This document shows positions 1 through 45,376 of a stretch of 45,376 bases of DNA, piece by piece. This DNA comes from Candidatus Stahliibacteriota bacterium (GTDB lineage: Bacteria; Hydrothermota; UBA3072). The stretch lies in the NCBI GenBank assembly GCA_030668705.1, contig DAOVFB010000002.1:1-45376 (forward strand). Direction: 5' to 3'. Position 1 is the stretch's first letter. Every line of letters begins with the position of its first letter. A program made the translations under genes and the position numbers. Below the pieces are notes generated by a model. That model had not been told where the DNA came from. It searched no databases and worked only from the letters and a program-made list of their open reading frames with translations.

Positions 1-27
1 ATGAAAATAAAACTTTAAGGAGGTTTT

Positions 28-351
28 ATGATAAAGGAAAAATCTATTAAGATAATCTTAGTGCTCATTCTCATTCTCCTTAGTTTGAATTTATTCAAAG
101 ATAAGTTATCTTTTCCTCTATTCTATGTAGAGGCAAAAGCCGAAACTAAGGCAGGTGAGGCACAAACGATTGCTCTTTCAAATGTTTCCGGAGTAGCGTG
201 TAGCGCCGATGGTAAATTTGTGTATGTAATAGGCGAATATTACGACAAAGAAGAGCAGATATCAAATAGAGAAGGCATTTACCGCTCCGATAATTTCGGA
301 AAGCCTGGAAGTTGGCAATTGGTAGCAAAACAAAACGTGGAAAAATTTTAG
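28..351 (+). CDS. Small exported/membrane-anchored hypothetical protein with a single beta-propeller-blade/Asp-box-like segment
   Basis: AAGGAGG Shine-Dalgarno before the ATG; hydrophobic N-terminus (IILVLILILLSL); VACSADGKFVYV and GIYRSDNFG...SW resemble a propeller blade and a BNR/Asp-box. Confidence 0.7.
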   Translation: MIKEKSIKIILVLILILLSLNLFKDKLSFPLFYVEAKAETKAGEAQTIALSNVSGVACSADGKFVYVIGEYYDKEEQISNREGIYRSDNFGKPGSWQLVAKQNVEKF

Positions 352-388
352 TATAGTTACAGAGACGTAAAAGAAACGGGGATGGGGG

Positions 389-2062
389 TCAATCCGCATC
401 TCGTTTAGCTTTTTCTAATTTCAGAAGTATCTTAACTGCATTCTTATTATCGGGATTCAACTTCAATGACTTCTTATAGTTTTCAATGGCGAGTTCTTTC
501 TTTCCCGCCTTCATATATGCATTAGCCAGGGCATAATAAGCTCTATAAGATTTCGGGAATAGAACTACATTGAGCTTGAAAGCCCTAATTGCGTCTTCTG
601 ATTTGTTTTTAATGAGCAAGTTAGTTCCTCTTTCCTGTATCAGACTTTCGCACAAATCAACAGCTTCCCCGTGGTTTTCCCTCAATTCATAATATTTTCT
701 ACTTGCAGCATCTATTCCCTTATTTTCCATTGTATTGAAAAGAGTTTGACAGATATTAAATTCTCTAACCCTCTTCATCCACAACATATCCTGCAGCCAT
801 GCTTTGTATTCTCTAAAGCTCTCCGAGTAGGGAGAAACCTCCTCAGGCATATACTTCTCCATTTTCTCCATTATTTCCAGACCCTTTGTGTAATCACCGT
901 TATCTATATAGTGTTTTGCCAACTCCCTTAGTACATATTGATAGTACTGTAATAGGTGGGAACAATATGGTATTTTTGAATCCTTCACTGTGGAAATGTA
1001 TCGATAACTCTCCGGATCCAGAAGAACCCTCTCTATTTCCTTAAGATTCATTTCAATTCTATACTCTTTTACATCTACCGGGAGCAGTCTATATGTCAAT
1101 CCGCACAGTTGCAGATGAGAACCAAGTTTTGGCATTCTATTTTCAGGCCATACCAGGGTAAAATATACTGGTCTCTTCCATCTATTATTTTTTATTACAT
1201 CCAAAATTAAGGCAGTTGAGGGATTCAAGAAACCCACAGAGTCTCTCATATAATCGGGTTTTAACTCCCATTCAATCACCTCCTTTGCAGTTGATAGATT
1301 AAATCTTTCTTTAACCTCTTCACTTAGAGGAATCCTTATTCTTTTCGTTTCCCATTCCTCGAGTTTCATACCTTCAATTTTCTCTTCATCCCAGGTTATC
1401 GGAAGAGGTATGAAGTAACCCTCAAGACCATTTTTCACGAACTTCACATATGGAGTGTAGTTCAATAAACCACCACTTACTACGGTAATATCCTTTCTGT
1501 AGTTTTCGACAAACTGACAATACCATATCGGGTGTGTTAAAGCATCACCAAACGTAAAAAGGATTGCATTTGAGTCACACGATTTTAGAGTATTTCGATT
1601 AAGTTCAAGAAGCCAGTTGGGGTAACCACCCTTCTCCCTTGCTTTTGTGTATTCCCCTTTTACCCTGAGTGTATCACCTATTCTCATATAAAAAAGGGCT
1701 CGAGTTCCATGTTCAACACCGATAAAATAATATGCATCCCCAATATCAGGATTCAGTTCCACAGCTTTATATAAGTATTTTAGAATTTTATTGGACTTTT
1801 TTTCATCATATTCACGAGGTGGTACATCGTATAAGATATGATGAAGTGAATAACCGAGATAATAATAGATTTCCGCATCATCCGGATATTCTGAAACTGC
1901 CTGTTTAAATAGAGAATATGCCTTTTTGTAATTACTATTATTAAACTCCTTTAGTGCTCTATTTTTCAGGTTCAGTTCCTGGGAATATAATAGTACGCTA
2001 AATAAAAAAACTAAAAATATGGATGAAACCCTCCTTAAATTAATTACTGTTTTCAATTTCAT
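389..2062 (-). CDS. Secreted TPR-repeat protein with a central DUF2723/TMEM260 C-terminal-like domain
   Basis: Signal peptide; N- and C-terminal TPRs (AEIYYYLG, AYYFIG, AYYALANAY...AIENYKKSLKLNP); NAILFTFGDALTHPIWYCQFVENYRKDITVV resembles the DUF2723 soluble-domain motif. Start moved from TTG 2080 to ATG 2062, which has an upstream AAGGA. Confidence 0.75.
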   Translation of the reverse strand: MKLKTVINLRRVSSIFLVFLFSVLLYSQELNLKNRALKEFNNSNYKKAYSLFKQAVSEYPDDAEIYYYLGYSLHHILYDVPPREYDEKKSNKILKYLYKAVELNPDIGDAYYFIGVEHGTRALFYMRIGDTLRVKGEYTKAREKGGYPNWLLELNRNTLKSCDSNAILFTFGDALTHPIWYCQFVENYRKDITVVSGGLLNYTPYVKFVKNGLEGYFIPLPITWDEEKIEGMKLEEWETKRIRIPLSEEVKERFNLSTAKEVIEWELKPDYMRDSVGFLNPSTALILDVIKNNRWKRPVYFTLVWPENRMPKLGSHLQLCGLTYRLLPVDVKEYRIEMNLKEIERVLLDPESYRYISTVKDSKIPYCSHLLQYYQYVLRELAKHYIDNGDYTKGLEIMEKMEKYMPEEVSPYSESFREYKAWLQDMLWMKRVREFNICQTLFNTMENKGIDAASRKYYELRENHGEAVDLCESLIQERGTNLLIKNKSEDAIRAFKLNVVLFPKSYRAYYALANAYMKAGKKELAIENYKKSLKLNPDNKNAVKILLKLEKAKRDAD

Positions 2063-2152
2063 CCTTATTTCCTTTTCCAATCAATATCTATTTAATTTAA
2101 ATTAAAAATTTGCGAATTTTTTACGAGTTAAGCGTCGAAATCTCTTAGTTTA

Positions 2153-3289
2153 TTAAGTGATACCGGCGATTAATATTTTACCTGCTTCTTTCAGGATAGT
2201 ATCAGATTGTGCGAATGAGAATCTAATTTTTTTCTTGCCTTTTTTCTTATCAAAATAGAATGCAGAACCGGGGACCACCGCTATTTTCTTATTCTTCAAT
2301 AGATATTTAGCAAATCCCCAATCAGTCCCATCCCAGATTTTGCCAATATCTGCAAATATGTAATACGTGCCTTTGGGTTCCTCGAAGACAAACCCTGCCT
2401 TCTTTAAAGCTTTACATAGCAAATCGCGCTTCTCTTTATATTTGTTCTGTAATCCTTCAATATAAGTAGTGGAAAATTCAAAATTCTCACAAGCCCACTG
2501 AAAAGGTGTTGGAGCACAAATAGTATTATAATAGTGAACTTTCATAATTTCTTTCATTATAGGTTCCCTTGCCACAACATAACCAATTCTCCATCCACTT
2601 ATCGATAGAACAACTGAGAAGCTCCCAATGAGTATAGTTCTGTCAATAAGATCTGGAATCTTCAGGGGAGATATATATTCACCCTCATACACAATATCTT
2701 TATATCTCTCATCAACTATGAGACATGCATCCTTTTCAAGGATTGCTTCGCCTATTGCTTCGATTTCTTCCTCTTTGAAAACCTTGCCTGTGGGGTTATT
2801 CGGATTATTCAATATAAATACAGTAAAGGGCGGTAATTTCTGAAGATCGGTATAATGAAATGAATAATCAGGTTCATTTAGAGACAGGAATATCGGTTTG
2901 CCTCGGCTTAACTTCGTAACCGGAAGGTAATTTTCGTAAAAAGGCTCAGGAATAACAACGCCCTTCTCGCTCTCGAGTAGACTGTACATAGCGGCAGCGA
3001 ACCCGGAACTCCCTCCACAGGTAATAAGAATTTCTTTCTCCGGATCGAAACTCGCTCCTGTCTCCCTCTCAATCCTATCTGCTATAAGACTCTTTAACGA
3101 CTTTCTGCCTCCGCTATAAGTATAGCCATTAAGCCCTCCCTCGATGGCTTCTTTTGCCCATCTTATAAGTGTCTCAGGGGTAAATATCTCAAGATTATTC
3201 TCTGCAAGATTCATTGCATCATTCTCTATGGCTAATCGCATCATCTCTGAAATTATGGAGCCCTCTATTTTTTCTAATATTGTATTCAT
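2153..3289 (-). CDS. Class I/II PLP-dependent aminotransferase-fold protein (Schiff-base Lys apparently replaced by Val)
   Basis: Motifs ILITCGGS, NNPNNPTG, IVDERY, SGWRIGY, VVPGSAF, IRFSFA; SFSK is replaced by SFSV. Confidence 0.9.
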   Translation of the reverse strand: MNTILEKIEGSIISEMMRLAIENDAMNLAENNLEIFTPETLIRWAKEAIEGGLNGYTYSGGRKSLKSLIADRIERETGASFDPEKEILITCGGSSGFAAAMYSLLESEKGVVIPEPFYENYLPVTKLSRGKPIFLSLNEPDYSFHYTDLQKLPPFTVFILNNPNNPTGKVFKEEEIEAIGEAILEKDACLIVDERYKDIVYEGEYISPLKIPDLIDRTILIGSFSVVLSISGWRIGYVVAREPIMKEIMKVHYYNTICAPTPFQWACENFEFSTTYIEGLQNKYKEKRDLLCKALKKAGFVFEEPKGTYYIFADIGKIWDGTDWGFAKYLLKNKKIAVVPGSAFYFDKKKGKKKIRFSFAQSDTILKEAGKILIAGIT

Positions 3290-3323
3290 AATGGCATTAT
3301 ACTGGCAATTTTAAACATGTCAA
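3290..3323 (-). promoter_or_regulatory. Sigma70-type promoter TTGACA-16-TATAAT, 6 nt before the ATG (leaderless)
   Basis: The minus strand reads TTGACA tgtttaaaattgccag TATAAT gccatt ATG; no Shine-Dalgarno. Confidence 0.8.
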
Positions 3324-3326
3324 TCT

Positions 3327-4994
3327 TTAATAAGCCTCAAATTCCTCCAGCCTGAGGAACTCTTCCAATTTTCTCCTCTGATTACACCTCCTCATCTTTC
3401 GGAGAGCATTTGCCTCTATCTGTCTAATGCGTTCCCTTGTGACATTGAACATCAACCCTACATCCTCAAGTGTTTTCTGATTTCCATCTATTAGGCCGAA
3501 GCGCAACTGGAGCACTTTCTTCTCCCTGGGGGATAAAGCTGTATTCAAAGCCTCTTCTAAATATTCTCCTATCAAAGTAAGACATGTATTCTTCGCAGGT
3601 GAAAGAACATCCGTATCAGGGATAACATCCCCCAGAAGAACTTCTTCATCACCTGTAGCCGGGTCTTCTAAGGATAATGAACCGTGATCAAGTTCCCGGG
3701 CAATTCTTATCTTATCCATAGAAAAACCTGTCATTTCAGAGATTTCTTCAAGCGAAGGTTCTACACCATTTTCCTGAACCCAATTATGTTGTACTTTTTT
3801 GATTTTATTTATAACGGCAACTGCATGAACAGGAATGCGAATTGTATCGTGCTGTTCAGCTAAAGCTTTTGCTATTGCTTGCTTTATCCACCAAATACCA
3901 TAAGTGGAAAATTTATAACCTTTCAGATGATCAAATTTCTCCACTGCTTTTATCAGTCCTGTATTCCCTTCCTGAACCGCATCCATAAAGTCAACTCCCC
4001 TCCGAAAATACTTCTTTGCAATTGCTATTACCAGACAAATATTGGCCTCAATTAGTTGCCTTTTAGCTTTAAGAAAATATTCTTCCCATTTTTGTATCTT
4101 CTTCATCCTCGATTTGACTTCATCCCAATTTGCATGAATTTCTTTATTGAAATCCTTTAGAGCCTGCTTACGGCTTTCAACGGCTTTTCCGAGTCTTATT
4201 AATTCATCATCATTAGAATCCTTAATACGAATACATCCTTTATCCTGACCTATTCTTGAATGTAACTTTGCCTCCATGGAATCAATTGCGTCAACCATAC
4301 TCTGCTGTCTGTTGTATATCCCTTTTTGGACTTTAAGCATCCTTTTGAGATAAGGAGTTTGAATACGCAAAGTCTGAATCTCATCTATTATCCTTTTTTC
4401 ATACCTTTTATATCTCAGTTTATACCTTTCTCTGCCAGTATCAACATATACATCCTTATATTTTATGAGTCCTGCCCTCCATTTTCGCACCTTCTTCATA
4501 ATCTTCTTAAGCGACTGCTTTTCCCGATATCCATTATAACCTTTTGACCATTGGTGGTTATTGAGGTAGAGAAACTGTTCTATAGGGAGTGAAGCACTTT
4601 CTAGCCGTTCTTTATAGCTCAGGAATTCACTAATTACTGGGATGGACCGAAATAGGTATTTAGAAATCATTTTACGGCCCCTTTCCATTTTCGAGCCGAT
4701 ACTACACTCTCCTTCTCTCGTTAGAAGGCAAATGTTCTTTATCTCACGGAGATATAGTTTTATTGGTTCATCTGTTTGTCTGAGTGCTTGTTGACTTTTG
4801 TTATTTATTCGCTCCTTTACCTCCTCTTCCTCCTCGGTTAGAACATCGATACCACCTTTCTCTAATCTACTAATTATCTTTTTTAAATTTTTTTCTTCAA
4901 TGTCGAGTTCTCTCCTAAGGTCACTAAGGTTAATGTCGCCCTCACTGTTTACCAAATCCATAATCTCTTCCCAGACAATGCCATCAGATTCCAT
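3327..4994 (-). CDS. rpoD: RNA polymerase sigma-70 factor, RpoD-like, with divergent region 2
   Basis: Directly downstream of dnaG; region 1.2 (EPIKLYLREI), long non-conserved region, QEGNTGLIKAVEKFD, KFSTY, TIRIPVH, region 4 (TLEDVG...VTRERIRQIE). Confidence 0.88.
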   Translation of the reverse strand: MESDGIVWEEIMDLVNSEGDINLSDLRRELDIEEKNLKKIISRLEKGGIDVLTEEEEEVKERINNKSQQALRQTDEPIKLYLREIKNICLLTREGECSIGSKMERGRKMISKYLFRSIPVISEFLSYKERLESASLPIEQFLYLNNHQWSKGYNGYREKQSLKKIMKKVRKWRAGLIKYKDVYVDTGRERYKLRYKRYEKRIIDEIQTLRIQTPYLKRMLKVQKGIYNRQQSMVDAIDSMEAKLHSRIGQDKGCIRIKDSNDDELIRLGKAVESRKQALKDFNKEIHANWDEVKSRMKKIQKWEEYFLKAKRQLIEANICLVIAIAKKYFRRGVDFMDAVQEGNTGLIKAVEKFDHLKGYKFSTYGIWWIKQAIAKALAEQHDTIRIPVHAVAVINKIKKVQHNWVQENGVEPSLEEISEMTGFSMDKIRIARELDHGSLSLEDPATGDEEVLLGDVIPDTDVLSPAKNTCLTLIGEYLEEALNTALSPREKKVLQLRFGLIDGNQKTLEDVGLMFNVTRERIRQIEANALRKMRRCNQRRKLEEFLRLEEFEAY

Positions 4995-6672
4995 TAGTCA
5001 CCCCCTTTCGCATTCGCTCTCTCTTTTCTATGAGATCCTTGATTTCTCTAAGGAGCTCACTTCCATCACCTCCGCTCTCCTCAATTTTTTGTAATTCCCT
5101 ATCCTTTCTCTCTTTAAGTTCATTCAATAGGAAATTTTTTAATCCAATAGCGGAAGATAGGACAGAAATCTCGGGCTTCTCGTTTTCCCTCACAAGATAA
5201 TCTATATGGCTTTTAGGCAGTGATTCTATAATATCGTCAAGTTTCATCTCACCCCCCTCTTTTAACAATCTTAAAGCTTTCCTTAAATAGGGATTGCTAA
5301 TCTCTTCGTCATTAATTAGAGAAAATACTGTATCCTTTTCTTCTGGCCTTTGTGCTATTGCATAGAGCAGACTCAACTCGCACATCTCTCGCTCCGAGAC
5401 AGGAGTGATTTTCTCTATTTTTGAAGATGGACGCATGGGCTCTTTTGCCTCCAGAAGATACTCTTCTATCATCAATTTTCCGGACACTGCTTTCCTGTAT
5501 ATTTCTTTTTTAATAGGATCCTTAATTTGACTCAACATTGCAGATACACGTTCTATTGCCTTAGAAAGGCCTAAAGGAGATGCAAGGTCATATTCTTCTT
5601 TTATGCGATCAAGTGTATAATCGAATAATTCACTTGCCAGAGAGAGTAAACGCTGGAATTCTTTCTTTCCACCCTCAAGAATTATCTCGTCAGGGTCCTT
5701 CTTTGCGCCTGTATTTCCAACTTTTACGTTCACGCCACGGTCAAGTAACATACCCAAAGACCTGAGAGTTGCTGCTCTACCTGCCTTATCTCTATCAAAG
5801 AATATAATAACTTCGTTTGCGTATCGCGAAAGAAGTTCTGCCTGATCATTAGTTAAAGCAGTTCCAAGGCAGGCAACGGAGTTCTTGATATCCGCTTGAT
5901 ACAGGGAAAGGAAATCAAAATACCCTTCTACGAGAATTATCCTACCTTCCCTTCTTATATCCTCTTTTGTATGCCAGAGACTGTAGAGGTTTTTCCCTTT
6001 CTTATGGATAGGCGTATCAGGAGAGTTTAAATATTTTGGTCCAATTTTACTTAACCTTCTACCACCAAAACCTATCAGCTGCCCCCCTGAAGAGAACAAA
6101 GGGAAAAGAAGACGCAAAAAGAAGCGATCTTTTACAGTGGTGCCTGTTCTTTTTATAAGTCCTGAAGTAAGAAGGTCTTCTATCTTGAATTTTTTCTTTG
6201 CCACCTTTAAAAATTCACTGCCAGAAGGAGCAAATCCTAATTGGAATTCGTCAATCGTTTCTTCTTTTATTCCTCTTTTCCCTAGATACCCGAGAACCTT
6301 TGATGACTTTTGTAAGGAATCATGATAAAATTCTGCAGCAAAATCATGTATTGAATACAATACTTTATTTTTTCCTCCAAATTCCCCAATCTCTATACCT
6401 GCTTTATTTGCAAGCATCCGAACAGCTTCCTGAAAAGGCACTTTTTCGTACTCCATTACAAAGGTAATTATATCACCACTCTTTCCACAACCGAAGCAAT
6501 GAAAAAAGTTAAGTTCTGGAGTGACATAAAAGGACGGAGTATCATCCTCATGAAAGGGGCAATTTGTCACATAATTCTTTCCGGATTTCTTTAAGGGTAG
6601 ATATTCTTCGATAAGGTCAACTATATTGATAGCATCTTTGATTTGATGAACTACCCCCTCTGTAATTGACAT
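4984..6672 (-). CDS. dnaG: DNA primase
   Basis: CHC2 zinc finger (CPFH...FHCFGC), KYLNSPDT, TOPRIM motifs VEGYFD and FDRDKAG. Start moved from TTG 6705 to ATG 6672 (MSITEG). Confidence 0.96.
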   Translation of the reverse strand: MSITEGVVHQIKDAINIVDLIEEYLPLKKSGKNYVTNCPFHEDDTPSFYVTPELNFFHCFGCGKSGDIITFVMEYEKVPFQEAVRMLANKAGIEIGEFGGKNKVLYSIHDFAAEFYHDSLQKSSKVLGYLGKRGIKEETIDEFQLGFAPSGSEFLKVAKKKFKIEDLLTSGLIKRTGTTVKDRFFLRLLFPLFSSGGQLIGFGGRRLSKIGPKYLNSPDTPIHKKGKNLYSLWHTKEDIRREGRIILVEGYFDFLSLYQADIKNSVACLGTALTNDQAELLSRYANEVIIFFDRDKAGRAATLRSLGMLLDRGVNVKVGNTGAKKDPDEIILEGGKKEFQRLLSLASELFDYTLDRIKEEYDLASPLGLSKAIERVSAMLSQIKDPIKKEIYRKAVSGKLMIEEYLLEAKEPMRPSSKIEKITPVSEREMCELSLLYAIAQRPEEKDTVFSLINDEEISNPYLRKALRLLKEGGEMKLDDIIESLPKSHIDYLVRENEKPEISVLSSAIGLKNFLLNELKERKDRELQKIEESGGDGSELLREIKDLIEKRERMRKGVTNGI

Positions 6673-7723
6673 AATGGAAATTATGTAATTATATTTTTTT
6701 CGCAACCCCCCTAATTAATAATCTATATCTTTAATTCAATCTCCCACAAGGGTCACAAAAGAAGATCAGCCACAGAGGCACAGAGAACACAGAGAAGAGA
6801 TTTTGTTTTGCAGGAAGGAAGATTAGACACAGATTTACACAGATATCAACTGATTAACTACTAAATCCTAAACCCTAAAACCTAAGACCAAACACCTAAC
6901 AATGCCACAGAGACACAGAGAACACAGAGAAGAATTTTTTTGTGTAAAAAACGCACACCACCAAAAATTAGCCACGGCAAACTCACGGTTAATTTTCAAT
7001 AAAGGTGATATGTGATAGAACTCAAGCAAGAAGACAAGCAGGTGATATGTGTTATGAGATAGAAGATGAATATGCACGTATCCCTTATCACTTACCACTT
7101 ATCACATACCACATATCCCATATCACCCTACGAACCCAACGAACCCTATGAACTCAATAAACCCAGAACACACCACCCAAGGAAATGAAACCGCAGATAA
7201 ACGCAGATAGATATGAATAAAAGACACACACCACCAAAGGGTTATGCCACGGTAAACTCACGGTTATTTTTTAATAAAGACACACACCACCAAATCCTAA
7301 ATCCTATATCCTAAATCCTAACCCCTGAATTAGACACAGATTTACACTGATATCAACTGATTAATATAAACTAAGAACACTGAACTCAGAACTAAATTTT
7401 AGACACAGATTTACACAGATTTGAACTGATTTTCATTCAAAATTTATAATTCATAATTCAACATTAGAAACAATAAACCCAAGACCTAAAAGCTGGACGC
7501 TCGACGCAAGGGACGCTATGAACGCAACAGACGCAATAGACGCAATGGACGCTCGACTCTCGACTAATTCCCACATATCACGTATCTCTTATCACTTACC
7601 ACTTATCACATACCACATATCCCATATTACTTACCACTTATCACATACCACGATAGTCCTTAACATACCAACCGACTAACCGACCAACTTATATACTTAT
7701 AGCTATTTTGTTGATAGCCTGGA

Positions 7724-7742
7724 GTAGCAGAGCTTGCTCTGC
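7724..7742. repeat. GTAG-type REP-like palindrome
   Basis: GTA-GCAGAGC-TT-GCTCTGC: a 7-bp perfect stem whose 5' end overlaps a GTAG tetranucleotide. Confidence 0.65.
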
Positions 7743-7762
7743 GTTGCCATGGCGCGAAACTT

Positions 7763-7790
7763 GTAGAGGCAATTCATGAATTGCCCCTAC
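7763..7790. repeat. GTAG-type REP-like palindrome (28 bp)
   Basis: GTAGAGGCAATTCATGAATTGCCCCTAC is self-complementary except one A/C pair; the GTAG...CTAC ends are typical of RAYT (TnpA-REP)-associated REPs. Confidence 0.8.
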
Positions 7791-7873
7791 TCCAATTCTA
7801 TCTTTTGACACTTTGCTCTATACTCTAAACTCTCTACGCTATATTCTTTCTCTCGACCCACTCATCTCACTCC

Positions 7874-7907
7874 TTGACTAACCAGGATGGATATTTATAA
7901 TAATAAT
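7874..7907 (+). promoter_or_regulatory. polA promoter TTGACT-16-TATAAT, 6 nt before the ATG (leaderless)
   Basis: TTGACT at 7874-7879, TATAAT at 7896-7901, ATG at 7908. Confidence 0.78.
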
Positions 7908-10385
7908 ATGGGTAAATTAATCCTTCTTATTGACGGCTACTCTCTTGCATACCGCTCGTACTATGCTTTCATAAATAATCCACTGACTACTTCCGGGGGA
8001 CAACCGGTATCTGCCGTATTTGGCTTTACCCGAAGTTTAAAAAGGGTTCTTGAAGAATTAAAGCCGGATTACGGTGCTATCTGTCTCGATCGTCCCGAGC
8101 TTACTTTCAGAAAGAAAAAATATGCCGATTATAAAGCGCAAAGAAAAAAGATGCCAGAAGAACTTAGAGAACAAATTCCTTATATTATCAAAATATGTGA
8201 AGCAGCTGGGCTTTCAGTTATTACCCAACCTGGTTATGAAGCTGACGATATAATTGCTACTATAACAGGGAAAGCACGCGCTGAAGGAATAGAAACAGTA
8301 ATATTCACTCTGGATAAAGACCTAATGCAACTTACTGAGGATGGAGTAACCATATTAAATATGCGCACAGCGGGAGAAGAATGGATAGATAGGGAAAAAG
8401 TGGAGGAAAAATTTGGAATTCCCCCAGAACAATTATTGGATTTTCTTTCAATCACTGGAGATAGCTCTGATAATATACCCGGTATTAAAGGCATAGGGAA
8501 AAAAACAGCCAGCAAATTATTAGAAGAATTTGGTTCCCTTGAAAATATCTTTTCCAGCCTGGACAATATCAAAAACCCCTCGATAAGGAAAAAATTGGAA
8601 GGAAAAAAAGATGAAGCATTGAGATGGAAAGAATTAATACAATTAGAAAAAGATGTTCCTCTGGAGAAAGACATAGAAGAATTAAAGTATACCGGAATTA
8701 ACCGGGAAGATTTAGAACGGATACTTAATCAACTTGAGTTCTATTCTCTTTCAAGGGAATGGGTAAGGAAGGATACGAACTCTATTGATTATACTATTGT
8801 TGATAGAATAAAGATAGGGAAAAGAGATAATCTATCCCTCTTTCCAATAGAAGAAAATATAGCCATATCTAATGGAAGGGAACTAATGGTATGCAGTGAA
8901 AAAGAAGTCAACTCTATTCTACATAAAATGGACTGGAATTCATTGCTTACCGAAGATGCAAAAGAAATTGCCCATCTTCTCGGTTATTACCCTGAAGGTC
9001 ATATACTGGATATTTCGGTTATGCACTACCTGCTTTCACCAAACAGAAAGAACCATACACTAAACCGTATTCTTATTGAAATGGGGCTTTCGGTAAAAAA
9101 TGAAGGAGCTAAGGCAATTCTCCTGCATAAAGTGGCGGAAAACCTGGTAAATAATTTAAAGGCAAATGGTCTATTCGAACTTTATAAAGAGATAGAAGAA
9201 CCACTTATAGGTATATTGTTTTCCATGGAGAAACACGGAATACTTTTTAATATAGAGTTACTTAAAGAGCTTCAAGCCTCCATGGGAATAGAAATCAAGG
9301 AGACCGAGCAGAAGATATATGAACTGGCTGGCGAGGAATTTAATATCCGTTCATCCAAACAATTGGCAGAAATCCTGTTTACCAAGATGGGGTTACCTGT
9401 AGTGAAAACCACAAAGACAGGTTGCTCCACCGATATAGAGGTTCTCACCGCCCTATTAAACAGAAATCCTATAATAGCAGAAATATTGGAGTTTAGAGAA
9501 ATAGATAAATTAAAATCATCCTATATAAATTCTTTGATTGATTGCATTGACACCGAAACCGGGCGCATCTACACTACGTTCCAGCAGACTGTGGCCGCTA
9601 CGGGAAGAATTACAGCCAGAGACCCAAATTTACAAACACTCCCGATAAGAAGTGATAGAGGCCGGATGATAAGACAAGCAGTTATTGCTCCACCCGGATA
9701 TCATATTCTCTCATGTGATTATTCTCAAATAGAACTCAGAGTACTAGCGCATCTCTCAGGTGATGAAAAATTGATAGAGGATTTCATAAAAGGGGGTGAT
9801 ATTCATTCCATAACTGCCTCAAGAATTTTCGGCATTGAGCCAGGAGATGTTACAGCAGCCATGAGAAGGCGGGCAAAAGCGGTAAACTTTGGTATCATTT
9901 ACGGGATAAGTCCTTATGGACTCTCAAAACAACTCCGTATAACTCCAAAAGATGCCGGTATGATAATAGAGACTTATTACTCATCTCACAGCGGTGTGGA
10001 AAGCTGGCAAAAGGAAACAATAGATGCAGCTATTGATTCAGGTTGGGTTGAAACAATTTTCAGAAGAAAAAGGTGGATTCCTGAATTGCAAAATCTACGG
10101 CAGAAGGAGTATGGAAAAAGAATTGCTATGAATAGCCCTATACAGGGTAGTGCAGCAGACATCGTAAAAAAAGCTATGATAACGATTCAGGAAAGAATAG
10201 AAAAACTTGGATTAGATACCAGGATGATTCTCCAGATTCACGATGAGCTCCTCTTCGAGGTCCCGGAAAGAGAAAAGAGGGATATAATTGACCTAATTAT
10301 ACCAATTATGGAGTCTGTTATTGATTTAAGGGTTCCCCTAAAGGTAGGATACAAGCTTGGCGAGAACTGGGATGAAGCGCATTAG
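7908..10385 (+). CDS. polA: DNA polymerase I (5'-3' exonuclease plus polymerase; short, degenerate 3'-5' exonuclease domain)
   Basis: LIDGYSLAYRSYYA, YEADD, GDSSDNIPG; motif A DYSQIELR, motif B RRRAKAVNFGIIYG, motif C QIHDEL. Start moved from 7887 to 7908. Confidence 0.97.
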   Translation: MGKLILLIDGYSLAYRSYYAFINNPLTTSGGQPVSAVFGFTRSLKRVLEELKPDYGAICLDRPELTFRKKKYADYKAQRKKMPEELREQIPYIIKICEAAGLSVITQPGYEADDIIATITGKARAEGIETVIFTLDKDLMQLTEDGVTILNMRTAGEEWIDREKVEEKFGIPPEQLLDFLSITGDSSDNIPGIKGIGKKTASKLLEEFGSLENIFSSLDNIKNPSIRKKLEGKKDEALRWKELIQLEKDVPLEKDIEELKYTGINREDLERILNQLEFYSLSREWVRKDTNSIDYTIVDRIKIGKRDNLSLFPIEENIAISNGRELMVCSEKEVNSILHKMDWNSLLTEDAKEIAHLLGYYPEGHILDISVMHYLLSPNRKNHTLNRILIEMGLSVKNEGAKAILLHKVAENLVNNLKANGLFELYKEIEEPLIGILFSMEKHGILFNIELLKELQASMGIEIKETEQKIYELAGEEFNIRSSKQLAEILFTKMGLPVVKTTKTGCSTDIEVLTALLNRNPIIAEILEFREIDKLKSSYINSLIDCIDTETGRIYTTFQQTVAATGRITARDPNLQTLPIRSDRGRMIRQAVIAPPGYHILSCDYSQIELRVLAHLSGDEKLIEDFIKGGDIHSITASRIFGIEPGDVTAAMRRRAKAVNFGIIYGISPYGLSKQLRITPKDAGMIIETYYSSHSGVESWQKETIDAAIDSGWVETIFRRKRWIPELQNLRQKEYGKRIAMNSPIQGSAADIVKKAMITIQERIEKLGLDTRMILQIHDELLFEVPEREKRDIIDLIIPIMESVIDLRVPLKVGYKLGENWDEAH

Positions 10386-10440
10386 GACAGATACATCTCT
10401 TAATGTGAATTGCAAAATTATCCCCTCCTCCCCCTTTTTT

Positions 10441-10470
10441 GACACAGATTTCCACTGATTAAAACTGATT
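10441..10470 (+). repeat. Isolated copy of repeat block B (three 10-bp units)
   Basis: GACACAGATTTCCACTGATTAAAACTGATT matches the GACACAGATTTACAC(A/T)GAT...AACTGATT blocks at 6826, 7333 and 7402, in the same orientation. Confidence 0.75.
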
Positions 10471-10511
10471 TTGATTAAACCCACCATCCCCGCAACCATT
10501 GGGTTACTTAG

Positions 10512-11060
10512 CTACCTTATCGGTAGGACGGTAAGCCTGACCTGATCTATCCAGACGGTTCCGCTACCTTCAACAATCATGTTTAACTGGACGATATCAA
10601 CTTTGCGTTTTTCCATTACCAGAAATTCTACTTCCATTTTCTCCCAATCAGTTGTCCCGCATAAACTATCCCTTGAACAATGAAGAAACGTCTCGACACC
10701 CTTGCCGTACTTTCCAGGAATCTGAACACCTATTTCTAAAAAGGCCTTACCTTTTAAATCTTTCGATTTACAGTAAACCTCCCATACGAGTTTTGGCCTC
10801 TCAACAGGAATATCCCTCAACACAAATAGATAGGCAGTAGTGGTATCTTCACAATCTATCCTTATAGATCCCAATCCATCATATGAGACCTTATTATCCA
10901 GTTTAATATTGAATTTCGCAATAGTTCTCGCCAGTGAATTAACAGGAAAATTATATACTAATGGTTTCTCCTTTTTACAACTTAAGAGAAAAAACAACAA
11001 AAATACTACAGGCAGGATAAAATGCCCACGCCTAAATTGACCTTTACTATAACCAATCAA
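10512..11060 (-). CDS. Putative lipoprotein with a carbohydrate-binding-like beta-sandwich
   Basis: Lipobox FLLSC after a hydrophobic run; GTTDW and GSGTVWIDQVRL are typical of galactose-binding-like folds. Start uncertain: ORF track gives 11111, and TTG 11060 follows the upstream stop. Confidence 0.65.
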   Translation of the reverse strand: MIGYSKGQFRRGHFILPVVFLLFFLLSCKKEKPLVYNFPVNSLARTIAKFNIKLDNKVSYDGLGSIRIDCEDTTTAYLFVLRDIPVERPKLVWEVYCKSKDLKGKAFLEIGVQIPGKYGKGVETFLHCSRDSLCGTTDWEKMEVEFLVMEKRKVDIVQLNMIVEGSGTVWIDQVRLTVLPIR

Positions 11061-11062
11061 CC

Positions 11063-11503
11063 TTAGCCAAACTCTCTCGCATATATTTGATTTAAACCAA
11101 GTACCCTGCATGTCTCATTCACCTCCTCCTTTAATTTTAGAAGATTTCTTGCAAAGAAAAGATGAGAAGGGGCACTTGAATCAGAGGAACCGAACCCAGG
11201 GATATAACTCAGATTCCCTGATAATTTATTTGCCATCTCTTCTTCTTTTCCAGGTTTTACAGTCAAAGCAAAAACCCATTCTACAACTTTAAGGTGAGGA
11301 ACTATGTAATCGATATGCCAATGTGGGTTTTGAACACCTCCCTTCTCTATATTATTTAGATGCCTGTCTAATCTGTGGATTCCCGAGAGAGCAGATCCTA
11401 TATAGGCATAATACCCACTTTGAAATAATATCCTGCCAAGCTTACCCACCCCTATATTTTTCTCCGAAGAGAGCTTAAGTATTAAAATGTATATGCCCTT
11501 CAC
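11063..11503 (-). CDS. DUF123 / GIY-YIG (Uri) family putative endonuclease
   Basis: KGIYIL, GYYAYIGSA, HWHIDY, GFGSSD and SHLF motifs. Confidence 0.85.
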   Translation of the reverse strand: MKGIYILILKLSSEKNIGVGKLGRILFQSGYYAYIGSALSGIHRLDRHLNNIEKGGVQNPHWHIDYIVPHLKVVEWVFALTVKPGKEEEMANKLSGNLSYIPGFGSSDSSAPSHLFFARNLLKLKEEVNETCRVLGLNQIYAREFG

Positions 11504-12264
11504 TTCATAAGTTCCCTGTAAAGTTTAACTACTTCATAAACACTTAAGGATTCGGCTCTACGTTCCAAAGGAAAATTTATATTCTTTATATCATAATCAA
11601 AAAGGTTATTCTTTAATGTTTTTCTCCTGTAGCGAAATATATCTTGCAAGAAGCGCTCAAAGCCGTCCGATACTTCTATCATAGGCTTCTTTCTGAGTGA
11701 GGCTTTTACCACTGCGGAAGTTACCTCGGGTGCAGGGAAAAATGACCGTGGGGGAATATCGAATTCAATATCCATTTGATATAGTATTTGAAAGAGAATA
11801 GATAGTGAAGAGTATGATTTTTCATTAGGTGTGGAGGTCAAACGTGTAGCTACTTCCTTTTGCATAACAACAACCCATTCCTTAAAATGATTCCTGTATT
11901 CCTTCAATCGAAGAAGTATCTTAATAGATACTGAAAATGGCAGCGCACCAACTATAACACGAGGCAGGGAATCATCAATGGAGAATTCGAGAAAATCATC
12001 ATTTATTACCTCTACACCCATACTTCTTAAATATTTACAAAAATCCGTATCAACCTCTACAGCCTCAACTTCATACCCCTTTTCAATTAGATGCTTTGTT
12101 ATAATCCCAAGACCCGGCCCAATCTCAAGAACCCTCGCATCCCCTACACAACCTACCAAATCAGCAATTTTCTGTGCTATATTTTCGTCCAGAAGTAAGG
12201 TTTGTCCCCGCGATTTCGAAAGATATTTATCTCCTAAGATTCGCTTAATGTCTTCAACCTTCAT
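11500..12264 (-). CDS. rsmA: 16S rRNA m6,2A dimethyltransferase RsmA/KsgA
   Basis: KSRGQ, VLEIGPGLG, MQKEVA.RL, FFPAPEVTS, RRKTLKNNL, RAESL; motif IV reads ALPF. Confidence 0.9.
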   Translation of the reverse strand: MKVEDIKRILGDKYLSKSRGQTLLLDENIAQKIADLVGCVGDARVLEIGPGLGIITKHLIEKGYEVEAVEVDTDFCKYLRSMGVEVINDDFLEFSIDDSLPRVIVGALPFSVSIKILLRLKEYRNHFKEWVVVMQKEVATRLTSTPNEKSYSSLSILFQILYQMDIEFDIPPRSFFPAPEVTSAVVKASLRKKPMIEVSDGFERFLQDIFRYRRKTLKNNLFDYDIKNINFPLERRAESLSVYEVVKLYRELMK

Positions 12265-12307
12265 GACATCGAATTAGCACTGGAGGATTTTTTAATAATG
12301 ACAAGCA

Positions 12308-13309
12308 TTATAAAGAAAGTAATTGGGGGCGTACTCTCCCCAATTCTATATCCAGATCTATCAATTCCTGACAAGCCTTATCATAGTCCCCTCCTGCTTC
12401 CCAAAGTATAAACCCATCTCCTCTTGAATCATAAACAGCTCTTAGCTGATTCTTTATATATTCCTTACCTAACTTTGATTGTTTCCAATTAAAGGCTTGA
12501 ATGTAAGGAGTTATTCGGATTCCCTTATTTGATAACCTTTCTCTTGCTTTTTTTATTGACCTATAGATGATTGAATATGTTCGCCATTCCTTTGTTGAGT
12601 CAGCCATAAAAGCATTTCTGAAATGAGAAGGGTATAACATTGGATAAACAGCATCCACCTTCTCCGCCATTTTCTCGAGATTTTGCCCTTCTTTTATGAG
12701 AACATCTCCCCAGACGGCATAACCATACAGTGTAAGAGATATCTTCCGCCCCGGTGGTGCATGAGTAATAGCTGTATCCAGAAATTGAAGGAGTCGGCTG
12801 AGTTTATTGGTATTATTTTTATACCGTTTACTCCCTGAGGGATAACGGATATAATCAAACTGGACTTCATCAAAACCTATCTCATACGCTTTTTCTATAA
12901 TGCGTAAATTGTAGTTTCTAACTTCTTTTAGCGAAGGATCTGTCCAGTATCCCGACTTTTCCTCAAACCATATATTTCCCTTAGTATCCTTTAGTGCATA
13001 CCTACCGGAGTCTTTAAGAGCAAAATACCTGTCCTTAAAGACACATTGTCTTGCTATCAGGTATATTCCCTTCTCTTTTGCCACCTTTATAAAATCGCTA
13101 TAGAGAGAAAACATAACTCTACCTTTAACGTCTTTAATATCAATAACAGCAGTGTTAAGCAGTCCCAGATCTACCATCTGATAGAACTTATTCAAACCAT
13201 AACTGGAATGGATAACTCCGGGTGAGAGATATATTCCTTTAATTAAAGGTGGAGTGTTATCTGCCACCGGTATATCTCTCGGAGAGAAACAAAATAAAAG
13301 TAGAAGCAT
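12308..13309 (-). CDS. Putative glycoside hydrolase, DUF4015 family, exported
   Basis: IKGIY, NTAVIDIKD, IARQCVFKD, GFDEVQFDYIRYP, PMLYPSHF, PYIQAF. Confidence 0.85.
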   Translation of the reverse strand: MLLLLFCFSPRDIPVADNTPPLIKGIYLSPGVIHSSYGLNKFYQMVDLGLLNTAVIDIKDVKGRVMFSLYSDFIKVAKEKGIYLIARQCVFKDRYFALKDSGRYALKDTKGNIWFEEKSGYWTDPSLKEVRNYNLRIIEKAYEIGFDEVQFDYIRYPSGSKRYKNNTNKLSRLLQFLDTAITHAPPGRKISLTLYGYAVWGDVLIKEGQNLEKMAEKVDAVYPMLYPSHFRNAFMADSTKEWRTYSIIYRSIKKARERLSNKGIRITPYIQAFNWKQSKLGKEYIKNQLRAVYDSRGDGFILWEAGGDYDKACQELIDLDIELGRVRPQLLSL

Positions 13310-13325
13310 TTATTAAAGTATAGCA
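13310..13325 (-). promoter_or_regulatory. Extended -10 promoter (TGcTATACT) 7 nt before the ATG (leaderless)
   Basis: The minus strand reads TGC TATACT ttaataa ATG. Confidence 0.6.
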
Positions 13326-13395
13326 GTTTTCAATTGGTAGCCACTATGAGCATTGAATATACCCCTGCACGCATCAACTAATTTACTCATATACC

Positions 13396-14643
13396 CTATA
13401 ACTGATGTACAAACAGTCCTGACCTTAACTTAGGTTCAAACCATGTGGATTTAGGAGGCATATTGAGGCCTTCGTCAGCAACCGACATCAATTCCTCCAT
13501 CGATGTTGGATAGAGAGCAAATGCCAGGGCGAACTTCCCTGAATCTATGAGGTACAGAAGGCCCTCTAATCCTTTAATCCCTCCAACAAAATCTATCCTA
13601 TCAGATTGTTTCGGCTTCTTTATCGAAAGTATTGGATTGAGGAGATTTGCCTGAAGAATAGAAGCATCGATAGAGCCCACAACATCGTCTTTTAGGAAAG
13701 TGCCTTCCCTGGCTATCAAATGAAACCATCGCCCGTCAAGATACATCCCAAAATGATGTTTAGCCTCTGGTTCATATCTTCCACTCACTTCTTCAATTAT
13801 AAAATCCTTGCCTATTCTATCAATAAATTCTTTCTTGTTAAGACCGTTTAAGTCCTTTACCACTCGATTATAAGCCATTATCTTTAGTTCGGTATGGGGG
13901 AATATTACCGAAAGAAAATAATTGTACTCCTCTCTTCCAGTGTGATTTGGGTTCCCTTTTCTTCTGACTTCCCTTACAAGACTGGCTGACTTTGACCGAT
14001 GATGACCATCAGCAATATAAAGTGATTCCGCTCTTTTTATTATATTTTGTATCTCTTCAATCTCTTTTACTTCATCTATCCTCCAGACAGTATGGAGTAC
14101 ACCACCATCGCCCTCAAATTTATATAGTGATTCCCTCTTTCGTATTCTTTCATAGATATCGTGCAATCCAGCCGTGCTATCATCATCACGGTAGGAAAGG
14201 AATACTGGACCAGTTTGTGCATTTAAGATATCTATGTGCCTTGTTCTATCTTCCTCTTTAGCTTTTCGAGTGAGTTCGTGCTTTTTTATCTGATCTTTAT
14301 CGTATTCATCCACAGATGCCAGACATACAAGTCCATTTTGAATATGGGCACCAATCCCTTGAGTATATAAATAGAAAGAGGGAGAATCCTCTCCTATGAG
14401 ATGCCCCTCGTTTATTAAAATGTTCAAGTTCTCTCTGCTTTTCTCATACACTCTATCATCATAGGTATCAATCCCATCCGGTAAATCAATCTCTGCCTTT
14501 ACAACATGCAAAAAACTAATAGGATTATCTTTTGTGAGTTCCTTCGCCTCAGTTCTCCCCAAAACATCGTAGGGAGGAGATGCTACCTTTGCTACCTCTT
14601 CCTTCTTTGGTCTTAGTGCTTTAAAAGGTCTTATCCTTGCCAT
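13396..14643 (-). CDS. DUF1015 family protein
   Basis: IRPFKALRP, ASPPYDV, IKKHELT, YIADGHHR, MPPKSTWFEPKLRSGL. Confidence 0.92.
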   Translation of the reverse strand: MARIRPFKALRPKKEEVAKVASPPYDVLGRTEAKELTKDNPISFLHVVKAEIDLPDGIDTYDDRVYEKSRENLNILINEGHLIGEDSPSFYLYTQGIGAHIQNGLVCLASVDEYDKDQIKKHELTRKAKEEDRTRHIDILNAQTGPVFLSYRDDDSTAGLHDIYERIRKRESLYKFEGDGGVLHTVWRIDEVKEIEEIQNIIKRAESLYIADGHHRSKSASLVREVRRKGNPNHTGREEYNYFLSVIFPHTELKIMAYNRVVKDLNGLNKKEFIDRIGKDFIIEEVSGRYEPEAKHHFGMYLDGRWFHLIAREGTFLKDDVVGSIDASILQANLLNPILSIKKPKQSDRIDFVGGIKGLEGLLYLIDSGKFALAFALYPTSMEELMSVADEGLNMPPKSTWFEPKLRSGLFVHQL

Positions 14644-15359
14644 TACTTGCCTCCTCTCTTTAGGTGTTTCTTTATCTCATCCCAGTTTTTTAATGCATCT
14701 TTAAAAATTCTGAATCCCTTTATTCCATCAACAAGTAAGCCTTCCTCTTCATAGAATGGTATACCTGCTATCCTATACCGGTGGAACACAAAGTCAATAT
14801 CCGCATCGAGAATATCGGCTCTTGTATGTGCTTGTATTGAAAGAAACATAACTCTTGTGAGTTCCTTTGCATCTTTGTAAGTATACTCTGCTCCTATCAT
14901 ATGCTTAGGAGTTGTCCCTATAAGTTTTGGCGGATCCACTGTAAATTGAAATCCTGGCTCATCCATCAATTGGTACCTGTTGGTAATGCCAAAAGCAGGC
15001 ACAAAGAAAATCATCTTCTTCTCAGCATTCCTATCTTTGAATAAACCGGTAAGCAACTTACTGAATCGGCGGTTTATGAGTAACTCCTCGGGGATATCCT
15101 GATAATTTAATGAATATTGTTCTTTTATGGAGATAGTCGTCTGAATCTGCCACATGGGAAGATAATATAACGGCCTTTTCCCAACTTCTTTTAGGGGCTT
15201 TGCATAAATGACATCCACTTTCTTAAACCTATCTCCTTCAAGTTGAAATCCCAGGCCGCAAACTGAACAAAAATATACGCAATCTTCTTCTTTACTATCA
15301 ATTTCTTCCCCACATTCCGGACACCGGAATGGGATTAGTTTAATATCATTCTGTCCCAT
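14643..15359 (-). CDS. Zinc-ribbon domain protein
   Basis: N-terminal CPECG...CSVCG; YYLPMW; its stop overlaps the DUF1015 start (TAATG). Confidence 0.8.
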   Translation of the reverse strand: MGQNDIKLIPFRCPECGEEIDSKEEDCVYFCSVCGLGFQLEGDRFKKVDVIYAKPLKEVGKRPLYYLPMWQIQTTISIKEQYSLNYQDIPEELLINRRFSKLLTGLFKDRNAEKKMIFFVPAFGITNRYQLMDEPGFQFTVDPPKLIGTTPKHMIGAEYTYKDAKELTRVMFLSIQAHTRADILDADIDFVFHRYRIAGIPFYEEEGLLVDGIKGFRIFKDALKNWDEIKKHLKRGGK

Positions 15360-16305
15360 ATTGCAACTCCCATATAAGAAAGAGCACTGCCAGACCTACC
15401 AGAAGAGTCCATCCCCTACCTATAACCGAAGGAAGTACAGAAATTGTAACCCCGGCCAGACCAATAATAGCATACAGGGGATTTAACTTAATCACCCTTC
15501 TCTCTTTCTTGCGAACCACTGCTTCTTTAATCAATACTTCTCCGGAAACTGCATCAATGGAATATGTATAAGGAACACCATCCACTTCCAGACGTGAGAA
15601 ATATACAGGACAATAGTAAACGATGGCGCTCTTCTTGATTGCTCTGAGGTTCCATTTAAACTTATCCCATCCACGATATTCCCCGGTAATATTGCTTATC
15701 AGTGTATCTTCTCCCTGTTTCAAGTATTCCTTGATTGACAAAGGCAGATCGAATACATTACCGAACTGGTGCAAAAGGCTATCATCATATGGTTCGAATT
15801 TCTTCTCCTCGAGTTTTATCCTTTCTATCCCAAAACGATAAAAATTTGAGGGGTCTATTCTCATTTCCAGAATGCGTCTTACCTTCTTTTTTACTCTCTT
15901 CTCTCCTACAACTCGAGTTCCAATAGAAGAGGACCCACGGGGGTAAGTTCCACTGGAAAGCAAATTGGCCTGGCTTCCACCTGAACTATCGTAGTGATAA
16001 TCCTTTTTCACCTCTCCCTTCTTATACCCGTGTATCCATCCAATTATCTCTGCCCTGAGTTTTATCATGGGGATAAAAAGCAGGTCCAGATCGATAATCT
16101 TTGCATCCTTTCCAGCAATGCTTTTTATTATACCTCGTGGATTCTTTACAACAGGTCTTGAAAAGACCCTGGGCATTCCTAATCGCTCGGTTATGAGGAG
16201 TCTACTCCCACAGTAGTCGCATTGAACATTAGTATGCCCTTCCAGGGCATTTACCTCAGCCCCGCAATTGGGGCATACAAAGGAAATGACAACTCTTTCA
16301 GACAT
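15346..16305 (-). CDS. Zinc-ribbon protein with C-terminal transmembrane hairpin (YdjG-like architecture)
   Basis: CPNCG...CDYCG; IDAVSGE; two hydrophobic C-terminal segments. Start moved from 16323 to ATG 16305. Confidence 0.8.
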   Translation of the reverse strand: MSERVVISFVCPNCGAEVNALEGHTNVQCDYCGSRLLITERLGMPRVFSRPVVKNPRGIIKSIAGKDAKIIDLDLLFIPMIKLRAEIIGWIHGYKKGEVKKDYHYDSSGGSQANLLSSGTYPRGSSSIGTRVVGEKRVKKKVRRILEMRIDPSNFYRFGIERIKLEEKKFEPYDDSLLHQFGNVFDLPLSIKEYLKQGEDTLISNITGEYRGWDKFKWNLRAIKKSAIVYYCPVYFSRLEVDGVPYTYSIDAVSGEVLIKEAVVRKKERRVIKLNPLYAIIGLAGVTISVLPSVIGRGWTLLVGLAVLFLIWELQYGTE

Positions 16306-16960
16306 TTTCCCTCTGATATTCAAAGAAGTAAAAACCTACAGTAATTGAAATGGCTATAAAAATCTTAAGGATTGGATTAAAGGGTAAGAATAAGACAAGG
16401 AGTGAAACAATTAACCAGTTAAGAATAGCCAATGGATGTTTATTCATGTTTACTTCTCTCCTAGAGAGCAGGGTGTTAGAAAGAATATTTCCCGTTGCTG
16501 CATCTACATAGTAGATAGTATCACCATCTAATGCGGTAAAGAAAGGCAAATAGACTATGACTATTGAATCTGCCTTTTCAAGCCCGGCCATATCAAGCGC
16601 AACATCTACTGAATACTCAGGTTCCTCAACATCAAAGGTTAGCGGCACTCTATCCCCACGAGGAACATACCGGTCTATACCGTATAAATCAATTGCTTTT
16701 CCAGGGATAAAATGGGTTTCACCCTCTCTTACTATCCTATAGAATGGGAAATACTCCATCTCTACAGTTAATTTCTTCCCCGCAAAGTTCTTAAGGAGTT
16801 TTACGGCAACAGAGGAGTGGTGTGTGGGTTTTATAGATTCACGCGATAAGAATACACCCTTCCTGTAAACTAAATGAACACCGCAATATGGACATTTTCT
16901 GATGATACGGTCAGTTCCTACATCTATTAATGCATCACATTGTGGGCAATGAATCTTCAT
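16298..16960 (-). CDS. Zinc-ribbon protein with C-terminal transmembrane hairpin
   Basis: CPQC...CPYCG; YFPFY and YLPFF; VDAATGN; two hydrophobic C-terminal segments. Confidence 0.8.
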   Translation of the reverse strand: MKIHCPQCDALIDVGTDRIIRKCPYCGVHLVYRKGVFLSRESIKPTHHSSVAVKLLKNFAGKKLTVEMEYFPFYRIVREGETHFIPGKAIDLYGIDRYVPRGDRVPLTFDVEEPEYSVDVALDMAGLEKADSIVIVYLPFFTALDGDTIYYVDAATGNILSNTLLSRREVNMNKHPLAILNWLIVSLLVLFLPFNPILKIFIAISITVGFYFFEYQRENV

Positions 16961-17023
16961 CTACTACTTTTTAAGAAAAACCGCAGAATATTATGTTCCT
17001 GATATGACATTTCATAAAGAACT

Positions 17024-18067
17024 TTATAGCTTCTTTCCGCAGCCAGGACAGAATTTTGAATCAGGTGGAATTTCTTTTCCACATTCAGGGCAAAAACGGC
17101 TTCCCTCTAATTTTGCTCCACATTTAGGACAGAATTTTGCATCATCTGGAACTGGTTTCCCACACAGAGGACAACTCCGGCTGGGAGTTGCTCCAGAATC
17201 CTTTTCTTCTGTAGTTCTCTGTTCCCTACCTTTCTGAAGCATGCCCGGAATCATCGCACCCATACCAATACCTGCACCAACACCAACCCCCGTGCCTGCT
17301 GCTCCACCTTCCTGAGATGCAGCATCCCTGAGAGCCTTTGCAGCCTGAAACTGAGTAAACTTATCCAGGTCCCCTACAACCCCCATACCTGTCCTTTCAT
17401 CTATTATCTTTTGTACCTCAGGGGGAGGCGTTATTGATCTTATATAAAAATCCGTAAGATTAAGACCATATTTATCGAAATCTTCATCTATTCTTGATTT
17501 CGCACCGGCCGAGAGTTCATCATAATCCCTGGCAAGATCAAAGATGGTAGAATAAGTCTCACCAAGGAAATCAGTCAATCTTGAGATGATAACATTCTTA
17601 AAGAAGTTCTCAATCTCGTCTCTATCCGTGATGCTCTCTGTTCCAACAATCTTATTCACAAATAACTGGGGCTGTTCGACTCTATACGAATATATTCCAT
17701 TAGCTCTTATCCTTATCATCTTGAGCTCTTTATCTCTGAAGGGAACGGGTTCCTGTGTTCCCCATTTCGCATTGGTGAAGACCCTTTTACTAACGAAATA
17801 TACCTCGACCCGAAATGGGCTCTTCCCCCCAAAGACAGCACCCACTACTCTCTTGAGAACCGGAAGGTTGGCAGTTGTCAACGTATGTCTCCCTGGTCCA
17901 AAGGTATCAAGAGCCCTGCCATCCCGGAAGAACACTGCTGATTGGTTCTCTCTTACTATGAGCTGACTACCCAGGGAAGTTTCTGCTGAACCATCCTGTG
18001 GAATCCTATGAACTATCTCATTACCCTCATCATTTAAAAACTCGATAACTTCCAGAAATAGAGACAC
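17024..18067 (-). CDS. SPFH (band 7) domain protein, YdjI-like, with C-terminal double zinc ribbon
   Basis: GSQLIVRENQSAVFFRDG, GPGRHTLTTANLP, KWGT; Gly-rich linker; four CPxCG motifs at the C-terminus. Confidence 0.9.
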   Translation of the reverse strand: MSLFLEVIEFLNDEGNEIVHRIPQDGSAETSLGSQLIVRENQSAVFFRDGRALDTFGPGRHTLTTANLPVLKRVVGAVFGGKSPFRVEVYFVSKRVFTNAKWGTQEPVPFRDKELKMIRIRANGIYSYRVEQPQLFVNKIVGTESITDRDEIENFFKNVIISRLTDFLGETYSTIFDLARDYDELSAGAKSRIDEDFDKYGLNLTDFYIRSITPPPEVQKIIDERTGMGVVGDLDKFTQFQAAKALRDAASQEGGAAGTGVGVGAGIGMGAMIPGMLQKGREQRTTEEKDSGATPSRSCPLCGKPVPDDAKFCPKCGAKLEGSRFCPECGKEIPPDSKFCPGCGKKL

Positions 18068-18068
18068 T

Positions 18069-18542
18069 TTAGACCCCCTCTATAATTTCAGAACGCTTCT
18101 TAAGGAGTTTTAATCCATTCTCAATATAATCGTTTACATCATCAAGCTCGGAATCAATATCAGTACAGGATATAAAATCTTTCACCCAATGGAGAAGTTC
18201 AAGGTCAACTTTATAAACAGAACGTAATGTATCCATGGAAATCTCCTTCTCGTCAAAGAACCCGCTATATCCATACTCAGCATATCTTATTCCATCCATT
18301 AACTTCTCCAATCTTTTCCTTATCTGTTCAATTCCGTCAAGTGGGGAGAGATCCCCGGACTTAGTTATAATTCTACCCTTTTCATTTAGAATATCCTGGA
18401 TATCATTTAACTTATGGAATATCCTCTCTCTCAATCTCTGGTCGTTCTCCCTTCTCTTTTCCTTTTTGTAGTATCCTCCGAATCCAGGGATTCTTTTTGC
18501 AATATCATCAACCCACTCACTAAGTGATTCCTCTAAAGACAT
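18069..18542 (-). CDS. Conserved alpha-helical hypothetical protein
   Basis: AAAGGAG Shine-Dalgarno; IPGFGGY..KE.RR.ND..LR and A.YGYSGFF motifs; coiled-coil-like; 1 nt from the SPFH gene start. Confidence 0.8.
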   Translation of the reverse strand: MSLEESLSEWVDDIAKRIPGFGGYYKKEKRRENDQRLRERIFHKLNDIQDILNEKGRIITKSGDLSPLDGIEQIRKRLEKLMDGIRYAEYGYSGFFDEKEISMDTLRSVYKVDLELLHWVKDFISCTDIDSELDDVNDYIENGLKLLKKRSEIIEGV

Positions 18543-18595
18543 AATTTACTCCTTTAAAGTTCGACTTATTTTCAATCCTTGCTAATATCCCTTCC

Positions 18596-18946
18596 TTAGA
18601 ATTTAAACTTCTCTGACAACATATATATTCCCAGAGGAGCTTCCCAGTATTTCCCTGTTAGGGATTGAATAATTCCAGCAATAGCAAGAACCACCAAAAT
18701 GATCCATCCAACAATCCAAATAAACCAACCTAAAATCGGGATATGACTTATTATCCATAGAGCAAACCAGCACAAAAACATTACCAATCCCTGCTTTGCG
18801 TGATGTTTACAGAATGAGTTATCCGGTTTCACCAGGAGTGGAATAAGCAATAGAATACCAAGATATGAAAGCCATGCGATACTTTTCCCTTCTTCTATAG
18901 CACTATCCGTATCAATAATCTCTTTCCCCTTTTTCACATCAGCCAT
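18596..18946 (-). CDS. DUF4870-like small membrane protein
   Basis: AWLSYLGIL...HAKQGL...IPILGW...G.YW.APL, three predicted TM segments; AAGGAGG before ATG 18946 (ORF track start 19006). Confidence 0.82.
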   Translation of the reverse strand: MADVKKGKEIIDTDSAIEEGKSIAWLSYLGILLLIPLLVKPDNSFCKHHAKQGLVMFLCWFALWIISHIPILGWFIWIVGWIILVVLAIAGIIQSLTGKYWEAPLGIYMLSEKFKF

Positions 18947-19054
18947 TTTAACCTCCTTTGCTATTTTTTCTTTAAAAAATTCTGGATTCAAGTAAAAAAT
19001 TCCCAAATCTTCCTATAGTATTATCCATATCCAACCCTGTTATTCACTGATTTC

Positions 19055-19083
19055 AATATAACAATTTCATAAAGAAAAGTCAA
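19055..19083 (-). promoter_or_regulatory. Promoter TTGACT-17-TATATT with extended TG, upstream of the SPFH operon
   Basis: Minus-strand TTGACT at 19083-19078, with TGt-TATATT ending at 19055. Confidence 0.55.
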
Positions 19084-19258
19084 GAAAAATATTTACTCTT
19101 CATTAAGGAGATTTAAGTATCGGGCGTAAAGCTATAAATTGTGTAAATGTTTGCCTTTTAAAGTATGTAACTTTTTCGACTAAATATAAATACAGGCCAG
19201 TAAATTAAACGGTAGATAGCAAAAATTTAAGACATTAAAAAGAAGCAAACGGCAAGTT

Positions 19259-19471
19259 TTATTCTCTTATTATCTTATTCAACTCCATAATCAATGAATC
19301 AACATTTACATTGTTTCTATCTGCTTCCTCACCAATAGTTCCCCAAACCGGATCTCCACAGACTATCGGATTCATACCAAAATCCATAAATACATCAATA
19401 GTATCGGGGTATTCTCTTACAACATCCTCTACTGTCGAGAGAGCAGTAATTTCCTTATGCATAAGCCTCAA
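19259..19471 (-). CDS. DUF1858 domain small protein
   Basis: TVEDVVREYPDTIDVFMDFGM..C....TI.E.A....VD.LI.ELN pattern. Confidence 0.8.
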   Translation of the reverse strand: MRLMHKEITALSTVEDVVREYPDTIDVFMDFGMNPIVCGDPVWGTIGEEADRNNVNVDSLIMELNKIIRE

Positions 19472-20736
19472 TATCCTGGCCCCGAAATTTTACTTCTGTC
19501 TTCGGGAAGGATAAGGCCTTCCCAGTTTGGTTCTGTGGGTTCTGCATCAATGCTGGAGTATATTATATCGTACTCACCTGACATATCCCTATCCATAAAA
19601 ATGAACCATTCCCCAGTGTCAAAATAGTGCCAGATGATATAAGGATCGACCTCTAGTTCAGAGGTTCTCCTTATTATATCATCAGGGGGGCCATATTTTA
19701 TATAGATCCTTCCCCTATCGGTAAACCGTCCTTCCTTTCCCCTTTTTTCGGTAGAAAAGTTTTGATCTGAATTTTTCACTCTCGTAACAAAGTCGATTAA
19801 TGCTTCATTCTCTCTTGTATCTGGATCTGGGTCCCTTCTACTCCAGAATTTAAGGAGGAACAATTTCTTTCCTGGAAGGGTAAGGGAATTTAACTCCCTC
19901 ACCTCCCTTGAACTCGCAATATAATTTATGAAGGAAGCATATTCCAGAATAGAATCAGGAATAGAAAAAGTTGCTTTTCTTTTGATTTCTTTAATAGAAA
20001 AGCGCTTACTGGACATCGCCACATGCAAATCACCACGCGCTATTAGTTTTAGTGTATATGTTCCCGGAGAATAGCCCAAGACATTTGCTATCATTGGTAT
20101 AACAATCATGTCACCTGCAGTTTCGTAATGACTATTAAATACTGTGTCTATCTCATCTCCCCTACCTGTGATGATATATGTAATCAAAACAGAATCTTCC
20201 TTTAAACCATAAAGTTCGCAATAACTCGCAAGTAGATACCTATTTTTACTGAACGTTCTCCTCGGGAAAGGAATCAGCTTATAACCATTCTTTACAAAGC
20301 TGTTTTCCTCAGTTGTCGGTAGCAGAGTATGAGACACCTGAATATCACTAAATTGGAATTTGTCACCCCAATCTCGAGAAACAATTGTGGTTTCAGCCCA
20401 GAATGGCTCTCCTTTATTGTTTTCTATCTCTAATCTAATATTATATCTTTTTTTCGAACCGAGCACAACAAGCCGAACATCAGAGAATTCTAACTCCTCA
20501 TCCGGGTTGGAAACATTAACGGTTTTATGAAACGTCTCACTGAATGTTTCTTTTGTAGCTTTATCAGTAATTCGAAGAATAACGGGAAATTCAGCAGTGA
20601 ATTTTCCGCCTGCCTCATTAAACTTTAATCCTTTAGTGGGCATTGAGTAGTATATCTCACAGTACGTTTCCTCCGGAGACAGGGAAAATTGGGCTATATC
20701 AAGATTTATCGTTAAACTTAACAATACAAGTACCAT
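19468..20736 (-). CDS. GWxTD domain-containing protein
   Basis: FWSRRDPDPDTRENE...GRFTDRGRIYIKYGPPD...IWHY; hydrophobic N-terminus. Confidence 0.88.
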   Translation of the reverse strand: MVLVLLSLTINLDIAQFSLSPEETYCEIYYSMPTKGLKFNEAGGKFTAEFPVILRITDKATKETFSETFHKTVNVSNPDEELEFSDVRLVVLGSKKRYNIRLEIENNKGEPFWAETTIVSRDWGDKFQFSDIQVSHTLLPTTEENSFVKNGYKLIPFPRRTFSKNRYLLASYCELYGLKEDSVLITYIITGRGDEIDTVFNSHYETAGDMIVIPMIANVLGYSPGTYTLKLIARGDLHVAMSSKRFSIKEIKRKATFSIPDSILEYASFINYIASSREVRELNSLTLPGKKLFLLKFWSRRDPDPDTRENEALIDFVTRVKNSDQNFSTEKRGKEGRFTDRGRIYIKYGPPDDIIRRTSELEVDPYIIWHYFDTGEWFIFMDRDMSGEYDIIYSSIDAEPTEPNWEGLILPEDRSKISGPGY

Positions 20737-21861
20737 CTAAAAACCTCTCGGTGGGTTTATTAGTTTATATTCTCCAAGATTATATTGTTCGACAAAAACC
20801 AATCGGTAATCCTTAATATAATAGTACCATATCTCATATGCTTTACCCTCCATCTCAAAAGGATGGCGCTCAACGTAATCGGGAGGACCAAGAAGAATGT
20901 AAGCCTTACCCCTATCGCTCTTCCACCCTTCAGTAAGTCCCGTGGAAAAATGCTCCTGTACATAATCTATCTTTCTAAAATATTCTTCCTTGAATTCATT
21001 GATTTCATCACCACTGGTGGGATCACGCTTTCTCCAGAATTCCTGCCAGAGTTCCTTCCTTTCTTCGACCTTAGCTTTAAGGAGTTCGTCCATTTCCTTT
21101 GTTGTTGCTATATATGTAAGCTCTCTGACCCTTTTGAAAAACATTTTTGATTGGAAAAATGGTTCTCGTATTTCGAAATCCATGGACCTTTCTCGGATTT
21201 CCCTGCCATTAGTACCTTTCAGTTGCACCACCAATTTATACGTATTTTCAGGGAATTGATTTGCCCCTAAATTTATATTGATTAAATACCTCTTACTACC
21301 TTCAAGCAATGTATCAGTCTTGGAATATATACCCCCTTTGCTGCTCCTGTAGTAATAAGATAATTGCCCTCCAACTTTCCCCTTATCAAATACTATAATT
21401 TTGACCCTTACTGTGTCCTTGGTACTGATGATATGTGAAGGGTCAGAAAACCATTGTATTGAACCAATATCCAGCGGCTCTATCTCCGGAATCTCAATAT
21501 CCTCCTCCCAACTCCAGCGTCTGTTGGATTGGAGATCCCAGATATTTAAAATTACCTTATAATCACCATTCCTAAGTTCTTCCTTAAGTGTCCCAGCAGA
21601 ACTCTTATTGGGAGAAATGGTTTCCAAATAGTCCTTTACCACTATTTTCTCTTTGTTACTCATTCCTCCAATTTGATGTTTCCCTTTCTTAACAACAAGG
21701 ACTGAGATGTACCTTGCCTCGTAGAGAGTGTCTTTTTTATAAAAGGTAACATCAGAATACGGAATCTTATAATGAGCAATTACGTAGGGTATTAGATTCG
21801 TATCTCTCTCTACTTGAAAATCAGTATTTATTGCACCAGAAAGAAAGAAAATAAACCACAT
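20737..21861 (-). CDS. GWxTD domain-containing protein
   Basis: FWRKRDPT...NEFKEEYFRK...GWKSDRGKAYILLGPPD...EIWYY. Confidence 0.9.
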   Translation of the reverse strand: MWFIFFLSGAINTDFQVERDTNLIPYVIAHYKIPYSDVTFYKKDTLYEARYISVLVVKKGKHQIGGMSNKEKIVVKDYLETISPNKSSAGTLKEELRNGDYKVILNIWDLQSNRRWSWEEDIEIPEIEPLDIGSIQWFSDPSHIISTKDTVRVKIIVFDKGKVGGQLSYYYRSSKGGIYSKTDTLLEGSKRYLININLGANQFPENTYKLVVQLKGTNGREIRERSMDFEIREPFFQSKMFFKRVRELTYIATTKEMDELLKAKVEERKELWQEFWRKRDPTSGDEINEFKEEYFRKIDYVQEHFSTGLTEGWKSDRGKAYILLGPPDYVERHPFEMEGKAYEIWYYYIKDYRLVFVEQYNLGEYKLINPPRGF

Positions 21862-21895
21862 ATTCTTATGTTAACATGCTATTCTTTAATGTCAA
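21862..21895 (-). promoter_or_regulatory. Promoter TTGACA-16-TAACAT with extended TG, 6 nt before the ATG (leaderless); the -35 lies inside the pilR 3' end
   Basis: Minus-strand TTGACA at 21895-21890, TAACAT at 21873-21868, ATG at 21861. Confidence 0.65.
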
Positions 21896-23222
21896 GTGAA
21901 CCTAAATCCAAACTCTTTAGCTTTCGATACAGGGTCGAGGGATGGACACCCAGAAGGTCTGCAGCCTCTTTTTTCTTTCCCCTCGAAATCTTTAAAGCCT
22001 TTATAACCGCTTGTCTTTCAAGAAATTCAAGGTTTAATGACCCGGACAACTCTTTCCTATTGGTATTTTTAGGGAAGGAGTCTTTATCAATTATATCGCA
22101 ATCTTCCAGTACTATCACTCTCTCGAGAAGATTTTCTAATTCTCTTACATTTCCCTTCCAATCATATTCGAAAAGTGTTTTCATTGCCTCATCAGATAGT
22201 TCCTTCCTTTTCATATTCAGTCTTTTTGATATCCTTTCGATAAAATGTTCTACAAGAAGCGGGATGTCTTCTTTTCGCTCGCGAAGAGGCGAAACACAAA
22301 TTGGTATTACATTCAAACGATAGTAGAGATCATCTCTAAATTCTCCTTTTTCAACTAACTCTTCAATATTCCTATTAGTTGCAGATATTATTCTAACATC
22401 AACATGTTCTGGTTTTGTATCTCCGAGGGGGGTAAATTCCATTGTCTGAATTGCCCTGAGGAGCTTTGGTTGAAGACCCAGAGGAAGAGTGCTTATTTCA
22501 TCAAGAAATAAAGTTCCTCTATTTGCAACCTTGAACAGGCCTTTCTTATCCTTATCTGCACCTGTAAAGGCTCCCTTCTTATATCCGAACAATTCTGATT
22601 CCAGTAGTTCAGATGGGAATGCAGCACAATTTATAGGGACAAATTTCCCTACTCTACTTGAATTATAATGCAAAAGATTTGCAACCAGTTCTTTACCCGT
22701 CCCACTCTCTCCTGTAATAAGAACCGGAGAATCAGTAACAGCAACCTTTTCAATCTTTCTCTTTATATCCTCAATCTTCTCGCTCTTGCCAATAAGTTCA
22801 AACTCTTTAAGCTTCTCCCTCCTGAGGTTTACATTCATTTCTTCAATTCTTGCTTTTTTCAGCGCTTTCCTCAAACGCAATAATAACTCAGCCATCCTGA
22901 AAGGCTTTGTTATGTACTCAGAAGCACCCCCTCTAATAGCCTCAATCGCTGATTCCACTGAAGAGTAAGCCGTTATCAATATAACAACAACACCAGGATC
23001 TTTCTCCTTGCAGTACTTCAATACTTCCATCCCCGAAGCCTCAGGCATTTTTATGTCGGTTATTACTGCATCGTAATTCCCCTCTCCAAATTTTTCTATC
23101 GCTCCAATTGGATTACAAAATACGTCCACACTATAACCTTCTTCCAGGAGACCCAGCTTGATTACTTCAAGGAGATTCCTTTCGTCATCTATTACGAGAA
23201 TCCTTTCTTTCACATCCTTCAT
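21879..23222 (-). CDS. pilR: Sigma54-dependent response regulator (REC-AAA+-Fis HTH), PilR-like
   Basis: VIDDE, TDIKMP, GESGTGKE, GAFTGA, FLDEI, WKGNVRELEN, C-terminal HTH; position after pilC-pilS. Confidence 0.85.
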   Translation of the reverse strand: MKDVKERILVIDDERNLLEVIKLGLLEEGYSVDVFCNPIGAIEKFGEGNYDAVITDIKMPEASGMEVLKYCKEKDPGVVVILITAYSSVESAIEAIRGGASEYITKPFRMAELLLRLRKALKKARIEEMNVNLRREKLKEFELIGKSEKIEDIKRKIEKVAVTDSPVLITGESGTGKELVANLLHYNSSRVGKFVPINCAAFPSELLESELFGYKKGAFTGADKDKKGLFKVANRGTLFLDEISTLPLGLQPKLLRAIQTMEFTPLGDTKPEHVDVRIISATNRNIEELVEKGEFRDDLYYRLNVIPICVSPLRERKEDIPLLVEHFIERISKRLNMKRKELSDEAMKTLFEYDWKGNVRELENLLERVIVLEDCDIIDKDSFPKNTNRKELSGSLNLEFLERQAVIKALKISRGKKKEAADLLGVHPSTLYRKLKSLDLGSLDIKE

Positions 23223-24718
23223 ATTGTAATCCTGAATTTAGTACCCTTGTTTAATTGACTGTCAACCTTACAATCCCAGCCGTGTAACTCTATAATCTTT
23301 TTTACAATAGCAAGTCCAAAGCCAAATCCATCATTAAAACGAGAATAGAATGGAGAGAAAATTCTCTTTATATCCTTTTCAGGTATCCCACAGCCCGTAT
23401 CTTCCACTCCGATAACAATCTTCCCGTCTGTATGGCAATTAAAAATTAGTTGTCCTCCGTTTCTCATTGCCTTAAGGGAATTCGTACCAAGATTAAGGAG
23501 TGCACTTCTCAGAAGTGCCTGGTCTGCTTTTATTTTTATAGTATCACTAACTCTATTTTCGATGCTAATATTATCATCGAAATACTTGCTTTTCTTAAGT
23601 AATATTTCTACTTCTCCACAGAGGTCACGCAGATGAACCTCCACTGGATTAATTTCTAAACCCCTGGTAAAATCCAGAAAGTTCAGAACCAATCCATCCA
23701 GATGGTCAGACTCCTCTATAATTAACCTTTTAAGGCGTCTGTTCTTATCAAAGTATTCTCCTTTCTCCACATCAAATAACTCAGCTGAAGCCCTTATCGA
23801 AGACACAGGGTTTCTGACACTATGCGCAAGGTTTGCAGCAAATTGTCCAATGGTAATTAGCTTCTCACGCATTTGTATTTCCTCTTCACGTTGCTTTTCC
23901 AGAGTTACATCATTAATCAATAAAATAGTTCCCTGTCCCTGGTGTAATTCATTTCTTCTAATCCTATAAATCCTATCCCGAAAATCAATCTCCGCTTCTT
24001 TTTTTTCATCGGAAAATACCTTCTCCAGCGAGTCATAGAAAGGACCAGGTAAAATTCTGTCAATATACTTACCCGGCTCTAAATCATCATCAAGTAAAAT
24101 CGAAGCTATTTCATTACTCCAGACAATTCTTCTCTTATCGTCAATGGTTAGAATTCCATAATCAATGGCTCCTAATATATCACCTGTGGTAACTCTCAAT
24201 CTAATCATTTCCCTCCTAAATCTTTCAACAACAAAAGAGGAAAGAGCAGCAGTAAACAAAAAGGATAGGGAATAAATGATATAATTCAGCAAAACATCTG
24301 GCAGGGAAGGAACCGGAGGCAAAGTAATCAGCACAAGACGCTCAGGTATATAACCGGGGAATACAAGACAAATCAACCCATAGAGTAAACCAGAGTAACC
24401 AGCTGTAATAAAAGAATCAAGAGGAGCAAGCAAATAAGCGGAAAGGACTATGAAAGTAAAATAAAATGGCGCAAAAGGACTATATACGCCACCGGTAAAG
24501 ATGATAAATATAGAAAGATAGGTAGAATCGATAAGGATATTGAAAAGCTTTATTTCCTTCTGAAGGGTACGAACGAGAATTTCATCAATAATAAAAAGAA
24601 GTAAAAAAATTAATAAAGGGAATAAACTCCCCCCCTCCTTAATAAAGAAAATAGTAATACCCAGGACAGAAATAAAAAGAACGGTCCGGTAAAGAAAATA
24701 TCTACTGAATCGGTTCAC
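23219..24718 (-). CDS. pilS: Membrane sensor histidine kinase, PilS-like
   Basis: Multiple N-terminal TM segments with TGGVYSPF, PAS-like region, H-box AHSVRNP, DTGCGI, PFYS, GFGLAI. Confidence 0.82.
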   Translation of the reverse strand: MNRFSRYFLYRTVLFISVLGITIFFIKEGGSLFPLLIFLLLFIIDEILVRTLQKEIKLFNILIDSTYLSIFIIFTGGVYSPFAPFYFTFIVLSAYLLAPLDSFITAGYSGLLYGLICLVFPGYIPERLVLITLPPVPSLPDVLLNYIIYSLSFLFTAALSSFVVERFRREMIRLRVTTGDILGAIDYGILTIDDKRRIVWSNEIASILLDDDLEPGKYIDRILPGPFYDSLEKVFSDEKKEAEIDFRDRIYRIRRNELHQGQGTILLINDVTLEKQREEEIQMREKLITIGQFAANLAHSVRNPVSSIRASAELFDVEKGEYFDKNRRLKRLIIEESDHLDGLVLNFLDFTRGLEINPVEVHLRDLCGEVEILLKKSKYFDDNISIENRVSDTIKIKADQALLRSALLNLGTNSLKAMRNGGQLIFNCHTDGKIVIGVEDTGCGIPEKDIKRIFSPFYSRFNDGFGFGLAIVKKIIELHGWDCKVDSQLNKGTKFRITI

Positions 24719-24721
24719 TAT

Positions 24722-25930
24722 CTATCCCATAAACTGAGAAGCCATCTGGAAGATCGGAAGATACATGGCCATAACCATACCACCGATAATGACTGCAAGA
24801 AACACAATAACTACTGGTTCAAGTGCACTCATTAGATTCTGTACCGCCTGATCCACCTCATCATCATAGAAGTCTGCGACCTTTTCTAACATTTCATCCA
24901 ATCCACCAGTTTGTTCTCCAATCGTTATCATTTGAATAACCATTGGAGTAAATATGCCTTTTTCTTTAGCGAGTGGCTCAGCTATTGATTCTCCCTGTGC
25001 AATTGATGTTCTCGAACGTAATATTGCATTTTCTACGACTTTGTTGCCTGTGGTTCCAGCGGTTATTTCCAGAGCATCCAATATATTAACACCACTGGCC
25101 AGCAAAGTGGCAAGGGTGCGAGAGAATCTTGTGATTGCTTGTTTATTAATAAGTGTTCCGAATATTGGAACTTTCAAAAGGAAAGCATCTATGCGGAGAT
25201 GTCCATCCTCTGTTCTATAATAATATCTTATGGCAATCAATAATCCCACCACCACCGCTATGATATAAAGTATATAGCTTTGCAAGAAATTGCTAAGTGC
25301 TATTACGACTCTTGTAGGTCCTGGTAACTGTGCTCCAAGTCCACTATACATTTGTGCAAAGGTCGGAATAACAAAGAGTAACATTATTGCAACAGCCATA
25401 ACAGCAACTATAGCAATCATTGCAGGATATATCATCGCGCCTTTAATCTTTCTTTTTATCTCATCAGCCTTTTCAAGATATTCAGCCAGTCTACCAAGTA
25501 TCGTTGCGAGTGCACCACCTTTTTCACCAGCTTCCACCATATTAATATAGAGATCGCCAAAGGTATCCTTATACCTTCTGAGACCATCGGCCAATGTAGA
25601 TCCTCCTTCGACAGAGGAGATAATGCCTTTCAGAATATCCTTAAACTTCTCTGATTTAACCTGTTCAACCTGTATTTCAAGACATTTTATTAAAGGCAGC
25701 CCTGCATTTATCATCACTGAGAACTGTCTGGTAAAAACAGAAATATCCCTGTTTGATACCTTCCCCTTTAAGAAAGGTAATGTTATTTCCCTTGGTTTTG
25801 GACGCACTGAAGTAGGTACAACTTTTCTTTCTCTTAATATACGATGTACTTCTTCAGGATTACTTGCTGCTATCTCTCCATTTTCTATAGAGCCACTTGG
25901 CGTCCTGCCTTTCCATAAATAGACTGGCAT
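24722..25930 (-). CDS. pilC: Type IV pilus inner-membrane platform protein PilC (GspF family)
   Basis: FTRQFSVMINAGLPL, AGEKGG.L, AMIYP, GEQTG.LDEML, AMYLPIF. Confidence 0.95.
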   Translation of the reverse strand: MPVYLWKGRTPSGSIENGEIAASNPEEVHRILRERKVVPTSVRPKPREITLPFLKGKVSNRDISVFTRQFSVMINAGLPLIKCLEIQVEQVKSEKFKDILKGIISSVEGGSTLADGLRRYKDTFGDLYINMVEAGEKGGALATILGRLAEYLEKADEIKRKIKGAMIYPAMIAIVAVMAVAIMLLFVIPTFAQMYSGLGAQLPGPTRVVIALSNFLQSYILYIIAVVVGLLIAIRYYYRTEDGHLRIDAFLLKVPIFGTLINKQAITRFSRTLATLLASGVNILDALEITAGTTGNKVVENAILRSRTSIAQGESIAEPLAKEKGIFTPMVIQMITIGEQTGGLDEMLEKVADFYDDEVDQAVQNLMSALEPVVIVFLAVIIGGMVMAMYLPIFQMASQFMG

Positions 25931-25940
25931 TCTTCACCTC

Positions 25941-27017
25941 CTATTGTACAACCGCTGTTTTTTTCTGTATCATTTGCTCTAACTCATTTGGGTCCCTGGA
26001 ATATGACATACCATCCTCTAACGATATCTTCCGTTCTACATACAACCTATAGAGTGACTGATTCATGGTCATCATGCCATATTTTCTCCCTGCCTGGATA
26101 TGGGAGTAGATTTGATGAATCTTCCCATCTCTTATCAAAGCCTTTATGGCAGGGGTTCCATATAATATCTCCAATGCGAGTTCTCTACCCCCAGAAATTT
26201 TAGGGATTAAACTTTGAGTTATAATCCCTAAGAGTACAAAGGATAATTGAGCGCGAACCTGAGCCTGCCGGGTGGATTCAAATACATCTACTATTCTTGA
26301 AATTGACTCAGCAGCTGAATTTGTATGAAGTGTAGCAAGTGTCAGGTGACCGGTTTCAGCGATATTCAATGCTGATTCCATAGTTTCCTGGTCACGCATC
26401 TCTCCTATCATAACCACATCAGGATCCTGTCTTAATATATATTTTAATGCAATCATAAATTTATCAGTATCAGAACCGATCTGTCTCTGATTTACAATTC
26501 CTCTCTTGTGTCGGAAAAGATATTCAATAGGATCTTCTACTGTTATAATATGGGATTTTCTCTCTCTACTTATTTTATCAATAATTGCAGCGAGTGTTGT
26601 TGATTTACCGCAACCGGTCGGACCGGTAACCAGAATTAATCCCTTTTTCGCATTAGCCATTTCAGCAACTACAGCAGGAACCCCTAATTGCTTAAAGGTA
26701 CGAATCTTAAAAGGTATTGTTCGTATAGCGGCAGCAATCTGACCCCTCTGGTAGAAGACATTTGCCCTGAAACGAGAGAGACCTGGAATCCCAAAACTTA
26801 AATCAAGCTCCTTATTCATCTCGAATTTCTTCTTCTGTTGATCATTTAGTACTGAATAAATGAGTCTTTTCAACAGATCCGGAGAAAGGGGGTCATAGTT
26901 AGTACGCTCCAATTCCCCATCCTTTCTATACATAGGTGGTGCTGCCACTGTAAGGTGAAGATCAGTTGCATCTCGTTTAACCATCTCTTCTAATAAATCT
27001 TTCATATTAAGTGCCAT
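25941..27017 (-). CDS. pilT: Type IV pilus retraction ATPase PilT
   Basis: ATDLHL, RFRANVF, GPTGCGKSTT, EDPIE, RQDPD, GEMRD, AETGHL, AIKALIRD (AIRNLIRE-like). Confidence 0.95.
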   Translation of the reverse strand: MALNMKDLLEEMVKRDATDLHLTVAAPPMYRKDGELERTNYDPLSPDLLKRLIYSVLNDQQKKKFEMNKELDLSFGIPGLSRFRANVFYQRGQIAAAIRTIPFKIRTFKQLGVPAVVAEMANAKKGLILVTGPTGCGKSTTLAAIIDKISRERKSHIITVEDPIEYLFRHKRGIVNQRQIGSDTDKFMIALKYILRQDPDVVMIGEMRDQETMESALNIAETGHLTLATLHTNSAAESISRIVDVFESTRQAQVRAQLSFVLLGIITQSLIPKISGGRELALEILYGTPAIKALIRDGKIHQIYSHIQAGRKYGMMTMNQSLYRLYVERKISLEDGMSYSRDPNELEQMIQKKTAVVQ

Positions 27018-27042
27018 AAAACCCCTCTAAATTTTAATTCTC

Positions 27043-28782
27043 TTATATTTCAACTGTTACCCTCATTACCTCTTCTGGAGTAGTTATTCCCTCCTTTAAT
27101 TTCAGCAATGCATCCCCCCGAAGAGTCCTCATACCTTCCTCTTCCGCCCTTTGTCTCAGTGCATCAGTTGTAGCTCCTTTTAGAATCATATTCCTTAATT
27201 CCATTGAAATAGGCATCACTTCCGTTACAGCAATTCTCCCTTTGTAACCACTAGAATTGCAGAGCTGACATCCATCTCCTGCCGTATATATTTCATTATT
27301 TCTTATTTCATCATCCGTAAGCCCTAATTGATTCAAAAGCTTGACTTTGTCAGTTTCACCCGTCTCTATTCTCCTCCTACATTTCGGACATACTTTTCTG
27401 AGAAGCCTTTGCGCTTGAACGAGATTCAGGGAGCTTGAAATAAGAAAAGGCTCTATCCCGATATCAATCAGCCTGTTTATTGAACTAGGGGCGTCATTGG
27501 TATGTAGAGTAGATAGAACTAGATGACCCGTTAGAGCAGCTCTTATCGCGATGGAAGCAGTGTCGATTTCCCTGATCTCTCCAACCAATATCACATTAGG
27601 AGATTGTCGGAGGAAGGCTCTAAGCGCTTCTGCAAAATTAAACCCTATCACGGGATTTACCTGCACCTGGTTTATACCCTTCAAATTATACTCAACAGGA
27701 TTTTCAACAGTCATCAGGTTAATCTCCGGAGAATTCAACCGAGCGAGTGCAGAATATAGTGTGGTTGATTTCCCACTTCCAGTAGGTCCAGTAACAAGAA
27801 TAAGACCATACGGCTTTTCTATTGCATTTAAAAATTTACGAAGTGCGTCAGGCTCAAAACCAAGGTCTTCCATATTTAACATAAGCGATGATGGATCCAG
27901 GATTCTCATTACCACCTTCTCTCCAAAAACAGTTGGTATAATACTGACTCGAAGGTCTATTGGTTTCCCGTCAACTCTTATTTTTATTCTTCCATCTTGA
28001 GTGAGCCGTCGTTCAGAAGCATCCATTGAACCTGTCATTATCTTCACTCTTGTGGATATTGCATTTTTCAATCGATAAGGTGGCTCTGAAACCAGCTGCA
28101 AGACTCCATCTATTCTAAACCGAACCCTGAGAACCTTCTCGTATGGTTCTATGTGTATATCTGATACACCCTTTTTTACTGCGCTAGAAATAAGGTAATT
28201 TACAAATTTGATTACAGGTTTCTCAGAAGCTTCCTTCCTCCAATCCTCTTCTTCCTCCTCCTCGTCCTCCTCCCCAACAAAGACATCCTCAATGCCCCCG
28301 GAGGTAAATTCAAATTCCTCCTCTTCCTCTTCCTTTTCCTCGACCCTGTCTACTTCTTTGGTAACAGGATAGTACTCTTCCAGTAATTGTTTCATCGTAT
28401 GGAAAGTTACTACAACTGGTTCAACTTCGAGATTTGTTTTAAATTCGACAGCATCTACTGCAACCAGATCACCAGGGTTTACCATCCCAAGAATCAGTTT
28501 CCTTCCCCTTTTGTTTATAGGAAATACCTGGTGTCTCTGTGCCATATCAGGAGGAATAAGCTTTGTCAGTTTACGATCGACATCTTCAAATCGAACATCA
28601 ATAGAAGGCACTTTGAATTTTTGACTTAAGGTTTTTGCAAGGTCCTGCTCAGAAATATAACCTTCCTCAATAAGGATAGCTCCCAGCTTCTTTGCTACTT
28701 TTTTTTGTTTATTCAGAGCACTTTCCAATTGTTCGCGAGTAATCTTTCCAGCAGATATAAGAATTGCGCCAAGTTTTTTCAT
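27043..28782 (-). CDS. pilB: Type IV pilus assembly ATPase PilB/GspE paralog with altered Asp boxes
   Basis: MshEN-like N-terminus, SDIHIEP, QDGR, GPTGSGKSTT, ENPVE, RQSPN, GEIRE, STLHTN, tetra-Cys zinc motif. Confidence 0.9.
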   Translation of the reverse strand: MKKLGAILISAGKITREQLESALNKQKKVAKKLGAILIEEGYISEQDLAKTLSQKFKVPSIDVRFEDVDRKLTKLIPPDMAQRHQVFPINKRGRKLILGMVNPGDLVAVDAVEFKTNLEVEPVVVTFHTMKQLLEEYYPVTKEVDRVEEKEEEEEEFEFTSGGIEDVFVGEEDEEEEEEDWRKEASEKPVIKFVNYLISSAVKKGVSDIHIEPYEKVLRVRFRIDGVLQLVSEPPYRLKNAISTRVKIMTGSMDASERRLTQDGRIKIRVDGKPIDLRVSIIPTVFGEKVVMRILDPSSLMLNMEDLGFEPDALRKFLNAIEKPYGLILVTGPTGSGKSTTLYSALARLNSPEINLMTVENPVEYNLKGINQVQVNPVIGFNFAEALRAFLRQSPNVILVGEIREIDTASIAIRAALTGHLVLSTLHTNDAPSSINRLIDIGIEPFLISSSLNLVQAQRLLRKVCPKCRRRIETGETDKVKLLNQLGLTDDEIRNNEIYTAGDGCQLCNSSGYKGRIAVTEVMPISMELRNMILKGATTDALRQRAEEEGMRTLRGDALLKLKEGITTPEEVMRVTVEI

Positions 28783-28783
28783 T

Positions 28784-30478
28784 CTACCGCTCCATTGTCT
28801 CTCTGCTTATTTCATCAATAGTGGTCACACCTTCCAGCACTTTTTTTAATCCTTCTACCCTGAGGGTCTCCATTCCTTCTTTTACAGCCTGCTCTTCAAT
28901 ATCATCTGAAGTAGCTCCTTCTGTTATCATTTTCCTGATAATTGGAGACATTGCAAGTACCTCAAAAAGACCACTCCTGCCTTTATAGCCAGTTCCCTTG
29001 CAATAATTGCACCCTATTCCATGAAAAATCTCCTTGCCTCTAAATACTTCAGGCCGGAACCCCCTCTTTATTATTTCCTCATCTGATAACTTATGTGGAG
29101 CCTTGCAGCGGGGACAAACCTTTCTTACAAGTCTCTGAGATATTATAAGTTCAAGGGTCGAAGCCATGAGAAAGGGAGCAACACCCATATTTACAACACG
29201 AGTAATAGTAGCAGCAGCAGAATTTGTATGGACGGTTGAGAGAACAATATGTCCTGTTAAGGCAGCCCGTATTGAAATATCCGTTGTAGGCTTATCTCTG
29301 ATTTCTCCAACCATTATAACATCCGGGTCCTGCCTCAGGAAAGATTTCAGAGCAGAAGTAAATGTAAGCCCTATCTCTTCACGAACCTGTACCTGATTTA
29401 TACCAAAAAGCGTATACTCTACCGGATCCTCTGCGGTTGAAATGTTTACCGTAATTTTATTAATCTCTCTTAATATGGAATATAGAGTCGTTGTTTTTCC
29501 ACTGCCTGTCGGTCCGGTAAGCAGTATAATTCCATGAGGTTTTTGGATTGCTATCCTCGTATCCTGTAAGCCCTTTTCCGTAAAACCCAGTTTGGAAAGA
29601 TCAAACTCAATACTCTCTGAGTCCAAAATCCTGAGTGCAACTTTCTCTCCAAATATTGTAGGGACAGTGGATATCCTAAAATCAATCCTTCTCCCATCTA
29701 TCCGTGCCTCAAAACGACCATCTTGAGGCTGTCTTTTTTCCTGGATTTTTAGATTTGACATAACTTTTAATCTTGAAACTACTGCTTTGTGAAGCCTCCA
29801 GGGTGGTGGCGTATAATTACGAAGGACACCATCTATTCTAAGGCGAACTCGGACGTCTTTTTCGTAAGGCTCTACATGCAAATCACTCGCCCCTTCTACC
29901 ACTGCCTTCTTTAAAAGGTAATTAACGTACTCCACTACCGGGCCCGAATCTACCTGCGCTGCCAAATCTGAAACTGTTTCTTCCCCCTCTGCTTCGTCTA
30001 CAATTTCTAATGAATCATCGTCAAAGACGATATCACCAATTACCTCATCTTCAAGTGCCTTAGTCTCGTAGTGATCCTTTAAAACCTTCTCTATTGAAGT
30101 CTCAACAGCTACCATAGGTACTACAGTGCAGCCAGTTCTAAAGCGGATATCATCTTGAACCTGGACATCTGTGGGGTTAATCATAGCGAGATACAAAACA
30201 TTCCCTTCACGTTTCAAAGGAATTACACCATAGGCTCTTGCGATTTCGGGAGGAATCAAATTAAGAACTTCTTTATCCATGGGATACTCGGAAAGCATCA
30301 CCCCTTTTGCGTCCAAATGCTTTTCGAGAGCCTTGAGAAGTGTCCTTTCATTAACAAACCCCAGTGCCATAAGATTAGCGCCAAGTCGCCCTCCCGTCTC
30401 CCTTTGCCTTCTAAGAGCTAATTTTAACTGTTGTTCTGTAATAGAACGCTCTACTAATAATATTCTTCCAACTCTCAC
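28784..30478 (-). CDS. pilB: Type IV pilus assembly ATPase PilB/GspE (canonical motifs)
   Basis: MshEN-like N-terminus, ASDLHVEP, PQDGR, GPTGSGKTTT, EDPVE, RQDPD, GEIRD, STVHTN, CPRC...CNYC. Confidence 0.92.
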   Translation of the reverse strand: MRVGRILLVERSITEQQLKLALRRQRETGGRLGANLMALGFVNERTLLKALEKHLDAKGVMLSEYPMDKEVLNLIPPEIARAYGVIPLKREGNVLYLAMINPTDVQVQDDIRFRTGCTVVPMVAVETSIEKVLKDHYETKALEDEVIGDIVFDDDSLEIVDEAEGEETVSDLAAQVDSGPVVEYVNYLLKKAVVEGASDLHVEPYEKDVRVRLRIDGVLRNYTPPPWRLHKAVVSRLKVMSNLKIQEKRQPQDGRFEARIDGRRIDFRISTVPTIFGEKVALRILDSESIEFDLSKLGFTEKGLQDTRIAIQKPHGIILLTGPTGSGKTTTLYSILREINKITVNISTAEDPVEYTLFGINQVQVREEIGLTFTSALKSFLRQDPDVIMVGEIRDKPTTDISIRAALTGHIVLSTVHTNSAAATITRVVNMGVAPFLMASTLELIISQRLVRKVCPRCKAPHKLSDEEIIKRGFRPEVFRGKEIFHGIGCNYCKGTGYKGRSGLFEVLAMSPIIRKMITEGATSDDIEEQAVKEGMETLRVEGLKKVLEGVTTIDEISRETMER

Positions 30479-30513
30479 ACTATGAATATAAAAGTATTGA
30501 GTATAAATGTCAA
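30479..30513 (-). promoter_or_regulatory. pil operon promoter TTGACA-17-TATATT, 6 nt before the GTG (leaderless)
   Basis: Minus-strand TTGACA at 30513-30508, TATATT at 30490-30485, GTG at 30478. Confidence 0.7.
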
Positions 30514-30527
30514 GTATTAAAAATGGG

Positions 30528-30555
30528 TTGACAAATCAAGATATCTCAATATTAT
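30528..30555 (+). promoter_or_regulatory. Divergent promoter TTGACA-16-TATTAT for the MBL hydrolase
   Basis: TTGACA at 30528-30533, TATTAT at 30550-30555, ATG 10 nt later with no Shine-Dalgarno. Confidence 0.65.
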
Positions 30556-30565
30556 GAATTGAATT

Positions 30566-31396
30566 ATGAAGGTTAAATTCTGGGGTACTCGAGGATCAAT
30601 ACCATCACCGGGAAAAGATACTGTTAAATACGGCGGTAATACTACCTGCATGGAGATAGCCCTTAAGAATAACAGAGAAATCATAATAGATGCAGGAACC
30701 GGTATAAGACTGTTAGGCAAAGAGATAACCTCCAAAGGTATTAAGCATCTTGATCTCTTTCTCACCCACTCACATTGGGACCACATACAGGGATTCCCAT
30801 TTTTTACGCCTATTTTCAGTAAGGACTTCTCGTTGAATATCTATGGAGTTTCTCCAACCTTTGAGAGATTGCTGGATATACTAAAGGGACAAATGGAAAC
30901 TATTTACTTTCCGGTTCAATTTAAACATCTTGCAGCAGAAATAAGGTTTAAAAAAATTGGCAACTCCGGAATTTTGATAGACAACGCAAAAGTTAATTCA
31001 ATAAGGACAAATCATCCACTTGAAACTCATGCTTTCAAGTTTGAAGAAAATGGGAAGTCCTTCGTTTTTATGTCAGATAATGAATTGGATCATCCCGATA
31101 TTGCTAAGGTTCCTTACAAGAAGCACTTAGACTTTGTAAAAGGTGCAGATATTCTCGTTCATGATGCTCAATATAGAAAGGGAGAAATGAGCAAATGCAA
31201 AGGATATGGGCATTCTTCCTGGCAGAAAGCAGTATCTTTTGCAAAGCAGGCAAAGGTAAAGAAGCTCTACCTGACACATCATGACCCTTACAGGCCGGAT
31301 TCGGAAATAGATGAAATAGTTGGCAAAGCGAATAAAATCTCCGGAGATGGATTAACAGTTATGGGAGCTATCGAAGGTGAAAGTTTCGAAGTATAA
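30566..31396 (+). CDS. MBL-fold metallo-hydrolase (RNase Z/phosphodiesterase-like)
   Basis: FWGTRGSIP, YGGNTTC, DAGTG, THSHWDHIQG, HDAQY, GHS, THHDP. Confidence 0.92.
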   Translation: MKVKFWGTRGSIPSPGKDTVKYGGNTTCMEIALKNNREIIIDAGTGIRLLGKEITSKGIKHLDLFLTHSHWDHIQGFPFFTPIFSKDFSLNIYGVSPTFERLLDILKGQMETIYFPVQFKHLAAEIRFKKIGNSGILIDNAKVNSIRTNHPLETHAFKFEENGKSFVFMSDNELDHPDIAKVPYKKHLDFVKGADILVHDAQYRKGEMSKCKGYGHSSWQKAVSFAKQAKVKKLYLTHHDPYRPDSEIDEIVGKANKISGDGLTVMGAIEGESFEV

Positions 31397-31515
31397 ACCG
31401 AATTGATACTGGAGTGGCATAGCTAGCTTAAAGATTTTAGTTAAACTCTTTAAGTTCCCAGGAATGATAACACCTTGACAAAACCCATATTTATATCATA
31501 TTTTCCACAAAAAAG

Positions 31516-34005
31516 ATGGAGGAAGAGTTGATAAAACAAAAATATATTTTTCTATCCTTAATTGTTACGCTCCTTATCTCTGCAACAAATTTATTTGCAC
31601 AGACAATAGACAAAAGTCTAATAGAAGAACTTCGGCGAGGCCGTGAAGTTATCTCCAAGGAAGAGCCGAAGGAAACAGAAATGCCTTTGCCAGAGGCGGA
31701 AATATTTAGGGCCGAATCCCTCTCAACAATCGAGGAAATGTTTAAGAATCGATATTTCATAACCAATGACAGACTTAAACTTGTATCTCTAAGGGACTCA
31801 CTTAAGGGTTTATTTAAAGCAGAATCGCTTAAGATCGCAATAAGAGGCGAATATCGTCTTTCAGACACTCTCTATTTCCAACTCTTAATAGAATTACCTA
31901 AAGTAGAAGAAAAACTTGATTCAACAATTGTGACACTCAGACAATTTGGGTACAACATGTTTCAAGTGGCCCTTCCCGTAATACCATCTTTCACTCCTGT
32001 AGCAGAAGACTATATACTTGGACCTGGGGATGAGATTACAATTGAGGTCTCCGGGCAGATGAATGAATCATGGGACAAGATAATTGACCGTGATGGAAAG
32101 ATAGTGATACCAAAGGTAGGACAGATTAATATCTGGGGAAAAACCTATAAAGAAGCAAAGGAAACCATAGAAAGAGCACTCAAGAAAGAATTCACAAATA
32201 TTGAAGTCAGTGTTGTGCTGGGGGAACTAAGGAGTGTTAACATATTCATATTAGGCGAAGTAAGAAGGCCCGGTTTATATAATATCAGTGCTCTTTCAAA
32301 CCCACTCTCCGCTCTCTTCAAAGCGGGCGGACCGAAGAAGTCCGGGAGTTTAAGACGCATAAAATATATCTCAAATAAAGGGTATACCAGCACTTCCGAT
32401 TTGTATGATATCCTGATCGAAGGGAAAAGATTGGCGAATATACAGTTGGAAACAGGGGATATCATCTATGTTCCTCCTATCGGAGGAATTGTCGGTGTAA
32501 CAGGAGCAGTAACAAGGCCAGGCATTTTCGAATTAAATAAGTCAGCCGATCTATCGGATATATTCCTGATGAGTGGAGGAATGCTCCCTATCGGGGGAAC
32601 TTTTAGAATTCAATTAGAGCGTGTTTCTTATGGTGAAAAGAAAGTAATTGAAGATTTCAGGTTCCAGTCTAGGGAAGAATTCAGAAAAAAAGCACATGAA
32701 ATAAAAATAAAGAACGGTGACCTTATTGAAACATTTGAAGTTCCACCAATTAGGCGCAATTATATCACAATTTCTGGAAATGTTGAGAGAAGTGGTACCT
32801 ATGGTTTGAATGAAGGAATGACTATCCTGGATCTCATTAGAGAAGCCGGTGGGTTTAAAAAAGGAACCTATTTAGAGAGAGCAGAACTCCTCCGTTTTCG
32901 TGGAGTAAGGAATCCCGAAATTATAGAGATAAATCTAAATAAAATAATGGATGAAAACTCCAGAGAAAATATCGAATTGAAAGAATGGGACAATCTGAGA
33001 GTTTATTCTATTGACGAGATACAGGAAAAATTCACTGTAAGCATAAGTGGTGCAGTAAGGCATCCCGGGGTATACCCGTTAAGTCCGGATATGTCAGTAG
33101 ACGATTTACTTTTCAAGGGCATTCTTACGCGAACTGCTACAGAAAAAGCGGAACTTTTCAGCATAGACCCTGATTATGGTGTTTCAATAAGAACTATTGA
33201 ACTCACCGATAGTGCAGCTCTCAATATAGTGCTCAAGCCCAACGACCATATTCTGGTGAAGATGAAACCAGCCTATCGTGAAGTTGGATATGTTTCCCTT
33301 ATTGGCGAATTTACTTATCCAGGTACCTACCCGATAAAAGAGGGTGATTTAATAAAGGATGTCATAGAAAGGGCAGGAGGATTTACAAAAGACGCTTACC
33401 TTGGGGGAGCAAGATTTTCGAGAAAATCAGTAGCTGAACTTCAGCATAAGGCTATTAAGAATTTAATCAGGGAAACCAGACTGAGGCTCCTTGCGGAGCA
33501 AAGAACAACTATGGAAGCCGGTCTTTCACCTGAAGAAGTAGCCAACCGCAGGCAGTACCTCGCAAACCAACAAGCAGAGCTTACCCAATTAAGCAGGATG
33601 GAAACTCCCGGGAGAGTGGTAATAGACCTTAATGACCCTGAGCAGTTAAATATGCCTCTTGAAGATGGAGATATTCTCAATATTCCGAAATTACCCAAGA
33701 CCGTTCAGGTTGTGGGTCAGGTATACAATCCTACAGGAATCACGTACGAAGAAGGTCTGTCACTCAAGGATTATTTAAGTATGTCAGGTGGACCAAAGCC
33801 AACAGCGGATAAGAAAAGAATCTATGTTAGAAGAGCGTCAGGTAAAGTTGTTAGGAATCCCGATGAAATTAAACCAGGTGATACAATCATAGTCCCCGAA
33901 AAAGTGGAGGTTGGCAAATCCTTCTGGGAGATTGCAGGAACTTTCGCAACTCTTATTTACCAGATAGGACTTGGTGTTGCGGCATTCAGTGTGTTTGTAA
34001 AATAA
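31516..34005 (+). CDS. Polysaccharide export protein with Poly_export domain and multiple SLBB repeats (Wza/KpsD-like)
   Basis: Signal peptide; QFGYNMF; DYILGPGD; repeated G.V..PG.Y...AGG units. True start may be TTG 31528 after GGAGGA; TTGACA at 31475. Confidence 0.9.
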   Translation: MEEELIKQKYIFLSLIVTLLISATNLFAQTIDKSLIEELRRGREVISKEEPKETEMPLPEAEIFRAESLSTIEEMFKNRYFITNDRLKLVSLRDSLKGLFKAESLKIAIRGEYRLSDTLYFQLLIELPKVEEKLDSTIVTLRQFGYNMFQVALPVIPSFTPVAEDYILGPGDEITIEVSGQMNESWDKIIDRDGKIVIPKVGQINIWGKTYKEAKETIERALKKEFTNIEVSVVLGELRSVNIFILGEVRRPGLYNISALSNPLSALFKAGGPKKSGSLRRIKYISNKGYTSTSDLYDILIEGKRLANIQLETGDIIYVPPIGGIVGVTGAVTRPGIFELNKSADLSDIFLMSGGMLPIGGTFRIQLERVSYGEKKVIEDFRFQSREEFRKKAHEIKIKNGDLIETFEVPPIRRNYITISGNVERSGTYGLNEGMTILDLIREAGGFKKGTYLERAELLRFRGVRNPEIIEINLNKIMDENSRENIELKEWDNLRVYSIDEIQEKFTVSISGAVRHPGVYPLSPDMSVDDLLFKGILTRTATEKAELFSIDPDYGVSIRTIELTDSAALNIVLKPNDHILVKMKPAYREVGYVSLIGEFTYPGTYPIKEGDLIKDVIERAGGFTKDAYLGGARFSRKSVAELQHKAIKNLIRETRLRLLAEQRTTMEAGLSPEEVANRRQYLANQQAELTQLSRMETPGRVVIDLNDPEQLNMPLEDGDILNIPKLPKTVQVVGQVYNPTGITYEEGLSLKDYLSMSGGPKPTADKKRIYVRRASGKVVRNPDEIKPGDTIIVPEKVEVGKSFWEIAGTFATLIYQIGLGVAAFSVFVK

Positions 34006-34036
34006 TACACCATAAAGAGAACTAAATCCTTCTCTC

Positions 34037-34064
34037 TTGACTAATAGAATAAACCCTGTAATAT
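34037..34064 (+). promoter_or_regulatory. Promoter TTGACT-16-TAATAT for DUF502-corC-dnaE
   Basis: TTGACT at 34037-34042, TAATAT at 34059-34064, ATG at 34075 with no Shine-Dalgarno. Confidence 0.5.
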
Positions 34065-34074
34065 TAGACTGAAT

Positions 34075-34683
34075 ATGAGCCTTAAAAACAAGATAAAGAG
34101 ACACTTTATAACCGGTCTGGTAGCAATACTTCCTCTTGCACTCACAGTTGGAGTCGTATGGTTTTTAATTCAAAGAATCGGCGGCTTTCTGGGGAATTAC
34201 TTTACCCGAATACCAACGTTTGCCAATATTTCAAGACCATTGAGTTCTTTCCTTGGTTTTGTAGCTGTGATAATAGGGGTATATCTGATAGGTCTTGTTA
34301 CCTCGGGGTTTCTTGGCAGATGGTTTGTAAAGCAGATGGATAACATGATGACAAAGGTACCATTCATAAAAGTTCTATACAATGCATCCCGACGACTGGC
34401 TAATACCATTTTTCTGGATCGCTCTGCCTTTAGTAAAGTAGTACTCATTCAGTACCCATGGGAAAATACATACACACTTGCATTCCTCACCAACAAAGAT
34501 AAATGGACAATTAGTAATAAGGAATATTACAATATCTTCCTTCCAACAAGTCCCAATCCCACTTCCGGTTACTATCTTTTATATCCAGTATCTGATGTTC
34601 TTCTAACGGACATATCTATCCAGGAAGGTTTTAAGATTATAGCCTCAGGGGGTATTATAATCCCCGATGAAAGAAGGTTTTAA
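34075..34683 (+). CDS. DUF502 family membrane protein
   Basis: FITGL..ILP...T, KVPFIK.LY, FLPTSPNPTSGY, IASGG. Confidence 0.92.
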   Translation: MSLKNKIKRHFITGLVAILPLALTVGVVWFLIQRIGGFLGNYFTRIPTFANISRPLSSFLGFVAVIIGVYLIGLVTSGFLGRWFVKQMDNMMTKVPFIKVLYNASRRLANTIFLDRSAFSKVVLIQYPWENTYTLAFLTNKDKWTISNKEYYNIFLPTSPNPTSGYYLLYPVSDVLLTDISIQEGFKIIASGGIIIPDERRF

Positions 34684-35462
34684 TGCTGAAGTGGTTCAGA
34701 AAGTCGCAAATTAAAACAGAAAAAAAACTAAAAGAATTAATTGCTGAAGTCGAAGATGAAGGAGTGATAACAGAAGACGAAGAAGAACTGCTTACCGCTA
34801 TATTCGAACTTGATAGGACAGTTGCGGAAGACGTTATGGTCCCCCGTACGGATATGCAGTGTATTTCTATCGACTCGTCAATGGATGATCTTATCAAGCA
34901 CTTCAGGGAAAAAAGACATACCAAGATACCGGTATTTGAGGGGTCTGTAGACAATATAGTTGGCATGATATATATGACAGAGGTTCTCCGTCTATGGGGA
35001 GGTGAAATGAAGTTCTATGCTGGAGACATCATGCGATTACCATACTTTATACCTTATACCAAAAATGTTCTTTCGACTCTTAGAGAATTCCAGAAGAAGC
35101 ATATCTCCATAGCAATCGTTATGGACGAATTTGGTGGTGTAGCAGGGCTTCTCACCACAGAAGACCTCATCGAGGAAATAGTCGGGGAACTTCAGGATGA
35201 ACTGGATAAAGAAAAAACAACTTATGAGAAATTAGAGGACGGCTCCCTGGTCTTGCCAGGGGTCTTTGAACTCGACCGTCTGGAAGAAATCCTGGATGTT
35301 AAGTACGATGTCGAAGACATACGCACAATTGGCGGACTTCTCATCGATAAGCTGGAACATGTGCCCCATGAAGGTGAAGAAGTTAAGATTTCTGGAACTC
35401 TTATCACAATACTTAAAGCTTCCAAACAACGTATCAGTAGAGTCAAAGTGAAAAAACTATGA
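34683..35462 (+). CDS. CBS-pair/CorC-HlyC domain protein (CorC-like, no DUF21 membrane domain)
   Basis: VMVPRTDM, HTKIPV, AIVMDEFGGVAGLLTTEDLIEEIVGE, TIGG. Confidence 0.92.
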   Translation: MLKWFRKSQIKTEKKLKELIAEVEDEGVITEDEEELLTAIFELDRTVAEDVMVPRTDMQCISIDSSMDDLIKHFREKRHTKIPVFEGSVDNIVGMIYMTEVLRLWGGEMKFYAGDIMRLPYFIPYTKNVLSTLREFQKKHISIAIVMDEFGGVAGLLTTEDLIEEIVGELQDELDKEKTTYEKLEDGSLVLPGVFELDRLEEILDVKYDVEDIRTIGGLLIDKLEHVPHEGEEVKISGTLITILKASKQRISRVKVKKL

Positions 35463-38400
35463 GTTTCACACATTTGCACGTCCACAGTCATTATTCGATT
35501 CTTGATGGAGCCATTAAGATAGATGATTTAATCTCCCGTGTTAAGGAACTGGATATGGATGCTATAGCTCTGACTGACCATGGTAATATGTTCGGTGCTT
35601 TCGAATTCTATCAGACTGCTGTTAGCAGAAATATAAAGCCAATTATCGGGATGGAAGGATATTTCTCTGTAGAGGGAAGAAAAGAGAAGTCTAAGAATTA
35701 CCATATAACCCTGTGGGCCAAAAATGAAGAGGGATACAAGAACTTGATGAAGTTGTCATCCCTTGCTTATATAGAGGGATTTTACAGGAAACCTCGCATG
35801 GATAAAGAATTACTTCTAAAATATAAAAAGGGGATTATTATCGGAAGCGGATGCAGAAGTGGAATAATACCTGGACATATTGAAGAGGGAAAAACAGAAG
35901 AGGCCCGTAAATATACAGAATATTTCAAGAAAGAATTCGAAGATGACTTCTATATGGAAATAATGAGGGTAGGGATACAGAGGGAAAACGAAATCAATGA
36001 AATCTTGATTTCAATGGCAAGAGAATTTGATGTTCCATTACTTGCAACCAACGACGTTCACTACTTAGGAAAAGAAGATTCAAAGAAACATAATATACTC
36101 CTTGCTCTCCAGACGAAAAAGACAATAAGCGAAGAGAATAAATTCTCACTCCCAACCGATCAATTCTATCTCCGTTCCACCGAGGAAATGGAAGAATTGT
36201 TTAAGGATCTTCCCGAAGCAATTCGTAACACTGAGGAAATTAAAGAAAAATGCATACCTGTCCCATTTGAAACAGATAGGACACTATTGCCTTCCATAGA
36301 AATTCCAAAGGGATTTAAAGGGGCAGAAGAGTATCTTGAATATCTTGCTCTAAAGGGCCTGAAAGAAAAGCTTCTGCGTGTGACTCCTGGAGAGAAAGAA
36401 CGTCTTACCTATGAACTCTCGGTTATAAAAGAGATGGGACTCACAGGTTATTTTCTGATAATAAAAGATATCGTGGATTATGCACGAGAGCATAAAATTC
36501 CAGTGGGTCCAGGCAGAGGCTCAGCTACCAGCAGTCTTGTTTTATATAGTCTTGGCATTACCAATATAAATCCCCTAAAATACGGTTTGATCTTTGAGCG
36601 TTTCTTGAATCCACAGCGAGTCTCGATGGCAGATGTGGACATAGATTTCTCTGATACCAGACGAGATGAAGTGATTCAACATATAAAGGAGAAGTACGGA
36701 GAAAGGAACGTGGCCCAGATAGTCACTTTCAGTATCTTAAAGGCCAGATCGGTTATACGAGATGTAGGTAGAGTCCTTGAAATTCCCTACGGTGAATGCG
36801 ATAAAATAGCTAAAGAAATAGATAGAGATATCTCAATTGAAGATGCCATCAACAAATCAGTGGAACTCAAGGAAAAAATAAACAATAGACCGGACCTGAA
36901 GGAACTTATACAATATGCACAAGGACTGGAAGGGCTAATAAGACAGACCTCTACACATGCAGCAGGTGTAGTCATTGCTCCTGGAGATATTACCGATTAC
37001 GTCCCTTTATTTATAACTAAATCCAACGGAGAAGAGTTAATTTCAACCCAGTTCCCAATGGAAACCCTGGAACGGCTTGGATTACTCAAAGTAGATATAC
37101 TCGGTTTAAAGACACTCTCTGTCATAATGGAGACGCTTAAAAATATTCCACATAAGGTAGACATATATAACCTCCCTAAAAATGATAAAAAGACCTTTGA
37201 ACTATTAAGAAGAGGAGATACTACAGGTGTCTTTCAACTGGAATCATCAGGTATGAAACAAATGCTTCGGAAAATCCAACCTACAAATTTTTCCGACCTG
37301 GTTGCAACAGTGGCACTCTATCGGCCGGGCCCATTGCAGAACATCGATCAAGATGAATTTGCTCTAAAGAAAAAAGGAAAGATGGATGCGGAATATATTC
37401 ATGCCAAATTAAAACCTGTTCTTGAAGAAACTTATGGAATTATGCTATATCAGGAACAGGTGATGAAGATAGCCAATGTAATAGCCAACTTTTCATTGGG
37501 AGAGGCAGATATACTCCGGAAGGCTATGGGTAAAAAGAAACTGGACGTAATGGAATCTATGCAGGAAAAGTTTATTAAAGGCGCAATCAAAAATGGACTC
37601 ACAGAGAAACAGGCACATGAAATATTTAGCGAAATGAGTTCTTTTGCAAGTTACGGTTTTAATAAAGCTCACTCTGTGAGTTATGCTGAAATTGCCTACC
37701 AAACTGCATATCTGAAAGCTCATTACCCTGTTGAATTCTATGCCGCCTCGCTCACCAGTAGTATCGGCCAGGAAATGGAAGATATCAGGAAGTTTATAAA
37801 AGATTCAAGAAAACATGGAATAGAGATAAAACCTCCTGATGTTAATATCTCTATGTACCAATTCGTTCCTGAAGAGAACGCAATTAGATATGGACTGGGA
37901 GGGATTAAAAATGTAGGAGAGAGCGCCGTTATAGCGATAGTAAAAGAAAGAGAAAAAGAAAAATATAAGGACTTTTTTAACTTTGTGGAGCGGGCAGGGG
38001 GAAGATTGGTAAATAAGAAAGTTATAGAAAATACGATAAAAGCAGGATGCTTTGATACGCTTCCAGGGAACCGACATTCACTCCTTTCATCAATACAAAA
38101 AGCCATAGATCAGGCAAAAAAGAAAGGGAAAGGGAAGATGCAATCACTCTTTGGAGAAGAAGATAAGGAACTTATACCTACCCCACCATTTGACCTTGAG
38201 GAGAAGCTCAGGTATGAGCAAGAAGCTCTGGGTTTCTTTTTCTCCGGTCACCCTCTTGCACAGTTTAAGAATCTTACATCCACAGTCTTTACCTCCTCAT
38301 CTAAACTTTCAGAACTGCCGGATAATAAGCTAATTATAAGCGGAGGAGTGATTACAAATTTAGAAAAAAAGACATCCAGTAAAAACCGCCGCTGGGCAAA

Positions 38401-38824
38401 ACTTACAGTTGAAGACATGGATGGAAATTATTCAGTTCTCATCTTTCCAAAACTATTCAAAGAGATAGGCGACAAATTAAGTTCATTCCAGAACATTGCT
38501 GTAAAGGGACGCGTGAAAGATGGCAAACAGGGCTCCTTATCCGAAATAAACGCCGAAATGATAATCCCCCTCGGAGACATAGAGAATTACCTGAAGGCCG
38601 CTTATTTAATCCTGCACTTTTCGCGCTTAGAGGAAGAAGATATACAGGGAATAAAAAGAGTGCTTTTAGAAAATCCTGGTAAATTACCTTTAAGATTTTT
38701 ATGTAGGGATAAAGGAAGTGAGATACGATTGGAATCGAGAGATATAAAGGTAAAACCGACTGAGGAAATGATAGAGAAAATTTTAAAGATAGTGGGAGAA
38801 GGTAATATTAGATTCACAATATAA
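35459..38824 (+). CDS. dnaE: DNA polymerase III alpha subunit
   Basis: PHP motifs HLHVHS/TDHG/NDVH; GPGRGSA, FERFLNP.R, DVDIDF, HAAGVV, KVDILGL, YGFNKAH; OB fold. Confidence 0.98.
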   Translation: MSFTHLHVHSHYSILDGAIKIDDLISRVKELDMDAIALTDHGNMFGAFEFYQTAVSRNIKPIIGMEGYFSVEGRKEKSKNYHITLWAKNEEGYKNLMKLSSLAYIEGFYRKPRMDKELLLKYKKGIIIGSGCRSGIIPGHIEEGKTEEARKYTEYFKKEFEDDFYMEIMRVGIQRENEINEILISMAREFDVPLLATNDVHYLGKEDSKKHNILLALQTKKTISEENKFSLPTDQFYLRSTEEMEELFKDLPEAIRNTEEIKEKCIPVPFETDRTLLPSIEIPKGFKGAEEYLEYLALKGLKEKLLRVTPGEKERLTYELSVIKEMGLTGYFLIIKDIVDYAREHKIPVGPGRGSATSSLVLYSLGITNINPLKYGLIFERFLNPQRVSMADVDIDFSDTRRDEVIQHIKEKYGERNVAQIVTFSILKARSVIRDVGRVLEIPYGECDKIAKEIDRDISIEDAINKSVELKEKINNRPDLKELIQYAQGLEGLIRQTSTHAAGVVIAPGDITDYVPLFITKSNGEELISTQFPMETLERLGLLKVDILGLKTLSVIMETLKNIPHKVDIYNLPKNDKKTFELLRRGDTTGVFQLESSGMKQMLRKIQPTNFSDLVATVALYRPGPLQNIDQDEFALKKKGKMDAEYIHAKLKPVLEETYGIMLYQEQVMKIANVIANFSLGEADILRKAMGKKKLDVMESMQEKFIKGAIKNGLTEKQAHEIFSEMSSFASYGFNKAHSVSYAEIAYQTAYLKAHYPVEFYAASLTSSIGQEMEDIRKFIKDSRKHGIEIKPPDVNISMYQFVPEENAIRYGLGGIKNVGESAVIAIVKEREKEKYKDFFNFVERAGGRLVNKKVIENTIKAGCFDTLPGNRHSLLSSIQKAIDQAKKKGKGKMQSLFGEEDKELIPTPPFDLEEKLRYEQEALGFFFSGHPLAQFKNLTSTVFTSSSKLSELPDNKLIISGGVITNLEKKTSSKNRRWAKLTVEDMDGNYSVLIFPKLFKEIGDKLSSFQNIAVKGRVKDGKQGSLSEINAEMIIPLGDIENYLKAAYLILHFSRLEEEDIQGIKRVLLENPGKLPLRFLCRDKGSEIRLESRDIKVKPTEEMIEKILKIVGEGNIRFTI

Positions 38825-38858
38825 ATTTCCCAATATAAACAAATAAAACGGAGGGACC

Positions 38859-39494
38859 ATGGCTATATTGATACTTTCTTTCATAACCAGTTATAACCAA
38901 CCAACCCTGGGAGTTGATAACCCACTGCCAGTGCTCTTAAACCATGGAGAAGTTTATATCCAGATAAAGAATGAACCCATTAATAAGCTGCGGACAAAGA
39001 TAGGAGTAGGGATCTGGAACAGTATATTTCTGGGGATTAGTTACGGAGGGGGAAACCTCGTCGGCTACGGAGATATAGAATGGGAGGAGCAACCAGCTCT
39101 TGATTTCAGAATACGGTTATTCGAAGCAGGGGGGATAGAAAGCGTAATAGGATTCAATAATGAACCGATAGAAAATTATATTGGAAAGGGAGTATTCTGT
39201 GTAGTTGGGTATCGAATGTACCTTGGTGGCCTCCGATTACTTTTAAGCGGGGGTGGGAACTATAACACTACAGAAAATGGGGCTGATCTATTCGCAAATC
39301 TTGCAATGAATATAAACGGCCCCCATACATTCCATGTAGAATATATCCTTGGAGCAAATGATGTGGAGAAGAATCGTCTTCATATTGGCTATAGAATACA
39401 ATCCGGGGCTCTTGGCGTACAGATGGACCTTAAGGATATTTTATCAGGTGATTTGGGAAGACAAATACAGATATTCTACAGGGAGAACTTTTAA
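38859..39494 (+). CDS. Hypothetical exported protein, probable outer-membrane beta-barrel
   Basis: GGAGG Shine-Dalgarno; short signal-like N-terminus; alternating hydrophobic/Gly strands; C-terminal Phe (YRENF). Confidence 0.6.
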   Translation: MAILILSFITSYNQPTLGVDNPLPVLLNHGEVYIQIKNEPINKLRTKIGVGIWNSIFLGISYGGGNLVGYGDIEWEEQPALDFRIRLFEAGGIESVIGFNNEPIENYIGKGVFCVVGYRMYLGGLRLLLSGGGNYNTTENGADLFANLAMNINGPHTFHVEYILGANDVEKNRLHIGYRIQSGALGVQMDLKDILSGDLGRQIQIFYRENF

Positions 39495-39505
39495 AAGAAG
39501 GAAAA

Positions 39506-40699
39506 ATGAATACAGCACTTATTGGCCTGCAATGGGGGGATGAAGGTAAGGGAAAACTAATAGATTATATAGCAGACTCTTTTGATGTGGTTTGCCGATA
39601 CCAGGGTGGTGCTAATGCCGGACATACAGTAATATTCGAGGATAATAAAATCTCTCTTCATCTAATACCCTCTGGCATATTTCATCCGGATAAAGTTTGC
39701 ATAATAGGAAATGGAACTGTAATCGATATCGAACAACTCGTGAGAGAATTAAACGAACTAAAGGAAATTGGAATCGGGTTCGAGGATAGATTCTATATCA
39801 GTAAAAGAGCACATATCATCCAACCCGCTCACTTTCTCATAGAAAAAGACATAAAGAAAGAGATTGGAACTACAGGAAAGGGAATTGGACCCGCTTATGC
39901 AGATAAAATGAGTCGAGGCGGCATCAGGATGGGTGATATCTTCAACTCAGAATATCTTCAGAAATTTGGAATATCCAGTGATTTTATCGAGACACTAACA
40001 GAATTTCGGGAAAAGTATGGTCACTTTATAGTCAATACAGTAGAGCTGTTACACAGCTTTGCTAAGAAAAAGAAGAAGATACTCTTTGAAGGCGCTCAGG
40101 GTGTTATGCTGGACATAGACTTCGGGACTTATCCCTTTGTCACTTCATCCAACCCAACACCAGGAGGTATCTTTACAGGAACCGGAGCTTCCCCCTTCTC
40201 TGTCTCTCGAATAATAGGGGTTACAAAAGCATATTCCACCAGGGTCGGCAAGGGCCCATTTCCTACGGAGATGAGTGATAAGCTTCAAAACCAAATCAGA
40301 GAATCTGGCGGAGAATATGGTGCCACGACTGGAAGACCCAGAAGATGTGGATACCTGGATCTTGTATCCCTCAAATATGCAGTTCAAATCACCGGAATAA
40401 CAGAACTGGCTCTTAGCAAAATCGATGTGCTGGATGGACTTGGTGAAGTAAAATTGGCTACCGAATACAAGATAGACGGCAAAACAATAGACAGGTTTCC
40501 TCCCGAGATATGGAAGGTAGAACGCGCTAAACCTATTTATAAAAGTTTCCCGGGATGGAAAAACACAAAGGGGATAAACGAATATAGGAAGCTGCCAGAA
40601 GAAGCAAAAGAATATATAAGTTATATTGAAGACTTTTTAGGTAGCAAAATATCAATGATATCAACAGGAAGGAAAAGAGGTGATTTAATAAGTGTTTAA
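39506..40699 (+). CDS. purA: Adenylosuccinate synthetase
   Basis: GLQWGDEGKGK, GGANAGHT, GTTGKGIGPAY, EGAQG, GTYPFVTSS, GATTGRPRRCG. Confidence 0.98.
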   Translation: MNTALIGLQWGDEGKGKLIDYIADSFDVVCRYQGGANAGHTVIFEDNKISLHLIPSGIFHPDKVCIIGNGTVIDIEQLVRELNELKEIGIGFEDRFYISKRAHIIQPAHFLIEKDIKKEIGTTGKGIGPAYADKMSRGGIRMGDIFNSEYLQKFGISSDFIETLTEFREKYGHFIVNTVELLHSFAKKKKKILFEGAQGVMLDIDFGTYPFVTSSNPTPGGIFTGTGASPFSVSRIIGVTKAYSTRVGKGPFPTEMSDKLQNQIRESGGEYGATTGRPRRCGYLDLVSLKYAVQITGITELALSKIDVLDGLGEVKLATEYKIDGKTIDRFPPEIWKVERAKPIYKSFPGWKNTKGINEYRKLPEEAKEYISYIEDFLGSKISMISTGRKRGDLISV

Positions 40700-43600
40700 T
40701 GTTCTAAAGAAAGTAATACCATCACATAACGAACGCGTATTAAAAGGACTTTATCCAATCGTTGATGAAATAAATAGAAAGTGGGAGGGGTTTAAAAAAC
40801 TAAAGGAAGAGGACCTACCAGGAAAAACAGAGGAATTCAAACAAAGATTAAAAGAAGGTGAAACGGTTGATAATTTAATAGTAGAGGCTTTTGCACTTGT
40901 AAAAAGAACATGTGAACTTATGCTGGGCAAATCCTGGATGATTACAGGCTTAGAATGGGAATGGGGAATGATTCCGTTTGATGTCCAGTTAGTCGGAGCC
41001 ATAGTCCTCCATCAGGGAAATATTGCAGAAATGAAAACAGGAGAGGGTAAAACCCTTGCCGCTACAATGCCTCTATACCTCAACGCACTTTCCGGGAAAG
41101 GGGCTCATCTGGTAACTGTAAACGATTATTTGGCAAGAAGGGACCGAGAATGGATGGGGCCCATCTATGAAGCCCTTGGGTTAACAGTAGGAGTCATACA
41201 AAGCGAGATGAAACCCGAAGAGAGGATAGTAGAATACAACTGCGATATCACCTACGGAACCAACAATGAGTTTGGATTTGATTATCTAAGAGACAATATG
41301 GCAGTAATTCCAGAATACCGCGTCCAGCGAGGGCATAATTATGCTATAGTCGACGAAGTAGACTCTGTACTTATCGATGAAGCAAGAACCCCTTTGATTA
41401 TCTCTGGCCCGGTGCAACACTCAGTGACACGGCAATATGAAGAAATAAAGCCAGCTGTGGAAGAGATGGTTCACAAACAGACACTTATGTCAAACAGACT
41501 GATTGCAGAAGCCAAGGTACTATTTAAAGAAGGGAAAGAAAAAGAAGCAGGGGAAAATTTACTTCTGGCTAAAAGGGGGGCCCCAAAAAACAAGCAATTG
41601 TTAAAACTCCTGCATGATCCAGACCTTGAACAATTAGTACTGATTACAGAGTCCAGATATATCAAAGATAAAAACATGCACGAGATAGATGAACAATTAT
41701 ATTTCTCCATTGATGAAAGAGAGCATTCAACAAATATATCGGAAAAAGGACAGGACCTGATTACCCGAAGAGAACGTGAAAATTTTTTCCTATTACCAGA
41801 TTTATCCATACAACTGCATGAAATAGAGAATGACAAATCCCTCTCATCCAGAGAAATGATAGTGGAAAAAGAAGCCATTGAACGTGAATACGCGGAGAAA
41901 TCAGAGAGAATACATGCAGCAAATCAGCTTACCAAAGCCTATGCTTTATTTGAGAAGGACGTTGAATATATAGTAAAACAGGGAAGAATACTAATTGTAG
42001 ATGAATTTACAGGACGCCTCATGCCAGGACGGAGATACTCAGACGGTCTCCATCAAGCACTGGAAGCAAAAGAAAAAGTGGAAGTAGAACGGGAAACACA
42101 GACCTTCGCTCAGATAACCCTCCAGAATTACTTTAAGATGTATGATAAACTTTCAGGCATGACAGGAACAGCTGCCACAGAAGCAGCGGAATTCACGGAC
42201 ATCTACGGACTGGATGTAGTGCAGATACCAACTAATAAACCTGTTCGGAGAATTAATTACGAAGACCTTATCTACCGAACAAGAAGAGAAAAATACAACG
42301 CAATAATAAAAAAAATCAAGGAATTACATAAAAATGGTCTTCCTATTCTTGTAGGTACAGTCTCTGTTGATGTTTCCGAACTCCTCTCAAGGATGTTAAA
42401 GAGAGAAGGAATCCCGCACCAAGTCTTGAACGCGAAATACCATGAGAAAGAATCAAAGGTTATAAGTCATGCAGGCGAAAAGGGCCAGGTTACCATTGCT
42501 ACCAACATGGCAGGAAGAGGGACCGATATAAAATTGGCAAGAGAGATAGTAAAATGTGATGAATGTAGTTTAAAACTTGAGGAGGGACAGAAACCCCCTG
42601 AAGATATTGATGTCAATGCGTGCAAAGAAAATGTACCCTGTGGCCTACATGTTGTTGGAACCTCAAGACATGAGGCGAGAAGAATTGATAATCAGCTACG
42701 TGGACGTTCAGGAAGGCAGGGGGATCCTGGTGCTTCTCGATTTTATGTATCCCTGGAAGACAATCTCATGCGTATTTTTGCAACCGAAAGGATAGCTCAT
42801 GCTATGGATAGGATGGGTATCGAGGAGGGAGAGCCAGTAAAGCATCCTCTTATCTCAAAAGCTATAGAGAATGCCCAGAAACGCGTAGAACGAATGAATT
42901 TCGATATAAGAAAGAGATTACTTGAATTTGACGACGTGATGAACAAGCAAAGAGAGGTTATCTATAAAATAAGAAATGATATACTGGATGGTAAGGATCT
43001 TAGAAACAGCGTGATAGAATGGATAGAGGATACCCTCTATGAAACAATAGATTCTTACCTCTCTGGAAAATATCCCGATGAGTGGGACTGGGATGGCTTT
43101 AAAACTGACCTGATAGAATTTTTCCTGCTCGATTTTGATTTAGGTAAAGAGGAGAGAGCGCGAATTGACAAAAAGAAACTTGAAGAGGACCTGGAAAAAT
43201 TAGTTGAGGCACGCTACAATGAGAAAGAAAAAATGATTGGTGAAGAAATGATGAGAGAATTCGAACGTCTAATCATCCTCAGGGTAATAGATAACCAATG
43301 GCGTGACCATCTGTATGAATTGGACGCACTAAGGGAAGGTATAAACTTACGAAGTTTTGCACAAAAGGATCCACTTGTAGAGTACAAACGGGAATCCTTT
43401 ACAATGTTTGAGTATCTCCTCTTAAATATAGCTAAATCGTCAGTGAGACTATTATACCGTTTCCGCCCAGAGGCAGTAGAGGTACCGAAAGAAATTCGAG
43501 GAGTTGAGGTAAAGGAAGAATTTCAAGGGGTCGAGATGAAAGAGGAAAAGAAAGTAAAAGTGCCTACGGAAGAAATACCAACCATAGGGAATCCTGAACT

Positions 43601-43736
43601 GGATGAAAAATTCCGAAAAGCTATTGAAGAATTAAGGATGAAAGGTAGGGGTATGAAAGATATTGGAAGGAATGATAGGTGTCCTTGCGGAAGTGGAAAG
43701 AAATTCAAGAAATGTCATGGGAAATGGGTAAAATAA
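40692..43736 (+). CDS. secA: Preprotein translocase ATPase SecA
   Basis: MKTGEGKT, VTVNDYLA, DEVDSVLIDEARTPLIISG, TNMAGRGTDI, QLRGRSGRQGDPG; SEC-C motif GRNDRCPCGSGKKFKKCHG. Confidence 0.98.
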   Translation: MFNVLKKVIPSHNERVLKGLYPIVDEINRKWEGFKKLKEEDLPGKTEEFKQRLKEGETVDNLIVEAFALVKRTCELMLGKSWMITGLEWEWGMIPFDVQLVGAIVLHQGNIAEMKTGEGKTLAATMPLYLNALSGKGAHLVTVNDYLARRDREWMGPIYEALGLTVGVIQSEMKPEERIVEYNCDITYGTNNEFGFDYLRDNMAVIPEYRVQRGHNYAIVDEVDSVLIDEARTPLIISGPVQHSVTRQYEEIKPAVEEMVHKQTLMSNRLIAEAKVLFKEGKEKEAGENLLLAKRGAPKNKQLLKLLHDPDLEQLVLITESRYIKDKNMHEIDEQLYFSIDEREHSTNISEKGQDLITRRERENFFLLPDLSIQLHEIENDKSLSSREMIVEKEAIEREYAEKSERIHAANQLTKAYALFEKDVEYIVKQGRILIVDEFTGRLMPGRRYSDGLHQALEAKEKVEVERETQTFAQITLQNYFKMYDKLSGMTGTAATEAAEFTDIYGLDVVQIPTNKPVRRINYEDLIYRTRREKYNAIIKKIKELHKNGLPILVGTVSVDVSELLSRMLKREGIPHQVLNAKYHEKESKVISHAGEKGQVTIATNMAGRGTDIKLAREIVKCDECSLKLEEGQKPPEDIDVNACKENVPCGLHVVGTSRHEARRIDNQLRGRSGRQGDPGASRFYVSLEDNLMRIFATERIAHAMDRMGIEEGEPVKHPLISKAIENAQKRVERMNFDIRKRLLEFDDVMNKQREVIYKIRNDILDGKDLRNSVIEWIEDTLYETIDSYLSGKYPDEWDWDGFKTDLIEFFLLDFDLGKEERARIDKKKLEEDLEKLVEARYNEKEKMIGEEMMREFERLIILRVIDNQWRDHLYELDALREGINLRSFAQKDPLVEYKRESFTMFEYLLLNIAKSSVRLLYRFRPEAVEVPKEIRGVEVKEEFQGVEMKEEKKVKVPTEEIPTIGNPELDEKFRKAIEELRMKGRGMKDIGRNDRCPCGSGKKFKKCHGKWVK

Positions 43737-44443
43737 TGGATAGGAATAAAGTCTGGAAAGAAGTTCGATCCTGGTTAGTGGCTATCGGATTCCTTCTCTT
43801 CCTTCGTGGGTTTATCATTCAAACATTTCATGTCCCTTCGGGTTCAATGGAGCATACCATCCTGATAGGTGATTTCCTTATTATTAACAGATTGAAATAT
43901 GGAGTAAAACTTCCATTCACTGATCGGTATCTCATAAAAACAGCAAGACCTAAAAGGGGCGACATCATCGTATTTCGTTACCCAATCCAGAAGAGAGGAA
44001 TAATGACCACTAACTTTGTCAAAAGATGTGTAGCCATCGAAGGTGACACAGTATATATAAAACACAAACAATTATATATAAACGGGAAACAGGAAGAGGC
44101 GGATTTTGTATTATTCATAGATCAAAAAGAATATCCACCTCTTGATCTGGATAAAGATACCTTCCAAAAATTATGGGAGAGAAGAAAGCTCACTCGATAT
44201 CCCTATGTCAGAGATAATTTTGGACCCATTGTAGTTCCTAAGGATTACGTTCTTGCGTTAGGTGACAATCGGGACAATTCTGATGATTCCCGATTCTGGG
44301 GCCCTGTCCCTGTTGACTATATCTCGGGAACCCCAATGTTTGTATACTGGTCCTGGAGACCAAATATCTCTTTAAGTAACCTATGGAGGAAAATACGCTG
44401 GGAAAGAATAGGGAAAATATTCTCATGCCCTCCGGAGTTGTGA
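43736..44443 (+). CDS. lepB: Signal peptidase I
   Basis: VPSGSMEHT...GD, FVKR, GDNRDNSDDSRFWG; start placed at the TAATG overlap with secA (ORF track start 43679). Confidence 0.93.
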   Translation: MDRNKVWKEVRSWLVAIGFLLFLRGFIIQTFHVPSGSMEHTILIGDFLIINRLKYGVKLPFTDRYLIKTARPKRGDIIVFRYPIQKRGIMTTNFVKRCVAIEGDTVYIKHKQLYINGKQEEADFVLFIDQKEYPPLDLDKDTFQKLWERRKLTRYPYVRDNFGPIVVPKDYVLALGDNRDNSDDSRFWGPVPVDYISGTPMFVYWSWRPNISLSNLWRKIRWERIGKIFSCPPEL

Positions 44444-45138
44444 TAAATAGAAAAAATCTACTCATATTTGATTTAGATGGGACAATAATAAATGTATTCG
44501 GGTGCGGCAGGAAAGCATTGGATACAACTATGAGGATAATGTATGGAATAAAGGGGGCTGGGGAAAAACTGGATTTCTCTTCATCCACTGATTATGGCGT
44601 TTTCTTAAGATTAATCGAACAGTTCAACCTAAATGAAATTTTCTTTAATAGAATTGAAGAATTCTATTCTATCTATTCCAAGGAACTCAAAGAAGAGATA
44701 GAAAAGAATGCTGGCTCAAGACTTCTGCCTGGCTTAACCGAACTGCTTGATTACTTCTTCCAGGAACCATCGTTCTATCTTGCACTTGCCACCGGAAATA
44801 TGAAAGTTGGAGCAAGAACAAAATTGGCCCACTTCGGGCTCGAGGAATATTTTCCGGTGGGTGGATTTGGGGACCACGCAAAGAGTAAAAAAGATGTTAT
44901 CTCCACCACATTCCAAAAAGCAAGTGAATTCTATGGGGAAAAATTCAAAAATGATGAGGTCTTTGTTATAGGTGATACCACAATGGATATAGATGCAGCA
45001 AAGAACTTTGAATTTCATTCCATTGCAGTCGCCACAGGATTCGAGGAAAAAGAAAAACTCATTCAGGCTAATCCCGATTGGCTATTTGACAATATCTCAT
45101 CTACCTCTGAATTCTTAAAAGTCATAAGTAATCTTTAG
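44440..45138 (+). CDS. HAD-superfamily hydrolase
   Basis: IFDLDGT, LATGN, IGDT..D, VATG. Start uncertain (44383, 44425, or the GTGA overlap at 44440). Confidence 0.88.
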   Translation: MINRKNLLIFDLDGTIINVFGCGRKALDTTMRIMYGIKGAGEKLDFSSSTDYGVFLRLIEQFNLNEIFFNRIEEFYSIYSKELKEEIEKNAGSRLLPGLTELLDYFFQEPSFYLALATGNMKVGARTKLAHFGLEEYFPVGGFGDHAKSKKDVISTTFQKASEFYGEKFKNDEVFVIGDTTMDIDAAKNFEFHSIAVATGFEEKEKLIQANPDWLFDNISSTSEFLKVISNL

Positions 45139-45276
45139 CTAATTTAGTTCCTGACTCAACCAAATTTCTCCTTTTACATTTAAATTTTCCCTTATATCCT
45201 AACTTTAATGGGGGAAGGTTAGAGGAATATTGTTGCAATAAAAAGTCTAAAAAGTTCAGCCTATGAACGAGTAAAG

Positions 45277-45304
45277 AAAAGTGTGACATTCATGTCACAC
45301 TTTT
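45277..45304. other. Perfect 13-bp-arm inverted repeat (operator site or bidirectional terminator-like hairpin)
   Basis: AAAAGTGTGACAT-TC-ATGTCACACTTTT. Confidence 0.7.
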
Positions 45305-45376
45305 AGACCCTCAAGAATTCTTAAGGAGTTACCTATCAGTGAGTTAGTTTTTTGGCACAAAATTTGTACTATATTT

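What the first reader, a model, noticed from the sequence alone, without database searches (positions are those of the whole stretch)
6743..7872. 1.1-kb non-coding mosaic of many different short tandem-repeat modules between divergent dnaG and polA
Seen: in an otherwise tightly packed window this interval has no credible gene, is A/C-rich on the + strand, and is built almost entirely of about 20-55 bp modules, each being 2-7 imperfect copies of a 7-10 bp unit. Order: CACAGAG(A) 6769; ACACAGAT 6823; AAATCCT 6861; CACAGAG 6904; CACGG 6971; GTGATAT 7004/7041; TATCACA 7075; GAACCCAAC 7127; ACGCAGAT 7191; CACGG 7246; AAATCCT 7292; ACACAGAT 7330; GAACT 7368; ACACAGAT 7399; ATAATTC 7432; GACGCAATA 7495; TATCACA 7571-7651; ACCGACTA 7667; two REPs; ACTCTAT 7815. 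Simple slippage would expand one unit rather than interleave a dozen. Inference: this is an accumulation site where discrete modules are inserted repeatedly. From my recollection of genome contexts (not a characterised mechanism), units like these flank small sporadically distributed genes such as GxxExxY proteins (CACAGAG/CACAGAT/CGCAGAT units) and four-helix-bundle proteins (7-mer units). The locus could therefore be an array of empty or non-autonomous sites of an undescribed repeat-flanked mobile or cassette system, or a protein-binding or structural DNA/RNA scaffold.
Basis: partly seen in the sequence, partly recalled or inferred. Interest (0 to 1): 0.85.

Follow-up and report, generated by a model that had tools for sequence, protein, structure and literature searches.

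The report
Pile-up of orphan gene-cassette repeat arms
The 1.1-kb gap between the dnaG and polA promoters is a real stack of about seventeen short repeat modules, all facing the same way, which elsewhere in this bacterial family bracket two kinds of tiny genes, so it looks like a dumping ground for gene-less ends of a little-known cassette system.

Summary
TRF finds 14 arrays in 6743-7872, against a mean of 0.39 in 100 shuffles. No ORF there matches Pfam. Almost all of 6765-7815 recurs 20-170 times in this 1.9-Mb draft genome. It is the largest of 72 such clusters, which make up 14% of the non-ORF DNA.

In 20 genomes of the same bacterial family, the same unit types form matched inverted arms. 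CACAGAG, CAGAT/CTGAT and CGCAGAT units flank GxxExxY genes. CCTAA, TATCACA, GAACCCAAC and GTTGAGTA units flank four-helix-bundle genes.

In this genome the arms are almost all gene-less, solo and co-oriented: 437 adjacent pairs face the same way and 9 do not. Each module's closest copy lies elsewhere in the genome. Paralogues lack an 82-86-bp two-module insert. Relatives carry about 125 bp, about 400 bp or other modules at the same site. Metagenomes show a variant lacking the 193-bp REP-bearing element, and changes of one 9-bp unit.

My best reading is a tolerated hot spot that collects orphan cassette ends by copying guided by the modules already there. The copying mechanism is not shown, and short reads do not confirm the internal order of modules. 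The scan had flagged the cassette class on other DNA. I found no paper describing it.

The parts
4984..6672 (-). dnaG (DNA primase). The ORF list gives a TTG at 6705, but the likely start is the ATG at 6672.
   Evidence: TIGR01391, E 1.5e-125. tblastn homology to relatives begins at residue 12 of the listed ORF, which is 6672.
6693..6711 (-). Conserved stretch TTTTTTTCGCAACCCCCC upstream of dnaG. Read on the minus strand it gives TTGCGA as a probable -35 box. It marks the left edge of the unique DNA.
   Evidence: The same motif stands upstream of dnaG in G003 and G004. 6700-6760 has 0 copies elsewhere in the genome. The promoter role is inferred.
6769..6820 (+). CACAGAG arm (3 units) plus its ~28-nt spacer. 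This is a GxxExxY-type arm.
   Evidence: TRF row 6771-6796. 19 copies cover >=80% of its length elsewhere. The same arm flanks GxxExxY genes at G000:C88, G005:C165 and G004:C517.
6823..6857 (+). ACACAGAT-ACACAGAT-AACTGAT arm (CAGAT/CTGAT family). This is a GxxExxY-type arm.
   Evidence: 151 copies elsewhere, best 100%. It is the arm of the GxxExxY gene at G000:C29 (L180). It is part of the 82-86 bp missing from 5 paralogues.
6861..6902 (+). CCTAA-type 7-mer array (AAATCCT, AAACCCT, AAAACCT, AAGACCT).
   Evidence: TRF row 6861-6899. 33 copies elsewhere. The same units form the arms of four-helix-bundle genes L185, L186, L190, L187, L189 and L195.
6903..6945 (+). Second CACAGAG arm with an AT-rich tail.
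   Evidence: TRF row 6906-6931. 43 copies elsewhere, best 97.4%.
6950..7003 (+). One ~55-nt 'bead': connector CACACCACC, then linker, then CCACGGnAAACTCACGG arm, then tail ..AATAAAG.
   Evidence: 27 copies elsewhere, best 98%. The copy inside the interval (7223-7279) is only 85% alike. Bead grammar is shown.
7004..7127 (+). Gene-less two-armed hairpin element (GTGATAT arms facing TATCACA arms). It resembles a four-helix-bundle cassette that has lost its gene.
   Evidence: Inverted pairs I1 and I2. Together with 6971-7003 it occurs in 10 further copies at 92.8-99.3% identity with differing flanks. Similar arms flank four-helix-bundle genes L193, L194 and L213.
7127..7167 (+). GAACCCAAC 9-mer array.
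   Evidence: TRF rows 7125-7165. 31 copies elsewhere, best 100%. The same 9-mers stand downstream of four-helix-bundle genes L191, L196 and L199.
7168..7222 (+). Bead: connector, then CGCAGAT arm, then tail ..AATAAAAG.
   Evidence: Regex hit 7192-7208. The CGCAGAT family has 74 copies in the genome. CGCAGAT arms flank GxxExxY genes L178, L182 and L171.
7223..7279 (+). Bead: connector, then CCACGG arm, then tail.
   Evidence: 40 copies elsewhere, best 95.2%.
7280..7330 (+). Bead: connector, then AAATCCT 7-mer array, then ..GAATTAG.
   Evidence: TRF row 7292-7321, 91% matches. 29 copies elsewhere, best 97%.
7331..7465 (+). Two CAGAT/CTGAT arms, each followed by a short array (GAACT-type units, then ATAATTC units).
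   Evidence: Regex hits 7334-7360 and 7403-7429. 31 and 7 copies elsewhere, best 98.8% and 92.7%.
7466..7565 (+). Low-copy stretch with the GACGCAATA 9-mer array (7503-7552). The unit number varies between populations.
   Evidence: TRF row 7503-7552. No copy covers >=80% of it elsewhere. 9 bases are left out at 7522 in run X5, and AGACGCAAT is put in at 7528 in run X15.
7566..7655 (+). CACATAT/TATCACA 7-mer array, about 10 units with a 35-bp super-period.
   Evidence: TRF rows 7572-7651, score 125. 6 copies elsewhere.
7661..7853 (+). REP-bearing element (palindrome 7763-7790 and a shorter hairpin near 7730-7745) with its linker. It is present or absent in different populations.
   Evidence: A joint 7660->7854 is seen in runs X1, X7 and X15, while X5 holds a contig running 7829-7933. 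7674-7812 is 94-95% identical at C13, C4, C85, C106 and C136. Hairpins are shown.
7874..7901 (+). Probable polA promoter: TTGACT, 16 nt, TATAAT. The ATG lies 6 nt after the -10 box.
   Evidence: 11 of 12 consensus matches. The same arrangement is seen in G003. 7840-7900 has 0 copies elsewhere.
7908..10385 (+). polA (DNA polymerase I). The ORF list starts at 7887, but homology supports the ATG at 7908.
   Evidence: NF004397, E 1.1e-274.

Best explanation
The interval is non-coding DNA that lies upstream of both the dnaG and polA promoters. It is a stack of dispersed repeat modules.

The modules are gene-less remnants of two families of small-gene cassettes. One family carries GxxExxY nuclease-like genes and the other carries four-helix-bundle genes. 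In intact cassettes the ends are matched inverted arms of 2-5 tandem units of 7-10 nt. The interval also holds one empty two-armed hairpin and one REP-bearing element.

The site tolerates extra DNA and has collected modules one or a few at a time. New modules arrive in the orientation of those already present.

I think the most likely route is homology-guided copying from other clusters. That would be ectopic gene conversion or template switching that starts and ends in shared pieces such as the CACACACCACC connector. Unit slippage adds minor length changes. REP elements would be moved separately by the RAYT-like transposases.

Shown: what the modules are, their copy numbers, their co-orientation, their independent origins, and variation between relatives and populations. 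Inferred: the copying mechanism, the lack of a cellular function, and the promoter positions.
For: The modules are dispersed repeats.
- Almost all of 6765-7815 has 20-170 blastn copies elsewhere in the genome. Only 6700-6760 and 7825-7886 are unique.
- Family copy numbers against a 3rd-order Markov simulation are 57/0, 154/0, 74/0, 90/1, 70/0, 74/0, 45/0, 106/1 and 77/0. More than 93% of copies lie outside ORFs of >=110 aa.

The modules are cassette arms.
- I examined the 30 best of 49 GxxExxY places in 20 family genomes. 28 had both flanks. 16 of those 28 had an inverted upstream/downstream match scoring >=14, against 1 of 100 random genes of this genome.
- I examined the 30 best of 90 four-helix-bundle places. 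27 had both flanks. 16 of those 27 scored >=14 and 20 of 27 scored >=12.
- The unit types of those arms are the ones found in the interval.

The modules were acquired independently. Each module's closest copy is elsewhere in the genome. Five paralogues lack the 82-86 bp two-module block.

Acquisition is guided by resident modules.
- Adjacent modules face the same way in 380 pairs and opposite ways in 66. After flipping my arbitrary orientation for the 8-mer family, the counts are 437 and 9.
- Clusters on one contig differ in orientation, and orientation tracks neither gene direction nor GC skew.
- 72 intergenic regions hold >=5 modules, where a Poisson model expects 0.77.

There is turnover.
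- The dnaG-polA gap is about 125 bp in G003 and about 400 bp with other modules in G004. In G005 and G012 the contig breaks just upstream of polA.
- The orthologous cluster in G004 (C175) and G000 (C72) uses the same vocabulary in a different order.
- One junction in genus g2 is clean, or holds a solo arm, an empty hairpin or a full cassette, depending on the species.
- Metagenomes show the 193-bp element present or absent, and changes of one 9-bp unit.

No function is evident. Rfam and Pfam find nothing.
Against: - Module sequences are 90-100% identical between G000 and G004, whose flanking genes are only 73-82% identical in DNA. The CACAGAG arm recurs unchanged in other families of the phylum and in >=100 stretches of GC-rich IMG/VR contigs. 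Junk DNA would not normally be kept this well. This points to selection, to recognition by a conserved factor, or to ongoing horizontal spread.
- Most arm families (CGCAGAT, CCACGG, CCTAA, TATCACA, GAACCCAAC, GTTGAGTA) have no cognate gene in this genome, which holds only 2 GxxExxY genes and 1 four-helix-bundle gene. Even so, some of their copies are 99-100% identical.
- In other genomes the arms occur mainly as inverted pairs. Here same-family neighbours are direct in 157 cases and inverted in 16. This is unexplained.
- I found no target-site duplication for any module.
- No read or contig spans the interval.
- Gene calls are my crude longest-ORF calls. The module families are regular expressions that I wrote from this interval.
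Confidence: 0.55

Rival explanations
1. The modules are moved by a dedicated, orientation-specific mobile machinery. The candidates are the cassette-encoded GxxExxY nuclease-like proteins or the RAYT-like Y1 transposases. Insertion occurs next to a motif carried by resident modules, so clusters grow head to tail.
For: - There are precise, recurrent module boundaries such as ..TTAG|ACACAGAT and ..TAAAG|.
- Multi-copy composites are 97-99% identical with unrelated flanks.
- A full cassette in G005 sits exactly between a stop and a start codon that abut in G000:C172. A 9-bp GG(T/A)GGATAA lies on both sides of it.
- Four Y1_Tnp ORFs are present.
- The 193-bp element is present or absent between populations.
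- Co-orientation is near total.
Against: - No duplication flanks any solo module, and the one cassette duplication is a single case.
- Most arm families lack a cognate gene in this genome.
- Orientation does not follow a replication proxy.
- Y1 transposases act on hairpins, and the solo arms do not fold.
- No reverse transcriptase or TnpB gene was found.
Confidence: 0.25
2. The cluster is kept by selection as an array of binding sites, for cassette proteins or for a host nucleoid or regulatory protein. It would shape DNA structure or tune the divergent dnaG and polA promoters.
For: - Module sequences are better conserved between genera than the neighbouring genes.
- The cluster has strict polarity.
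- The same site holds a cluster in G000, G004 and probably G005.
- The cluster ends 50-60 bp from each putative -35 box.
Against: - Content, order and length differ at orthologous sites, and G003 has almost nothing there.
- Parts of the interval are polymorphic within the species.
- Clusters occur in all four gene-orientation contexts, with no preferred direction relative to genes.
- No candidate binding protein is encoded for most families.
Confidence: 0.15
3. The interval, or its internal order, is an artefact of assembling short reads from hundreds of near-identical repeats.
For: - No contig in four metagenomes spans it, and contigs stop at 6735-6797 and restart at 7829-7854.
- 81 of 348 contig ends in this genome lie in such repeats.
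- Many alternative joints are seen.
Against: - Both edges are reproduced in four independent studies at single-copy depth.
- Junction-spanning unitigs have depth close to the flanks: 6779-6866, 7177-7266, 7408-7574 and 7829-7933.
- Comparable clusters lie inside other contigs, and at the orthologous site in relatives.
Confidence: 0.08
4. The cluster is transcribed and acts as RNA, for example as an unstructured A/C-rich or G/U-rich sponge, or as a set of small RNAs.
For: - Uniform strand polarity would give one long biased-composition transcript.
- In genus g2, solo arms lie between a promoter-like site and the start of the next gene.
Against: - Rfam gives 0 matches.
- The fold shows little structure outside the one hairpin element and the REPs.
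- The interval lies upstream of both mapped promoter-like sites.
- The ATG of the apparent mini-ORFs is replaced by TAG in many copies.
Confidence: 0.05

Closest known systems
STRR, the short tandemly repeated repetitive heptamers of heterocystous cyanobacteria (recalled; no paper on them was read here)
   Same: Short tandem arrays of 7-nt units. They are intergenic, occur in many copies per genome in several unit families, and have no known function.
   Different: Here at least 12 unit families of 7-10 nt are packed head to tail in clusters with one polarity. The units are different, the lineage is not cyanobacterial, and the arrays can be tied to the arms of two gene cassettes.
TAACTGA direct repeats of marine Beggiatoaceae, Cyanobacteria and Bacteroidetes (MacGregor 2015, PMC4679880; abstract and outline read)
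   Same: Intergenic heptamer repeats with 2-6 copies per set. Their patchy distribution across phyla suggests horizontal spread with no evident mechanism.
   Different: Those are one unit type, mostly a few nucleotides upstream of start codons, and were proposed to be translational regulators. Here AACTGAT occurs once per CAGAT arm. The clusters lie upstream of promoters and show no fixed relation to genes.
REP/BIME mosaics and REPINs of proteobacteria (PMC2817692, PMC3333891, PMC3116915; seen only in a search listing)
   Same: Intergenic mosaics built from a small vocabulary of short motifs. They occur in hundreds of copies, are linked to a domesticated Y1 transposase, and vary between strains. 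One true REP-type element is part of this interval.
   Different: BIMEs are palindromes in alternating orientation. Here 16 of 17 modules are non-palindromic tandem-unit arrays, all on one strand.
ORF-carrying intervening sequences of 23S rRNA that encode the four-helix-bundle 'S23p' protein (PF05635; the biology is recalled, and the comparison was suggested by earlier scan notes)
   Same: A small four-helix-bundle gene enclosed by inverted arms. The same layout surrounds PF05635 genes in this bacterial family.
   Different: The interval has no gene and only one two-armed element. It is not in an rRNA gene. RNase III processing cannot be assumed for solo arms.
Minisatellites with interspersed variant repeats, and pneumococcal BOX elements (boxA-boxBn-boxC) (both recalled)
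   Same: Chains of ~55-nt units sharing a connector and differing in their interior. Unit number changes by slippage or conversion.
   Different: The beads are spread over more than 70 loci. They carry arms identical to the ends of gene cassettes.

Membership tests
Tandem-unit arms of GxxExxY (TIGR04256) cassettes | 2-4 tandem units of about 8 nt of the type CAC(N)(A/G)A(G/T), beginning G(C/A)CAC | tested here: met
   The arms at 6769, 6823, 6903, 6971, 7191, 7246, 7331 and 7399 have the unit types seen beside GxxExxY genes in G000:C88, G000:C29 and relatives.
Tandem-unit arms of GxxExxY (TIGR04256) cassettes | A matched inverted partner arm, with the gene between the two arms | tested here: not met
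   There is no GxxExxY ORF and no inverted partner in 6700-7900. The arms are solo. Genome-wide, same-family neighbours are direct in 157 cases and inverted in 16.
Tandem-unit arms of four-helix-bundle (PF05635) cassettes | Arms of 3-6 tandem 7-9-mers whose unit matches between the two sides of the gene | tested here: met
   CCTAA/AAATCCT, TATCACA, GAACCCAAC and GTTGAGTA units flank PF05635 genes in relatives. The first three unit types occur in the interval.
Tandem-unit arms of four-helix-bundle (PF05635) cassettes | Inverted pair enclosing the gene | tested here: inconclusive
   7004-7127 has both arms but only ~45-96 nt between them and no gene. The other 7-9-mer arrays are solo.
MITE (miniature inverted-repeat transposable element) | Terminal inverted repeats, many near-identical copies and a target-site duplication | tested here: inconclusive
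   6971-7126 has inverted arms and 10 further copies at 92.8-99.3%. No duplication is visible at its variable flanks. The solo modules have no inverted repeats.
BIME / REP cluster | Palindromic units in alternating orientation, separated by short linkers | tested here: not met
   Only one 14+14 palindrome (7763-7790) and one shorter hairpin are present. All 17 modules are on one strand.
STRR of cyanobacteria | Tandem heptamers of the published consensus units in heterocystous cyanobacteria | not tested
   I know the published units only from recall, and no cyanobacterial genome was compared. None of the commonest units here is one I recall as STRR.
TAACTGA repeats (PMC4679880) | Direct repeats of TAACTGA, mostly just upstream of a start codon | tested here: not met
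   No TAACTGA tandem array is present in the interval. The cluster ends 93 bp before the polA ATG and begins 97 bp from the dnaG ATG.
CRISPR array | Identical repeats of 24-48 nt separated by unique spacers of similar length | tested here: not met
   The recurring connector is 11 nt. The 'spacers' come from a small vocabulary that recurs genome-wide.

The most novel reading that the evidence does not exclude
The modules are the working ends of an undescribed class of selfish gene cassettes. The termini of these cassettes are short arrays of 'words', read by the cassette's own small protein or by a conserved host factor. Orphan ends can still be copied, and they are added next to resident ends in a fixed polarity. 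A genome can therefore fill a seventh of its non-coding DNA with chains of about 55-nt beads. The same words recur unchanged across families of the phylum and in GC-rich viral-type contigs. This would make the system an old, horizontally spreading one. It could also explain the long-unexplained heptamer repeats of cyanobacteria and giant sulfur bacteria.
Probability: 0.3. Interest if true: 0.85.

Novelty: new variant of a known kind. Interest (0 to 1): 0.68.

Why it matters
Short tandem heptamer-type repeats between bacterial genes have been known for decades without an origin or a mechanism. This genome gives an unusually clear view of them.

- The repeats are not local slippage products. They are copies of about a dozen dispersed modules.
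- The modules are the same sequences that bracket two very widespread small genes of unknown role.
- The modules are better conserved between genera than the housekeeping genes beside them.
- They are stacked with near-perfect polarity.

These facts turn a descriptive oddity into testable questions. Which protein reads the words? How are orphan ends copied? Does a kilobase of them upstream of the primase and polymerase I promoters affect expression?

There is also a practical consequence. These clusters break short-read assemblies: 23% of the contig ends in this genome lie in them.

Tried and rejected
- Replication-linked polarity. Across 64 contigs, module orientation does not correlate with coding GC skew (rho -0.12) or gene-strand bias (rho 0.05). 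Clusters on one contig differ in orientation.
- Link to gene direction. There is none: 49/53 in ++ contexts and 55/56 in -- contexts.
- Local segmental duplication as the source of the interval. Rejected, because copies within the interval are less alike than copies elsewhere.
- Mini-ORFs starting at the ATG before the CCACGG, CGCAGAT and CACAGAG arms. Rejected, because the ATG is TAG in many copies.
- A fixed linear order of modules, as one long master element would give. Rejected, because bigrams run both ways, for example CAGAT->CCTAA 20 and CCTAA->CAGAT 24.
- Rfam. 0 matches in the interval. On five viral-contig hairpin loci there were only sub-threshold miRNA-precursor look-alikes.
- Naming the organism. 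The genome-contig scan with PolA returned only distant Patescibacteria-type PolA loci. The metagenome scan returned one relative that is the same sequence as G003, and no conspecific contig. The label 'WOR-3' comes from an earlier scan note and I did not check it.
- Expression. No RNA holder was listed for the stretch, so nothing can be said about transcription.
- GxxExxY or four-helix-bundle genes next to CACAGAG arms in IMG/VR contigs. Profiles built from the family's proteins gave 0 hits among 5,960 ORFs of 80 loci.
- DUF559, reverse transcriptase and TnpB families. Not found in this 93%-complete genome.
- Literature. 'GxxExxY' is in 3 papers, none about repeats. 'four helix bundle protein', '23S rRNA-intervening sequence protein', 'PDDEXK_3' and 'S23 ribosomal protein' are in 26 papers, and no listed title or abstract start deals with flanking repeats. 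The searches for STRR and for mosaic or dispersed repeats gave only the comparators named above.
Full report
**What is there**

The window is contig C93 of a 1.89-Mb draft genome with 174 contigs, 39.7% G+C and 93% estimated completeness. Homology to relatives begins at the ATG at 6672 for dnaG and at 7908 for polA.

A TTGACT-16-TATAAT site ends 6 nt before the polA ATG. The stretch TTTTTTTCGCAACCCCCC lies upstream of dnaG and is shared with two other genera. I infer that the repeat-rich part, about 6765-7815, lies between the two promoters and belongs to neither mRNA.

TRF finds 14 arrays covering 415 bases in 6743-7872. One hundred dinucleotide shuffles give a mean of 0.39 arrays, with a maximum of 2. 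The plus strand is A/C-rich: A 419, C 284, G 157, T 270. The five longest internal ORFs (40-76 aa) have no Pfam match, and Rfam finds nothing.

**The modules are dispersed repeats, not local slippage products**

A blastn search of 6700-7900 against the genome gives 1,463 hits outside the interval. Nearly every 20-bp bin between 6765 and 7815 has 20-170 copies. 6700-6760 and 7825-7886 have none.

I wrote regular expressions for the module types seen in the interval and counted them in the genome and in a 3rd-order Markov simulation of it:

| Module family | Genome | Simulation |
|---|---|---|
| CACAGAG | 57 | 0 |
| CAGAT/CTGAT | 154 | 0 |
| CGCAGAT | 74 | 0 |
| CCTAA-type 7-mers | 90 | 1 |
| CACATAT 7-mers | 70 | 0 |
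| GTTGAGTA 8-mers | 74 | 0 |
| GAACCCAAC 9-mers | 45 | 0 |
| CACACCACC connector | 106 | 1 |
| CCACGG..TCACGG | 77 | 0 |

More than 93% of the copies lie outside ORFs of 110 aa or more. These families are my own definitions, and the ORF calls are crude longest-ORF calls.

Genome-wide, TRF at score >=40 gives 818 rows, against 62 in the simulation. Dispersed copies keep the same order of unit variants, for example AAATCCT-AAACCCT-AAAACCT-AAGACCT. The imperfect arrays are therefore copied as wholes.

Sequence similar to the interval makes up 2.15% of the genome and 14.3% of the DNA outside long ORFs. It occurs at 81 of 348 contig ends, against 110 of 2,000 random windows.

Of 1,123 intergenic regions, 942 hold no module and 72 hold five or more. 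A Poisson model expects 0.77 regions with five or more. The dnaG-polA interval holds the most, 17.

**What the modules are**

The genome has two GxxExxY genes (TIGR04256) and one four-helix-bundle gene (PF05635).
- The C88 GxxExxY gene is bracketed by inverted CACAGAG arms.
- The C29 GxxExxY gene is bracketed by CAGAT/CTGAT arms.
- The C56 four-helix-bundle gene is bracketed by inverted AATGCAA 7-mers.

I then took the 30 best of 49 GxxExxY places and the 30 best of 90 four-helix-bundle places found in 20 genomes of the same bacterial family. For each I scored the best ungapped inverted match between 170 nt (or 130 nt) upstream and downstream.
- For GxxExxY, two loci lacked a flank. 16 of the remaining 28 scored 14 or more.
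- For the four-helix-bundle genes, three loci lacked a flank. 16 of the remaining 27 scored 14 or more, and 20 of 27 scored 12 or more.
- Among random genes of this genome, 1 of 100 reached 14.

By eye, most of the lower-scoring loci also have tandem-unit arms that the ungapped score misses.

The arm units beside GxxExxY genes are CACAGAG, CACAAAG, CGCAGAG, CGCAGAT, CACGAGAT, ACAGGAT, CACGAAT and similar. Beside the four-helix-bundle genes they are CCTAA/AAATCCT, GTGATAT/TATCACA, GAACCCAAC-type 9-mers, GTTGAGTA-type 8-mers, GGACTT, AGTCA and others. This is the vocabulary of the interval.

**How this genome differs**

Here the arms are almost all without a gene and without a partner. Same-family neighbours within 600 bp are direct in 157 cases and inverted in 16. 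Inside the interval the only inverted pairs are GTGATAT/TATCACC (7004-7127) and the REP palindrome.

The stretch 6971-7126 occurs in ten further copies at 92.8-99.3% identity, with unrelated flanks. It contains a CCACGG arm and the two-armed element. The two-armed element looks like a four-helix-bundle cassette that has lost its gene.

Modules are chained in one polarity.
- All 17 in the interval are on the plus strand.
- Genome-wide, adjacent modules face the same way in 380 pairs and opposite ways in 66.
- 54 of the 66 opposite pairs involve the 8-mer family, whose orientation I had set arbitrarily. With that family flipped, a post-hoc choice, the counts are 437 and 9.

Polarity is local. 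Clusters on one contig differ in orientation. Orientation follows neither gene direction nor GC skew nor gene-strand bias.

Many modules form beads of about 55 nt. Each bead has the connector CACACACCACC, a linker of about 10 nt, a three-unit arm and an AT-rich tail. Of 35 successive same-strand connectors within 600 bp, 19 are 50-69 bp apart. The reverse complement of the connector sits just inside the 3' arm of many cassettes in genus g2. This suggests that the beads derive from cassette ends.

**Evidence for accumulation and turnover**

For every module that has copies, the best copy is elsewhere in the genome. For example, the CCACGG bead is 98% identical to a copy elsewhere and 85% to the other copy in the interval. 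Five paralogous loci join 6769-6820 directly to 6903-6940. The interval therefore has an extra 82-86 bp there, made up of a CAGAT arm and a CCTAA array.

At the orthologous dnaG-polA position:
- G003 has about 125 bp between the start codons.
- G004 has about 400 bp with other modules and a different REP.
- G005 has modules up to a contig break 217 bp upstream of polA.
- In genus g2, dnaG is not the neighbour of polA.

A second orthologous cluster, G004:C175 against G000:C72, has the same borders and vocabulary but a different order and length, 656 against 338 bp.

I tested 52 cassette loci of relatives. Seven could be placed on this genome by both flanks, and I viewed five sites. Two are clean, with the flanking genes abutting. 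Three hold other modules or an empty hairpin.

One junction in genus g2 shows every state:

| State at the junction | Species |
|---|---|
| Clean | G008, G001 |
| Solo arm | G099, G012, G109 |
| Empty hairpin | G119, G007 |
| GxxExxY cassette, two different arm types | G009 and G116; G006 |
| Unrelated insert | G104 |

**Reads**

Twenty public runs from 15 studies of marine sediment, cold seep and salt marsh hold part of the stretch. I laid four of them on the window.
- All are Logan contigs. The unique flanks are present at depth 12-22 with 0-3 differences.
- Contigs stop at 6735-6797 and resume at 7829-7854. None spans the interval.
- Summed depth over the modules is hundreds to thousands.
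- Unitigs with depth close to the flanks cover 6779-6866, 7177-7266, 7408-7574 and 7829-7933. These support those junctions only.
- Three runs hold a form joining 7660 to 7854, which lacks the 193-bp REP-bearing element. In run X7 this form has the depth of the polA flank.
- One run lacks a 9-bp unit at 7522, and another has an extra unit at 7528.

No RNA holder was listed, so nothing can be said about expression.

**Conservation**

The interval's DNA finds matches in 18 of 18 other genomes of the family, and in 49 of 121 genomes sampled from the phylum (G000 included). It finds none in 4 genomes of the sister family.

In G004 the neighbouring genes are 73-82% identical to those of G000 in DNA, and 61-89% in protein. 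Modules are 90-100% identical over 30-114 bp.

The CACAGAG arm, as a pattern with 22 fixed bases, occurs in at least 100 stretches of IMG/VR contigs. There it is mostly in close inverted pairs in GC-rich DNA. By my own arithmetic, chance would give far fewer than one match. No GxxExxY or four-helix-bundle ORF was found in the 80 loci held.

**Interpretation**

The identity of the modules as orphan cassette ends is well supported. How they are copied is not.

Three facts point to acquisition guided by the modules already present: strict local polarity, strong clustering, and shared multi-module blocks with no target duplication. Copying between clusters through shared connectors (gene conversion or template switching) needs no dedicated enzyme and preserves orientation automatically. 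I favour it.

A polar, self-targeting transposition is the main rival. It is kept alive by:
- the clean cassette insertion in G005, with a possible 9-bp duplication;
- the near-identical composites;
- the four RAYT-like genes.

The cross-genus conservation of the words is the strongest argument that something reads them, whether a cassette protein or a host factor. I could not test this.

**Relation to earlier scan notes and to print**

Earlier notes of this scan describe inverted tandem-word arms around GxxExxY and four-helix-bundle genes in other phyla. They also describe the REP-bearing element in another piece of this genome. I treated these as leads. I tested the arm-gene link myself in this family, and the presence or absence of the REP element in reads.

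I found no paper that links these gene families to flanking tandem repeats. The library excludes most subscription journals, and supplements were closed.

Noticed in passing
window 7874-7910 and 6670-6712: Both polA and dnaG seem to be nearly leaderless. A -10-like hexamer ends 6-7 nt before the ATG supported by homology. The arrangement is conserved in G003.
   Followed up: partly
window 3327-4994 and 4984-6672: An rpoD-like sigma-70 gene lies directly downstream of dnaG and overlaps it by 11 bp. This is the classic dnaG-rpoD pairing.
   Followed up: no
window 43470-43543: A 27-bp tandem repeat (GAGGAGTAGAGGTAAAGAAAGAAATTC, about 2.7 copies). It is unrelated to the module vocabulary.
   Followed up: no
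G000:C56:18139-18462, C135:14466-14783, C9:12605-12922, C75:40003-40272: Four Y1 transposase (PF01797) matches sit in unusually long open frames (305, 305, 480 and 181 aa). They are likely RAYT-type genes for the GTAG-headed REPs. One lies 2 kb from the only four-helix-bundle gene.
   Followed up: no
L161 (G005:C165) against G000:C172 4540-4551: A GxxExxY cassette is inserted exactly between a stop and a start codon that abut (TAAATG) in G000. GG(T/A)GGATAA lies on both sides, and the right copy gives the downstream gene a new ribosome-binding site.
   Followed up: partly
L215-L225 (one junction in 11 genomes of genus g2): The same gene junction is clean, or carries a solo arm, an empty hairpin, a cassette with either of two arm types, or an unrelated 1.4-kb insert, depending on the species. 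Where a cassette is present, the downstream gene's own TTGACT..TAAAAT promoter-like site is missing.
   Followed up: partly
L226-L305 (IMG/VR contigs): TCACCACAGAG..CACAGAG / CTCTGTG..GTGGTGA hairpins are common in GC-rich contigs classed as viral. They sit in very different sequence contexts, with no GxxExxY gene nearby.
   Followed up: partly
G000:C97:23984-24076, C56:21960-22065, C24:954-1046, C152:9119-9212: The CACAGAG arm with its ~30-nt spacer forms ~58-bp units that are themselves tandemly duplicated.
   Followed up: no
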